Below, piece by piece: positions 1-64,000 of a DNA stretch of 64,000 nt; within the stretch, counting starts at the first letter, position 1, and each line of letters starts with the position of its first letter. The notes under the pieces were generated by a model. That model was not told where the DNA came from, searched no databases, and saw only the letters and a program-made list of their open reading frames with translations. Origin of the DNA: Adineta vaga (Eukaryota > Animalia > Rotifera); contig CP075494.1 in NCBI GenBank assembly GCA_021613535.1, positions 8,990,001 through 9,054,000 of the forward strand. The letters are read 5' to 3'. The position numbers and the translations under genes are program-made.

Positions 1-1812
<1,812 letters not shown>

Positions 1813-1929
1813 TCATGAGTTTGTTTAAGTGATATCAGATTGAAAGTATATGTTTATCTGAATGTTACCAATTAGAATTCGAGAAGATAGTTGAAGGCTA
1901 TCGAAGTGGTTTATTTTGTAAAGATATTA

Positions 1930-2868
1930 CTAATTAAGTTCATGATTTCGTTTTCGACGTCGACAACAACATCGGTAAGAAATTATTAGAATGAGAAAAG
2001 CAAATATTGATAATAGATAAAACCATTTCGAAGAAGAATATTTTCGTATTCGATGATAAAAATATAGAATCACTCGAGCATCTTGTCCATGCCAGGAATT
2101 ACCTGGCGTATGCCAAGTATATATCGATGAATAGACGATTTCATCAAGAATACGTATTGCTGCTGATTCTGATGTTGTATCAAAATAAAATTCATTAATC
2201 GAAAGATATGTTGGACCGGCAGTCATCATTACTGTTAAATAACCAATCAAATAATTGTGATTGAAAATAGAAAGATGTGAAATAAGCATTCGAAATAATG
2301 GATGATTTTTCGTTGATATCATAAAACCATTCGAAATACCAACAGGAGCTGTACGTGGAAAAGCAGCAAGATGTATTGATTGTGAATCAAGTGCTTCTAA
2401 CGTATTCAATAGACTTTCAAAGGATTGATAACAACCATTATCCATATCAATATAAATTCCACCTAAACGATGTAAAACAATATAACGAAACGCATCAATA
2501 CGTTGAATATCAAATGGATATTTAAGAAATGTATGTTCATATAGATATGGTTCTTCTTGATGAACAAATTGATGAATATCTTCATCTGTCCATAGACGAT
2601 ATTCGAATTGATGATCATTATATTGACGTACAGATTCGACAGTTCGATTCCAACGTTCTGGTACCTGTCGTATTTTCCATGTTTGATGAATAATACGTGG
2701 TATTCGACGATGGGAAGTAGAATTTGTGAGAGTTTGTCTTGTAAATTGATTAATATGTGCTTCAGTAAGAAAAACGCGTGTAGAACGACGACGAAAGAAT
2801 ATGAAATAGATTAGAAAAATAAGAATTGCTCCATAAAATGATCGATGTATGTAAGTGCGACAGCGCAT
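1930..2868 (-). CDS. GT32 DXD glycosyltransferase, MIPC synthase SUR1/CSH1-like; intronless
   Basis: Motifs IPRIIHQTWK, YRLWTDED, IQRIDAFRY, GGIYIDMD (DXD), ISNGFM and TAGP. N- and C-terminal TM segments are present. First ATG (MRCRT) is at 2868; the ORF track starts at a non-ATG codon at 2961. Confidence 0.85.
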   Translation of the reverse strand: MRCRTYIHRSFYGAILIFLIYFIFFRRRSTRVFLTEAHINQFTRQTLTNSTSHRRIPRIIHQTWKIRQVPERWNRTVESVRQYNDHQFEYRLWTDEDIHQFVHQEEPYLYEHTFLKYPFDIQRIDAFRYIVLHRLGGIYIDMDNGCYQSFESLLNTLEALDSQSIHLAAFPRTAPVGISNGFMISTKNHPLFRMLISHLSIFNHNYLIGYLTVMMTAGPTYLSINEFYFDTTSESAAIRILDEIVYSSIYTWHTPGNSWHGQDARVILYFYHRIRKYSSSKWFYLLSIFAFLILIISYRCCCRRRKRNHELN

Positions 2869-5867
2869 TGAAAATATATATGAAAAAGAAAATGAAAGGA
2901 GCTTTCGTAGTATTGATTTTAAGGTATTATTCTTTGAAAGAAATACACGAAAGGCAAACAAGCCATTTTCAACTTATAGAAGAATTTTACTTGAATGACG
3001 AGTATACTGTTATTATTATTCTTTGTTTTTATTCTTCATTACCTTTTCAGTTCGAATATGAAAGGGAGTCTTTTTGAAAATAGATTTATCGGAAGTTGTG
3101 AAAGCGACAAAATTAAGCCATTGGTTTTAATGAAATATGATCAATGTCATCACTGCATCCACGTTGTTTCTGTTGGATTATGAATAAATATTATGATATA
3201 TATATGAGTCATGCAAGTTTGTATTGCTATCAGTAGGATGCACAGAAGCAATATATTTTATACTTCTATTTGTAATTTATGATGAAAAGAAAGAAAAAGA
3301 AGTAAAGCTTTTTATTTTTTATTACCTACATGGAAAACTATGTCTCCTGTATTGATAGCAAGAGAATCTTGTTTTATTTGACATATGATTTGCTCTTCGA
3401 TTCCTATACTCAAGTTTCATGAAATTAACTACTCTTTAGACGTCGTATATACATACAAGTGCTACGATATGTATTCTTGATAGAGAATATTAATGATTTA
3501 TAACGAAAAATGAAGATGAAATTATGTAACTCTACCACTACTCTTGACAATGATATTCTGTTCATGTCAATGTAAATGCATCGTTACATATACGAATACG
3601 AAGGACATGTACATAGGAAAGAACATTGTCGAAACAAAAGATATGAACAGATAGAAGGACGTGTATGTATACAATGTTAGTAGTGAGATTTTCCATAGGA
3701 AAAGTCCCAAAACAGTAGAAATGTGTCTCTAGGCTTATCAAACGGTAAAATTTCCAATTGAATTTGAGTTTGATAAAAAAAACTGATAGTATCTGTCATA
3801 TTATATTGAAGATGAATAGACTATCTTTGAAATCACACTAAGAAAAAGTACATATTGTTTTTTTTCATCTTCGTAATATTCATCAATATTTTCCACGTCT
3901 TTTATCATTTAAATTTCGATACGAAAACATATCTCAACGAATTTTATAGGCAAAAATATTGAAGCCAATCCTTTATAATGAGTACGATAACAATGTTTTA
4001 TTATATCTAAGAGAATTTTAATCATAATCACAAAATATGACACGTATGTCTCAAAATAATACCATGTCAAATTATCCGTCTTTTATTCATCAATATTTTT
4101 AGAGAAACGACATATAAAAAGAACGATTTTTCATTCGTTAATAATCGTTCTTGAGTGCACCTTGTTACCTCGAACGTTTCTTTGAGCATGAATTTATGCG
4201 TGCATGAAAGAATTAACAAAGTTTGACATATAATCTCTAGGAAATAGGCTTAGATAATCCTAAAGATAGTTTCTTCAATACAAACTTGATCATCTTTCTC
4301 AACGAAACAAACTACTCATATGATATATAATTCAGTTTAATCTAATTTCTTCTACCCAACGTCATACTGTTACAAGCTATCGAACAGATTACTTAAGTAT
4401 GAAACACACAAAATTTCTCAAGGACATTTAATGAATACACTCAAAGACTTTCGTATTGCATCAACTATATAATTAACATATTTAGTTCAATCAGTCTCTC
4501 ATTCAAATATAAGAATTTTCTTTTGCTGGATGCTTATCGTCTAGTAAAAATAGAATCTATTAACATATTTTCTAGGATTTTATCATAATAACAATGAATA
4601 TCAACAATCTTTCTAATCAAGAAAACTTCTAATCCTCAAGAGCATTCTGTCTTTCTTTTTTAGTATCTCAGTCAGTCCAATGCTTGATATGTATTCTCTA
4701 CGAATTACCATTTCAGTTTTGCATCCACCAATTTATTTTCATGAACTCTTTCGATAATAGTTCGTTGAACCAAAACTACGTCAACTTGTTGCATGTTTTA
4801 ATAATTAAATAAGCATTTGACTGGATATATTATGTATCTAGAAAAGTTTTTTTAATACTGTAACACCTTGAAGACTGCTTATATTTTCATAATACATTGT
4901 TATCTCGATAGTTTTTAATTTCAAATGCAAGTTCGGTAATTTAGCTGTTAGAGAGAAGTACTTTTCACCTTTTCTGTTATATATGTATATATATTCAAGT
5001 AAAATCATAACGGAAGAAAAATTCATTTCGAATAAAGAATGCTGATGATATATTATTTGAGTATGTTTTTGATTAATACCATCTGGCGACAGATAATCAG
5101 TAAGCAATTTTTGTCGCAACAATGTATTGAACTCGTGCAATTATAAGATCACTTGCTTTAGTTCTCTTTTACAGTTATATACATTAGAAAACAGAGAAAT
5201 TATTATTTTTTCTCATTTCACTCTTTCATATATTTTGAAATAGAGATTTCTCTTACGAAGACACTTATAAATTCAAGTAGGGGTTAAAATTATGTTGGAA
5301 CTATAATAAAAAAAAAGAAAAGAATGAGAAGAAGAGAAATACAACAGAGATTGTCATAGAAATTAGATGCTATGTCATAAAAAGAGAAAGAAAAATGAGA
5401 AGAATAAGTCAGATTCATTCTTTTTTTGACAATCGAGAGAAACTTCGGGCAAAGGTCATGTTATACACTTAGTTGCATTTGATAATTTTACTCATTGGCA
5501 TCATTTTAAATAATTCCTCTTATCTCAGAAGAAAGAAAAAACTAAATTTCCGAACTATTTTCATAGTTAGAAATAAAAAAAGAGAAGAAAAAAATACTTT
5601 AGTATAAATCATTGAAAGATATTTTCTATTCAGTTTTCATACATAAAATAAAGTCGTAGGCAACTATTAAAGTATATTCAATTAATATACTCAAAAGGAA
5701 ACACAATTTCTCCGACGAAGTCGTTACTAAAAGACGTCATTACGAATAGTATGAGATGCGAACATTAGTTCTTTAGCCATATTTCTTTTTATAGTAGCAT
5801 GTAATTATCGTTACACTGTTTGACATTACACAGAACTAGAGAAAACTCATCTATATTCTTTTCTAGA

Positions 5868-6972
5868 ATGCATCAAGTTCCGAATGAAACTATGAAACGT
5901 TTTTCTATTCCACCTTCAGCAATGCCAAGATTACCATCTGTAGACCATTCAGTTGGTCAACATCTTCTATGGATCAGTAGACAACAACAACAACATCCAT
6001 CACTTCATGCACATCCATTAAAGAATACGATACGAGTTAATTCACGTGGTACACGTTTTAAATTTGATGGCAAACAATGGCGACCTTTATGCCAATCAAC
6101 GGACGGATATGAATGTCGAAATCTAGCATTTCGATCCTCATTATGTCAAAAACATTTCTATAAAGTACATCTGTTCAAACGGCCATATATTCAAAAACCT
6201 ATCTCATCAACACAAATGCCAGCAATTCCACCGATATCACTCAAACGGCCATTACTAGTTGAATATGATGAATCCCAAGCAAAACAAGAAAAGAAAAGCA
6301 ATGAAGAATCGAAAGAAACAGATGAAGATGAGGATGATTTGATTGAAGTTATTGAAAATCATGATGTAAGTTGAATGAAAATAAAATACGTATCCTCTCA
6401 ATGATTATTTTCAGGCCATAGTCAGTAAATCAGAGTATAGATTTTTTTCAATTGATGATGAGCCACAAACAGTTATAAACACTTCAACCGCTCCGTTCAG
6501 TATTCGACCAGAAGGAGCAACTAAACGTTCAAATTCAATAACGACTGAATCTACAATGTCAAATGAATCTGAATCATTACATTCAATTTCATCAATTTCA
6601 AAGATAAATGAATCCATTCGTCTCGATGTTCCACCATTGACACGTACAGAAGAAAAATCTCTTGCAAATGAATTAATCACACAATTACCAGACGATGTTT
6701 CGTTAATAATTGGTGAACAAACAGCTCGACGACGTGTTTGTGAAATTGTGTTCGATAATTATTCTCAAAAACTTTTCTTAGAAAACATGTCATCCAATTG
6801 GTTTTATGATTTTCTTCTACGCAATCCGCGTGTACCGATACATTTTCAATCCTGGTTTTCTTCAGTCAAACCAACATTACCGAATTCAGATCATTTAGTC
6901 GATATCAAAATATGGGAACTCGGCCTTATTACCCGATCGTTTACACCATCCGCATCATCGTCGTCACCTTAA
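5868..6972 (+). CDS. Uncharacterised putative nuclear protein: Capicua-N1-like Cys/His motif, acidic linker, CENP-B-like HTH; at least two exons (intron ~6366-6414)
   Basis: ORFs 5820-6374 and 6556-6972 join through a GT..AG intron. Motifs FKFDGKQWRPLC..C..LCQKH and SSNWFYDFLLRNP. An acceptor AG lies just before the ATG, so an upstream exon is possible. Confidence 0.7.
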
Positions 6973-7006
6973 AAAAACGTATTTGTTGTTTTATTGTAAT
7001 TCTGTT

Positions 7007-7886
7007 TCATATAAATATAAGTAACAAAAAAACAAAAACTAAAAGAGATAAATTCATTGAAAATGATGGAGCGATGTTATTCAATATTTTAGTAAAATAA
7101 TTTCGAACATTGACATGTACATCATCAATAGCAACTACATTATCCGGATTGGAATAATTTGCACCTGCAGCAGCAAAACCATGTGACACGTTAAGATAAG
7201 TTTTATATTCACATAGTTTGCTAATATTGAAAGTTGCTCGTTCAATTGCACCTGATATATTTGGATGAAGTGCAGGATCATTTGAAGCTGCAATAAAAAA
7301 CATTGGTTTTTGTAATAAGCTAACTTCTGAAACTGTGATTGACGAGCCATGAATGGATACACCAGTTGAAAATAATGAAGAAAGATTTGAACAAGCACGA
7401 ACAACTTGTAATCCACCCCAGCAAAATCCAATTAGACCAATTTGATTGATTGATTGATTGATCCGTAACCAATTTGCAATATTTGTTAAATCATTGGAGA
7501 TTATTGACCAATTACCAACACTAGCTAACCACGGTTGAAAATTTCCTGTTGACGGTGCAGCTGTATCTCGAAAGACATCTGGCATAACTACTCGAATCGA
7601 ATATTCCGATGCAAGACGATCACAAAATACACGAGTTTGTGATATATTAAAACCACGAATATCATAGAGAACAATTACTGCGAAATTCTTAGTATTTTGT
7701 CCAACTGAATACACATTGAGATCACCTACTCGAATTACTTGACCTTTCGGATAAGTATCATTCCACGACAATCCATTGATTGTTTGAATAGCTACAAATA
7801 CAATTTTCAAGAAGTTTTTGATTCTTATATAAAAATTCTTTACCGAAAAATCCAGTATAAATCAACAGTATTGATAAGAAATGCAT
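7007..7886 (-). CDS. Dienelactone hydrolase family (CMBL-like) with signal peptide and hydrophobic C-terminal tail; two exons
   Basis: Nucleophile elbow GFCWGG, Asp in SNDP and His in HGF. A first exon 7886-7844 (MHFLSILLIYTGFF) splices in frame to AIQTINGLSW. C-terminus NNIAPSFSMNLSLLVFVFLLLIFI. Confidence 0.88.
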
Positions 7887-9075
7887 CTTTCATACGTATC
7901 GTACGATAAATAAGCGAGATAATTTATGCTTTGATGTGCATCTATTATATAACGATAATATAAGTAAAGATTAAGAACGATATACAGAATACAAAACAGA
8001 AAGAAATAAAAACGTTTTTCTCTCTCCTTATATAAATAATAACGTACTCTTTCAATGAAAATAAGACCTGGAAATAATTATTAATCTATAAAGCATGAGT
8101 AAGGCTTAGTAGGTAAGTAAGTATACTCTATTCTACCTGTATGAATATAGAAAATAGGTATAAATTATTTACAAAACAAAAACTAGGGGTTTTAGATTGC
8201 ACTTACATATATATATATACTATATAATTAACAATCATTGTTGTCAAAAAGTACGGATGAAAGGGATCATTGTTGTTACTTGTAAATCTTTTTATTCGAA
8301 TGGCTTTAGTATATAATCATAAATTTGATTACTATAAATAAATATCACTTTGACATTTTTATTTAACGACCAACTGTGCAAAAACATTTATACATATATA
8401 AGAAAATAATCTCGTACAAGATAACATAAGAAGCAATTCAAAATAAACTTTTAACTTTGTATGAAAAAAATAATGTTGGCCTGAAGAATTCTATTACAAA
8501 TTCTTGAAAAAGTTAGAAGGAATCAAATCTGATGATTTTATTTGCTATGTCTTCAACTGTTATTTAAGATTGTGTAAATTCAAACAGGATATTTGAGAAA
8601 GTCTGCTGTTATTCAGACCTTACAATGGTTTCATATATACAGAAAATGAATTCTTCGACGATATTCGTCTTCCATAACATTTTTTCGAATAGAATCAAAA
8701 ACGAAATCTTCTCTATAGTTATTACATAGATGGCGAGACTTCAAATCATATTTAAAAAACGAAACTCATTAAGTTCAAAAACATGATTTATTCCCGAAAG
8801 GAAATTTGATCAGTTTAACATTTTCCAATCGAGTTCACTATATTCACATTGCATGTTGTCTAACGTAGGATTATCTTAATTAGTTCATTGAAGTTCGACC
8901 AAAACTAATCTGTATTTTTATTTCTTGAAAATTTACATATGGAATAGGAAAGAAAAAAGTTCCCTTTCATTTCTAGTCATTATCCTCTAGATGCTTTCAA
9001 CTATTGTTTTCAAATGTGTATTCTTTGTTATAGAAAATCATTATTATATTGATAAGTGTGTGAAACATACAATAC

Positions 9076-10678
9076 ATGGCTACACCCTTTTTACGAAGTA
9101 GCTTAAGTTTAACTTCGAATCGAAATGATTATCGTCAAGAACAAGTTCGTTTGCGTGCACTTTATCAACGAGCCAGTACGTATTTTCAAAGAATTGATAT
9201 TCATTAGATTGTTAATCGTTGTTCTATTTCTTATCAGATACTTTATGTAGCAAACTAGCTCGTCCATCATTTATTTCCAATGCAGCATTTCAAGATATTG
9301 AACAAGCTTATATGACACTTTGTGAGCAATTTCAAGACCAACGAGATCAATTTAAAAAACGCAATCATCTTATCAAACCAAATACTCAACAGTAAAATTT
9401 CGCGTTTTATTTTTTTTGAATTCATTTTGATATATTCCATTCTATAGATCAATAATTGGAATAAATGGCCTACGTCGATATATAAATTCTACACCAAAGT
9501 AAAGTCATAACTCTATTTCTGTTCATTATTCAAAAAGAATATTCAATCATTAGTTCACTACGACAAGTAAATAGTACTGAAGTAGATGAATTAGATCCTT
9601 TAGTGAATGATATTCAAAATATTTTGAATAGAATTTTGCAACAACTTCAACAGGTAAATATATCTCAATGATTTTCTCAAATTAATCGATTGTTTAGTGT
9701 CCTTTTAAATCTTCACGTGATTATAATAAAACATTTCAAAGTGATAAATTTCCTAAGAAATCAAATTTACGATCATCAAAAGTTCCAAAAAATCCACCAC
9801 CCAATGTGATCATTCAAAGACTCTACGCAATCGATTTAGATATATGTGCGAAATGGATAGTTGCATCATTTGATGGTCGAATCTATTTCTGTAATTCTGA
9901 TGGTGATATACGTATTTATTCATATTCACGTCGTTTTCATCGACAACCATTATTAACTGAACGATTTTATCTTTCGATAACTCGTCTAATTTCAGCATTT
10001 ACTGTTACACAAGATTATTTAATAACCTATGAAAATGATACACATATCATTACATTACATACGTATCATGGTGCATTATTAGTTCGTTCAAATTTTTCAT
10101 ACGAACCAACAATGATGATTCGTTGTGATTATTTAACTAGAAATCAATTTTGGATATGTAGTCGTTTGAAACATCAATGTGTTCAATTTCAAATCAATCA
10201 TTTAACAAAAGATATACGTCCCATACGTGAACTAGATTATAAACAACCGATTGCAAATGTTTTAATCGATCCAATTGATATTTCCATTGATGAACAACAA
10301 CGTTTTGCTATACATGATGGAAATAAGATTACAACAGATCGTTTATTAATTTATTCAAATAATCAATATAAAATCACACCATTAGATTTACTTAAATATA
10401 CAGATCGAGATGGTTTATCTCGTATTGAACGAGTTTTATTACTACCAAAATATCCAAACTTAATTCTTCTTATTCGTATACCACAATCAACAAATTTACA
10501 AGAAATTCTAATTGTTGATATATCATCGGACCCTCCTAAAACACTTGCTTGCTTAACAGAACTCAATGAAATACAAAGTATTGATTTAACCTTAAATGGA
10601 GAATTAATTTATACGATTAAACCACCAATTAATAAACGAATAATCTCAAAAATCTTTATTTACAGTTTAATTAACTAA
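9076..10678 (+). CDS. Uncharacterised protein: helical/coiled-coil N-terminus plus putative beta-propeller; five exons
   Basis: Exons 9076-9175, 9238-9391, 9448-9498, 9554-9653 and 9698-10678 join in frame through GT-AG introns (MATPFLRSS...ILNRILQQLQQ|CPFK). The last exon has blade-like strands (PIDISIDEQQRFAIHD, IQSIDLTLNGELIY). Confidence 0.7.
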
Positions 10679-12981
10679 TCAATGCATTCATTTCAACACA
10701 TTCAAATTGAAGATTCAAAGACATTTTTTATGAATAAAATTTAAAATATATTTTCTATACAATCAACAAAAATCTCTTTTCATTATTCTCAAATTCTATT
10801 GAATCTGTAAACTTACCTAATGTTCAAGTAATTTACAGGAAAAAAAGTCTGGAATGCCCCTTCATAATTCTGAAATATTTTACATCTAATATGCACATCA
10901 AGGATATGTAACCCAAATGAGAAAAAACTTTTCATATATAATTAATATTTATTTGTTCAATGAGAGAAAAACCACTCAGTTTGATTAATTCTAATGGTTC
11001 TTAGGCAACAACGACCTGCGACTTTTTAATAAATTCTATATTTTGTCCTATCATTGTCGAACAGAAACACAATTAATCTGCGATTCATCGTTTATATTCG
11101 ATCAAAATACAAAGAGGATTCAACTCTCATGAAAGTATACTTATTTATTTTTATGACCTTCGATGAGCAAGGAATACTGATGTTCGATGGAATATACTTA
11201 TAATTTATTGTTTTTCTCATTAAATTTTATTGATCTAATGAGAAGTTTTCTTCAATAGTTTGAATAAACATATCTTGATATTTAGTTATTCTTCTCCAAG
11301 GATTTTTAATCATCGAATATATATAGTTGATACATGCATTTGTTTTACACGATATAATTATACTTTTTCGTTTCGTCATTCTCTTTCTCATGTGTATTAT
11401 CAAGTATTATCATGGTCAAATTATTAATAGACATCACGCGATGTTATTTTGATTAATTGAAATATTTCAATACGATCATGTTGGTTTGTTTCAACTAGAA
11501 TTAGTCATTCTTCTGCAGAATTAACTTTAATATTTCATGTAAAATTTAGTTTTACTTCTTCAACATGTTAGTTGATATGATTACTACTCATGTGTTCAAT
11601 TGTTGATAAAATTGTAGAGAACGTTCATAATTTCCTCTCGTCTCCATTTAGTAAGCGTTCTTTTTTTTTCTCAACATTTAATAACTGATGATTTCTTTTG
11701 AAATCTCATCGTAAAAAAAGTAATATCAAATCATAGACTAAGCGTTCATTTTCAGTCGATCTAAGTATACTAAATTGAAGTTGTTCTTGAAGAATTTTGT
11801 TTCAAATAACAGCAATCTTTTTTCGACTTATTCTCTCATCAGAACATGGATGACAACATACGAGAGAGAATGATGATTTGTCAATTGTATTTCTTCGGAT
11901 TCTACAATAGAATTAATAGCGTGAATTTTTATTTCAATTTATTCTTCCATCTCGATCTTGTTTCGTTTGTCGTTCATGTCTGAATAAATCGAATGCAGAC
12001 TTTTAAGAATGATTGAATGAACGCATACATTGCTAATTGCTAGCAGATCGATTTTTTTCTTCTTCTTATGTGTGTTCTATTAAGAAAAAGCACATACAAA
12101 ACTCGACGTCATTCAATAGAGAAGAACAGAACAACAAAAGCGATCATTTTCGTTCCTTATCGTCTTTTTCTCCTAATCGAAGATCTATAAAAGAAAAAAA
12201 GAACAACAACAACAAACAATAGAAGACATCAATGATGACTTAGAGATGTAAGTTTGCTTTTTTCCTCTAGTATCGATACCTTCTACTTCCAGCTTCTAAT
12301 GACGTTTTAATCAACATAAATAAGAGAAGAAGATATGGTTTTCTTTCTCTCTTAAACCATAGCATTCCTAAATAAGTACAACATCTCTTATTTCATTTCA
12401 TCCATTAAGAAACTATTATAAATATTTCATCGAAGACGATTAATACATACGTTGTTATTTCTAAGATAAAGAAGCAACTTATTTAAATAAAGAATATAGA
12501 ATAAATCTGATTTCTTTTCATTCTTTTTTTGCTCCTTCTTCTAATAAGTTCACCATGGAATATTCCTATTTCTTTTCAGAGAATGCAAAAGAAGAAAAAA
12601 AAGTCGAGGAAAAAAGAATAATAATTCTAAGTAAGCAAGATCTCGAAGTATTTGTGTTCATATGTATGTATGTTCTTATCAAATAGGGGGAAAAAAGACG
12701 AGAAGAAAAAAAACCAGATCATTAATAATATCGACGACATCATATTCTTCTCTTGTTCTCTGCATTGTGTTGTGTTTGCATCTTAATCAATTTTCTTCGA
12801 AACAATCGTAATAACTTCGATTGATTTCCTTATTTTGTTTTTTCTTGTAGTATGTTTTGAATTTCTTATACACGTAGAGAATACTTGATGTGTGTGTTCG
12901 TAGATGACGATAAGTGGCAAAAAGAACAATATCGATTAATATTAATAAAAACAACAATGATGAACATCAACATTACTAATC

Positions 12982-13569
12982 ATGTTCCCATTCAATCATA
13001 TCAAAAAATCAATAACAGTATCCGGCGCATCAGATATTATTTCAACATCATCTATCTATCGTTTATTAAACAGTAGTAAGCAAGAAAAACGACGACAGGA
13101 TATAACGAATTCTATTACTATTACTTCGCTGCTTTCAAATACGACTTCCACTTCAACAACTCAATATCAACAAATTTCATTTGACGAACCCTATTCCGCT
13201 AAAACAGGAATTAAGACAGCGGCTCTTCTTGGCGGTATGTTATTTATGATAAAACAAAAAGATATTTGATTTATTTTCTCGTTGAAAAATTTTCATTTAT
13301 TTATTCAAGCATGAATGTTAACTGATTGAGACGAAAATATTCTATTTAATATAATTGAAAAATAAAACTATTGTTTTCCACAAAGAGAAAGTTGCTTGAT
13401 GATAGGAACGTACTTATAATGAACAGTAACAAGTGATTATAAAACAATTTCGATTTTAGCAAAGACAAATATCCTTTGTATTGTTAAGAATTAGTTTCAC
13501 AAAGAGGCAGTGTGAGACACTATTCCTTTTCTCATTCAAAGCATTATAATCAATTTGCATCTCATCTTT

Positions 13570-13601
<32 letters not shown>

Positions 13602-14264
13602 GTAGGTATGTTATTACTTGCTGTTCTTTATTTATGTTGGAAAGCACGTTCTCGTCTATGTCGTGCATTACGATTATCATCATCTGATATTAGTAATCCG
13701 CATCTTGCATCAAATAAATTTGATTTAGATTATTGGTTGAAACAAGTGGATATACTTGAAGCCAGAGAAGCCGAACGAAATCGTGAAAATCTTTCACCAT
13801 ACTTAGAATTACCTGTCGAAAAACCACGTAATAATGAATTGGCAACTGCTACATGGATTATGGATGCATGGCGACAACGACGTCTCATTCAATATCAACA
13901 ACAACATCATCTCCTTCAATCAAGAACGAGCGAACCAGCAGAATCAAATCTGTTGGTTTATCGACGACGGCGCCGGATGTTACAACGTTTTCTTCGACGT
14001 TTCCTTGTTTCATCTCATCAACGGCCATCTTTTCTCATCAGTTATTCACCATCATTTATTGCTGATATGAGACCAAGTATAGTACATGATAGTTTAATTC
14101 TACCAACCGAAACAATGGATATTCCTCCACGACGAGTTGCTTCTTGGCCTCGTTTAAATTCTACTCATCATCAAAACGAAACAATGATGAGTGCATTACG
14201 AACACAAAATGCTAGAAAACGTCTTCTCAAACGCCCGTCAAGAACAACAACATTTGATATATGA
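12982..14264 (+). CDS. Uncharacterised single-pass membrane protein; two coding exons (intron 13235-13605)
   Basis: A Ser/Thr-rich N-terminus splices in phase 1 to give YSAKTGIKTAALLGGMLLLAVLYLCWK (TM), followed by a basic, low-complexity tail. Confidence 0.7.
13567..13601 (+). repeat. (TTTC)n microsatellite forming the polypyrimidine tract of the 371-nt intron
   Basis: About 8 TTTC units directly before the acceptor AG at 13604-13605. Confidence 0.9.
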
Positions 14265-14358
14265 AAACGCACACGCACACACAAAGAAAATGTTCAGTGT
14301 TTTTCGTTTTTTTTACTTGTTTCTTGTTTATGAAATAAAGATAGAGTTCAATTAGTAA

Positions 14359-16066
14359 TTATTTGTGACAAATATAATTTTCATAATCGAAAGTTTTCAT
14401 TAATAATATATATATCCATGTAAAATCTGGCCATATAGTGCTATTATTACCTTTAGCATCTTGATACCATGAATGACAACCACCACTTAGCCAAACTGTT
14501 TTCTTTGATTTCAATTGTACAGTCTGATTAAAATTATCATGAGCTTCACGATTGACTTCCAATGACTTCAGGTTGTATTTATCCATATAGAGAAATGCTT
14601 CGGCAATATAGTTTATTTGGGACTCAATCATGATCACTACTGAAGTGTGACCTAAACCAGTGTTTGGCCCGAGAAGAATATAAAGATTTGGAAAATTGGG
14701 TACAGTGGCACCACGATATGCCTAAAAGAAGAAGGAATTATATCAGATGTTTTCCTATTGAAATCAAATTTACTTGTAGTGTCTCTGACCATTGTTCCGT
14801 TAAAGAACATCCGTTGACACCATAGACGGGTAACGGAAAAGTTTGAACTTGAAATCCTGTTGACCAAATGATAATATCAACGGGATATTCGTCACCATCA
14901 TGTGTAACAATCGAATGTGCTTTGATTTCACGAATACGATTGGTAACAAGTTTCACATTTGTTTTCTGAAGTGTAGAATACCACTCATTTGTTAACAACA
15001 TGCGCTTACATCCAAATTCCCATGTTGGCGTTACTTTTTTCCTTAATTCTGGATCTTTAACTTCTCGCGTTAGATTATACTTAGCTAGTAGTTGATTGAT
15101 CACTCGAAGTGGCCATCGATAAACAAATGATAATGCTATAGATTCTGCTCCCCAATAAATCATCACACGAATCAGTTTTTGAATGATTGGAAAACGTTTT
15201 AATACATTCTTTTCCCAATCTGTTATACGTCGATCCAAACGAGGAATAACCCATGGTGGTGTTCGTTGAAAAACAAGTAATTGTGACACACCCATTTTTT
15301 GTATCTCAGGTACAGCCTGTATAGCACTAGCTCCCGTACCAATAACAGCAACACGTTTGTTTACAAAATCAAAACTTTTATTCCATTTCGCTGTATGACA
15401 CATTTCACCTTCAAACTTATCTATTCCTTTAATATCCTTCGGATAAGCTTCATTCGACAACGGACCACTACCAAGAATAACTGATCGACTATAAAACACT
15501 TTTTCTCCACTGTTTGATTCAGTTGTTACTTGCCATAGTTGTCGATCTTCGATCCATTTCAACTGAGTGACTGTTCTATTGAAATGAATGTGTCGACGAA
15601 CATGATATTTGTCGGCACAATGTTCGAGATAATCTTGAATTTCAGGTTGACGACCGAAATAATATGACCAATTTGGATTGGGTTCGAATGAGAATGAATA
15701 AAGATTCGATGGTACATCACAAGCACAACCTGGATATTGATTTGCATACCATGTTCCGCCAAGATGTGCATTTCGTTCGATGAGAATATAATTGTCCATA
15801 CCAAGTTGATTCAACTTGATGGCCGTACCGAGACCCGAAAATCCAGTACCAATAATAATGACATAATATTCATCATCTCGCTGATTATTTGTCCATTTAA
15901 GTTTTCGTTTCGCTCTTTTTGTACTTCGACCAAATGAATCAAAGAAGAGCCAGTAGAAAAAATGTCCAATTAGACCAATAATTATTGAAATCACTACTGT
16001 TGTAATTGAACACAGTATTAAAGGTAACACGTATATAATAAATCGAAATTTTTCGTTCATCTGCAT
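14359..16066 (-). CDS. Baeyer-Villiger / flavin-containing monooxygenase, paralogue 1; intron 14722-14773
   Basis: GTGFSG (FAD binding), GGTWYANQYPGCACD, FEGEMCHTAKW (FxGxxxHxxxW BVMO fingerprint), GTGASAIQ (NADPH binding), GCKR, STGF, PNLYILLGPN and GGCHSWY. Confidence 0.93.
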
Positions 16067-16861
16067 AATAGAAAACTACAGAATACTATTCATTTATTCT
16101 AAGGAGAGGGACAAGATATAAGTACAAGTTTTCGTTATCAACCGACTACCGTTCTTTTATCTGTAGTTTATGAAACTTGTTTTTTCATTATGGTGACAAG
16201 AATAAGAATAATGATAAACAAATTTTCATTTATCACAAGTACTTCTCCCAATATAGTTGACGTGTGACTTTATCAAATTTAAAACATCAAACGAGTTCGG
16301 ACTTTTTCTTAAGAGTACGAGTAATTCTATAACTTTGTTTTTCTTCTTGGTGTCAATGAAATTTTGCACCTAGCGTTCGTGCACATGGAAACCATAAATA
16401 GAAGACCTAACTGCTTGACTGAGTCATCACTGTCGCCGTAATCTTGATACCGAAATTTTTTTCATTCTACATGAATTCATTATGTACGATAATTAATTAC
16501 ATATAATTCTCAATCAGTCATAGATTTTCAAATCTATTCCGGTTCGAGAATCTTGGAAATATTCACTTTTTTATTGATAAATAAAACTGAGATATATTTC
16601 AACATCTTACTTCAGAGGATCAACGCACCATATCGTCTCGTTTTTTTTCGGGACCGAAAGTGAGAACAAATGAGATATTGATTTTTGAAATATGAGGAAA
16701 GATTTTTAAATTATCCTTCATCTACTTTTTTTCTTGCGATGACTATTTAGTGACGAATTAATCATAAAATAAAAAAATAACTGTCAAAATACAACACAAA
16801 ACAAAGACAAAAATCATAAAAATCACAAAAGATAATTCCTTTGTAAATCAATCTTGCTGCT

Positions 16862-18579
16862 CTATTGATGTTCTTTTTGAATGATATAATTTTCATAATC
16901 AAAATTTCGAAGTAATGAACGGTAAATCCATGTAAAATCGGGCCATATTGTTGTAACATCTCCATTAGCATTTTGATACCATGATTGACAACCTCCTGAG
17001 CGCCATACTGTCTGCTTTAGTTTTGATTGTAACCATTGATTATATTTATCATACGCACTTTGTTTGACGGAAACCGATCGGACGTTATTTTCATTCATAT
17101 AAATGAAAATTTCCTTCAAATATTTCAATTGAGCTTCGAGCATAATTATAACTGAAGAGTGGCCAAGACGAGAATTGGGTCCAAGGAGAAGAAATAAATT
17201 AGGATAGTTCGGTATAGTAACACCACGATATGCCTAAAAAATTGAGAAAAAAATCATTCAGATTTGTTCATATTGAATAAAATTACCTTCATAGTCTCTG
17301 ACCATTCTTCATCTAATGAACATTTATTTATTCCATAAATAGGAATACCAAATTTCTGCGTTTCGAATCCTGTCGACCAAATGATAATATCAACTGGATA
17401 TTCATCACCATCATGTGTAACAATCGAATGTGCTTTGATTTCACGAATACGATTGGTAATGAGTTTTACATTTGGTTTTTGTAATGCTGGATACCAATCA
17501 CTAGTAACTAGAACACGTTTACAACCTAATGTCCATGTTGGTGTTACTTTGTTTCTTAGTTCTAGATCTTTGACCTCTCCATTCAAATTATGTTGAACTA
17601 ATTGTTGAATCATATAATGTATTGGCCAACGATATACAAACGAAAGAATATATGATTCACGTGACCAATAAATACATCGTCGAATCAATTTTTGAAGTAT
17701 AGGAAAGTATGCAAAAAGTCGTTTTTCGAAATTAGTAACACGACGATCTATTCGTGGTACAACCCATGGCGGTGTTCGTTGAAAAACAAGTAATTGTGAT
17801 ACATTCATCTGTTGAATTTCGGGAACTACTTGAATTGCACTAGCTCCTGTGCCAATAACAGCAACACGTTTGTTTACAAAATCAAAACTTTTATTCCATT
17901 TCGCTGTATGACACATTTCACCTTCAAATTTATCTATTCCTTTAATATCTGTTGGATAGGCTGCACTCGACAATGGACCAGTACCAAGAATAACTGATCG
18001 ACTATAAAACACTTTCTCTTCATTATTTGATCCAGTAGTTACTTCCCATAGTTGTCGATCTTCGAGCCACTTCAATTGAGTAACTGTTGTATTGAAATGA
18101 ATGTGTTGACGAACATGATATTTGTCTGCACAATGATTTAGATATTCGTAGATTTCTGGTTGACGACCGAAATAGTATGACCAATTTGGGTTAGGTTCGA
18201 AGGAGAAGGAATAAAGATTCGATGGTACATCACAAGCACAACCTGGATATTGATTTGCATACCAAGTTCCTCCAAGATGTGCACTTCGTTCAAGGAGAAT
18301 ATAATTCTGCATACCGATCTGATTCAATTTAATAGCCGCACCAAGGCCTGAAAAACCTGTACCAACAATGATAACATTGTATTCATTATTTTCTTGATTA
18401 TTTTGCCATATAAGTTTTCGTCTTGTCCGCTTTTCATGTCGACCAAAAGAGTCAAATAGAAGCCAGTATACACTCTGACTTATTAAGCCAATTAGTATCA
18501 ATACGATCGATACGAAATAGCTACATATCAAATAAAATAATAAACGAATTGCAGATGGTGATTTCGATGACAATGTCAT
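16862..18579 (-). CDS. Baeyer-Villiger / flavin-containing monooxygenase, paralogue 2; intron 17234-17286
   Basis: Same motif set as paralogue 1, with the intron at the equivalent position (before AYRG). Confidence 0.93.
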
Positions 18580-19654
18580 TTGTATAGGACAACACGAGTG
18601 TGTGCTTTCCTTGAGATAAGTTATATCTATAAAACAAAATGTATGTCGATGTTTTTTTTTTCGTTCTTTCGTCGGAGATTTCTTTTTCGGTCATGCTGAT
18701 TGTTGTCTAAATAGAAAATATTCATTTTTATCTCTAATGTTTGCTCATAAATACGAATAAATGTCCTTATTTGTTATAATTCGGTGACATAGTTTCTCTC
18801 TTTCCCCTACAGAATTTGAATGCTTTCGATTGTGAATAGGGCACTTAGAAAAGAAATGTATTCCTACAGAACACTAAATATGCTAGTGGCGTTAGTTTAC
18901 AGAATGATCTAACATACAATAACATGATCATCAGAGAAAAGTAGGTGAATGTTCACAATTGATTGCACAATATGTATATGATGCCAACACAGCAGTCAAA
19001 GCCATTAACTCGTAATACGCTGTAAAGCAAAACAAGTTCAAATAAATAAGCTTATTCTAATTGACTTGTTAAGAAATATATTCTGTTCATATAGATCGAT
19101 TATTGAATTGTATACATATCTTTGACATTAGCAAGTATGTACTGGATGTGTATTCATTTACTCTGCATGTGATCTACTCTTATTTTAAATCTATTCTGCT
19201 GAATTTGCACAGATGAAACCATTTGATTTAGAAATGAACATCACCTGTTGTGAACAAATTTAGTATCAGCACACGTCATGGGACGTATAAGTGCACTTCT
19301 ATATCTTAGTTGTGTTTCAAACGACATTATCGAAAGGTTAATGAACATCGCACAGTCGTACAATTGAATTTTCACAAGTCAAATATTTAAGATTTGTAAT
19401 CTATTCAAGCAGATTGAAATATTCTGACTTTGAACTTCACTGTTGGTGGTATTCTTCTTTTATGATCAATATAATGTCTAGACAATCATCAAAAAGCAAG
19501 AAAAGAAATCTCCGTGTGAGAAAAGCAATCAGATGATTTAATCTTTTGTCTTTTATCTTGTAATGCTCTCAGCATGAGACAAATCGTGTGAAGATAATTA
19601 TATTTTTTAATTCTAACACCGGGGTCAATAAAAAAACAAACACAAATATCAATT

Positions 19655-20320
19655 CTATACAATAGGTTCATTAAAAGCGAATGAAAGTTTTTTATCGTGC
19701 AGAATGGGTTGAATTGAATGATGAGTTGTTCGATATTTTAATAGATTTATTATCAAACTAATTAATGTTAATGAATGCAATAAAATGATAATTAAGACGA
19801 GATAGAATGAATAAGATATTTGTATTAATTGTATGTAATCTTTCGTTGTTTCCCAAACGAAATAGATCATTAACGATAAACATAGATACGTAAGAATGGT
19901 AAATATAAGTAGTGATAAAAGTGATGAGAATGATATTGAAGACGAATAACGACGAACAAGAATAATAAACCATAAAATACCACTGATATCAGCTAATAAA
20001 ACTGAAGTCAAAGAGAGAATTTGTAGAAGAAACAGAACGCGTCCTATAAAAAAAGAAGATCTATTGATTTTTGATTCATTCACAATGCTTTTGTTTATAT
20101 TCGTACCTTCGGATGTTTCAATTTGTGGTTCAACAAGCAGCCATGCCGATGATGTAGATCGAGCTCTCCATAGACCAACTTGAAGTGTTTCGGATGACCA
20201 CCAATAGGGTAATAACATAGCAATAGTTGTTAATAAAGTTGACAATGGAACAGTTATCAAATACATGTTTTGAAGAATAAACACCATGTTTGTATTTCTT
20301 CTTGCAAATGAATGGTTCAT
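19655..20320 (-). CDS. Claudin/PMP-22/EMP-like four-TM protein; likely 63-nt in-frame intron at 20044-20106
   Basis: TM1 is followed by PYWW...VGLW (W-GLW signature), then three more hydrophobic helices. Confidence 0.7.
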   Translation of the reverse strand: MNHSFARRNTNMVFILQNMYLITVPLSTLLTTIAMLLPYWWSSETLQVGLWRARSTSSAWLLVEPQIETSEGTNINKSIVNESKINRSSFFIGRVLFLLQILSLTSVLLADISGILWFIILVRRYSSSISFSSLLSLLIFTILTYLCLSLMIYFVWETTKDYIQLIQISYSFYLVLIIILLHSLTLISLIINLLKYRTTHHSIQPILHDKKLSFAFNEPIV

Positions 20321-20912
20321 TCGTTTCTGTTCTCTATTTATATATACGTGTCTCTTTCTCTCCTTCGTTCTCTCTCACGATATCAAGTAGCTTAAACACA
20401 CACACACATACTGTGTGAATATCAATTGACAATTCTTTCTCTTTCTCTCTCTCTCTTCGTGGGAAAAGCATCGAACCAATGTGAATATGTCAATATGTGT
20501 GAATGACATTCAAGCACTTTGCTATGGATATTTACACACGTATTGAAACATAGATGAATTGCTATGAAAGATGAGAAGATAGTCTTTATTAACAAATGAT
20601 CTATGATTGCTACCGGAAAGGTTTTTTTTATGCATATCAAACAGAGACCTGAATGAGGATTGGTTCCATATTACTATTTAATCATTTTTAAAAACACGAA
20701 GTGATGCAGCAGGACTGACCTCGATCAACTTTCGATCAGTCCTAACAATTTTTTTTGTAAAAAAGTGGTTCTTGATGATAATAGTTTGCTGCAATCTGAT
20801 TGACTTAGACAAACAAACTTTGAGAAAATTTATGAAGTCTATAACGCTTTCTTTCAGAAAAGGGAAAAAAATCAATACTGAATAAGTGTTAGATAGGATA
20901 TTCATTGAATAT

Positions 20913-23900
20913 TTACATTTCATATGACTTTTTGGATGAACACATTTGAAAATACTGTTTATTTTTAATTCTTGGTAATCTCTCGTCTTTAATACGGTTT
21001 TCTGACTTTTTCTCTTTGAAATTTGTCGTAAAGTATTCGGAGAAAATATTATTTTGCACTTCATCAGAATTGAATATCATGTTGGGAATTTCATTTGTTG
21101 ATGGTGCTAATGGTAATAAGGAATAAATAATTGCCTAAAATAATGAAATATCAAGAGTATTAGGTTGAGAATGAAATAATATCTAACTTTTCCACCATAA
21201 ATTTTAATTTGTTTCATGTTTGATCTTGGTCTATGTTGCATGTATTGTCGAACGAAACGACCAAGAACAGGCATAGTAATACCAAAGTTATCTCGTTGCA
21301 TTTTCAGCATTGATTCAACAGATCGTTTTTTCATAATTGGAATACTGTCGATTCGATCTAAACCGATCAGTTGTCGTATGCGATCACGACGTCGCATCCA
21401 TTCTTTACTAATAATAGTATCCTGTTTGAGTGGAAGTGATGTGACTGAATCTACGTGTTCATTAGGTAAGTTTGATGATTCTTGATTGATAGCAGACACT
21501 TTTTCAATATCAGAATTTTTATTGTGATCTGAATGTTTACATTCGTTTTCGAGGAAAAAAGAAGGAATTAACTTACAAAAGTATTGAAATATGGGCAATG
21601 AAGTCCATGCAACAATTGTATGTTTTAACAATTTCCATCGTTTTCCAATATCACCACGAAGTATTTCAAGCGTTGTCGCTGAACCTTTTCGACGTATATC
21701 TTCCGGAATTCGTTTTGGTAAACTAAACGATTGTTTTAAATAATCATTCGAAGACACAAATGAACATACTCCTTTAAGATAATCGTTGCACTCAATGGTC
21801 CCCAAGGCACTGATTGACCTGTAAAACCAATATATCTACCAGTAAGAGTAAATAATCGTATTGTACAATCAATGGAACTAGTGATAACAATTTCACGATC
21901 GTTTGCATAACATATCGATGTAACAGGTCGAAGATGTGCACGATAAGCAACTAATAACTGAGGATATATAACTAAATTCAATAAAAATGCAGCACGATCT
22001 TGATCAACAGCTATTCGTGGTGTTCCTAAATGATCACGCAGATTTTGTTCCGCTTGATTCTTCATTTCTTGAATATCTATTTAAATTATGATAATTCTCT
22101 CATTATATCGAGTTATTTAATTTATCACAAACTTGCTGTTGTTGAATGTAAACTTGACGAAAATTTCGTTAATATTCGACTTTTTTCTTCCATCACTTTC
22201 GACTGTTTTTCTTTCGAATCCGCTGGTTTACAAGCATAATCACCAATAAACCACACGGCAACGTAGCCAGCTGTATCAGCTAGTAGACATAGACTTTAGA
22301 AAATCACCAACAAGTTCATTCACTACTTACATGTAAATAAAAGATTACATTTCTCATCAATACACATCGCTAAGACGTGTTCTGCAAAGAAAAAAGATTG
22401 ATGGAAAAATAATTTTCAGAAATTAAACCTTGCGCTTTCCTTGCTCCATTAAAAACAGCGATCAAACTGCCAATAATATGAATAGACCAACACCAAATCC
22501 ATCCCATACTACCTGCTGTAATCAGAGTTGCTGTGAGAGGATTGATTTCTCGTGTATGAAGAAAAATTAATTGATCTAGATGATAATCAGAAGAGATGGT
22601 TGATTGATGAGATTGATGGTAAGTATTTGTTTTCCTAAGAAATTGTAAAATATAAAAAGAAAATAGAACAAAAAGAAACGAACAAAAAACTTTCAATAGA
22701 TGTTTCATAATTTGTTCGAAGACGAGTAAGTAATGATTGACGAATTCTAAACAGTGAAATATTTTCATCATTTGGTTATTCTATCAATATGAACTAACCG
22801 TTCGGTATTATCAGCATGACGTTTTTTCAATTTCCTCATTCGTTGACGTGAGAAATATTTTGGAAATACCGCTTGAATTGCACCTTTCGTCTAGATTAAT
22901 TAACACAAAATCAAAATGAAAGTATCTTTTTATGCAAAATTACTGTCTGTTTATATAACCAGGAAAGTGATATTAGTTTTGGTTTGATATCTTCCGATGA
23001 ATTTAATTTCATAAATGGCATACCTGTTTCAATTGTCCAAAGTATAATATCACCATCATAACTAGCTGCATATTCAGATAAAGAGAACAAGTAGACGGAA
23101 AAGACAGTTATTACCTGTAGCAAGAATGTTCATAACCATACTCATCGATAGAATATCGTCGGTATGTAATGAACGAAATTCATCCACTATTGAAATTTAA
23201 AAATAACGTCGCAGTCGAAGATTATAAACAAACCTTGTCGAATAACAACAGATTTTCCTAAATGAAATACTCGTATACGTCTTGACCATCCAGCAACAAA
23301 TAATCGTTCATTTTCATGTAATAATGCTGTAATTTCTTTGGCATGTATTCCATTCGAATTGATTCGGTAAAGATTATGACCATTATTAAAATTCCATAAT
23401 GCTAATGAACCATCATGTGCACCTGTTATCAAACGACGTTTTGCTTCGTCAAAACACATCGCTGTTATTTCTATTGCATGTTCATTATATTCATCAAATT
23501 GTGTTACATGTGCATTTAAAATATGCATGATCTTTTCACCAGTTATCATATTCCATATATTTATAGTTGAACTTTCATCAGCTGAGATAATAACATCAAA
23601 TAATGGATTATATAAAATTTGTGTTATTGCATATAGATGTGATTTTCGTTCATTGTAAGTATAAGATTCATTGGTATGTGATAATGAGAGAAGTTTTTTA
23701 TTTCCAATAATTAAATTTTGTTGAGTTGGATTTAAATAATATATCGTTAAATCTTGACTTGGCAGATCGAGTATTGTATGTGATATACGTTGAATCATTT
23801 TTAATGTTTGAATATCCCAAATGATGATATCTATTTGAATTTCGAGATATTTTATTTCTGTTTAAAATCTGCCTTACTTTTTCCTTTATCAATACTAATG

Positions 23901-25777
23901 ACATGTGCTTCACGATTATCAACAACTAAATGTGTAACAGAAGAATTATGTCCACGTAATATTGCTGCAGCTCTTTCTGTCACAAATGGATCCCAAAAAC
24001 GAATAATACCATCACTACCACCAGTGACTATTGAACGATATGCCTTTATAATCGAACAAAAAAGAAAAAGAAAGCAATATAACTCTGTATAGCAACAATG
24101 AATGACACTTACCGTACAGTAATCGAATACGCCAAAACCTTTCTTTACTGTTGCATATTTTTCCGTTTTCTTATATAAATCTCCAATATATAAACTATTC
24201 TTTGACGTCAATGTACATGATACAAATAGATCAAGATCAGAAATCCACTTTACTTGAACAATCCAATCATCATGTAAATTACAAAAACTTCTCACTGACA
24301 CAGTTGAATATTCATCATTTACAATATGTGGAAATGAGTAGGATCGTATTGATCCTGTTTGCATTTGATGCGTTGTATCAGATATATGAAACATTGGTCT
24401 ATGTGGATCTTTTGCTTGAAAAATAAATAAATTTCCTAACGAATCTCCACAGAAAATAGCTGATTGAAAACTATCTTTAATATTCATTCGATATGAAATT
24501 GTTGTCAAACTAGCTGGAAAATAATTGATAAGAATTGAACCAGTGTAAAGATGTGAATTGATATCATAGAAAATTAGATCACGTTCTGTAGTAGCAATAA
24601 CAAAAGAATTCATATCGGGTAGAACACACATACATGTAATCCATAATGGTAAACTTCTATTTTATATAAAGAAAAGTATGATAAAACTTTTTTTTAATGA
24701 AACTTTACTGTTTTTTTTGTTCATTTGATTGAATATTTGATTCTCGGATAAGTTTCAATGACATAGACCAATGTGAAACAATACCATTTCGTGTTATTGA
24801 TATGTATCGTCCATATGTATAATCAATTTGATCAAGAATAACACCAGCTCGTGATATTCCCGGAAAGAATTGAAACTATTTTTATAGAAAACGAAAAGAA
24901 TCTGTTACATGAAAAATGTAAAGGATAGAAAGATTTTCACATCAATATAAATATCAAGTGAAAGATTCTTTAATGTAAATTCTTTTGGATTCGTTGGATA
25001 AGGTATTGGTTTTGACATATCATACATAATTTCTCTTTCTTGATGTTCAAATAAAATATAGGTTAAATATTCCGAAAGATCAACTTCACCATCACAATTG
25101 GTATCTATTCAATAATCATATTTCGAGAATTTTGTCAAGTAAAATTATCATATCATCTACCTATCTAATTAGATGAAGAGAAAAGAATTGAATTCGTCTA
25201 TTTTTCTTTTGTAGTATTATAATAATCCTACTTTCATAAAAATAATTTGTGCTTCACGATCAGTCATATCCGAATATGTTTGTCGCATAAATGCTGTAAA
25301 TTCACTAACATCCAAATAACCCGTATTATCAGTATCAGCTTCTGTAAAAGATTTGCGAACTTTTTCAACAAATTCAAATGTTACCCTAAAAGAAGATTTT
25401 AGTTAAAATATTACTATTCAAATGCTACAGTGAATTCGAAACTAATATGAATACATATACGTACATATCTTCAATTGTTCTTTCAACGGATGTTCCTGTC
25501 GTTAATGATAGAGGTGCAAATATAGTTTTTTCTTTATTAGTTGTATCAGTTAAACGATCGCTGATCGGAGCATGCTAGAAACATAAATCTGTTTATCGTA
25601 AATAGACGAAAGATTATAAGAAACTTTGTTTGTTTCATTTTTTAAATATGTAAGATATTCATCAACAGCTTGTATTAATCTTTGATTGGGTAATCGAACA
25701 CCAATTTGAGCATTACGTAATATTTGTAAAGCTTTATAAGGTTTGTTCACCCGTGAGATCGGATCGGTAGTCATCAT
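20913..25777 (-). CDS. EF-hand plus WD40 protein, WDR49/EFCAB8/WDY-like; multi-exon
   Basis: EF-hand loops DTDNTGYLDVSEF and DTNCDGEVDLSEY. WD repeats: IVTGGSDGIIRFWDPF, ITAMCFDEAKRRLITGAHDGSLALWNFNNG, AYRAHLRPVTSICY..TSSIDCTIRLFT. C-terminal PEDIRRKGSATTL. The last exon ends ...KSYEM* at 20913. Confidence 0.85.
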
Positions 25778-26195
25778 ATTTATGTATTTTCAGCGCCAAA
25801 TTGTCAAGTGAAATTAAAATGTATTTCTATAGAAAGTCATCATATAATATGATTTGTTTGGGTAATATTTAAACTATTCTTCCCAATTGTTTGATGGATT
25901 TCATATGTCACTTTCTTTATTAGATGAATGATAAATTCTATCATGAATATGTCATCAGACACACCTTTCTATCACATTGTACGATCATCCCTCTATCATT
26001 TACTTTCTTCCTATTGGTTATTCTATGTTCGTCCAATACAATACTTCTGTATGCACATGTCATTCTTTGTTCTTCTTTAGAAGAAGAAATATTCGTTTAT
26101 ATTATTATCGAGATTAAAATAATTTATGAAAGTTTTACAATTATTCGAGTTCATTGTATAGATTATCTCTCTTACATATTTTTAGATTGTAAAAT

Positions 26196-26873
26196 ATGGC
26201 TGATGATGTTGGTGAACGTTTTGAAATAGAACGTATTGTTGACAAACGTTATCGAAATGATCGATTAGAATATCTAATAAAATGGCGAGGCTATCCAGAC
26301 AGTCAAAATACATGGGAACCTTGTAATTAACTTTTTTTCTCTACGTATTATCAAAATCTATCTGAATTGTTTTCATCTGTTTGATTAGCAAATAACATCG
26401 AAGGTGAACAAGAATCTGAATTGCTTGCTGAATATGAAGCGTTTAATAAACAACAACAAAAATCACTTAATTCTGGACAACGATCAGCACTCAACAATAA
26501 TTTATCACCCAGTAAACGTAGACCTGTAAGTAAATGATTAATTTTATTTATTGAAGAAAATGTGTCTTCCAATTTTTGTTTCTAGGAAGAAACAATGAGT
26601 AGTGGAATGAAAAAACGACCAGGTTTTCAATCAACAAATACTCCGAGTGGTTTTGATCGAGGTTTTGAAGCTGAAAAAGTCTTAGGTGCAACGGATTCAG
26701 CTGGTGAACTTATGTTATTAGTTAAATGGCGTCATTCGGATGAAGCTGATCTTGTTCCAGCACGAATCGTTAATATGAAATGTCCAAATCTTGTCATTGA
26801 ATTCTATGAACAACATTCATTTTGGGTACGATTACCAAAATTAAATCAAACTGATGGATCTACTACACGATAA
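26196..26873 (+). CDS. Heterochromatin protein 1 (HP1/CBX1/3/5 family); three coding exons
   Basis: Chromodomain [28 protein letters not shown] with the aromatic cage F/W/Y intact. Chromoshadow domain [37 protein letters not shown]. Confidence 0.93.
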
Positions 26874-27360
26874 ATTTTCATCTGTCATTCTTGTTGTTTT
26901 TCCTTCTCTTTATGTTTGTACATTTCATCTTCTGTGTTTGATCAAAAGGAAAAAAGTCAATGATATGATTTAAAGATGTAGAAACTCATATCTTGTTTTC
27001 TCATTGTTATTTGTACGCGAAATGACTCCTATAAGATAACATTTTCATTCCTACAACACAAGATATACATTACACATATCTCTGTAAAATAATCTTTATG
27101 ATGTAATAAGACGAAAAGCTCTTTCAAATAATATTCTTTTTTCTCCACCAGTCACACGTTCTTTCGAGAACAAGGTCATACATTTGATTCGATTTTATGT
27201 CACTATTCGGTAGTTCTTTTTTTCGATTCTATATGATTTATTCCTTCTCTTTTTTGTTTCGAAAAGAGAGAAAACGAATGAAATATGCTTTCAACCTTTC
27301 GTTGACTGATCGAACAAACGAACGTATATTTAATAATACATCGATTTTAATAAACACGAA

Positions 27361-28907
27361 ATGACTACAGAAATCAATGTTGTTATCATCGGAGAGACAG
27401 GCAGTGGTAAGAATGAAATTTTCATCGAAATCAGCAGCAATCTTTTGTTTCATCCGTAGGTAAATCGACATTAATCAATTATTTAACAAATCTATTTTAT
27501 AATGGTTCATTAACGAATCTCAAATTAGCAATATCAACACGTTATTTACAAGCAAATATGTCTTCAGTAATGACGAGAGATCATGAATATTTCCAAAATG
27601 ATGTTACACTTCGTCAAACTAGTCAATGTACAAAATATCAATATAAAGTGAAAGATGTCTATTTCAATTTTTATGATACATCCGGAATAAATGCTACTGG
27701 AAGTTATTCAGTTGATAATGAAAATCTCGAAAAATTATTTCACTGTATTCAATCATTTGATCATCTTACTGCTTTAGTTCTTGTTATCAATGGAACACAA
27801 GCACGATTAACAATTAATATTAAAATTGTTCTCGAATGTCTTTACAAACGTTTACCGAATGTATTTCATAAAAATCTAATCATTATTCTAACGAATTGTA
27901 CTTCTCATACTGTTAATTTCGATTCGATCAAATTATTCAAACATTTACCTATATTCTATATGCAAAATTCTGCATTTTCTTCTGAACCTCAGACATGGTC
28001 AACAAAAATATATGATATTTTACAACACGATTGGAATCAATCTATTACTACAATGAATGAGTTCATTAAAAGTTTACTTTTATTAACACCTATTTCTACT
28101 CGATATCTGACTGAAATGAAAAATGATCAAGATAGAATTCGAAGTATTTTACATGAATGTCGTCTTATAATCATGGAATTAACAACTTTAGAAGAAACAT
28201 CTGATATTTATACAACAAATATAGAAGAAAGTGATATACAAACAAAAACCATTCAAGTCAACGAAATCATTTCTACACCGTATCATAATACATTATGTTT
28301 ACAATGCAATACTGTTTGTCATGAACAATGTTCATTAACTGAAACAACACAAATAGGTGAACATGATTTTCGACATTGTATTGTGATGAATAATGGACAA
28401 TGTACACAATGTTTTGGTCAATGTTCATATAATATGCATTATCATGATTATCGTCTGATTAAATCAGTTTCAAGAACACTGAAATATCATAAATTTAACA
28501 AGGAAAAAATGATCTGCGATGAAGAATGTAAAACAGTTCAAGAAAGAAAAAATCTACTCGAACGATTATTACACGATCAAATGAAAAAAATTCATGATAC
28601 TTATCTTCGTTTACAAAATCATTGTCACGATTTCAGTCTAGTCGATGAATTATATACATTTATTCAACTTTTAAAGAATGATTTAATGACAATTAAATCC
28701 GCATCTGCAATTCATCAAATAAGAAAAGTAATTGATGAATTTCAAACATTCGCTAATAAAAAGTCAAGAATAAAAAAGAAAGCAATAGCCGCTCGTTCTA
28801 CAAATGAAAAATACGCTGAATATACAACTGAACAATTAATAGATTTAACTCGTCAATTCATTGAAGAACATTTACTCATTATTGAAGAATTACATCAACG
28901 ATGCTAA
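27361..28907 (+). CDS. P-loop GTPase (AIG1/septin-like G domain) with Cys/His-rich domain and coiled coil; possibly prematurely terminated
   Basis: Exon 27361-27406 plus the exon from 27460 give VVIIGETGS|GKST. G3 reads DTSG and the G4 region IILTNC. Cys cluster HNTLCLQCNTVCHEQC..CTQCFGQCSYNMHYH. Confidence 0.8.
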
Positions 28908-29059
28908 GGACTTTCTATAGGTTATCTATCTTCAACACAATTATTAACATTATGTGAATATTACACATCCTCTCGACTTTTATCTCCCGATAAACTTCTG
29001 TCATTATATTTGAAACTGCAAGTCAACTATGTTTACCAACTTTTATTTTACATCGATAA

Positions 29060-29967
29060 CTAAGCACGATGAAAAATTAAATTTATTAAATATTTTTTCA
29101 TATCATGATTGTAAAAAAACAAATCTATAACAACACATAACAAACATAATTCACTCAAAACAGAGAAAATTAAATATATTGAAAGTTCAATATATCGTCC
29201 ATAGGTTATTAATGGAATTAAACAAAGTGGTGTCCATCCAATAATATAGATACAAAATATAAAAATCAAATGTCGAAGAAGATAAATATCACGTCGACTA
29301 ATCTTTTGTTCTTGAACAGGAACTACTGGGAATTGTCCTTGTGGTTGAACACGACGCGATGACGAACGAACATGATTGAAAATGACTATATTAATAATCG
29401 AAATAGCTATCGTTGGAATGATCATACTTGTCACCATTCGATAGATAATCAACCAATATACTTCAGAACATAACTAAATTGGAAAATCATTTATTTAACA
29501 AAACAAATATATGTATAACTCACTGGTTTAACTTCCGAATAAATTAATGTTAAAAACGACAATATCAATGCGAGGATCCATTGTGCACATAGACAGATGA
29601 TAACCCAACGTTTTGATTTAAAGAAAAATTTGTTATAATATATGATTAAACAGCAACGATGAATCGAAATTGTAACAATACTAAATGAAAATTGAAGCGT
29701 TACTAACGTTTGTATGATATTTAAAATAGCACAAATGTGTTTTGATATAACAATAGTTTGATTCGCTTGAATTATTACAAAGTATGAAATCCAATAAATA
29801 ACAGAAGCAACTGTTATTAAGGAAAAATTTAACGTTAAGATATTATTATGTTGTTGAAATCGTCGAATAAATATAAGAGGAATAGAATAAAGTAAAGCGA
29901 AACATAATATTAATACAGCAACAACTATTTGAAGAATCCAAAGAATATGTTCAATAGTATTCATCAT
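29060..29967 (-). CDS. Orphan rhodopsin-like 7TM GPCR (chemoreceptor-like); two exons
   Basis: Seven hydrophobic helices, SIHRC at the DRY position, IGWTP in TM6 and DLFFYN in TM7. Intron at about 29475-29523. Confidence 0.8.
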
Positions 29968-30538
29968 TTGTAATTGAATGGAGATAGTTGAGTAAAAAAA
30001 AGATGAATCATTTTATTCCAGTTGAATAAATTCTTTCATTAAAAATATTCATAAGACTCCTTTTTCAAATAGAATTTCTTTTGATGAATATTTTCAATAC
30101 TAAAAAAAAACAAAAGTTTCAACCTAGATAATAGAAGCTACTTGAGAAGACTTCTCTATTTTCCATTTCATGCAAAGTTTAATGAATATAAACTTTGAAG
30201 TAGCTGAGTAATTGCAAATGGTTTTATATCAATGACGAAATATATTGGTTGTTAATGGTTGAAAAGTTTATTATAACACCAAAATTAGCTTCGTGTTCTT
30301 TGAAAATTGAATTAGCATATTATCGGATATGTTTTGAGAAGATGACACGTATTTCATCAAAAGTTCATTGTAACTGTATCCTAATCGTATAGTTCAATGC
30401 AGGTTCAAGAAGATTAGACTTAACTCACGATATTTATTTTTTGAAAAACAAAAACAGTAATCGCACGACAACAATATAATATCTAATTTAAGTTATTTCT
30501 CACTATATTAACAAGATCATTTTGAATCGTCTTTATTC

Positions 30539-31459
30539 TTAACAATTATTTCTTAGAAATATTGTTCGTAGATATTTTCGTAATTGATGATTATATAAAA
30601 AGAGATCAATGATATCGCATAGGAGAGCTAATTGACACCAAATTGTAAGACATGATAATAAAACAGGATTTATTGAAAATTGAGGTTGAAATGCAAGAAG
30701 TACATATAATGGTGTCCATCCTCCAATAAAAATACTAAACATTATAATCATATGTCGAAGTAGGTGAACATCACGTCGATTAATTTTCATTTGTTGTTCA
30801 TTACTAGAACGATATTGTGACGCTGATGCTAATGGTTGAATGCGAGTAGTGGATGATCGAACATTATTATACATGAGAATATTCGTGAATAAAAACATAA
30901 GACATGGTAATATAGCGATTACAACTAATTTATATATATCTACCCATCGTGAAAGAACACAACCCTATATTGATTGAAATAAAAATAATAATAAAATCTT
31001 CAGAAAATCATATCTTACCGATTCAATACCAGCTAAAGTTGGAAGAGAAAGAAGTGTGGTAAATATCCATTGAGTTAAAATACATATAAATATCCATCGT
31101 TTCTTTTTGTATATAGTCTTAGTGTAGTATTTTACACAAAAATAACGATTAATTGAAGCTGTTACCAAACTAAATGGAACTAATAATGTCAATATTGTTG
31201 GAAAAATACATACAAATACACATGAATTAATCATAAATCTGTATGTTTTTTGACGTTGTAACATAAGCATAATATAGAAAAGAAGCCAATAAAGTGAACA
31301 TAATGCTGTTGCCACACATATATTCAATGTAAGTATCATATGTGAATGATGAAATTGAGAAATACATATGATCGGAATGGTATAGATCAATGCAATGAAA
31401 AATATCAATGCAAATAAAACAATTCGAAGATAGGAAAAGATTTCATCGAAGCTTACCAT
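30539..31459 (-). CDS. Orphan rhodopsin-like 7TM GPCR, tandem paralogue of the previous gene; two exons
   Basis: SINRY, GGWTP and DLFLYN. Shares the SSxRxQP..KIxRRD loop and intron position with the 29060-29967 gene. Confidence 0.8.
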
Positions 31460-31493
31460 TGTGAATAGACACAGTCTCCTTGTTTTGACATAA

Positions 31494-31517
31494 ATATATA
31501 TATATATATATATATAT
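31494..31517. repeat. (TA)n microsatellite about 35 nt upstream of the GPCR ATG
   Basis: About 12 TA units. Confidence 0.9.
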
Positions 31518-32793
31518 GAGACTGTTTAGAGTTTCTTTCTACTCAGACACACATGATATATAATTACTAATTTGAAAAACCTATTTTTGCATTGCATGAT
31601 CAAGTTATTTTGATAGAATATGATGAGATGAGAAGGTTTAAATACGAGAAGATGTATACAATTAATACAGACTGCTAGAACAGAAGGTATAAGCTAGGAC
31701 AGAGAAGTTCTTTCATTTTTTTTAATAAAAGATGGGTTTAGAAGTTTGAAGAGTTCGAAATTTTGTTTTTGCTAATAAATTCATATAAACATAGCAAAAC
31801 ATTCGTAATATTCATTTGCAAGTGTGTTGTATAAAAACAGGTAGTCATGGGTGAAATACTATGTTATGTTTAAGATTCTCATTTTGAACATGTATTCGTT
31901 TGAGATGAAGAACAAAACTACGTCTTCTATTTGAAAAGAACCCTTGTTACATAGACTAAGTATATGATATCTAGAAAATTAGAACGAATAAAAGAAGATC
32001 AAGTGCCACAATTATTGTTTTATTAACAAAAGACTCTTCGACTCTTTGTTGGTTAGTACTTTTTGTGTGACATAATTCATTGCCTCTAATTAATATGCAA
32101 CGAATCGCTAATGTAATAGGATACATTGTACTCGGGGACAGATGTCTAAATTTTAAAAACTTTCAACAAGAAAACAACTAAATCGTCTTATTATCAAAGA
32201 TCTAAACAATATAATTATTCTTTCTTTCAATTAGGTATTCGCTTAATAAATAAAGTTGTAATATAGTCAGAGAAGTAATCATCCAGATGTCGTTAGTCTG
32301 TACAATTCAATGAAACTGAATAGTATTTTATTTTTTATGATTGGTTTTATTAACTACAGATGAAACATACTATGACACACACCTATGCATCAACCTGCAT
32401 GTTTATCAGCTGATTTTTTTGTCAAATTATTTTACACCGTCGTATAGTATTCAAAATCGAGATTAATCGATATATCTACGGAACATAGTATAATATAACT
32501 AAGAGTGTATATTTCTTTACATGGAATCAAACAAAAATAAGAAATAACTTTGTATAACACTTATAATGATTATCATTACTGTTTAAATGATAACAATATT
32601 TGATTGTAGCCTGAAAAGAAAAACATTAAACATCATTATTTTACTGTTGTTATCATCATGATGAAGTTGTTCGTCAAGGTCGTGCGACAATAGATAAGAA
32701 ATTTAGCACATAAAATAGGTTGAAATCAAAGAAAAAGCCAACAGTATATCTGAAAACTATTTCTATATACTTCTCTTTCTCTAGATTAATAAG

Positions 32794-35087
32794 ATGCGAC
32801 AAGTAACAATTGTCATTACGGCATGTACGAAGTTTTTTGTTATTTTGATTTTCTCCAAAAAATATTAAAATTGTTTTTTTTTCTAGTACTAGCCGTAATT
32901 GTTTCAATAAATGCAGGTCCAGTATTGAATGATGGTCTTCCATCACGATATCATGTAAGTGGTGTCATTCAATTACCGTATGCTGAAATAAGTGAACCAT
33001 TTGAATCATGGATCGATGTTCAAGCAGGATTTTCACGTATTGATTATTATGGTGGTTCGTTATATATTTGTTGATTAGCTTTGAACGATTGAAAAGCAAA
33101 GTTTTCATTTACAGGAGCAGCTAAAACTGTTCAACGAAAAGGACGTGGTGGTGAAGATTTTGGTGCTAATTATAAAATTGTACCAATGTCTGGTAAAACA
33201 AAAAATCTACGAAAAAATGAATGTTTCTTTGTAAAATAAAATTATTTCTTTGAATTAGATGAACAAGTTTTGAATAAAATTAGTTGTTTTCAAGCTAATG
33301 GTTCAAAAGAAGATTTAGTTGATGTACAACATACCATTCCTGATTTGACTACATTCGAAGTAATTTCATTAATTATGAATTCATTCGATTAGTTTCTTAT
33401 TTTGATGATTTATCTTAGGATTTAGGTCCAGCTGAATGGCGTGGAATAAAATGTCAAATGTATCAAACTGTTGATCAAGTTGGCGATAAAAAATCCACAT
33501 ATACTTATTATGTCAATTCAGCTAACAAACATCCAGTTCATTATGAAATGTTTGGTTATGATTCTCTCATTGGTTCACATTTTGATAAATATACCATCGA
33601 TTATTATAATTATGACGAAGACTCAATTGATCCAACTATTTTCCATGTTACAGACTGTAAGTAAAGAGATTCTACTTTCCTATTCAATCTCTATTGCTTT
33701 CATTTCCAATAGCAATGACTTGTACTGGTTTTCCTGGTCCTGGTCTTGACCATACATCTCCACGTGTATTATTTAATCCAATGAGTGAATATATCAATCG
33801 TCATGGTGAAGAACATCTTGAATCATCATTTGAACAATTTAAAAATAAACATGGACATAAATATGAATCTGATCATGAACATCGTCAACGTTTGAAAATC
33901 TTTCGAAGTAACGTTCGTTATATTAATACACGTAATCGTGCAGCATTATCATACAAAATGAAATTAAACAAATTTGCTGATCGAACAGTATGTTAGAAAT
34001 TTTGTCAAACGAATTGGATGAATTACTTTTCATAGGATGATGAATTACGTGTACTTCGTGGTCGTAGACATACCAAAGGTTATAATGGTGGTCTTCCATT
34101 TCCAAAAGAAGAATTCGCAAGCAGTAATGTTGCTATTCCAGACTCAATCGATTGGCGTATTATGGGAGCTGTAACACCTGTTAAAGATCAAGGTATTTGT
34201 GGTTCATGTTGGTCATTTGGTACAACTGGTGCTATTGAAGGTGCTTATTTTGTCAAAGTAATTTTAAGAATATCTTTATACCTATACAAAAAACATAATA
34301 TGATATTTCTTTCACTAGCACGGAACAATTGTTCGTTTATCCGAACAAGGTATGGATAAACATTTGAAAAAAAGAAAGAAACATGTTTTCTTTTTCTATT
34401 AATTAGATTTAATTGATTGTTCATGGGGATTCGGTAATAATGGTTGTGATGGTGGTGAAGATTTTCGTGCTTATCAATATATCATGAAACATGGTGGTAT
34501 TGCTCTAGAAGATGAATATGGTCCATATTTACAAGAAGATAGTTTCTGTCATCATGATAATACTACCAAAGGTGCAAAAATTCTCGGATATGTTAATATA
34601 ACCGAAGGTGATGAAGACGCATTACAAATTGCTATCGCTACGAAAGGACCCGTTTCTGTTGGTAAGAAAATTCATATTAGTTTTCTTTTCAATTTTAATC
34701 TTGAATTTTATTTAGCTATCGATGCTGCACATAAAGGTTTCTTGTTTTATGCTAGTGGAGGTAAGATATATATTTTTTTTTCGGAACTTCTAAATTTGAA
34801 TTATTCATCTTTTCTTGGTTTTAGTTTTCTATGATCCTGATTGTGGTAAGAGTTTATTTTCTTCAGAAGTTTTCAACTTGTCATTTTACATTCTTTAGGA
34901 AATACACCTGAAGCATTAGATCATGCTGTACTTGCTGGTTGGTTATGGTACATTATACGGTCAAGATTATTGGCTTGTAAAAAATTCCTGGTCAACTTAT
35001 TGGGGCAATGATGGCTATGTACTTATGTCACGTAAAAACAACAATTGTGGTGTTGCAACAGCTGCAACATATGTTATTATTCAATAA
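32794..35087 (+). CDS. 26/29-kDa proteinase (CfaD-like papain/cathepsin L family); 1-nt frameshift in the last exon as assembled
   Basis: Signal peptide [22 protein letters not shown]-terminal domain [22 protein letters not shown]29 propeptide. Catalytic motifs [28 protein letters not shown] and YWLVKNSW. Confidence 0.92.
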
Positions 35088-35764
35088 AATTTTGAACAAT
35101 TTTTGCTTTTCTTTTTTCCATTGATATAATTCAGTCTTTCGATGATATAACATTTGAGTTTTTGAAATAAAATTTCTTTTACGAGAAGAAAGATGTGGCT
35201 TTTAATTGATTTATATAAAAATATTTCTGTACTTTTTTTAGAACTAATGCAAAAATGATTGATTACCAATAGAGTCAGAAATAGATCTCGACGTTAATAC
35301 TAATCTCTAAGAAAATCGCGTGCTCACGTCTCAAAAAAGATTCAGTTTCTTTAGACATGCCCTCTTTATTCTCACCAATCAGATGTCTTAATAAAGTTTT
35401 CACTTTGGATCAAAATATTCCCCATTTATTCGTACTGAAACGTTAGCTCCTCCATTAATAATTTATTTTTAAGAATAATCTCCGTCTATTGGAAAAAAAC
35501 ATTTTTGTATATTATCTCACTCATTTTTAATCGATACAGTCAGTAGAAAGAAAAAGATTTTCTTCGTGATTTTCTACTTATCAGGCTAATAGAGTTGAAA
35601 AGAATAGAACACATAATATTGCATGATTTTGTCTCGGAGAATGTATTAGATTCTCATCATTAGACAATTTTGAGTACAACCAATGTCGGTGATTGCGTTT
35701 TTGTCATTTTATTCGTAAATATATATATACATATATATTGCACGAAGGAACGATATACAAATCA

Positions 35765-37076
35765 TCATCGATTATGTTCTATAGTTTGATATTGTCGGAG
35801 TTGAATTATATTTTGATCTTGTTTTATAGGAAGTTCTTGATAGAGTTGTTCTTTACCATTGTGTATGATTGAATGACGTCGATGATGATGTTTATAACAA
35901 TGTCGAAGAATTCTTTTATGTAGGTTTCTTAAATAACGCTTTGCAATACGTTTTAATTCAGTACGAAAGTGTTTGCCACTTAAACAATAAACATAGAAAT
36001 TCAATGAGCAACTTGCTAATATAATAATACTCGTTGCGTAGGCAAGTTCTATACTAGACGTCCAAAGATGAACTAATGATGAGGCACTGAATGAAAGAAA
36101 GAATAGTATCGAATGTAAAATTAAAATTATATTCATCCACGACATTTTGCCGAATGGTGCATTCGTTATTGGTGTTGTTGTTGCTGTTGGATTTTTAAAT
36201 GAACAACGTCTCATTGAAGGTCGACGTTGTTGATTACTATCATAGATATTTGATGGAGATAATTTTGATGTTGTACCAGTAACTAATGACATGGACATGT
36301 TATTATGATGATATTCTTGTCGTCGACGAACATGAGCTGTAGTAAGTAAAATACAAATAATAATTCCGATATTAAATAATCCAACTAGTATTGAAGGAAT
36401 GATTTCCGAAAATAAGAATCGTATTGTATGATAGTTAAAACCGAATGAAACACCTGTGAAATACGTTTGCCATTTGATTGGAGTATGATTAGCATCGAAT
36501 GTACATTTTGTTGTTGAATTTGTTGGATCAAAACTACAGAAGACAAGTTCGTTTTTTATAAATAGAAACAGAGAATCTTCTTTTCGAATATTACCTATCT
36601 AAAATCGGTGCATAGAAGAATGTAATTGGTCCCGAAACGGTCATAACCATTATTAATGAAATACAAATCATACATACATATTTATAGTTTTCTAATATGC
36701 GAAATTTTTCACGTCGATTAAATAGAACATTTAAACGTGATAGTACATAAATAAATCTCTCAATAACCCAAAAAACGGTAACCCATGCCGAAAGGACACG
36801 AAATGATGTTGTTAAACGAAATAATTTACATGCTAACCAATAAATATCAACAACATTTTTTGTTAACCAAAGTCGAGCTGTCGAATGAAGTAACAATGAG
36901 TATCGCACGATGCAAACTAGATTGATCGTAAATGATGTCAATGCCAATATAACATATGTTGAACAACAACGAAAACGACGTGATGAAAAAACAATTAAAC
37001 CAAGAAGATTGCCAATAAAACCCAAAATAAATAAAACAATACATATGTAATCGATAGTCATTGTAATGTACTCCAT
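35765..37076 (-). CDS. Rhodopsin-like peptide GPCR; two exons
   Basis: GFIGNLLG (TM1), ACK, IERF (DRY equivalent), SEIIPSIL (TM5) and NFYVYCLSGKHFRTEL (TM7/helix 8). Confidence 0.85.
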
Positions 37077-40000
37077 GATGAAGTCTTTTCTACTAAAAAT
37101 ATCAAAAGAAAAATATAGAATGACGAGAGAAAAAGAAAGAAATTGTTGTCATTCTATTGTGTTCTTTCTTTACTATTTCTAGAAGAAAATATAGTATTCT
37201 GCGTATATCTCAATAATTTCGTAGGAGAAAAAAAGGACAATAAAAGAATCTTAAACCATTTCATGTGTTCTAAGGAGCTTTTAGCTTTTGAAAATAACTG
37301 AAGATTATCTTCGAGAATGAAAACACATCAAGATTGAAGTAGAAAGAAATGATATCTTTGAATATTTTCTTATATATGTGTGAATGCCAAATAAGATTAT
37401 TGATATGCTCTTATGAGTTTCTAGAGTTTTGAAAATAGAATAATAATTAGTGACATGTATGTTAAAGTACACGTCTATAAGACGAAAATAGTGAAACAAT
37501 CTTCATTTTATTTATATGAACTCATAAAAAAATAAAATGTATCAATAGTTCATTATATAAATAGTACCCTTCTAATCTTAAAGAATGATAAATACAGATA
37601 ACATATTTGATATGGTTCTAATGAATGAACTAAAATAAATAATAAATGAATTAGGAAAAATTTCCATATTCTTAATGAAAAAGGAAAAAAAGAAAGAGAA
37701 TAATTCACTTTTTTCTTATTCCTCATACTAGATTGAATTTAAACCAATTTTTCTATTGAATAACTAATTGAAGATTTCTCGTCAATACCTACTTCTAGTC
37801 AAAAAGTCCTAATAGTTCTCTTAAATAAAGTTGTGAAGTTCAATTATGAAATTAAGCATTCTGTTCTCAAAATATTCCATGCAACGAATATTTTGTAAAT
37901 GCATTCATGCTTTCACAGTTCTTTTCTTTTCTATTCCAATGATTAATCTATTTCATATAATGATAAATAATAAAACACGACTAATGATGACAGTTGGTGA
38001 TTATTATTGGAAATATGAAGATAAACGACAAAGAAAGTGAAAACATATTAGTCAAATAAACAGAATCAAAGACGATACTGATTGATATTCGTAGGACTTC
38101 TTTTTAATATGAAAAAAAAACAAACAAACAATTTTTATCCGTATTAAAACAAATTCATTTCATGCGTCTCAGAACCTTTGAACTTGCTCTGCCTATTAAT
38201 CAGAAACTATTGAGATTAATTTTAAACCTTACAAGAAGAAAAAAACAGAATTGTAAAGGAATAATCTTTAAAATAATAAAACTCTATAAGACTAGGACAA
38301 AATGGAGACAATAAATCTTTTTTTTATTGTAGTATTCGAACTATATTTTAACATCAGTAGTCGTGTGCGGTATGAAAACAAAAAAGCTTTTCCACACGGC
38401 CTCTTTAGAACTAAAATATGAAATTCGTATGTGAACACATCTGTATATGTTTGGCTAGAAACTTACATTTACTTATTTTTCTTCGAAATATATTCTATTT
38501 CTATAAATTGGTTCGTAATGATTAGAGGAAACATCAGACCTTACCTACGCCAATCAACTGTTTTCAAATATATTTACTTGGAACCAACTGGTGTGTAGAT
38601 AGACTGATGACGTGCGAATTCTCTCATAAATATTCATTTGTTCTCTGATAACTATTTTCAGTATTTGAACAATTTTATTTTTATTTTACTATCGGAAGTT
38701 AATTAATATCTAACAAACTATGTGTTAATCCATCGTTCCCTTCATAATAATATATAATTTCTTATTTGTTAACTATTCAGGAGGAAAATCTGATATTGAC
38801 AAAGTGAAAAGTAGTTAGAAAGAAATGTGGTCGTATTTTTTTCAGACTTTCATTGATATTAAATATCATGAATCTGATATGAAAGGAAAAGAATGATTTT
38901 GTTAGAAGTTCTGAGATCGACTAATTTCGATTATCCTTTGACGTCTACTGTGTATTGATATACTACTATTTTATGTAAATATAATCAGTATTGATTAGAA
39001 AGAAAGAAAAACGTTTTTATTATTATTCATCTCTGCTGATTTAATCAGTCTATTTTTATAAACAATCAAAATAGAGAAAATATTTTAATTTGTAACTACA
39101 TTTTTAAGGAAAATAAACTCAGTCTTATGTTAAATAAATTCTCGTATGAAACAAAAAGATATATATATCAGAAAGGAAGTATGCATTGATATAACTGTAT
39201 AATTAAACTTGTATGGTTATTTAAGTCTTAGAGCTTTCGACATATTTGAGGCGTGTGATAATAGTCTCAAGATATTTTAGCATGGTAAATGTCTCTTCTT
39301 TCTTTTTGCTCTCATGCATTAATCTATTTCTACGTCTGCCACAATCTTTAGACCTACCAAGTATAAAAACTAGTGAATTTACAATTAGCCGGACCTGTAT
39401 TTTTCTTTCTACTAATTAGTTGTTTGTCTCATCATTTTTAAAACTATCCCACTCGTTTGTCAGTAAGAAAATCATATTAAAGTAATTATAATGAAACGAC
39501 TATGTTTATATTCATTTACATCGCTGTTTAAATCATGTAGCATAGTTTTGTATAATATAAATAGAGTAATTAAACCACGGAAATAGCAAAGAAGATAAAG
39601 ATTTGAAGAGACTTTCTATTACTTTACTAATCTTCAAAAAATGTTTTTTTTTACCGTATTAAGAGTTTGACATGATAATTCTTCTCACTAAAGTGTGGTC
39701 TCTTTTCAACTGTGAAACATTTCTGAAGTTTCAAATTTTTTATTCATTGTTTTGTGAAAGAATAAAAGATGTTTTACTATTTCTATTTTGTCTATCAGCC
39801 AACAATTAAATGAATTGAAGTAATTTACTCGTTGATCTATCAAACTTTAAAATATTGAAGAAAGTGCATGATAATTCATTTACGAAAGAAAAAAATCATT
39901 ATGCCATATAAGCTTTTCAATGTTCAAGTGTTATAATATACAATTGAAGAACAACCACTTCTTTTTCAAACTCATTCAGAAAAAAAGAAATTTTAAGTTT

Positions 40001-41294
40001 CAATTACACTAAAATCTATTTCCTACGAATGGAATAACATTATATTCTGAACAATTGTAGAGTTTGTTATAGAATCTCAATCAAAGAAAACTTCGATATG
40101 AGACGAACTTCTATCATTAAAAACGAATAAAGATCAATATAATTATATAGTGATTATTAATTTCTAATAGAAAAGCAATCGAAGAATAAGGATACAATAC
40201 ATTCATTTAGTTTTAAGATTCCATGACACTACTATGCAAAAAAGTGTACGAACATTGATCTATCATACTTATCAAACCTAGTGAACAATTTTTGTTCTAG
40301 AAATTATTTAATATGCTATCTTATTTTCTTCCTGTTTTTGTTTTGTTTTTACAAAATACTAACAAAAGGAGCATTAGAAAAGAAGAGAAAAGAAAAAGCG
40401 GGACTTACTGTCGTGTTACTATTCATCACTCTTTGACACACATGTATCGATTTAATTTATTCGGAATTCATGCATAGATGTTTGCACACTATTTTATAAT
40501 ATCAAAATATGTAATACACAATGAACTTATCCGTTGTCAATTTCCTTTTTCAAATTACTCATTGATTAAATCCGCTGGGAACAGTACGATGCATATGAAC
40601 AAAACAAAAAATAGAATCAAGGCTTTAATAGAAACGACCAACGAATACAATCTTGATGTTAACAATCTATTCTAAGTTCTTCTTGTTACAATAAAATATG
40701 TTCGAATGATGATTAAAATATATCTAGTAATATATTCTGTATTTATTGGCGTATGAAAAAAATGCAAAATTAAGTCAAAGAAACTTAATACATTATTTGA
40801 AATCACTATAATATCGATTATCGTAATATAGTCCACTATTATTCTCATACGAAAGTTTAGTCAGTCTACAATATATCTATTTGAAGATATTTTCATACAC
40901 CTAACTGATTTATGTATATATCGAATAGAAATTATCAATATGCGTGTATATGTATGTACAATAAATTCATATATCTTATCTTTCATTAATATCAAAGAGA
41001 ATGACAATATTCATAGGTACCATGCATGTTATCGTAAGAAGAATCTTTATGCGTCATTTTTCTTATCAAAAAATATATAACAGATAAAAGTGTTAATCAT
41101 TTCTTTGCTTATAATATTCACATCTTGTCATCCAGTACTTTTATATAGGCAGAAGAGGAGAAAAGGTCTAAATTTATCGAAAGAAAAAAAAATGATTTTC
41201 TTTCTTTAGTACGTAATATAATCCAAAGTTTCTTTCATTCTCTTCTGTTTTCAATTCATGTAAATATATCATATGTCGTTTTAGAAAATAAAAA

Positions 41295-44200
41295 ATGTCG
41301 ACTATTATCGATAGCAGTAAGAAAGAGTCAACTGTTGTTGTACATTTTGATCGTGATTGGAAAGTTAAACAATTAATTAATCAATCTCCTGACGATGACT
41401 ATGTTATAATCAGTTATAATGATGATCATTGGAATACGATTCAATTACCACATCATGATACAATAGATGAGTCATTGACATATTGGTATCGAAAACGATT
41501 CGATTGGAGACATAGACCGGATAATAATCAACAACATATTTATTTAAATTTTACGTCGACAGAAACTGAAGAAAAACAATCGAATAATAAAGTATCTGGA
41601 CTAGATCTATGGTTAAATCAAGTTCATTTATATACTGGTACACTTCCAAAACTGCCCATAGATATAACTCCATATTTATTGACAAATTCTGATAATGTCA
41701 TTGTTATCTGTTCAACACAAGGTTTTCCACTTTCATTATATGCTCGAATTCTTATGCCAAGTGTTTCTGTCGGTCAAGTTAAATATGATGATTATGATGA
41801 AAATAAAACTAAACGAGCACAAAGAACACTTGATTATACAGCTAGTTTCAATGATTCCGATGGTGTTATTGATGTTTTTATTGATTCATTACGAACACCA
41901 CCAAACGATGAAGATTCTGATTGGGTTAATATTTCTGATACGGAAGTAAAGGATGCGAAAGTACCATTGGATATTGGTCATGTTCCACGTCTTGCTATTG
42001 TTATACTTATTGTTGGTACACGTGGTGATGTACAACCATTCATTGCATTAGCAAAGATATTGCTTGCTTTTGGTCATCGTGTACGACTGGCTACACATGA
42101 AACTTTTCGAAAATTCGTTCGTGAAAATGGTCTAGAATTTTATCCATTAGCCGGAGATCCTGCTGATTTAATGTCATTTATGGTTAAAAATGCTGGTATT
42201 GTTCCATCTGTAAGTAGTATTGTAGCTGGTGATGTTGGTAAAAGTCGCCGTATTATTGCAGATATTCTTGCTTCAACGTGGAAAGCTTGTATAGAAGATG
42301 ATGATGAAACAGGCGTGTCATTTGTTGCCGAAGCAATAATCGCTAATCCACCATCCTATGGTCATATACATTGTGCACAAAGATTACAAATTCCACTTCA
42401 TATGATGTTTACTATGCCATGGTCACCAACAACTCAATTTGCACATCCATTCTGTCGAGTTAATTATGATATTGGACCTACAGATCGAATTAATTTATTA
42501 TCCTATAGTGTTATTGAAATGTTGGTAAGTAAAATAGTTGAAAAGACTAAATCTCTATATAGATATATATATCATAGACATGGTCCGGTATGCGTGACCT
42601 TATCAATGAATTTCGTGAAAAAACACTTCGTCTTACACCATTACATACTCGTGAAGCAGTCCGTGCAATGATTGATGAGCATGTTCCACACACTTATTGT
42701 TGGTCACCATCTCTAGTTGCTAAACCAGCCGATTGGTCAGAATATATAAATGTCTCTGGATTTTTCTTTCTTGATCTGGCAACTAATTATAAACCGTCCG
42801 AAGCTCTCATTCGATTTCTTCAAGCAGGTGATCCACCAATTTATATTGGTTTTGGTTCTATAACAGGACATGATCCACGTCGAATTTTACAAATTGTATT
42901 AGAAGCATTAAAAGCAACTGGTTATCGAGCTTTATTATCTGGTTTAGCCAAAGATGAAGATCAATTGTCACAGAATATTTTTAAAATTGATAATTGTCCA
43001 CATGATTGGTTATTTCAACATGGTAAGATATATTGTTTATTGACACGAGTAAGAATCTAAACGACGATATTTTGTTCTAGTGGCTGCTGTTTGTCATCAT
43101 GGTGGTGCTGGTACGACTGCTGCTGGTCTTCGTGCTGGGAAACCGACGATTATTGTTCCATTTTTTGGTGATCAATTCTTTTGGGGAACAATGATTTGGA
43201 AAAGTGGTGTTGGTCCTGCACCTATTCCAGGCAAACGTTTGAATACAGAAGAATTAATTGAAGCATTCAAATTAGTACATCAAGCAGATACACGTGAAGC
43301 TGCAGAAAAATTACGTATTGCATTTGAACATGAAAATGGTTGTGAAAATGCTGTTCAATTTTTTCATTCAAATTTACCATTAAGAAAAATGCGTAGTGAT
43401 CTTGAACCATCATTTGCTGCTTGTTACAATTTAAAAGATTATAGTTTACAAATTTCACGTCCTGTTGCACAAGTACTTGTAGCAGGTGGAGCCATTGAAG
43501 AATCAGAACTGAGTGTACATTCAACATGTAGTTGGAAAAAACTATCCGATGATGATCGTCCACATTTTCCTACTCGTGGAATAATGAAACATGGACAAAA
43601 AGCATTCAATTATTTAGTTATCGATAGACTAAAAGATGTCAAACGGGCATTTCATTCAAATAATCGACTTGAGGATGCACGTGATGGCGCAGAAGGTTTT
43701 GTCAAAGGTGTAGGAAAAGGTATTGGACATGCATCCATTGGTTGTCTGTCATTTTATGGTGATGTTACTGATGCGTTACAACGTTTACCAAAATTGTATG
43801 ATCCATATTCGGATGATGATCAACGTAAACGACCAGAAGTCGGTGATTTTCAATCAGGTGCAAAAGCTGCTGGAAATGCTGTATGGCATGGATTTAAAGA
43901 TGGTGTTACTGATATAGTAAATAAACCTCGAACAGGTTTTCAACGTGATGGGATAGTTGGTGGAGCGAGAGGTGCATTTGTGGCATTACCAAACGCTGTG
44001 ATAAAACCTATCGCTGGTACACTTGCATCACTAACATGGTTAAGTCGAGGTGTTTATGCTGAAGCAAAAAATGTAACACATCGTAGAAATCGAAGTTTTG
44101 ATCAACGAATATCAGTGACAAATACGAATGGTAATCGACCATCCTCGAATTATTTACCATTCGATTATGATGATACATTACCAGAAAGTCGAGCTTCGTA

Positions 44201-44378
44201 TGCATCAGGTTTAAATATCGACATATGTAAAGAGATTTTAAATGAATTTGAAAAAATCAAATTTGAACGAATGCCACTTCAACAAGAATATCTCGATGAA
44301 AAAAGTCAGAAAAAAGAAAAGAAAAACAAGAAAATCTTTCAAAGACAACGTAGCCATTCAACTTCAACATATCTTTAA
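41295..44378 (+). CDS. Sterol 3-beta-glucosyltransferase (UGT80/UGT51-like, GT1) with extra N- and C-terminal domains; introns 42525-42577 and 43023-43080
   Basis: IVGTRGDVQPFIAL, GHRVRLATH, AIIANPPSYGHIHCA, PPIYIGFGS, CPHDWLF and VCHHGGAGTTAAGLRAGKPTIIVPFFGDQFFWG. Confidence 0.92.
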
Positions 44379-44622
44379 TTTTGTTTTGTACTTTATACAG
44401 ATAGTTTAATATATCAATAAATATTTCAATGAATGATTGTTATAATCAATAATTTCAAAGGAATTTTTTCTGTAAGTAAATCACTGAATAAATGCAAACA
44501 ATCTATATTTTTAGTTACTTAAAAAAGCCAAAGTCATAGATTGCATGTATACATATATATATATATATCTGTCAACTACAAAAGAAAATAAAGATGAAAT
44601 GTTTATTTCTTGTTGTGAAAAA

Positions 44623-44876
44623 TTAGTCATCGAGGTTATCACAACAACATATAACACACCAAGCATGAATCACTCCAGGGACCTTGAGAAAAGAAAAACA
44701 TCATTCATTCTTGTTTTCTAATAGAAAGAATAGATATTTACCCATGCAAGTAGTGTCAAAAGAATATTGACAGATACAGTACAACTACAAACTTTATTTC
44801 TAGCAATCCATACAGCTAAAGGTGGAATAAAAATGCTCAAGATTAATAACAGTAATTTTGCACACATATCTCCCAT
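44623..44876 (-). CDS. PMP3/RCI2/YqaE (UPF0057) small hydrophobic membrane peptide, 64 aa; intron 44683-44741; absent from the ORF track
   Basis: Spliced translation MGDMCAKLLLLILSIFIPPLAVWIARNKVCSCTVSVNILLTLLAW|VPGVIHAWCVICCCDNLDD*. It carries the family motifs IxxPPLAV, NILLTLL and PGxIHA. Confidence 0.9.
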
Positions 44877-45351
44877 AGTTGCTCAAGTTCAACAAATTAG
44901 ATGAATAAGACATCTTCTCGTTTTTCTTTTTCTTTATATTGTGAGCTTTTCCCATTTCTCTCGTCAACCGTCATAGAGGAAAAAGAAGACGAAGATTGTC
45001 GATGATTCAGCTTTTTTTCTACTCGATGACGAGATGAATTCCAGAATGGTGGTACATTGGAAAAGGACGAACAGAATGTCTTCAATCGTAAAAATATTTT
45101 TAGACAATAAGGAAAAAAAAGACTTCTATGTCTCTGAGTTATATATGTAATTAAAATTTGTCTTTGTTATTTTTTTTTATTCTTTTTGAAGCGTGCATAA
45201 CGTTATATGTAGAGAGAGGGAGAGAGAAAGATATAAATAGAACAATAAACAAGTGTGTATGTAAATTCTCAAGCCAAATAAAAAATAAGCTGAAACAATG
45301 CGTACAATTTGAGAACGAGAATAAAACAAGAAAACGAAGTGATCGAAACGA

Positions 45352-48095
45352 TCATTCACAAGCTAATTTGCCATCGAAAGATGATAATGCAATACCAAAT
45401 GCTTGAACAGCACATAACGGATACTTATAATCGCAAGTAAAGACATCTAGAATGAAAATGAAAGTATAACAAAATATCCAATTCAAATCGACGACTTTTA
45501 CACTTAAACTACAGTAAACTATTTTTACTTCCGTTAAAACTTGCTAGGTCATATAATACTATGATCTATATTAAGATTCAATTTCTATGCACTCATATAT
45601 ATCTAGGTAATTAGTTTTTTTGCTGTCATCTTACAGTCAACTAAGATTATAAATGTGTTCGTGATAATGCCACTTAAGCGTATTCTTCTATAATATCACG
45701 AAACATATTAATTCACGGAAAAGAGTTCTTCCTACACTTGATACTACTTTCTAGATTCTATAAATTCACATGAAATCTTTCTATAGTAAATGTTAAAAGT
45801 ACTACTACTTTTCAATTTTGATATTTTTTAATAATTCTATTATCAATCCATTTCTGTCTATTTTCAAGATCAAACTTACCATCACTAACTCGTCCAAATT
45901 GCATGCATACATATTCCTCTACAAAGAAATGATTATTTTTCGTCTTGTATTGTAACATACAATAAGTTACTTACGATCGTCATCATGTACAACTTGAAAG
46001 TTTTTTACAGATGCTTGTGTAACACGTCCATGAAAATTGAGTACATACGATTGAGTTTCTGAATAATGAATATGAACGATTTAGAACTAAATGTTTTTGT
46101 CATCAATTTTTACCTTCATTCCAAACAGGTGCTTTGTTATGCAATTCAAGTAGATTATTCATATCATTACGTTTCCATCGTTCAATTAAACTTTCTGATT
46201 CCTTCGAAGAAAAAAAAAAGAATAGAATACTTAAGATAATATCAATATTGTTCATCTTCTTACATTTCTTGGTCGAACTTCTACTCGATGATGATCACTA
46301 CTCATACCGGGAATGATAATTGTCATCTTTCGTGGACCTTTAAAACCAAGAATATTCGTTTCCTAGATGACCAAATCATATATAATTAAAATGATGATTT
46401 CAGAAAAAAATTCATTCCTACATAAGCAATGGCTGCTAATTCCCTTCTTTGTTGTTCGATTGGACTAGATAAAAAGAGCACATGAAAGATAATTATTTTA
46501 TTTTATTATTCTAATGACTATCTACATATTCTTCTTTGGATTTGAGCCTTGATCAAAAACAGTAAAATGCGTGCCTAACATATTTGCTCTAAATATCATT
46601 AGATAAATTGATATTTACGTTGACAAAAAATAATCTACCTTAATTTTCCAATAAATCTTTCACCATCACGTGATAAATCTGTTGCGTCAGTTGAAATCAA
46701 ATAATTCGATGTTGCACTACGTCGACGTTTACGTCCAGCCAAAACAAAGAACTAAATATAATTCGATATTTCTTTTTCTTTCAAAGCTTAATACATACTT
46801 TTTTACTATCACTAGGTCGTTCAATATGCATGTAATATGTTGGAAAAAGACCTTTTTCCATTCCTCGTTTGTCTCGTGTAATACGACATTGAACATCACC
46901 GAGACCATTAGGTGCTGGTGTATAGACAAACTTATCTAAATCTTCTGTAATCATTTCAAATAATGATCGTAAAGCTAAATTTAATGCTGGAGAATTTGGA
47001 TCATTATTATCATCATTATTATTGGCATTTTGTTGATCTAATGTTCCATTATGTTGATGTGAATTTGAAGTCCATGGTCTAATAACAGTTGTTTCCGTTT
47101 CGCCATCTGAATCTGAAGTATGATGAAGAGAATGTTTAGAAATTGGTTCATTTTCAATTTGGGAGATAACATCATCATTAGAATTAGGATCATGATATGA
47201 CATAGATTGAGAAGAACTTCGTTTGAAATGAGAACGACGTTGTTGACGACGAGCTTGCTTAGCAGAGCGTGGATGCTCATCATCATCAATATCGAGATTC
47301 ATGCCATGATAGTCTTTTACTAGAAATGTGTATACAAACAAAAGCATATGACTTATTTGTCAAACATTTATGCAACAATATTCAAAGCACATTTAGGTAC
47401 AAAATAGTTTACATACCATTTCTTTCAGTTCCATCATCAGTACTATGTGTAACAGTTGCATCAGTTAACATTTGTATTGAACCTTTTGTCGCATTGATTG
47501 TTCTGGTTTGTATTGATGAACCGGTAGATGGTCGAGAATCATTGGTACTATTTTTCTAATGATTATAAAAACAAGTCATTTGCTTTGCCGAAGAATAGAA
47601 TAGGAGATATTTGTCTTACCGTATCATTATTATTTTTCCAACGAATAGGATGAAATGGCTGAGTTGATAATGGTACCGAACCATTCAAGGAATTTACTTC
47701 ATCATTATCGGAATAAAATGAAGTATTAACAAATCCTAAATAAAGAATGGATGAGAAAAATACATCAGGTAAACATTTCATTTATAACTGTCAAATGCAG
47801 AATAAGAAAAATCTTTACCTCCGATTACATCGACATGAGATTGATCTGTACGAAGAGGTGTGCGAGTAGTTCGGGCATCTCCTGCACGTTTTGTTAATTC
47901 AGTCTAAATAATAACATATAACTCAATTGAATAAGGAAATAGTCTACTGACTCTTTGATTTATCCGTTTTTGATCGAATTTTTTCGAAATTGATGAATGT
48001 TGATCATCTTCTTCCGAAATTCTAAATTTAAAAAAGAAAACATTTCGTCTTTCGTTCAACAAACTATATTTCGTATACGTACACGCCTGGGACAT
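45352..48095 (-). CDS. Tubby/TULP family protein; multi-exon; 5' end tentative
   Basis: [80 protein letters not shown] and FDGKLACE*. Confidence 0.93.
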
Positions 48096-48620
48096 GTTCA
48101 CCGTTGATCATTGTATTCACAATTGTTCTAATTTCATATATACATAGATCTGTAAAACAATGTTTTAAATATTAAATAACGAATAGATAGTCGTCATGGA
48201 GAAAATGGAAGAGTTTTATTGTTCATTTTATCGTTTTCTTTCTTTCTTTTCTCTTCGTGCATTTCATCTTGGTGATACCAGTAAAATGAGAGAAAATAAG
48301 AACTGAAATATTAAATGTCACGAGAGAACTACAGCATCTCAAATAACAAGATACTCGGTTGATATGAAGAAAAAAAAGAGATGAGATTTTCTTTTTAAAC
48401 ATCAAAATAGACATGCATTTATGATTTAACAGTAAATGAACTGAACTATTAAATAAGTGAAAGAAAGAGAACATCGTTTTTATATATTTTTCTTTCTATC
48501 TCATATCACAATGACTATATTCATTTTTCCTGAGCTTTAAAGCTCTCATTGTCAGACGATATATAATCATGAAAATATTTTCTGCACATTTTTTCTTCTA
48601 CGTCCGGAAAAGAATAAAAA

Positions 48621-48630
48621 AAGGAAGGAA

Positions 48631-48662
<32 letters not shown>

Positions 48663-48664
48663 AA
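48621..48664. repeat. (GGAA)n(GAAA)n compound microsatellite in the Tubby/ZDHHC divergent intergenic region
   Basis: Purine tandem repeat read directly from the sequence. Confidence 0.9.
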
Positions 48665-48963
48665 GAGCGTTCAACTGTTTGATTATTATTATTAAAGAAA
48701 AGGAAGAAAAAAAATTCTCATTTCATATTTATCGATGAATCATCAACCATCGCCTTCGTGGTTACTTAGCAACTCATCCTCAATTGATTAAAAACCATAA
48801 ATGCAATCAATATTTAACAAACTTCGTTTCTTTTTTCAGATGAATGAATTAACAATCGAAATATTGTGCGAAAATTTTCATATTTATTAGGTGTCGCTAG
48901 TAATATTATTTGTGTCAAAGAAAAAAAGTGAGTAGTGCAGACTAAAGAAGAAATAGAATAAAA

Positions 48964-50471
48964 ATGTCGTTAACAAAATTGCTACCTACGACTCATACAA
49001 ATGATGATGAAGACGAGGATGTCGAAGTTGGTTCGTCAGCTGTAAAACTTCATCGTTATACATGCGATACAAATACAGATTGGCCAACAAAAACAACTGA
49101 TATGTCAACATCAGCACCATTGACAACAGATACAACAGGTGTTGTTGTTAAAGATGTTGTACCACGTTCAATGTATTATCATGATCAAAATAATGATGAT
49201 GATTGTTTATGTACATGTGCATGTTGTCGTTGTGAATGTTGTCCAACTGTTTCTGACTGGTGTGTAAGAGATCCTTATGGTTTATCGTGTGGTTTTACAA
49301 CATGGTTTCTATTTGTCTATGCACAATTTGTTATTATTTTTGTTATATTAATACCTAAAAGTCATTCAACTTTATTCAATTTCGTTAATTTAATTATTTT
49401 TCATGCATTGGAAATTCTTGCCGTTTCATCACACTGGCGGACAATGTTTTCAAATCCAGTAGGTTTTATTCAGAAAAAATATTTTTCGACTAGCAAATTA
49501 TTCTTCTAGGGTACGGTTCCATTAAATAATGCAACTCCAGAAAATTTCTTAAAATATTCAAATGGTACCGTTATTTATCGATGTGCTATGTGTCAAAGTA
49601 TCAAACCACCACGAGCCCATCACTGTAGGTACTAAAACGTTAATTATGAATAATTTCTCATGCAAAAAGAAGGATAATTTAATCTGCTTTATATTTTCAG
49701 TGTTTGCAAACGATGTGTAAAACGAATGGATCATCATTGTGTCTTTGTGAATAATTGTGTTGGTCAAAATAATCAAAAATATTTTATTTTATTCACGGTA
49801 AGAAGATAGAAGATGCATCCGATGATATTTATCTATCTTTCTGGAATCTTTTATTACGGATCCCTGGATTTATGAGAGGTATCACCATGTCTCTTTTAAT
49901 GAGGAATAGAAACCCATCATTAATTATATGGGTTTTCAGAGAAAGAAAAAAAAGCATCATTCTATTTCAGTTCTATACGTGTATTATTTCGATCTATGCT
50001 CTTATTCTACTTGGTATTCATGTTACAACTTGTATACAAGCAGATTGGTCTGGTAAGTAAATTGAAATGAACTTTCTCATTTCTCTTTTTCCTCTTTATA
50101 AATTAGTATGTACAACATGGTCACCACCGGCTACAATAATATTCCTAATATTTCTTACCTTTGAAGCTATTTCATTCTCGCTATTTACAGGCATTATGAC
50201 TGGTACACAATTATATTCGATCTATACTGATACAACGGTATGTTCTTTTGTTTTTCAAAGAATAACTTCTTTTTTATGTATTCCTTGTTCTTTTTTCAAG
50301 GGTATTGAATCTTTTAAAGGCGAAGGAGGTCATCGTCGTCGTCATAGTTCATTTATATCTTCATTAAAAGTTGTCTTTGGTTCTCAGGTTGGCTTAGCAT
50401 GGCTCAATCCATTTACTAAACCAGTGAATTTAATAACGCAAAATGATGAACGTGTGACATTTGATGTCTAA
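48964..50471 (+). CDS. DHHC palmitoyltransferase, ZDHHC3/7-like; multi-exon
   Basis: [72 protein letters not shown] and WLNPF. Confidence 0.92.
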
Positions 50472-50695
50472 TTTCAGAATATACTGATAGAGTTGTCTCT
50501 TCTTTTTTCTGTCTTAATAATAAAAACAAAATCAAAATCACAAAACACCATCGAATTAAAACAAGAACAAGCACAACAACAAAACAGAGCGAATTTTTTT
50601 TTCTAGATGCTTTTTTTTTGAAATAATAAATCACGAATACAATATTTATAAATATATATGCATATATGTACGAAGAGATAAGGGCAATGTTTGTC

Positions 50696-53600
50696 TTATT
50701 TATCGTTTCCAATGCTATTTTCGATCTTTTTTAATGCATCAAATATGATACACATGTCACCTTTGAGATCAGATATGATTTGAGCAACATGTTGAGTATT
50801 GGAAACGACTTCAATACTTTGATTATATGGATTATAACGAACAGCAAATGGACGTTTAATAGATAAAGCAAAATCTCTGTAAAAATTGAAATAAAAATGT
50901 TCATTATTGATGAAAAAATAATTTACCTCATTTTTTCTTTAGCTTCAACAAAACTTGCCGAAACAAAATATTGATCTTGATACGTTGTAATTAAACATGT
51001 TGTTTTACAAACGACATCAGGATCAAATGTTAGTTTTTTTGCTTTATCACTCAATGCATGTTGTAATTCAGCACATGATGAAAGTAAACCAGCTCCATAA
51101 GCACGAAGACCATCACTTTGACGACATAAACCAAATTCAATTGTGAAAAAATAACACTAAATTAAAGTTATTCATAGCTATTTTTCGAAATTTCGAATCA
51201 GAATCTTTTCTTCCATATGTGTTATTCAATATTCATTTTTGTTTTCGAATATTTTCATATGTTATTCAAGTCTGATAGTTTCTATTAATGACATATTTTA
51301 AAAAATATTCGACGAGAAGAATAATAAACTGCGTCAGATGTGATTATGCATATTTTTTTTAATGGATTTTCATATGTTTCATTTCTATGTTTAGAACAGA
51401 TTGATTTCATAGTATTTTTATCGCGTAGCAAATGTCAAAGAGAACAAATATTGTCGTTGATCTAAGTCTAATGCACTGATTAGTTTAGAGTGCTATGTAA
51501 AAGCAATGACAGTTAAAGAGTAATCTTACCGTTGCCAAACGATTGATATCCTCTTCCGATGCACCAATAGCAGCCAAGCCAATTTCATGTGAAAATTGAG
51601 CAAAATTTGGATCTGCTAAGAGTGGTACATGACCCAATAATTCATGACAACAATCTCTATGAAACGAAACAAATCATATTTATTTGAAAAGCATAATGTC
51701 AAACGTACGGTTCTGGTGTATATGCTGGATTTGATGAATGTCGAATATATTGTGTGCAATGAAAAACACGAAATGCTAAACCATAGAGAAAATCTCTTGG
51801 TGATAAATATCCAGCAACGGGTCGTAATGTAAATCCAGTGCGTTCACGAAGAAAACGTGATATATCTTCTAATTGTGGAATATTATCCTCTCTAAATACG
51901 GTTTACTGTGATGAAAAGAATAATGAAATGAAATTTCATCTTACCGAAAACCACATTTTTCTCTTAATAATGGCCAATTTGCCAAATATTCATTACATGC
52001 ATGTGTGGGATAGATCTTATTTAGATTACGAAATACCGCACCCCTAAAGAAATTCAATGAAAACAATCTTGAAGTTTTTTACAACTCATCTTACCATGTT
52101 TCTGTTTCTTCTTTTGTATAGTCAACACGAGGAATTTGATCACCACTAAAGAAAATTCATTTCTTTTTAGACCATGAAAAACAATATTCAAAACTTACTG
52201 TTTATATGCAATAGCCACATCATGAAAGTACATACGACGAGCTCGATAAACTTGATCTGTAAAACCCTACAAATAGATTTGAATTTTACATCTTTCTTTC
52301 ACCTTTTTTAGCTTATCAGCTGCCGCACTAATTAGAAACCTAGTGAAACCTCGACAACTATGAATGTATTTTAAAGACAATTCAAATTTTCTTTCGTTAC
52401 ACTACTCTTAGGTTACAATAAACTTTCGTCATGCATTTTCTGGATGTTTCAATACATACTGGATGATCAGCATCAAGATCAGCTCCATATAGAAGTACTT
52501 TATTTGAACATTGATCTAAATCTTCGATACGATGTGGAAACCAAGGTGTTTCTTCGACTTCAACTAAAACGAGATATGAAAAAATTCATTTCTCTTCGAA
52601 ATATATGAGAAAATTTTTTTCCTGAAAAAAATAATAATATGGAACCATTTTTTCAACCTTTTCGTTGTTTTTGTTTTACTGAAGGTCTCTTCGGTTTTAT
52701 CTTCGGTTCTGAATCGCGTTTATGCTTTGAAACTAAATCAATATCACAACTATTTGCTCGTCCATAGTGTGGTTTAAATTCATTGGGATCTAAACTTTCA
52801 TGTACAGATGAGAAAAGTGATTGATTTCTTGGGTTTAATACTGCTGCTGGATACATCCATAAACCATCAGCACGTTTAACAACAATGGGGCCTGTTCTAC
52901 TTGATGTTGATTGATCCGAATATCTTCGACAGAAGGAAAATGATGGTATTTCCTGTTCATCATCTGTACTTAGATTATCATCAATCGAAACAAATGATGA
53001 TTCCATATCCGAACTTGTTGTGTCTATTATAGGCATAATAAAATTTGTGACGGGATTACGAATAAAACCCGTTACTGTTGCTACTGGATTAATGTTCATT
53101 TCAGTTGATGACCATGGTGATGATGATATTGAATCAATTAAAATCATTGGTGTTGATGGATATATCGATGGATTATGAGGACAAGATGTACGTAAACAAC
53201 ATTGATCAGCGAATGACAATGGAGATGTTGATGGTGATGGAATAGATGATGAAACTGAATAGAACTTATTCACAAGATTATGTAATAGAGTTAAATGATC
53301 TTTCAAATGAAGCATTTGTTTAGCAAGATTTGAAATTGAAAATGTTGGTGCTAGATCGAGTTTTTCAAGATTTTGTACACTACGAATCATATGAAGCCAA
53401 TCATTTGTGATAAATACTGGTAAATAAGAAAAGAATTGATTATTATATATCGTTTCCATGATTAATAATATTGCTGTTGTATCGATTAGATTGATTGAAC
53501 ATTGTTGTAAAATATCAAAGACTTCTTGATCTTTATTTAAATCTATCGTCGATAATGTATATTCCAAGCAATGTCGTAAATTATTCAAAGCTTGATTAAT

Positions 53601-55013
53601 TTGTTCGGATGAAAAATAACGTTTTAGATTATCTTCGATTTCAACTAATGAACCGTGACCAATAATATTCGATAAATAACATAAAACTCCATCATCGCAA
53701 ATTACAGATAAAGACAAATCACTTTTAACCGATATATACAAATGTCGATCAATCGCGTTTGTTACATGAGATGAAGACATATCCAAAGGATGTGTTGAGC
53801 AAGAGATTTCACTAGGTGATATCATCGTTATAGTTTTAATAATATTTATAGCACAAACGAAATACTACGGAGGAGATATCTCCTAAATATCACGTATATA
53901 TATATATGTGGAGTGAAAGAAACGACTGGTGCCTTAACGGCGCCATAGACAGAATATTAATTTTGACTTCCACTCGTTCTAATAGCTTTAAAGTGTAAAG
54001 ATGCAGAAAAACGACGTAAAAATAATCATTTGTCTGGCATACATTCCCAGTATGATTTTCTTCTTCTTCTTCATAAAAATTGAAGAAAACAATGAAACAA
54101 CTGTTATTGTTTTTGTTTTTATTTAGAATACACAGTTCAAAGTTCTATTGACACGTATATCAATAGGTTTCAATTCAAAAACAAATCAAGGGAATTTCTA
54201 TGTGTCTTATGTAAATAATTTGTTCTATAAACAATCATCAAATATGCTACCATAGATGGACTCTGTACTTGTTAAAAATAAGTACAGTCGTTCTTCGTAT
54301 GGTTGACTCTGGTGCAGAAAGATTTTCTACATCTGATGCCTTCTCATTTTTCGTTTGTGCTTACTTTTTCGTTTGATTGGTTCACCATTTTTATCAAGAA
54401 AAGGTGACGGAGGTGGTAATTCGAAATCTCCATTGTCATTTGAAGAACCATTATTGATAAAAACATCATCATTCAGTTTTTCCATATTCTCACTTAATTG
54501 GGAAATATTATTTAAATCAAATCGAACACAGGAAACTTGACGTTTTAATTGTTGCATTGATTCATGAAGATGATTACGATCAGCTTCTAAATCAACGTAA
54601 ATTTCATATTCCGAATCGGCACGACGTGAACGACGAGATTCAATATGTACGACATTAATACCATTTTCCTTTTTAGAAGAAAATAAAAAGGTCAATCCTA
54701 TCATCAGATCGTTTGTTTTTTTTTATAAAAGAATACCTGAAAAACTTGTAAAGCTCTTGCTAAACCTCCAATTCGATTTTTAATTGAAAATATAAATGAT
54801 GTTGTATTGCCTTGTCGTACAAGTGATTGTAATTTTTCCGGTGGTATATCATGATTAACAGCCGCTACTGCTTCTTGATCATCCATATCTTCATGTAATG
54901 TTGATAATCGATGCTAAATAGAAATTCAATTGTTAATTTCTTATTTCAATACATTACATTCGACTTTTTTCATTTACTTCAAGACATCGAAAATATGACG
55001 ATTTATACGACAT
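50696..55013 (-). CDS. TPH: Tryptophan hydroxylase (ACT plus catalytic domain); multi-exon
   Basis: ACT domain [30 protein letters not shown]. Catalytic motifs [16 protein letters not shown] and [23 protein letters not shown] and CYFFTIEFG match TPH rather than PAH (AGLLSSRDF/YWFT). Putative first exon [12 protein letters not shown] starts at 55013. Confidence 0.9.
52653..53825 (-). CDS. Intronless 390-aa ORF nested on the same strand in TPH intron 52564-54364; nested gene or alternative first exon
   Basis: 1173-nt open frame in very AT-rich DNA, with an ATG start and a TATA-like run about 70-80 nt upstream. Helical N-terminus, coiled coil and Ser/Pro-rich C-terminus. Confidence 0.8.
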   Translation of the reverse strand: MISPSEISCSTHPLDMSSSHVTNAIDRHLYISVKSDLSLSVICDDGVLCYLSNIIGHGSLVEIEDNLKRYFSSEQINQALNNLRHCLEYTLSTIDLNKDQEVFDILQQCSINLIDTTAILLIMETIYNNQFFSYLPVFITNDWLHMIRSVQNLEKLDLAPTFSISNLAKQMLHLKDHLTLLHNLVNKFYSVSSSIPSPSTSPLSFADQCCLRTSCPHNPSIYPSTPMILIDSISSSPWSSTEMNINPVATVTGFIRNPVTNFIMPIIDTTSSDMESSFVSIDDNLSTDDEQEIPSFSFCRRYSDQSTSSRTGPIVVKRADGLWMYPAAVLNPRNQSLFSSVHESLDPNEFKPHYGRANSCDIDLVSKHKRDSEPKIKPKRPSVKQKQRKG

Positions 55014-55686
55014 TCGTTCCAATAAACTTTTCTTTTTTGCTAGTTAAATACAAATGAGTCGTCTGTACTTATATACGACGAGGATTGAATGAACGAAGTA
55101 GAGATATATCTCTTTCTCGGGTTTCTCTCTTCTTTTCTTTTCTGTTATCAGAAGAAGTGCGGAGGAGGCATATGTTTTCTACTCATTTTGAAATCAATTC
55201 AATGACAGTAATGAGTTTCTGAAGATTTGATATAATCACTACATTTTTGACATGAATATCAAGAAGCCATTTAATAAGATATGTTCTCTTTATAAAAATA
55301 GAAGTCTGTAATTATAGATCGAATAGACTGATGTAATTATCTTTCTTTTCCCAATAACGTCTTTGAATATATTGCATATTAGTCACAAAAACTGATTAGA
55401 TAAGAATATAGAATCACGAAAGAAAACTTCATTATATTTTTACATGGAATAAACAATTCTTTTGCAAAATATCGAATATAACTAGACAGTAAATAAAACA
55501 ATGAAATATTATATGCATATTTGATAAGTGATTGGAATCAGTTGAATGTACCCAATTTGGTTCATTTGAATTCATCAAATCGATATTGATTACTTTAACT
55601 ATTGAATTATATTCATTTAGAAAAAGAAACAATGTTTACATACAAATCGCGAAGAGGAAAAAAGTTTTACTTAAAAATGACTTAAA

Positions 55687-58046
55687 CTAAATCGGTCGGT
55701 ATGAATGAAAATCATTATAAAATATATCTGTTTCTAGTAATGATTGTTTAACATGCAAGTATTCAAAATCATAATCTAAAAAAGCTGTCTCATCTCCTTG
55801 ATGAGTCCATTCTGTAAAAAATACTATATGTCGATGATTTGGTGGAATACAATCTCGAGTTATAAAAGACTGACGAGAATTTTGTATAGATATTCCAGCA
55901 GCTAGATTCATATCAATATATAAATAATGTGTTCGAGATGTATTTTCTGCAATAAATATCGAAAAATCTGATTGTCGATGTGTTGTATAATAATTAAAAT
56001 ATTGATTCTAAATAGAAAATATAGAAAGAAATAAGTCATTCGAAGAAAACTGAATGACCTAACTTGGTGTAGTTTATGGTTTTGTTTTAAAATGATGACA
56101 ATAATACAATCAGTTAAAATTGTTGCGGGTTCATTAATAAGTTGAATATCGAGTTGAAATTTTGAATGTATCACTAAAGTATAATCTCGTTGCAAGTCAA
56201 CATATTTCTCATTCCAGAAAGTTGTTGAAAATGGAATAAGAATATAATAACCAGGATTTAATAAACCTGACCAATGTGTTAATGAATGACGACCGGCTTT
56301 TATGATAGAAACATGTGTACCAATAGTTTTCATTTGTCTACCTTTTACATCACATAAAACAAAGAATTGTGTATGATAACATGGTATATGACGACTTTGA
56401 CGATGATATATTAGACTAGTAGTAATTGGTGATCTTCTAAAAGACGATAGAAATAGTTGAAAATGTATAAACATTCTATTACTTATGACAGTTAAGATCG
56501 AGAAGGAAAACTTCTGACTCCGATCTTATTCATAAGAATATTTTGCTTTATTACTGACATTTTAAAGAGTATATTCACTGTCTATTTCCGTGAGTTTTCT
56601 TTGTTAGGAAAATATTGATTAACATCTTACTGTGGTACATAGAAATGAAACGCTGGAATTGGTTCCTTTGATGATTGAGTAAATTGAGCGACTTGTCGTA
56701 CATCATAATAGTCACTAATATATGATGATATTGTAATAGAAGCAAAAAATTGAAGAAAGACTGGCCATGAAATCCAAAAAGCACCCGACGATAGATGACT
56801 TCGAAGGAAAGAATTTAACTGAACAAGAATTATCGGTGTTATCAGTGGTTCACGATAATCCGTCGTGGCATGTGGGTCACGAACTAGTACAAATCGCATG
56901 GAATTAGTTGGTAGAGTGTGTGCAGCAAGAATAGAAAATACATGATTAGTATTAATATGTGCATGATTATATTCATTTTCACTAACGTCAGTTCGACCAG
57001 TAGCTGCACCAATCAATAATCTAGAAAGAAAGAATTCATAATCAAAAGAATATATTAGAGAATAAATTTGCATACTGAAATTCACAAGCTGATAGAAGTT
57101 TTGCCCAAATAAGATCACTATTAAATTCCTCATCTTGTGAATTAATAATAATACGATCACATGGTGCACCTGTTAATAATTGTAGACCTTCTTCAGCATG
57201 TCCACCACATAATTCTGCATAGGAACCAAATAATTTAGCACATGCCTTTTCAATTAATGGAACATATAATTGACAACGATTTGCTTGTGAATATGCTAAT
57301 TGATTGTATTTTGTACATGGAAAACAATCATCAACAATCACTGTTTTCCAGAGACCATTGTGACAAATACGTATAAGATAAATACCTTCTTCATTGACTT
57401 GTTTTGTTAATACAATTCGTTCGAGAATTTTCGGTTGTTCAGCAATTAAAGTCAATGCTGCCAACAACCAACAATCACCAAGTATTCCTTGTTGAATATC
57501 ACTCGGTGATGGTGAAGAATATACAGTCCAAGTTAATTGTTGATCTTTTCGTAATGAAAATGAACATATTTGAGAAATTCTTAACCATTGAAGAGAGTGA
57601 TCCGTCAGATCACCAATCGAACGAAATGATGGAAGAAATTGATCATCGACAAAATGTATTTTAGTCTATAGAAAACAACTATGAAACCAAGAAACAACTT
57701 CCTATGAGAATTACTGTTCGACAATATGAAAGAATATCATTAAAGAGTTTTTCTGATGCATCAAGTTCATCTTTATGATAATGATCAAGAACAACGGATG
57801 TCGAAGTTGTCCTCCTCAATTGATTGCCATTAGTATCCTTGCGAAAGAATCAAAATAGTTTATACGTTTTTTTTCTTTTGTAAAGTTATATTTTACCGAT
57901 ATTGGTTCGTTTTCATTTACTTGTGGATCAATCTCCTCACATACTTCACATTTCGGATAAATTGATACTGGATTGAAAAACGTACATACCTTACATGACC
58001 ATCGATTCGAATCTGTACATGTTTGACTCATTAACATACTAATCAT
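55687..58046 (-). CDS. Calpain-15/SOL-like protease (RanBP2 zinc finger, CysPc, SOH-like domain); multi-exon
   Basis: WSCKVCTFFN...CEVC; IQQGILGDCWLLAAL; RICHNGLWKTVIVDDCFP; LYVPLIEKACAKLFGSY; EGLQLLTGAPC; HVFSIL; GAFWIS. Confidence 0.9.
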
Positions 58047-58565
58047 TATACTTTATATATAGATTTTGTCACGTTTTGATGTTTTTTCAATGCGGTGAAA
58101 AATGTAAAGAATCGCATCCTTTTAACTACGACGAAAAGAATACGAAATAAAAAAAAGGTAAAAACCAGACTAATCGAGATTAACCGGTTTTTTCCTATTC
58201 ACATTAGGAAATCAACGATGACTGAAAGGTTTCTTTCTTCATATTACCTTTCATTGCACATTTGATCTTGGAAGAAGTCTGTTCTAATTTTTTTTCTCCA
58301 AATATAACCATTTGTTCGGATCTGACTCACTGTATTTACAATACATTTTTGCTATTCTTTTAAAAACTCTTTCGCAGAAAAAGAAATGATAATATACGTT
58401 GGAAAAAACAAAAGTGAAAACAAACATCTATGAGAAATATTTAGAATTCAATTTTCGAGTTTGGTATTAATGGTCATAGTTTAAAAGTTAATTTATTTGT
58501 TTATTAGAAAAAAAATGGCACTATTTGTATGCTTAAATTCAAACGATGATGAGATGAATTTTAAT

Positions 58566-61053
58566 CTAGTCTGATGCTTCTTTCTTTTCTTCTTCTTCAG
58601 CTTCCTCTTCATTGTTAAGAAAAGCTTTATCGTCAACTTCTTCGACTTGTAAATAACGTTCACCATCAACATTAGTCCAATATTTATTTGATGGTAAATT
58701 TCGATCTTCATTAGACATTTCATTTTCTATAGCGAAAACGATTCGTGCTCGTTCCAAATGCCTATGATATTCAATAAATTATTATTCAAAAAAATGACAA
58801 ATCAGTTTACTAACCAGACTTGTGTTGCACCTTCAATGATATTTCCATATGTATCACCCATCATAGCGACAAGTAAATTAAGCAATAAAATTGTAACAAC
58901 AATAATATAAAAAATCAATAAGGTCACACTGATATATCGATAGGATGTTTCTGTGTATGCATCAAGGTCGAAATCTCCTAACATGCCGAGAAAACATTGT
59001 TTGACACTAACAAGAAAACCGCTAAAACCTAAAATGAAATCAAACTATTCGTTTTCATTATATACATATAGATTTGTTTATTTTACCGTTTTGTTCGAAC
59101 AATACAAAAAAAGTTTGCGAAAATCCAGCAAGAAAGACCACATAGATAATACAAAAACGTAAAACATCATTGAATAACATCTCGTAAATCATCACAACAA
59201 ATGGACCAGTTAAACGAAATGCCATCACAAAGAAAAGCATATAACCCCAACCAAGAATTGATGCAACAGCTAATGCAGCTGTTTCAGCTCTCATATCAAA
59301 TATACGAAGAATATTAACGATGTATATACTTAAACAAAATAAACATGATAAACAATTTTCCAGAAGACCAGAACCCTATATACGATCAGATGTTCTTTAC
59401 AAGAAAATCAAAGCTTGATTTTACCGTTGTTTGAAAGTATTTTTTTATGCCCAAACTATTCATCTCTTTAAATTCACTTCTTCCTTTCCATATAGCCCCT
59501 CCCAAAACAATTAATCGACCCACAGTACAAATAAATTGCAGAATGAGTCCTGGCGGTTCCATACTCGTGACCACAGCATCGTCTCCTTCACCTTCAGTCT
59601 ATAAAATAATCAAATTTATCAATTAATGATCTAGACAATCTGATAAAAAATTTAGAAAAATGTCATCTTACTATTTCTGTGCGTGTTTGATCGAGAATAG
59701 TTGTAACTAGAAAGATCATAAGATACGAAAATGTTACAAGGAATCGACTGAAAAAGATTGCTCTTGCAAAACGTTCCCATTTTTTATTGACTAAATCAAT
59801 CATCCGTGGATGCATAATCAATTCAACATGTGCATTTTGCACAATGATTTCTAATGCACCAACAGGATTTTGCTGATCCTAAATGAACTCAAGTAGATGA
59901 ATAATGTTTTATTAGTATAAAAGAAAATCAAAGAAATTCCTACATCTTCTTGAAATTCTAAATCAACTTGATCAAGCGGATAAAGTACACATGATACAGG
60001 ACCAAAACTCCATTGAACAATTTTACGTTCTTCGAGTAAAAATGAAAACATGTCTGCTTGTCCTAATTTTGCTGCTAATGTTAATGGTGTGTAACCATCT
60101 TTATTTAAACGTTTCCATAATGGAATAATTCGTTTCTTTTCTAATTGATAAAGTTCATCTTCTTCATCATCTGAATTATCGGGTTCTTGGTCAGCAATCC
60201 AACGTTCTTTAAATTTCGTATACATTTTTGGTAAATTATGAATTACAAGTAAATGTAGAACAGTATTTCCATTTGAATCAACCTAAATAGAACTCGTTCG
60301 AATTTTACAAAACAACAATATATAAATAACAAACCGCATCCATCGACGCACCATATTTCAATAAGATTTCCGCGATATTCCATTGATTTGTACAACAAGC
60401 GAATGCTAATGGTGTTTCACCATAATAACATGGTCGACCTCTAGAAAAATATATTCGATCAAAGATTTCTTTGAAAATTGAAAACTTACACTTGAAAGAA
60501 ATTACCACTAGCAGCTGCCGTTAATTGTTGCTCTTGATAGGCTATATTATGATCTTCACCAAGTAACCATTCGACCATAGTTGGATTACGTTTGATAATC
60601 GCAATATGAAGAACGACTTCACCATAATATTCCTAAAATAAATTCGAATTATTAGATAAATGATAGTTTAGTTTTTTTTACAGCTAGGTTATATATTTGA
60701 GTGATTGTATAAGGAAAGTTTATGATTAAATATCGAGCCATACTTAAATGCGTTTCACTTCCGTATAAAAATAACATATGAACGGGACATTCACCAACAG
60801 GTCCTCGAGCATCGACATTTTTTGGATCTTGCGTAACAAGACGTTTGAATGCTTCTTCATCAGCTTTTCGAACCGCTTCCCAGATAGTTCCACCTTTTCG
60901 TGAATTTTCTGTTTGTCGTTCAACGGCAGATAATTCAGCATTTTTATCTTGTGCAGTTCCTTCAGTTGCATCTTCTTTTTTAAGACTTTTACGAAAACGA
61001 GACCAAATGTTTATAACTGCGGTTGATGATCCATTTTTATCTTCAGTAGACAT
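58566..61053 (-). CDS. TRPV-family cation channel (ankyrin repeats plus 6TM); multi-exon
   Basis: GEVVLHIAI, YYGETPLAFACC, GNTVLHLLV, GYTPLTLAAKLG, WSFGPVSCVLYPL, FRLTGPFVVMI and LLLNLLVAMMGDTY. Confidence 0.93.
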
Positions 61054-61113
61054 GTCGAAGTTACCGTGCGTAACGTTGTTGGTATGTATTAACGAAACAG
61101 GTATGGCTATTTG

Positions 61114-61156
61114 TTACTATTATTATTATTATTATTTATTATTACCACCACCACCG
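61114..61156. repeat. (TAT)n(CCA)n trinucleotide run upstream of the TRPV start codon
   Basis: Read directly from the sequence. Confidence 0.8.
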
Positions 61157-61775
61157 CTGCATGAAACGATCATGAATATTAACCGACGAATATTTTTTTC
61201 TTTCTATCGATTCGTTGATTTTTTTGCAAAATGTAATCCATGTTATACATATCGATATGATAGTGTATACTCGTCATGATGATCAATCGAGCGTAAACAT
61301 ATAAAAAAACTCGATATGAAGGATAAACATGCATATCACAAGAAATACTTTGATATACTTGCGTAGAAAAGAATAAATAAAAAACTCTCAGAAATTATGT
61401 AACTTAGTAGAATTATTGTTCTCAAAATTCAATAACTTCATACTATAGACACTTATCGACTATTATAACGAATAAATAAACAAAAAAATCTTTCAAGGTC
61501 ATTCTATTAAGAAAGACTAAAATATTTCATTATATGTGAATAGAATTATATTGTCTATTTCTCCTGCTTTAATCTGAATATACGATATTTTTGCTCGCTA
61601 ATACACTGAGGATATACTAAATAACTATGATTCATTACCTATAACAAGGCCGTACCGTTTTCCTACATAAATATGCATATAATTATGAATATAATAATAT
61701 GATTATACATCACAATCATACCCGAAACACCTAGCATTAATTTTCCATTTCTTATTCGTTACTACGAATATCAAT

Positions 61776-64000
61776 ATGTATCAGTACTATTATTCATCTG
61801 AACTATATCCACAATATAGTCACACATTGAATATGTATCAACCATTTCATCAATACATTCCTGATTCGAATGTCTATCAATCAATGTACCAATATACTTC
61901 TCCGCAAAATCTATACGAATCAACTCACCAATACACTTTCACACCAACTATTCCACAAGCATTTGAACAAATTCGCTCCACTTCTAATATTCAACAACTA
62001 ACTCAAACATACAGTCCTATTCCGATTGTTCAAAAACCACTTCAACATTACAATCTGACACCGATTGCATATCGACCAACTCGCAAATTTGACACTATAA
62101 AGAATAGTCGTCAAGTGTTTCCCCCACTCATCAGCAACAGCAAGGGGAGCACATCGAATAGAAATCAGCTTTCACAATCTTCTTCAGGCATATTATCTCG
62201 ACATTGTCAGACGATTAAAACCAAAGCGAATAACATTTCTACTACGGAATTACAACATTTGCTTGATGAAATTCAACATGAATTCGATAATGTTAAAGAT
62301 ACAAAACAACATACTAAAAATATACGGACATTTGTTCTAACACTTATTTCTGTTAAACTGTCAATATTAACAACAGTCAAGCATCACAATGTTTTTCATC
62401 AACTACGTCCAACGTTGATTCATCTTCTTCGACAATGGCGACGACAATCAACATTGAGCGAAAATGATGTTTTTCTCTTTCGATCGATCATTAAATTAAC
62501 CACAAAACTTCTAAAACATGTTAGGGAAATTAATCAATATCCATTCTGGTTATTCAATCCTGTACTACTCGAAATGATAGCTTCTTGTCTTACAGATATT
62601 AGCAAATCTGCGCAATTTATTAATGAAAATAATAAACGTGAATCGCGCAGTTTCATTCGTTTATTCACATTATACATTAAATATCAAACAGATATAGAAA
62701 AAGAAAAAGCAACGAATAAAGATGTATTAATTCAATTAATTGATCCTACTGTTCAATGTTTAACTTCAAATTATTATATTGATGCAGTTAGTAAAATAAA
62801 AACCAATGATAAACTAATGAAAATACGAGCGAAATTCTTTCTACATAAATGTCCAATCTTTCTCACTGCGTATAATGGTTTGTACACTTCGTAACCTTGA
62901 CAAAGTAAAAACAAATCGATATTTTCATTCTTGTCTTTTTTTAGGACCACGTATAGAATACATTATGGAAGGATTACTTTCGACAATGTCACCGCAGTAT
63001 TTAACTATACTTAATGATTTAATACCTTCTATTCATCAATGGAAACCATCAACAATGCAAGCTGTCAATCAATTAATCAAACTAATCAATCATGGACCGT
63101 CAACATCAAAATTACTTGCTACTCATTTACCTATTATCGATCATGTTTTAACAATAGTTGATACATCTTTATTGTATAATAAATTAGTAGAAAATCTTTC
63201 CAATCCTGAAACAGTGTTAATGAATACAGCAGTTCATTTCCTAGCAGACATGGTAAATGAACCAACCATTTTAGCACATATTAAACAAAAGAAACTGACA
63301 TCATCATTTTTACGTTTAATATCAGCTCCATATGAACCATTAGTTCATGATATATATGCAATTCTTGCTTTGACAACTTCTGAAAAAGATATAAATGAAA
63401 TGCAAAATCCAAGTTTATTATTGTCACCTGTAGTTCGATCATTAAAAGAAGCTGTTTTCAATTATAAATCTGATGATCAAACACAAGTTTTACAATTCTT
63501 AAATACACTTAAAGGTAAGCGATATTTAAGATTAGAAAAACATATCTATATGCATTTTTTCTATTTAGGTCTTGTTCAACATGAACAAATAAAAGAAGAA
63601 ATACTTAAGAAAGATATATTTTCATCTCTTTTGGAATGGACGAAAAATTTTACAGGAGATATATTAACAGTTTTATTAGAAACAATATGGGCATTATCAT
63701 TTTCTCATAGTGGGACACTTGAACTTCGAAAACATCCGGAATTTCTGGAAAAAATTCAGACTATTGCTCAAAGTGCTAGTAGTGAAGAATTGAAAAAAGC
63801 ATCAGAGGGTTTAGTTTGGAAACTTGTACAAGGTATTGAAAGATAAAATAAGATCTATAGAAAAATCATACATTGACGATTTTAGAACCGGCATTTTTGG
63901 AAAAAGCAGAACAGAAACGAAAAGAACAAAACGAAAATATGGTAGAAGAGGATATCGAAACAACAGAAGTCGTTATTGGACCAGATGGTAAAGAACAAAT
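61776..64000 (+). CDS. ARM/HEAT-repeat protein with N-terminal Q/Y-rich repeats; 3'-truncated by the window; possibly ARM-TIR type
   Basis: Exons 61776-62877, 62945-63514, 63570-63831 and 63885-end. Helical ARM-like segments LKGLVQHEQIKEEI, LETIWALSF and LKKASEGLVWKL. Confidence 0.75.

Follow-up and report, generated by a model that had tools for sequence, protein, structure and literature searches.

Besides their catalytic domain, aromatic amino acid hydroxylases possess an oligomerisation helix and an ACT regulatory domain, and regulation through the latter and the N-terminal tail is central to monoamine biology. The tryptophan hydroxylase (TPH) gene of the rotifer Adineta vaga carries, between its ACT and catalytic exons, an unusually long intron with an open reading frame on the same strand. 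Is this frame a separate gene nested in the intron, or a first exon that takes the place of the ACT domain? We analysed a window of 64,000 nucleotides around it (GenBank GCA_021613535.1, contig CP075494.1, positions 8,990,001 to 9,054,000); coordinates below are those of the window. The best explanation, to which we assign a probability of roughly 0.88, is a TPH gene in which two promoters give rise to mutually exclusive 5′ ends, both of phase 1, that share the acceptor at 52564/52563. The canonical parts of the gene are as follows, with the basis of each assignment in brackets and splice sites marked by a slash.

50696–54886, minus strand: coding extent of the TPH gene (open reading frames and sequence).
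54737–54886, minus strand: canonical exon 1, with the ATG at 54886 and the N-terminal part of the ACT regulatory region (open reading frame, sequence).
54365–54668, minus strand: canonical exon 2, with the ACT domain, an RRADS site and the phase-1 donor A/GTAAGC (Pfam, RNA contigs).
54329–54341, minus strand: conserved intronic element AGGCATCAGATGT of 11–13 nt, enclosing an E-box-like CAGATG, just 3′ of the ACT donor (sequence comparison).
52564–54364, minus strand: phase-1 intron of 1,801 nt (donor AAA A/GTAAGC, acceptor TTTTAG/TT).
52460–52563, minus strand: first shared exon, start of the catalytic domain (RNA joints; Biopterin_H positions 1–36).
50696–52266, minus strand: the seven other shared exons, which encode the catalytic domain and C-terminal helix, with the stop at 50696–50698 (RNA joints with GT..AG ends; PF00351).

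The enzyme was identified by searching the window exons singly, while full-length comparisons draw on database proteins of relatives. Exon by exon, PF00351 matches span model positions 1–330 at the window locus. TIGR01270 (tryptophan 5-monooxygenase) gives the best score for each of the four exons tested, none of which reaches the whole-protein cut-off alone, and the nearest named relatives of the catalytic exons are vertebrate and mollusc TPH1/TPH2 (66–69% identity). The shared-exon translations contain HELLGH and FTIEFG together with the TPH-type YFF motif; from family knowledge, HELLGH..E presumably supplies the iron ligands of the 2-His-1-carboxylate site. Canonical exon 2 searched alone matches the Pfam ACT family (E=2e-4). 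Both canonical exons are single-copy in the genome, and exon 1 is joined in RNA contigs (54736 to 54667) and is 84–88% identical in loci L007–L009 of other bdelloids. Element AGGCATCAGATGT is 100% identical over 11–13 nt at the equivalent place in L007, L008 and L009.

Within the long intron, the frame in question, termed here the module, comprises the following features.

53926–53946, minus strand: promoter-proximal motif ATGGCGCCGTTAAGGCACCAG of 18–20 nt (conserved across loci).
53893–53908, minus strand: TATA-like AT-alternating run, 12–25 nt downstream of the motif (sequence).
53826–53863, minus strand: 5′ UTR of the module transcript with an approximate start site (RNA contig ends at 53862/53863).
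52653–53825, minus strand, as TPH: module open reading frame of 390 codons plus stop, ending CAA CGA AAA G/GT TGA.
53253–53771, minus strand: module residues ~19–191, predicted folded helical domain (AlphaFold2).
52658–53252, minus strand: module residues 192–389, predicted disordered tail ending in the first base of a split Val codon (pLDDT <50).
52564–52657, minus strand: 94-nt intron of the module isoform, with weak donor GTTGAA and the acceptor of the canonical intron (RNA contigs, conservation).

Most of this arrangement had been described in an earlier note made from the letters alone, and it holds up in the sequence. The 1.8-kb intron with its same-strand 390-codon frame is as described and far above the usual length, the other eight TPH introns measuring 50–68 nt except for two of 193 and 373 nt. 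The TATA-like run, the 89-nt gap between the module stop and the TPH acceptor, and the phase-1 donor (GT at 52657–52656) whose 94-nt intron gives an in-frame join were likewise recovered, the splice leaving a split Val codon at the junction. The donor is weak, as had been noted: it alone begins GTT, against GTA in all nine others. The open frame itself (403 codons) far exceeds chance; 2000 shuffles of the intron gave a mean longest run of 69 codons and a maximum of 164, and the composition-based probability is ~2e-14.

Expression was followed in assembled contigs of three public runs (X1, X2 and X8) rather than in raw reads; since the contigs are without introns, we took the runs to be RNA, which is a guess at their type. 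The 1236-nt contig X2 record 10 matches 52658–53221 with letters 1–564, and the 322 letters that follow agree in number with the total length of the four exons lying between 52563 and 51945 (105+67+52+98). Its depth, 7.93, recurs at each joint of those exons, and it goes on over 51709–51891, 51530–51656 and 40 nt more. X1 record 5 and X8 record 18 end exactly at 52658 on one side (with a 30-nt overhang in X8) and at 53862/53863, without overhang, on the other. The arithmetic of the X2 contig together with these ends places the 52658-to-52563 junction between module and catalytic exons, which the earlier note had predicted, in RNA. The canonical form is present as well: X1 record 6 and X8 record 19 contain the spliced ACT exons and a 30-nt overhang past 54365 that maps elsewhere, so ACT exon 2 is spliced. 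With the ACT exons on some contigs and the module junction on others, the data indicate expression of both 5′ ends. Another contig of 1210 nt, diverged in sequence (X8 record 17), matches catalytic as well as module parts, which a fused transcript of the ohnologous TPH copy on contig C2 would explain.

Upstream of the module, motif ATGGCGCCGTTAAGGCACCAG is the best conserved block between the ACT donor and the module ATG. It occurs once per locus, ~96–120 nt upstream of that ATG in the window, L007, L008, L009 and L011; in the C2 ohnolog it stands at −226. Its 18-mer occurs nowhere else in the 100.8-Mb genome at ≤1 mismatch, which marks it as a locus-specific footprint and not a common site; a genome-wide regulatory site was rejected on this ground. 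TATATA(A) stands at the equivalent place in L007, L008, L009 and the C2 ohnolog. The RNA contig ends at 53862/53863 fall ~30 nt past the TATA run, with the proviso that assembled contigs cannot prove a 5′ end.

The same arrangement recurs across bdelloids. The order of both ACT exons, module and catalytic exons is kept in L007, L008 and L009; L010, whose contig begins within ACT exon 2, shows that exon, the module and the catalytic exons, and L011 the module and catalytic exons. The C2 ohnolog encodes a 370-aa module (44–47% identity, no stops) with the donor AAAAG/GTATGA, a 47-nt intron and the acceptor AG/TT, in the same phase as in the window. ACT exons are found neither at C2 nor elsewhere in the genome beyond the window locus. 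Eight loci (the window, its ohnolog and six loci of other bdelloids) keep the in-phase G/GT donor, the acceptor and the Val codon that their joining creates, a conservation that the earlier note had proposed to check; 7/8 read G/GTT. Unnamed fusions of module and catalytic domain are already present as models in public databases for five bdelloid species: Adineta ricciae (714 aa), A. steineri (724 aa), and Rotaria sordida, R. sp. Silwood1 and R. sp. Silwood2 (727–728 aa). One fused relative, P0023, matches Biopterin_H with 550 bits over residues 384–713. The canonical spliced isoform of a relative, P0054, which has PF01842, reads ..KRK-I-EAEETPWFP across the corresponding joint.

These data bear directly on the reading of the module as a same-strand nested gene, which would make a free 390-residue protein, the splice into TPH being mere noise or a product of faulty assembly or annotation. 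A 154-nt contig that keeps the 94-nt intron (X1 record 4), the weak GTT donor, a stop 1–28 codons past the donor in all loci, and many module-only ORFs in databases would fit such a gene, although the last derive from prokaryote-style callers on unspliced DNA. The nested gene is nevertheless improbable, because the spliced contig spans the module into seven catalytic exons, the phase and Val codon are conserved, C2 has an intron of typical length with a consensus donor, and fused models of 714–728 aa exist in five species. In all loci seen, moreover, the module adjoins catalytic exons, and this holds for the ohnolog too, although its ACT exons are gone. The nested-gene alternative raised in the earlier note thus fails as the main reading and survives as a minor extra product: the intron-retained form, seen in one run, would be translated into the 390-aa module alone, so that the module exon may yield more than the fusion. 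An internal cassette exon, giving a single protein in which the module lies between ACT and catalytic domains and ACT is not replaced, has in its favour the partial Rotaria sp. Silwood1 model P0013, which passes from ACT exon 2 into the module. P0013, however, runs through the ACT donor (..KRQ-SK..), as is typical of automated read-through. In the window, an in-frame stop at 53865–53867 precedes the module ATG by 13 codons, no AG acceptor of the required phase was found upstream of that ATG, the RNA contigs are unbroken through the exon and stop at 53862/53863 without overhang, and the conserved motif and TATA run directly precede the module. We rejected the cassette for want of a phase-compatible acceptor and because of this stop, and regard it as highly improbable.

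A further proposal concerns where the module came from and is compatible with the fusion: that it is the domesticated N-terminus of a LINE (CR1/L2) ORF1. The helical, coiled-coil-like character of residues 45–190 is all that speaks for it. AlphaFold2 predicts residues ~45–135 with pLDDT 87–97 in two independent runs, but searches with the module point to no such ancestry. No Pfam family recurs among 24 module members and no transposon family appears, the genome holds only two module copies, both at TPH loci, and a profile search of 5.8 billion proteins returned nothing between E 1e-79 and 0.01. Structure searches gave generic helical bundles at most: Foldseek against the PDB found nothing at E ≤0.001, the best hit of VIA-align wide was RbcX at Z 5.9, and the ESM Atlas gave TM ≤0.25 by shape and no usable match by features. 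A PDB profile search yielded a single chance match (E 0.23). The LINE origin was dropped on copy number, profile search and Pfam, and we give it next to no credence. The module is found only in bdelloid rotifers, with no Pfam, PDB or structural relative found.

The preferred reading, a second TPH isoform with the module as its N-terminus, is also reflected in the constraint on the module. Across 24 sequences it has 23 invariant columns, and its disordered tail retains the invariant motifs QCCLxxxCxH, an acidic SSDDE, VKRxDxLWxYP, RxNS and a basic tail (23–24 sequences). pN is below pS in 28/28 pairs, a qualitative result, for in most pairs the synonymous sites are either saturated or skewed by an AT-rich choice of codons; dN/dS was therefore dropped and only the direction of the difference used. 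Judged by these sequence comparisons, the module form is kept under selection across the bdelloid lineage. A fused A. ricciae protein, P0051, which is without one short exon, was predicted by AlphaFold2 from a mixed alignment with a mean pLDDT of 50, the catalytic domain being poor too, a model uninformative on module docking.

We propose that the upstream promoter would give the canonical enzyme, with ACT regulatory domain, catalytic domain and C-terminal helix, and that an internal promoter within the 1.8-kb intron, comprising motif ATGGCGCCGTTAAGGCACCAG and the TATA run, would start a 1.2-kb first exon. That exon would encode the 389-residue bdelloid-specific module, a helical domain followed by a long, motif-rich disordered tail, and removal of the 94-nt intron would join it to the catalytic exons. 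The product would be an ACT-less TPH, ~730 residues long, whose altered N-terminus would serve in regulation or targeting, much as the earlier note had supposed; RNA, the conserved splice, public models, and the promoter motif and TATA run all support this. Pfam finds no ACT domain in the module, and the predicted fold is helical and not beta-alpha-beta-beta-alpha-beta, so that the module form is a TPH by its catalytic core and not by canonical domain architecture. Since all catalytic exons are shared and intact, the fusion protein is presumably active. We infer that the module replaces ACT-type control (amino-acid binding, stability) by its own fold and conserved motifs, with the RxxS, acidic-serine and Cys/His motifs possibly acting through phosphorylation, partner binding or localisation.

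The upstream isoform resembles canonical animal TPH1/TPH2 (TIGR01270, PF00351 plus PF01842) in its usual ACT N-terminus, RRxxS site and C-terminal helix; the second isoform departs from them in swapping ACT for the 389-residue module, and is the sole form of one ohnolog. Bacterial single-domain phenylalanine hydroxylases (TIGR01267) likewise work without ACT, but they are monomeric and lack an N-terminal module, whereas the rotifer form has the animal C-terminal helix and a large new N-terminus. Tyrosine hydroxylase of human and Drosophila is alternatively spliced in its regulatory region, and the variants known among aromatic amino acid hydroxylases gain or lose short stretches. In our literature search we met no case in which an orphan module takes the place of an entire regulatory domain. 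TPH2 and tyrosine hydroxylase carry disordered, phosphorylated tails ahead of the ACT domain (bioRxiv 10.1101/2022.09.20.508773; PMC8748767). The rotifer module shares with these a long disordered N-terminal stretch with basic-x-x-Ser and acidic-Ser motifs before the catalytic domain, which by analogy suggests regulation by phosphorylation or partner binding. Those tails are added to ACT, however, while in the rotifer form ACT is absent and the tail of ~200 residues comes after a helical domain of its own; in sequence, no similarity between the two was detected. The arrangement also fits the general class of N-terminal proteoforms from alternative promoters (reviewed in PMC13082882): two promoters and first exons, a common acceptor of the same phase, and a change in the N-terminus only.

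It is probable that the orphan module replaces ACT through the conserved internal promoter, with one ohnolog module-only, and that serotonin or downstream indoleamine synthesis is therefore under a mode of regulation or localisation unknown in other animals. The swap would be lineage-wide and affect the rate-limiting serotonin enzyme, with its own conserved promoter and one duplicate gene fully committed to it. On this reading the module TPH would be a natural experiment on the need for the ACT domain, and the module exon would illustrate the capture of an orphan coding exon as an alternative first exon. Of the two copies left by an ancient genome duplication, that on C5 retained both forms and that on C2 only the module form, a clean case of subfunctionalisation.

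The duplicates also bear on the weak donor. Its conservation might, more tentatively, spare the strong ACT donor competition in long pre-mRNAs, with a degree of intron retention as the price, an argument that rests on one strong-donor case, C2. Relaxation of the weak donor after ACT loss is kept as a low-confidence idea only, being based on that single locus and because GTT persists in L012, which is likewise of the C2 type. Weak splicing of the 94-nt intron may also yield the free module as an additional product.

The window carries on its minus strand an aromatic amino acid hydroxylase gene, one of four Biopterin_H loci that form two pairs in the genome (C5/C2 and C3/C6). All four window exons tested score highest with TIGR01270, the TPH equivalog, with the PAH and TH models below it. 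In its catalytic part, the Adineta steineri relative shares 66–69% identity with named vertebrate and mollusc TPH1/TPH2; the nearest named proteins are those of A. ricciae and A. steineri. The canonical form joins two ACT exons to the catalytic exons; an ACT-less form joins the catalytic exons to a module encoded within the long intron.

Features of the gene as read from the window sequence (in splice sites, a slash marks the exon–intron border)
54737–54886, minus strand: 5' coding exon 1, canonical form
54365–54668, minus strand: 5' coding exon 2, Pfam ACT match
52564–54364, minus strand: long intron, 1801 nt, donor AAA A/GTAAGC in phase 1, acceptor TTTTAG/TT
54329–54341, minus strand: 13-nt element AGGCATCAGATGT, 24–36 nt downstream of the ACT-exon donor
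53926–53946, minus strand: putative promoter motif, by conserved sequence
53893–53908, minus strand: AT run (TATA), by sequence
52653–53825, minus strand, the same as TPH: module ORF, 390 codons, ending CAA CGA AAA G/GT TGA
Down to the stop at 50696–50698, minus strand: eight catalytic and C-terminal exons, by sequence

The earlier note had described a 1.8-kb intron holding a same-strand 390-codon ORF with a phase-1 GT and a 94-nt intron, all of which are present: the GT lies at 52657–52656, and removal of the 94-nt intron would join the module in frame to the catalytic exons. The open frame spans 403 codons; across 2000 shufflings of the intron sequence, the corresponding mean was 69 and the maximum 164. 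The module donor (GTTGAA), rightly called weak, is the only one in the gene to start with GTT, the other 9/9 starting with GTA. A simple ACT–module reading frame is excluded: a stop closes the frame 13 codons before the ATG, and no AG lies in the right phase.

Transcription was assessed in assembled contigs of four public sequencing runs (X1, X2, X8 and X5). None of the runs is catalogued as RNA, but the contigs lack the TPH introns at GT..AG borders, from which we infer that they derive from RNA. These contigs reveal two transcribed 5' ends and one shared acceptor. The 52658-to-52563 junction proposed earlier as a check is found in X2 record 10 (1236 nt, depth 7.93), by length arithmetic rather than from a listed joint. 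Its letters 1–564 lie on 52658–53221 and letters 887–1196 on 51709–51891 and 51530–51656; the 322 intervening letters equal the summed four exons between 52563 and 51945 (105+67+52+98), and the depth of 7.93 recurs at every joint of those exons, indicating that the contig goes straight from 52658 to 52563. X1 record 5 and X8 record 18 agree, both starting exactly at 52658 and extending to 53862 and 53863, respectively; the latter has a 30-nt overhang, as a branch into a shared exon gives in a k=31 graph. In X1 record 6 and X8 record 19 the two ACT exons are spliced to each other. Both records end at 54365, and because the 30 nt overhanging this position do not match the neighbouring intron, the canonical 5' end is also expressed and spliced.

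The 154-nt X1 record 4 runs unbroken across 52536–52687, with two additional A at 52578 that reflect either a homopolymer or an allelic difference, and the 94-nt intron is thus retained in some RNA, which would encode a free 390-residue module. Depth over 53853–54364 is almost nil, which makes genomic DNA or canonical pre-mRNA an unlikely origin of this contig. The weak GTT donor could account for the retained-intron RNA and may also limit competition with the ACT donor in the long pre-mRNA.

The internal promoter suggested in the earlier note is consistent with a conserved footprint upstream of the module ATG. The motif ATGGCG(T/C)CG(T/A)T..GGCACCAG is common to five loci, ~96–120 nt before the ATG, with a TATA box 12–25 nt further on; in the C2 ohnolog a similar sequence, CGCCGTCACGGCA, occurs with TATATA at −226. 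The motif occurs once in the genome, and the RNA contigs stop at 53862/3, ~30 nt beyond the TATA run. In a blastn-short comparison of the window with L008, a TPH locus of another bdelloid, the stretch from the ACT donor to the module ATG yields only three aligned blocks: the putative promoter motif at 53926–53946, one surrounding the presumed start (TAGGAGATATCT) and AGGCATCAGATGT. The last is 100% conserved over 11–13 nt in L007, L008 and L009, includes an E-box-like CAGATG, and is a possible intronic enhancer or splicing element.

Protein collections of 5.8 and 1.8 billion entries yielded only ~35 relatives of the module, every named one bdelloid, and no profile match between E 1e-79 and 0.01. 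Unnamed, automated full-length models join the module to Biopterin_H in A. ricciae (P0051, 714 aa, junction tail the same as the window's), A. steineri (P0023, 724 aa, junction ..IKHIK-V-EAEETPWFP), Rotaria sordida (P0047, 727 aa), R. sp. Silwood2 (P0048, 727 aa) and R. sp. Silwood1 (P0049, 728 aa). The short 17-residue exon is missing from P0051. P0054 (515 aa, ACT and Biopterin_H, junction ..KRK-I-EAEETPWFP) stems from a spliced transcript of the canonical form in an Adineta-like species. Among bdelloid loci, L007, L008 and L009 share the order ACT exon 1, ACT exon 2, module ORF and catalytic exons; L010, whose contig begins within ACT exon 2, continues with module and catalytic exons, and L011 and L012 contain the latter two. 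On the conservation of the ORF end and GT, which the earlier note proposed as a check, every locus carries an in-frame donor (AAA or CGA, then G/GT) whose G combines with TT or TC into Val. The donor is GTT in 7/8 loci and GTA only in the A. vaga C2 copy; module-form introns measure 47–126 nt, and the nearly universal ..KG terminus of module ORFs is the donor read as a codon. By comparison of these loci, splice phase and gene architecture are conserved. Two public automated models, P0013 (Rotaria sp. Silwood1, partial) and P0009, read through the ACT donor or the module intron, illustrating how the locus misleads gene predictors.

The genome contains exactly two module copies, the second in the C2 TPH gene (L003, G000:C2:10168000-10177999, 4242–6994, minus strand), directly upstream of the catalytic exons. 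This ORF encodes 370 residues without stops, 44–47% identical to the window module; the catalytic exons are 82–98% identical, except one short exon (55%) and the C-terminal exon (61%). The module ends AAA GGA AAA G/GTATGA, followed by a 47-nt intron and AG/TT GCA ACA GAA GAA. Phase and Val codon are as in the window, whereas the donor is consensus and the intron of usual bdelloid length. No second copy of either ACT exon was found near this gene or anywhere in the genome, making it a module-only TPH. X8 record 17, a diverged spliced contig of 1210 nt, matches both catalytic exons and module segments of the window, the pattern that a fused transcript from C2 would give. After duplication, the C5 copy probably retained the two forms and the C2 copy a single one, which looks like subfunctionalisation following bdelloid genome duplication. 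A C2-type module subfamily (L003, P0026 and P0031) lacks the R-x-x-S..QP segment, indicating that the split into two module types predates several speciations.

No Pfam family matched the window module and none recurred among 24 members; no relative turned up in PDB sequences, among solved folds or in the ESM Atlas. AlphaFold2 with 23 homologues predicted a helical domain at residues ~45–135 (pLDDT 87–95), helices to ~191, and pLDDT < 50 for residues 194–390; the helical domain came out again when the full-length A. ricciae protein was modelled, a run that was otherwise uninformative. Most invariant columns fall in the low-confidence half of the module (Q208-C-C-L..C215.H217, S236..S239, R256-N-.V..F262, R318..W323..P326, R356..S359), a pattern typical of short linear motifs or a small metal site. 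The invariant Q-C-C-L-x-x-x-C-x-H (residues 208–217, window 53208–53177), within predicted disorder, is a candidate for a small site that binds metal or responds to redox state. Sequence change is much faster in the module than in the catalytic part (identity 26–56% vs 82–100%); nonsynonymous differences are fewer than synonymous ones in 28/28 pairs, a qualitative comparison only, as synonymous sites are largely saturated.

Since all catalytic exons are used, the module form is probably an active TPH. It would escape ACT-type control, with regulation or placement possibly exerted through the module, by analogy with the TPH2 regulatory domain and the TH tail (bioRxiv 10.1101/2022.09.20.508773; PMC8748767). 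Full-text literature on TPH in bdelloids or rotifers, alternative-promoter TPH isoforms and hydroxylases with unusual N-termini yielded no description of this architecture; the fused proteins are represented solely by the unnamed automated models.

The upstream neighbour (55687–57169, minus strand) looks calpain-like, with a weak Peptidase_C2 match (E 0.003), and calpain genes also lie upstream of TPH in L008. On the other side, the neighbour (49300–50471, plus strand) is convergent with TPH at its 3' end, and with 50300–50601 covered by RNA contigs the 3' UTRs may overlap.
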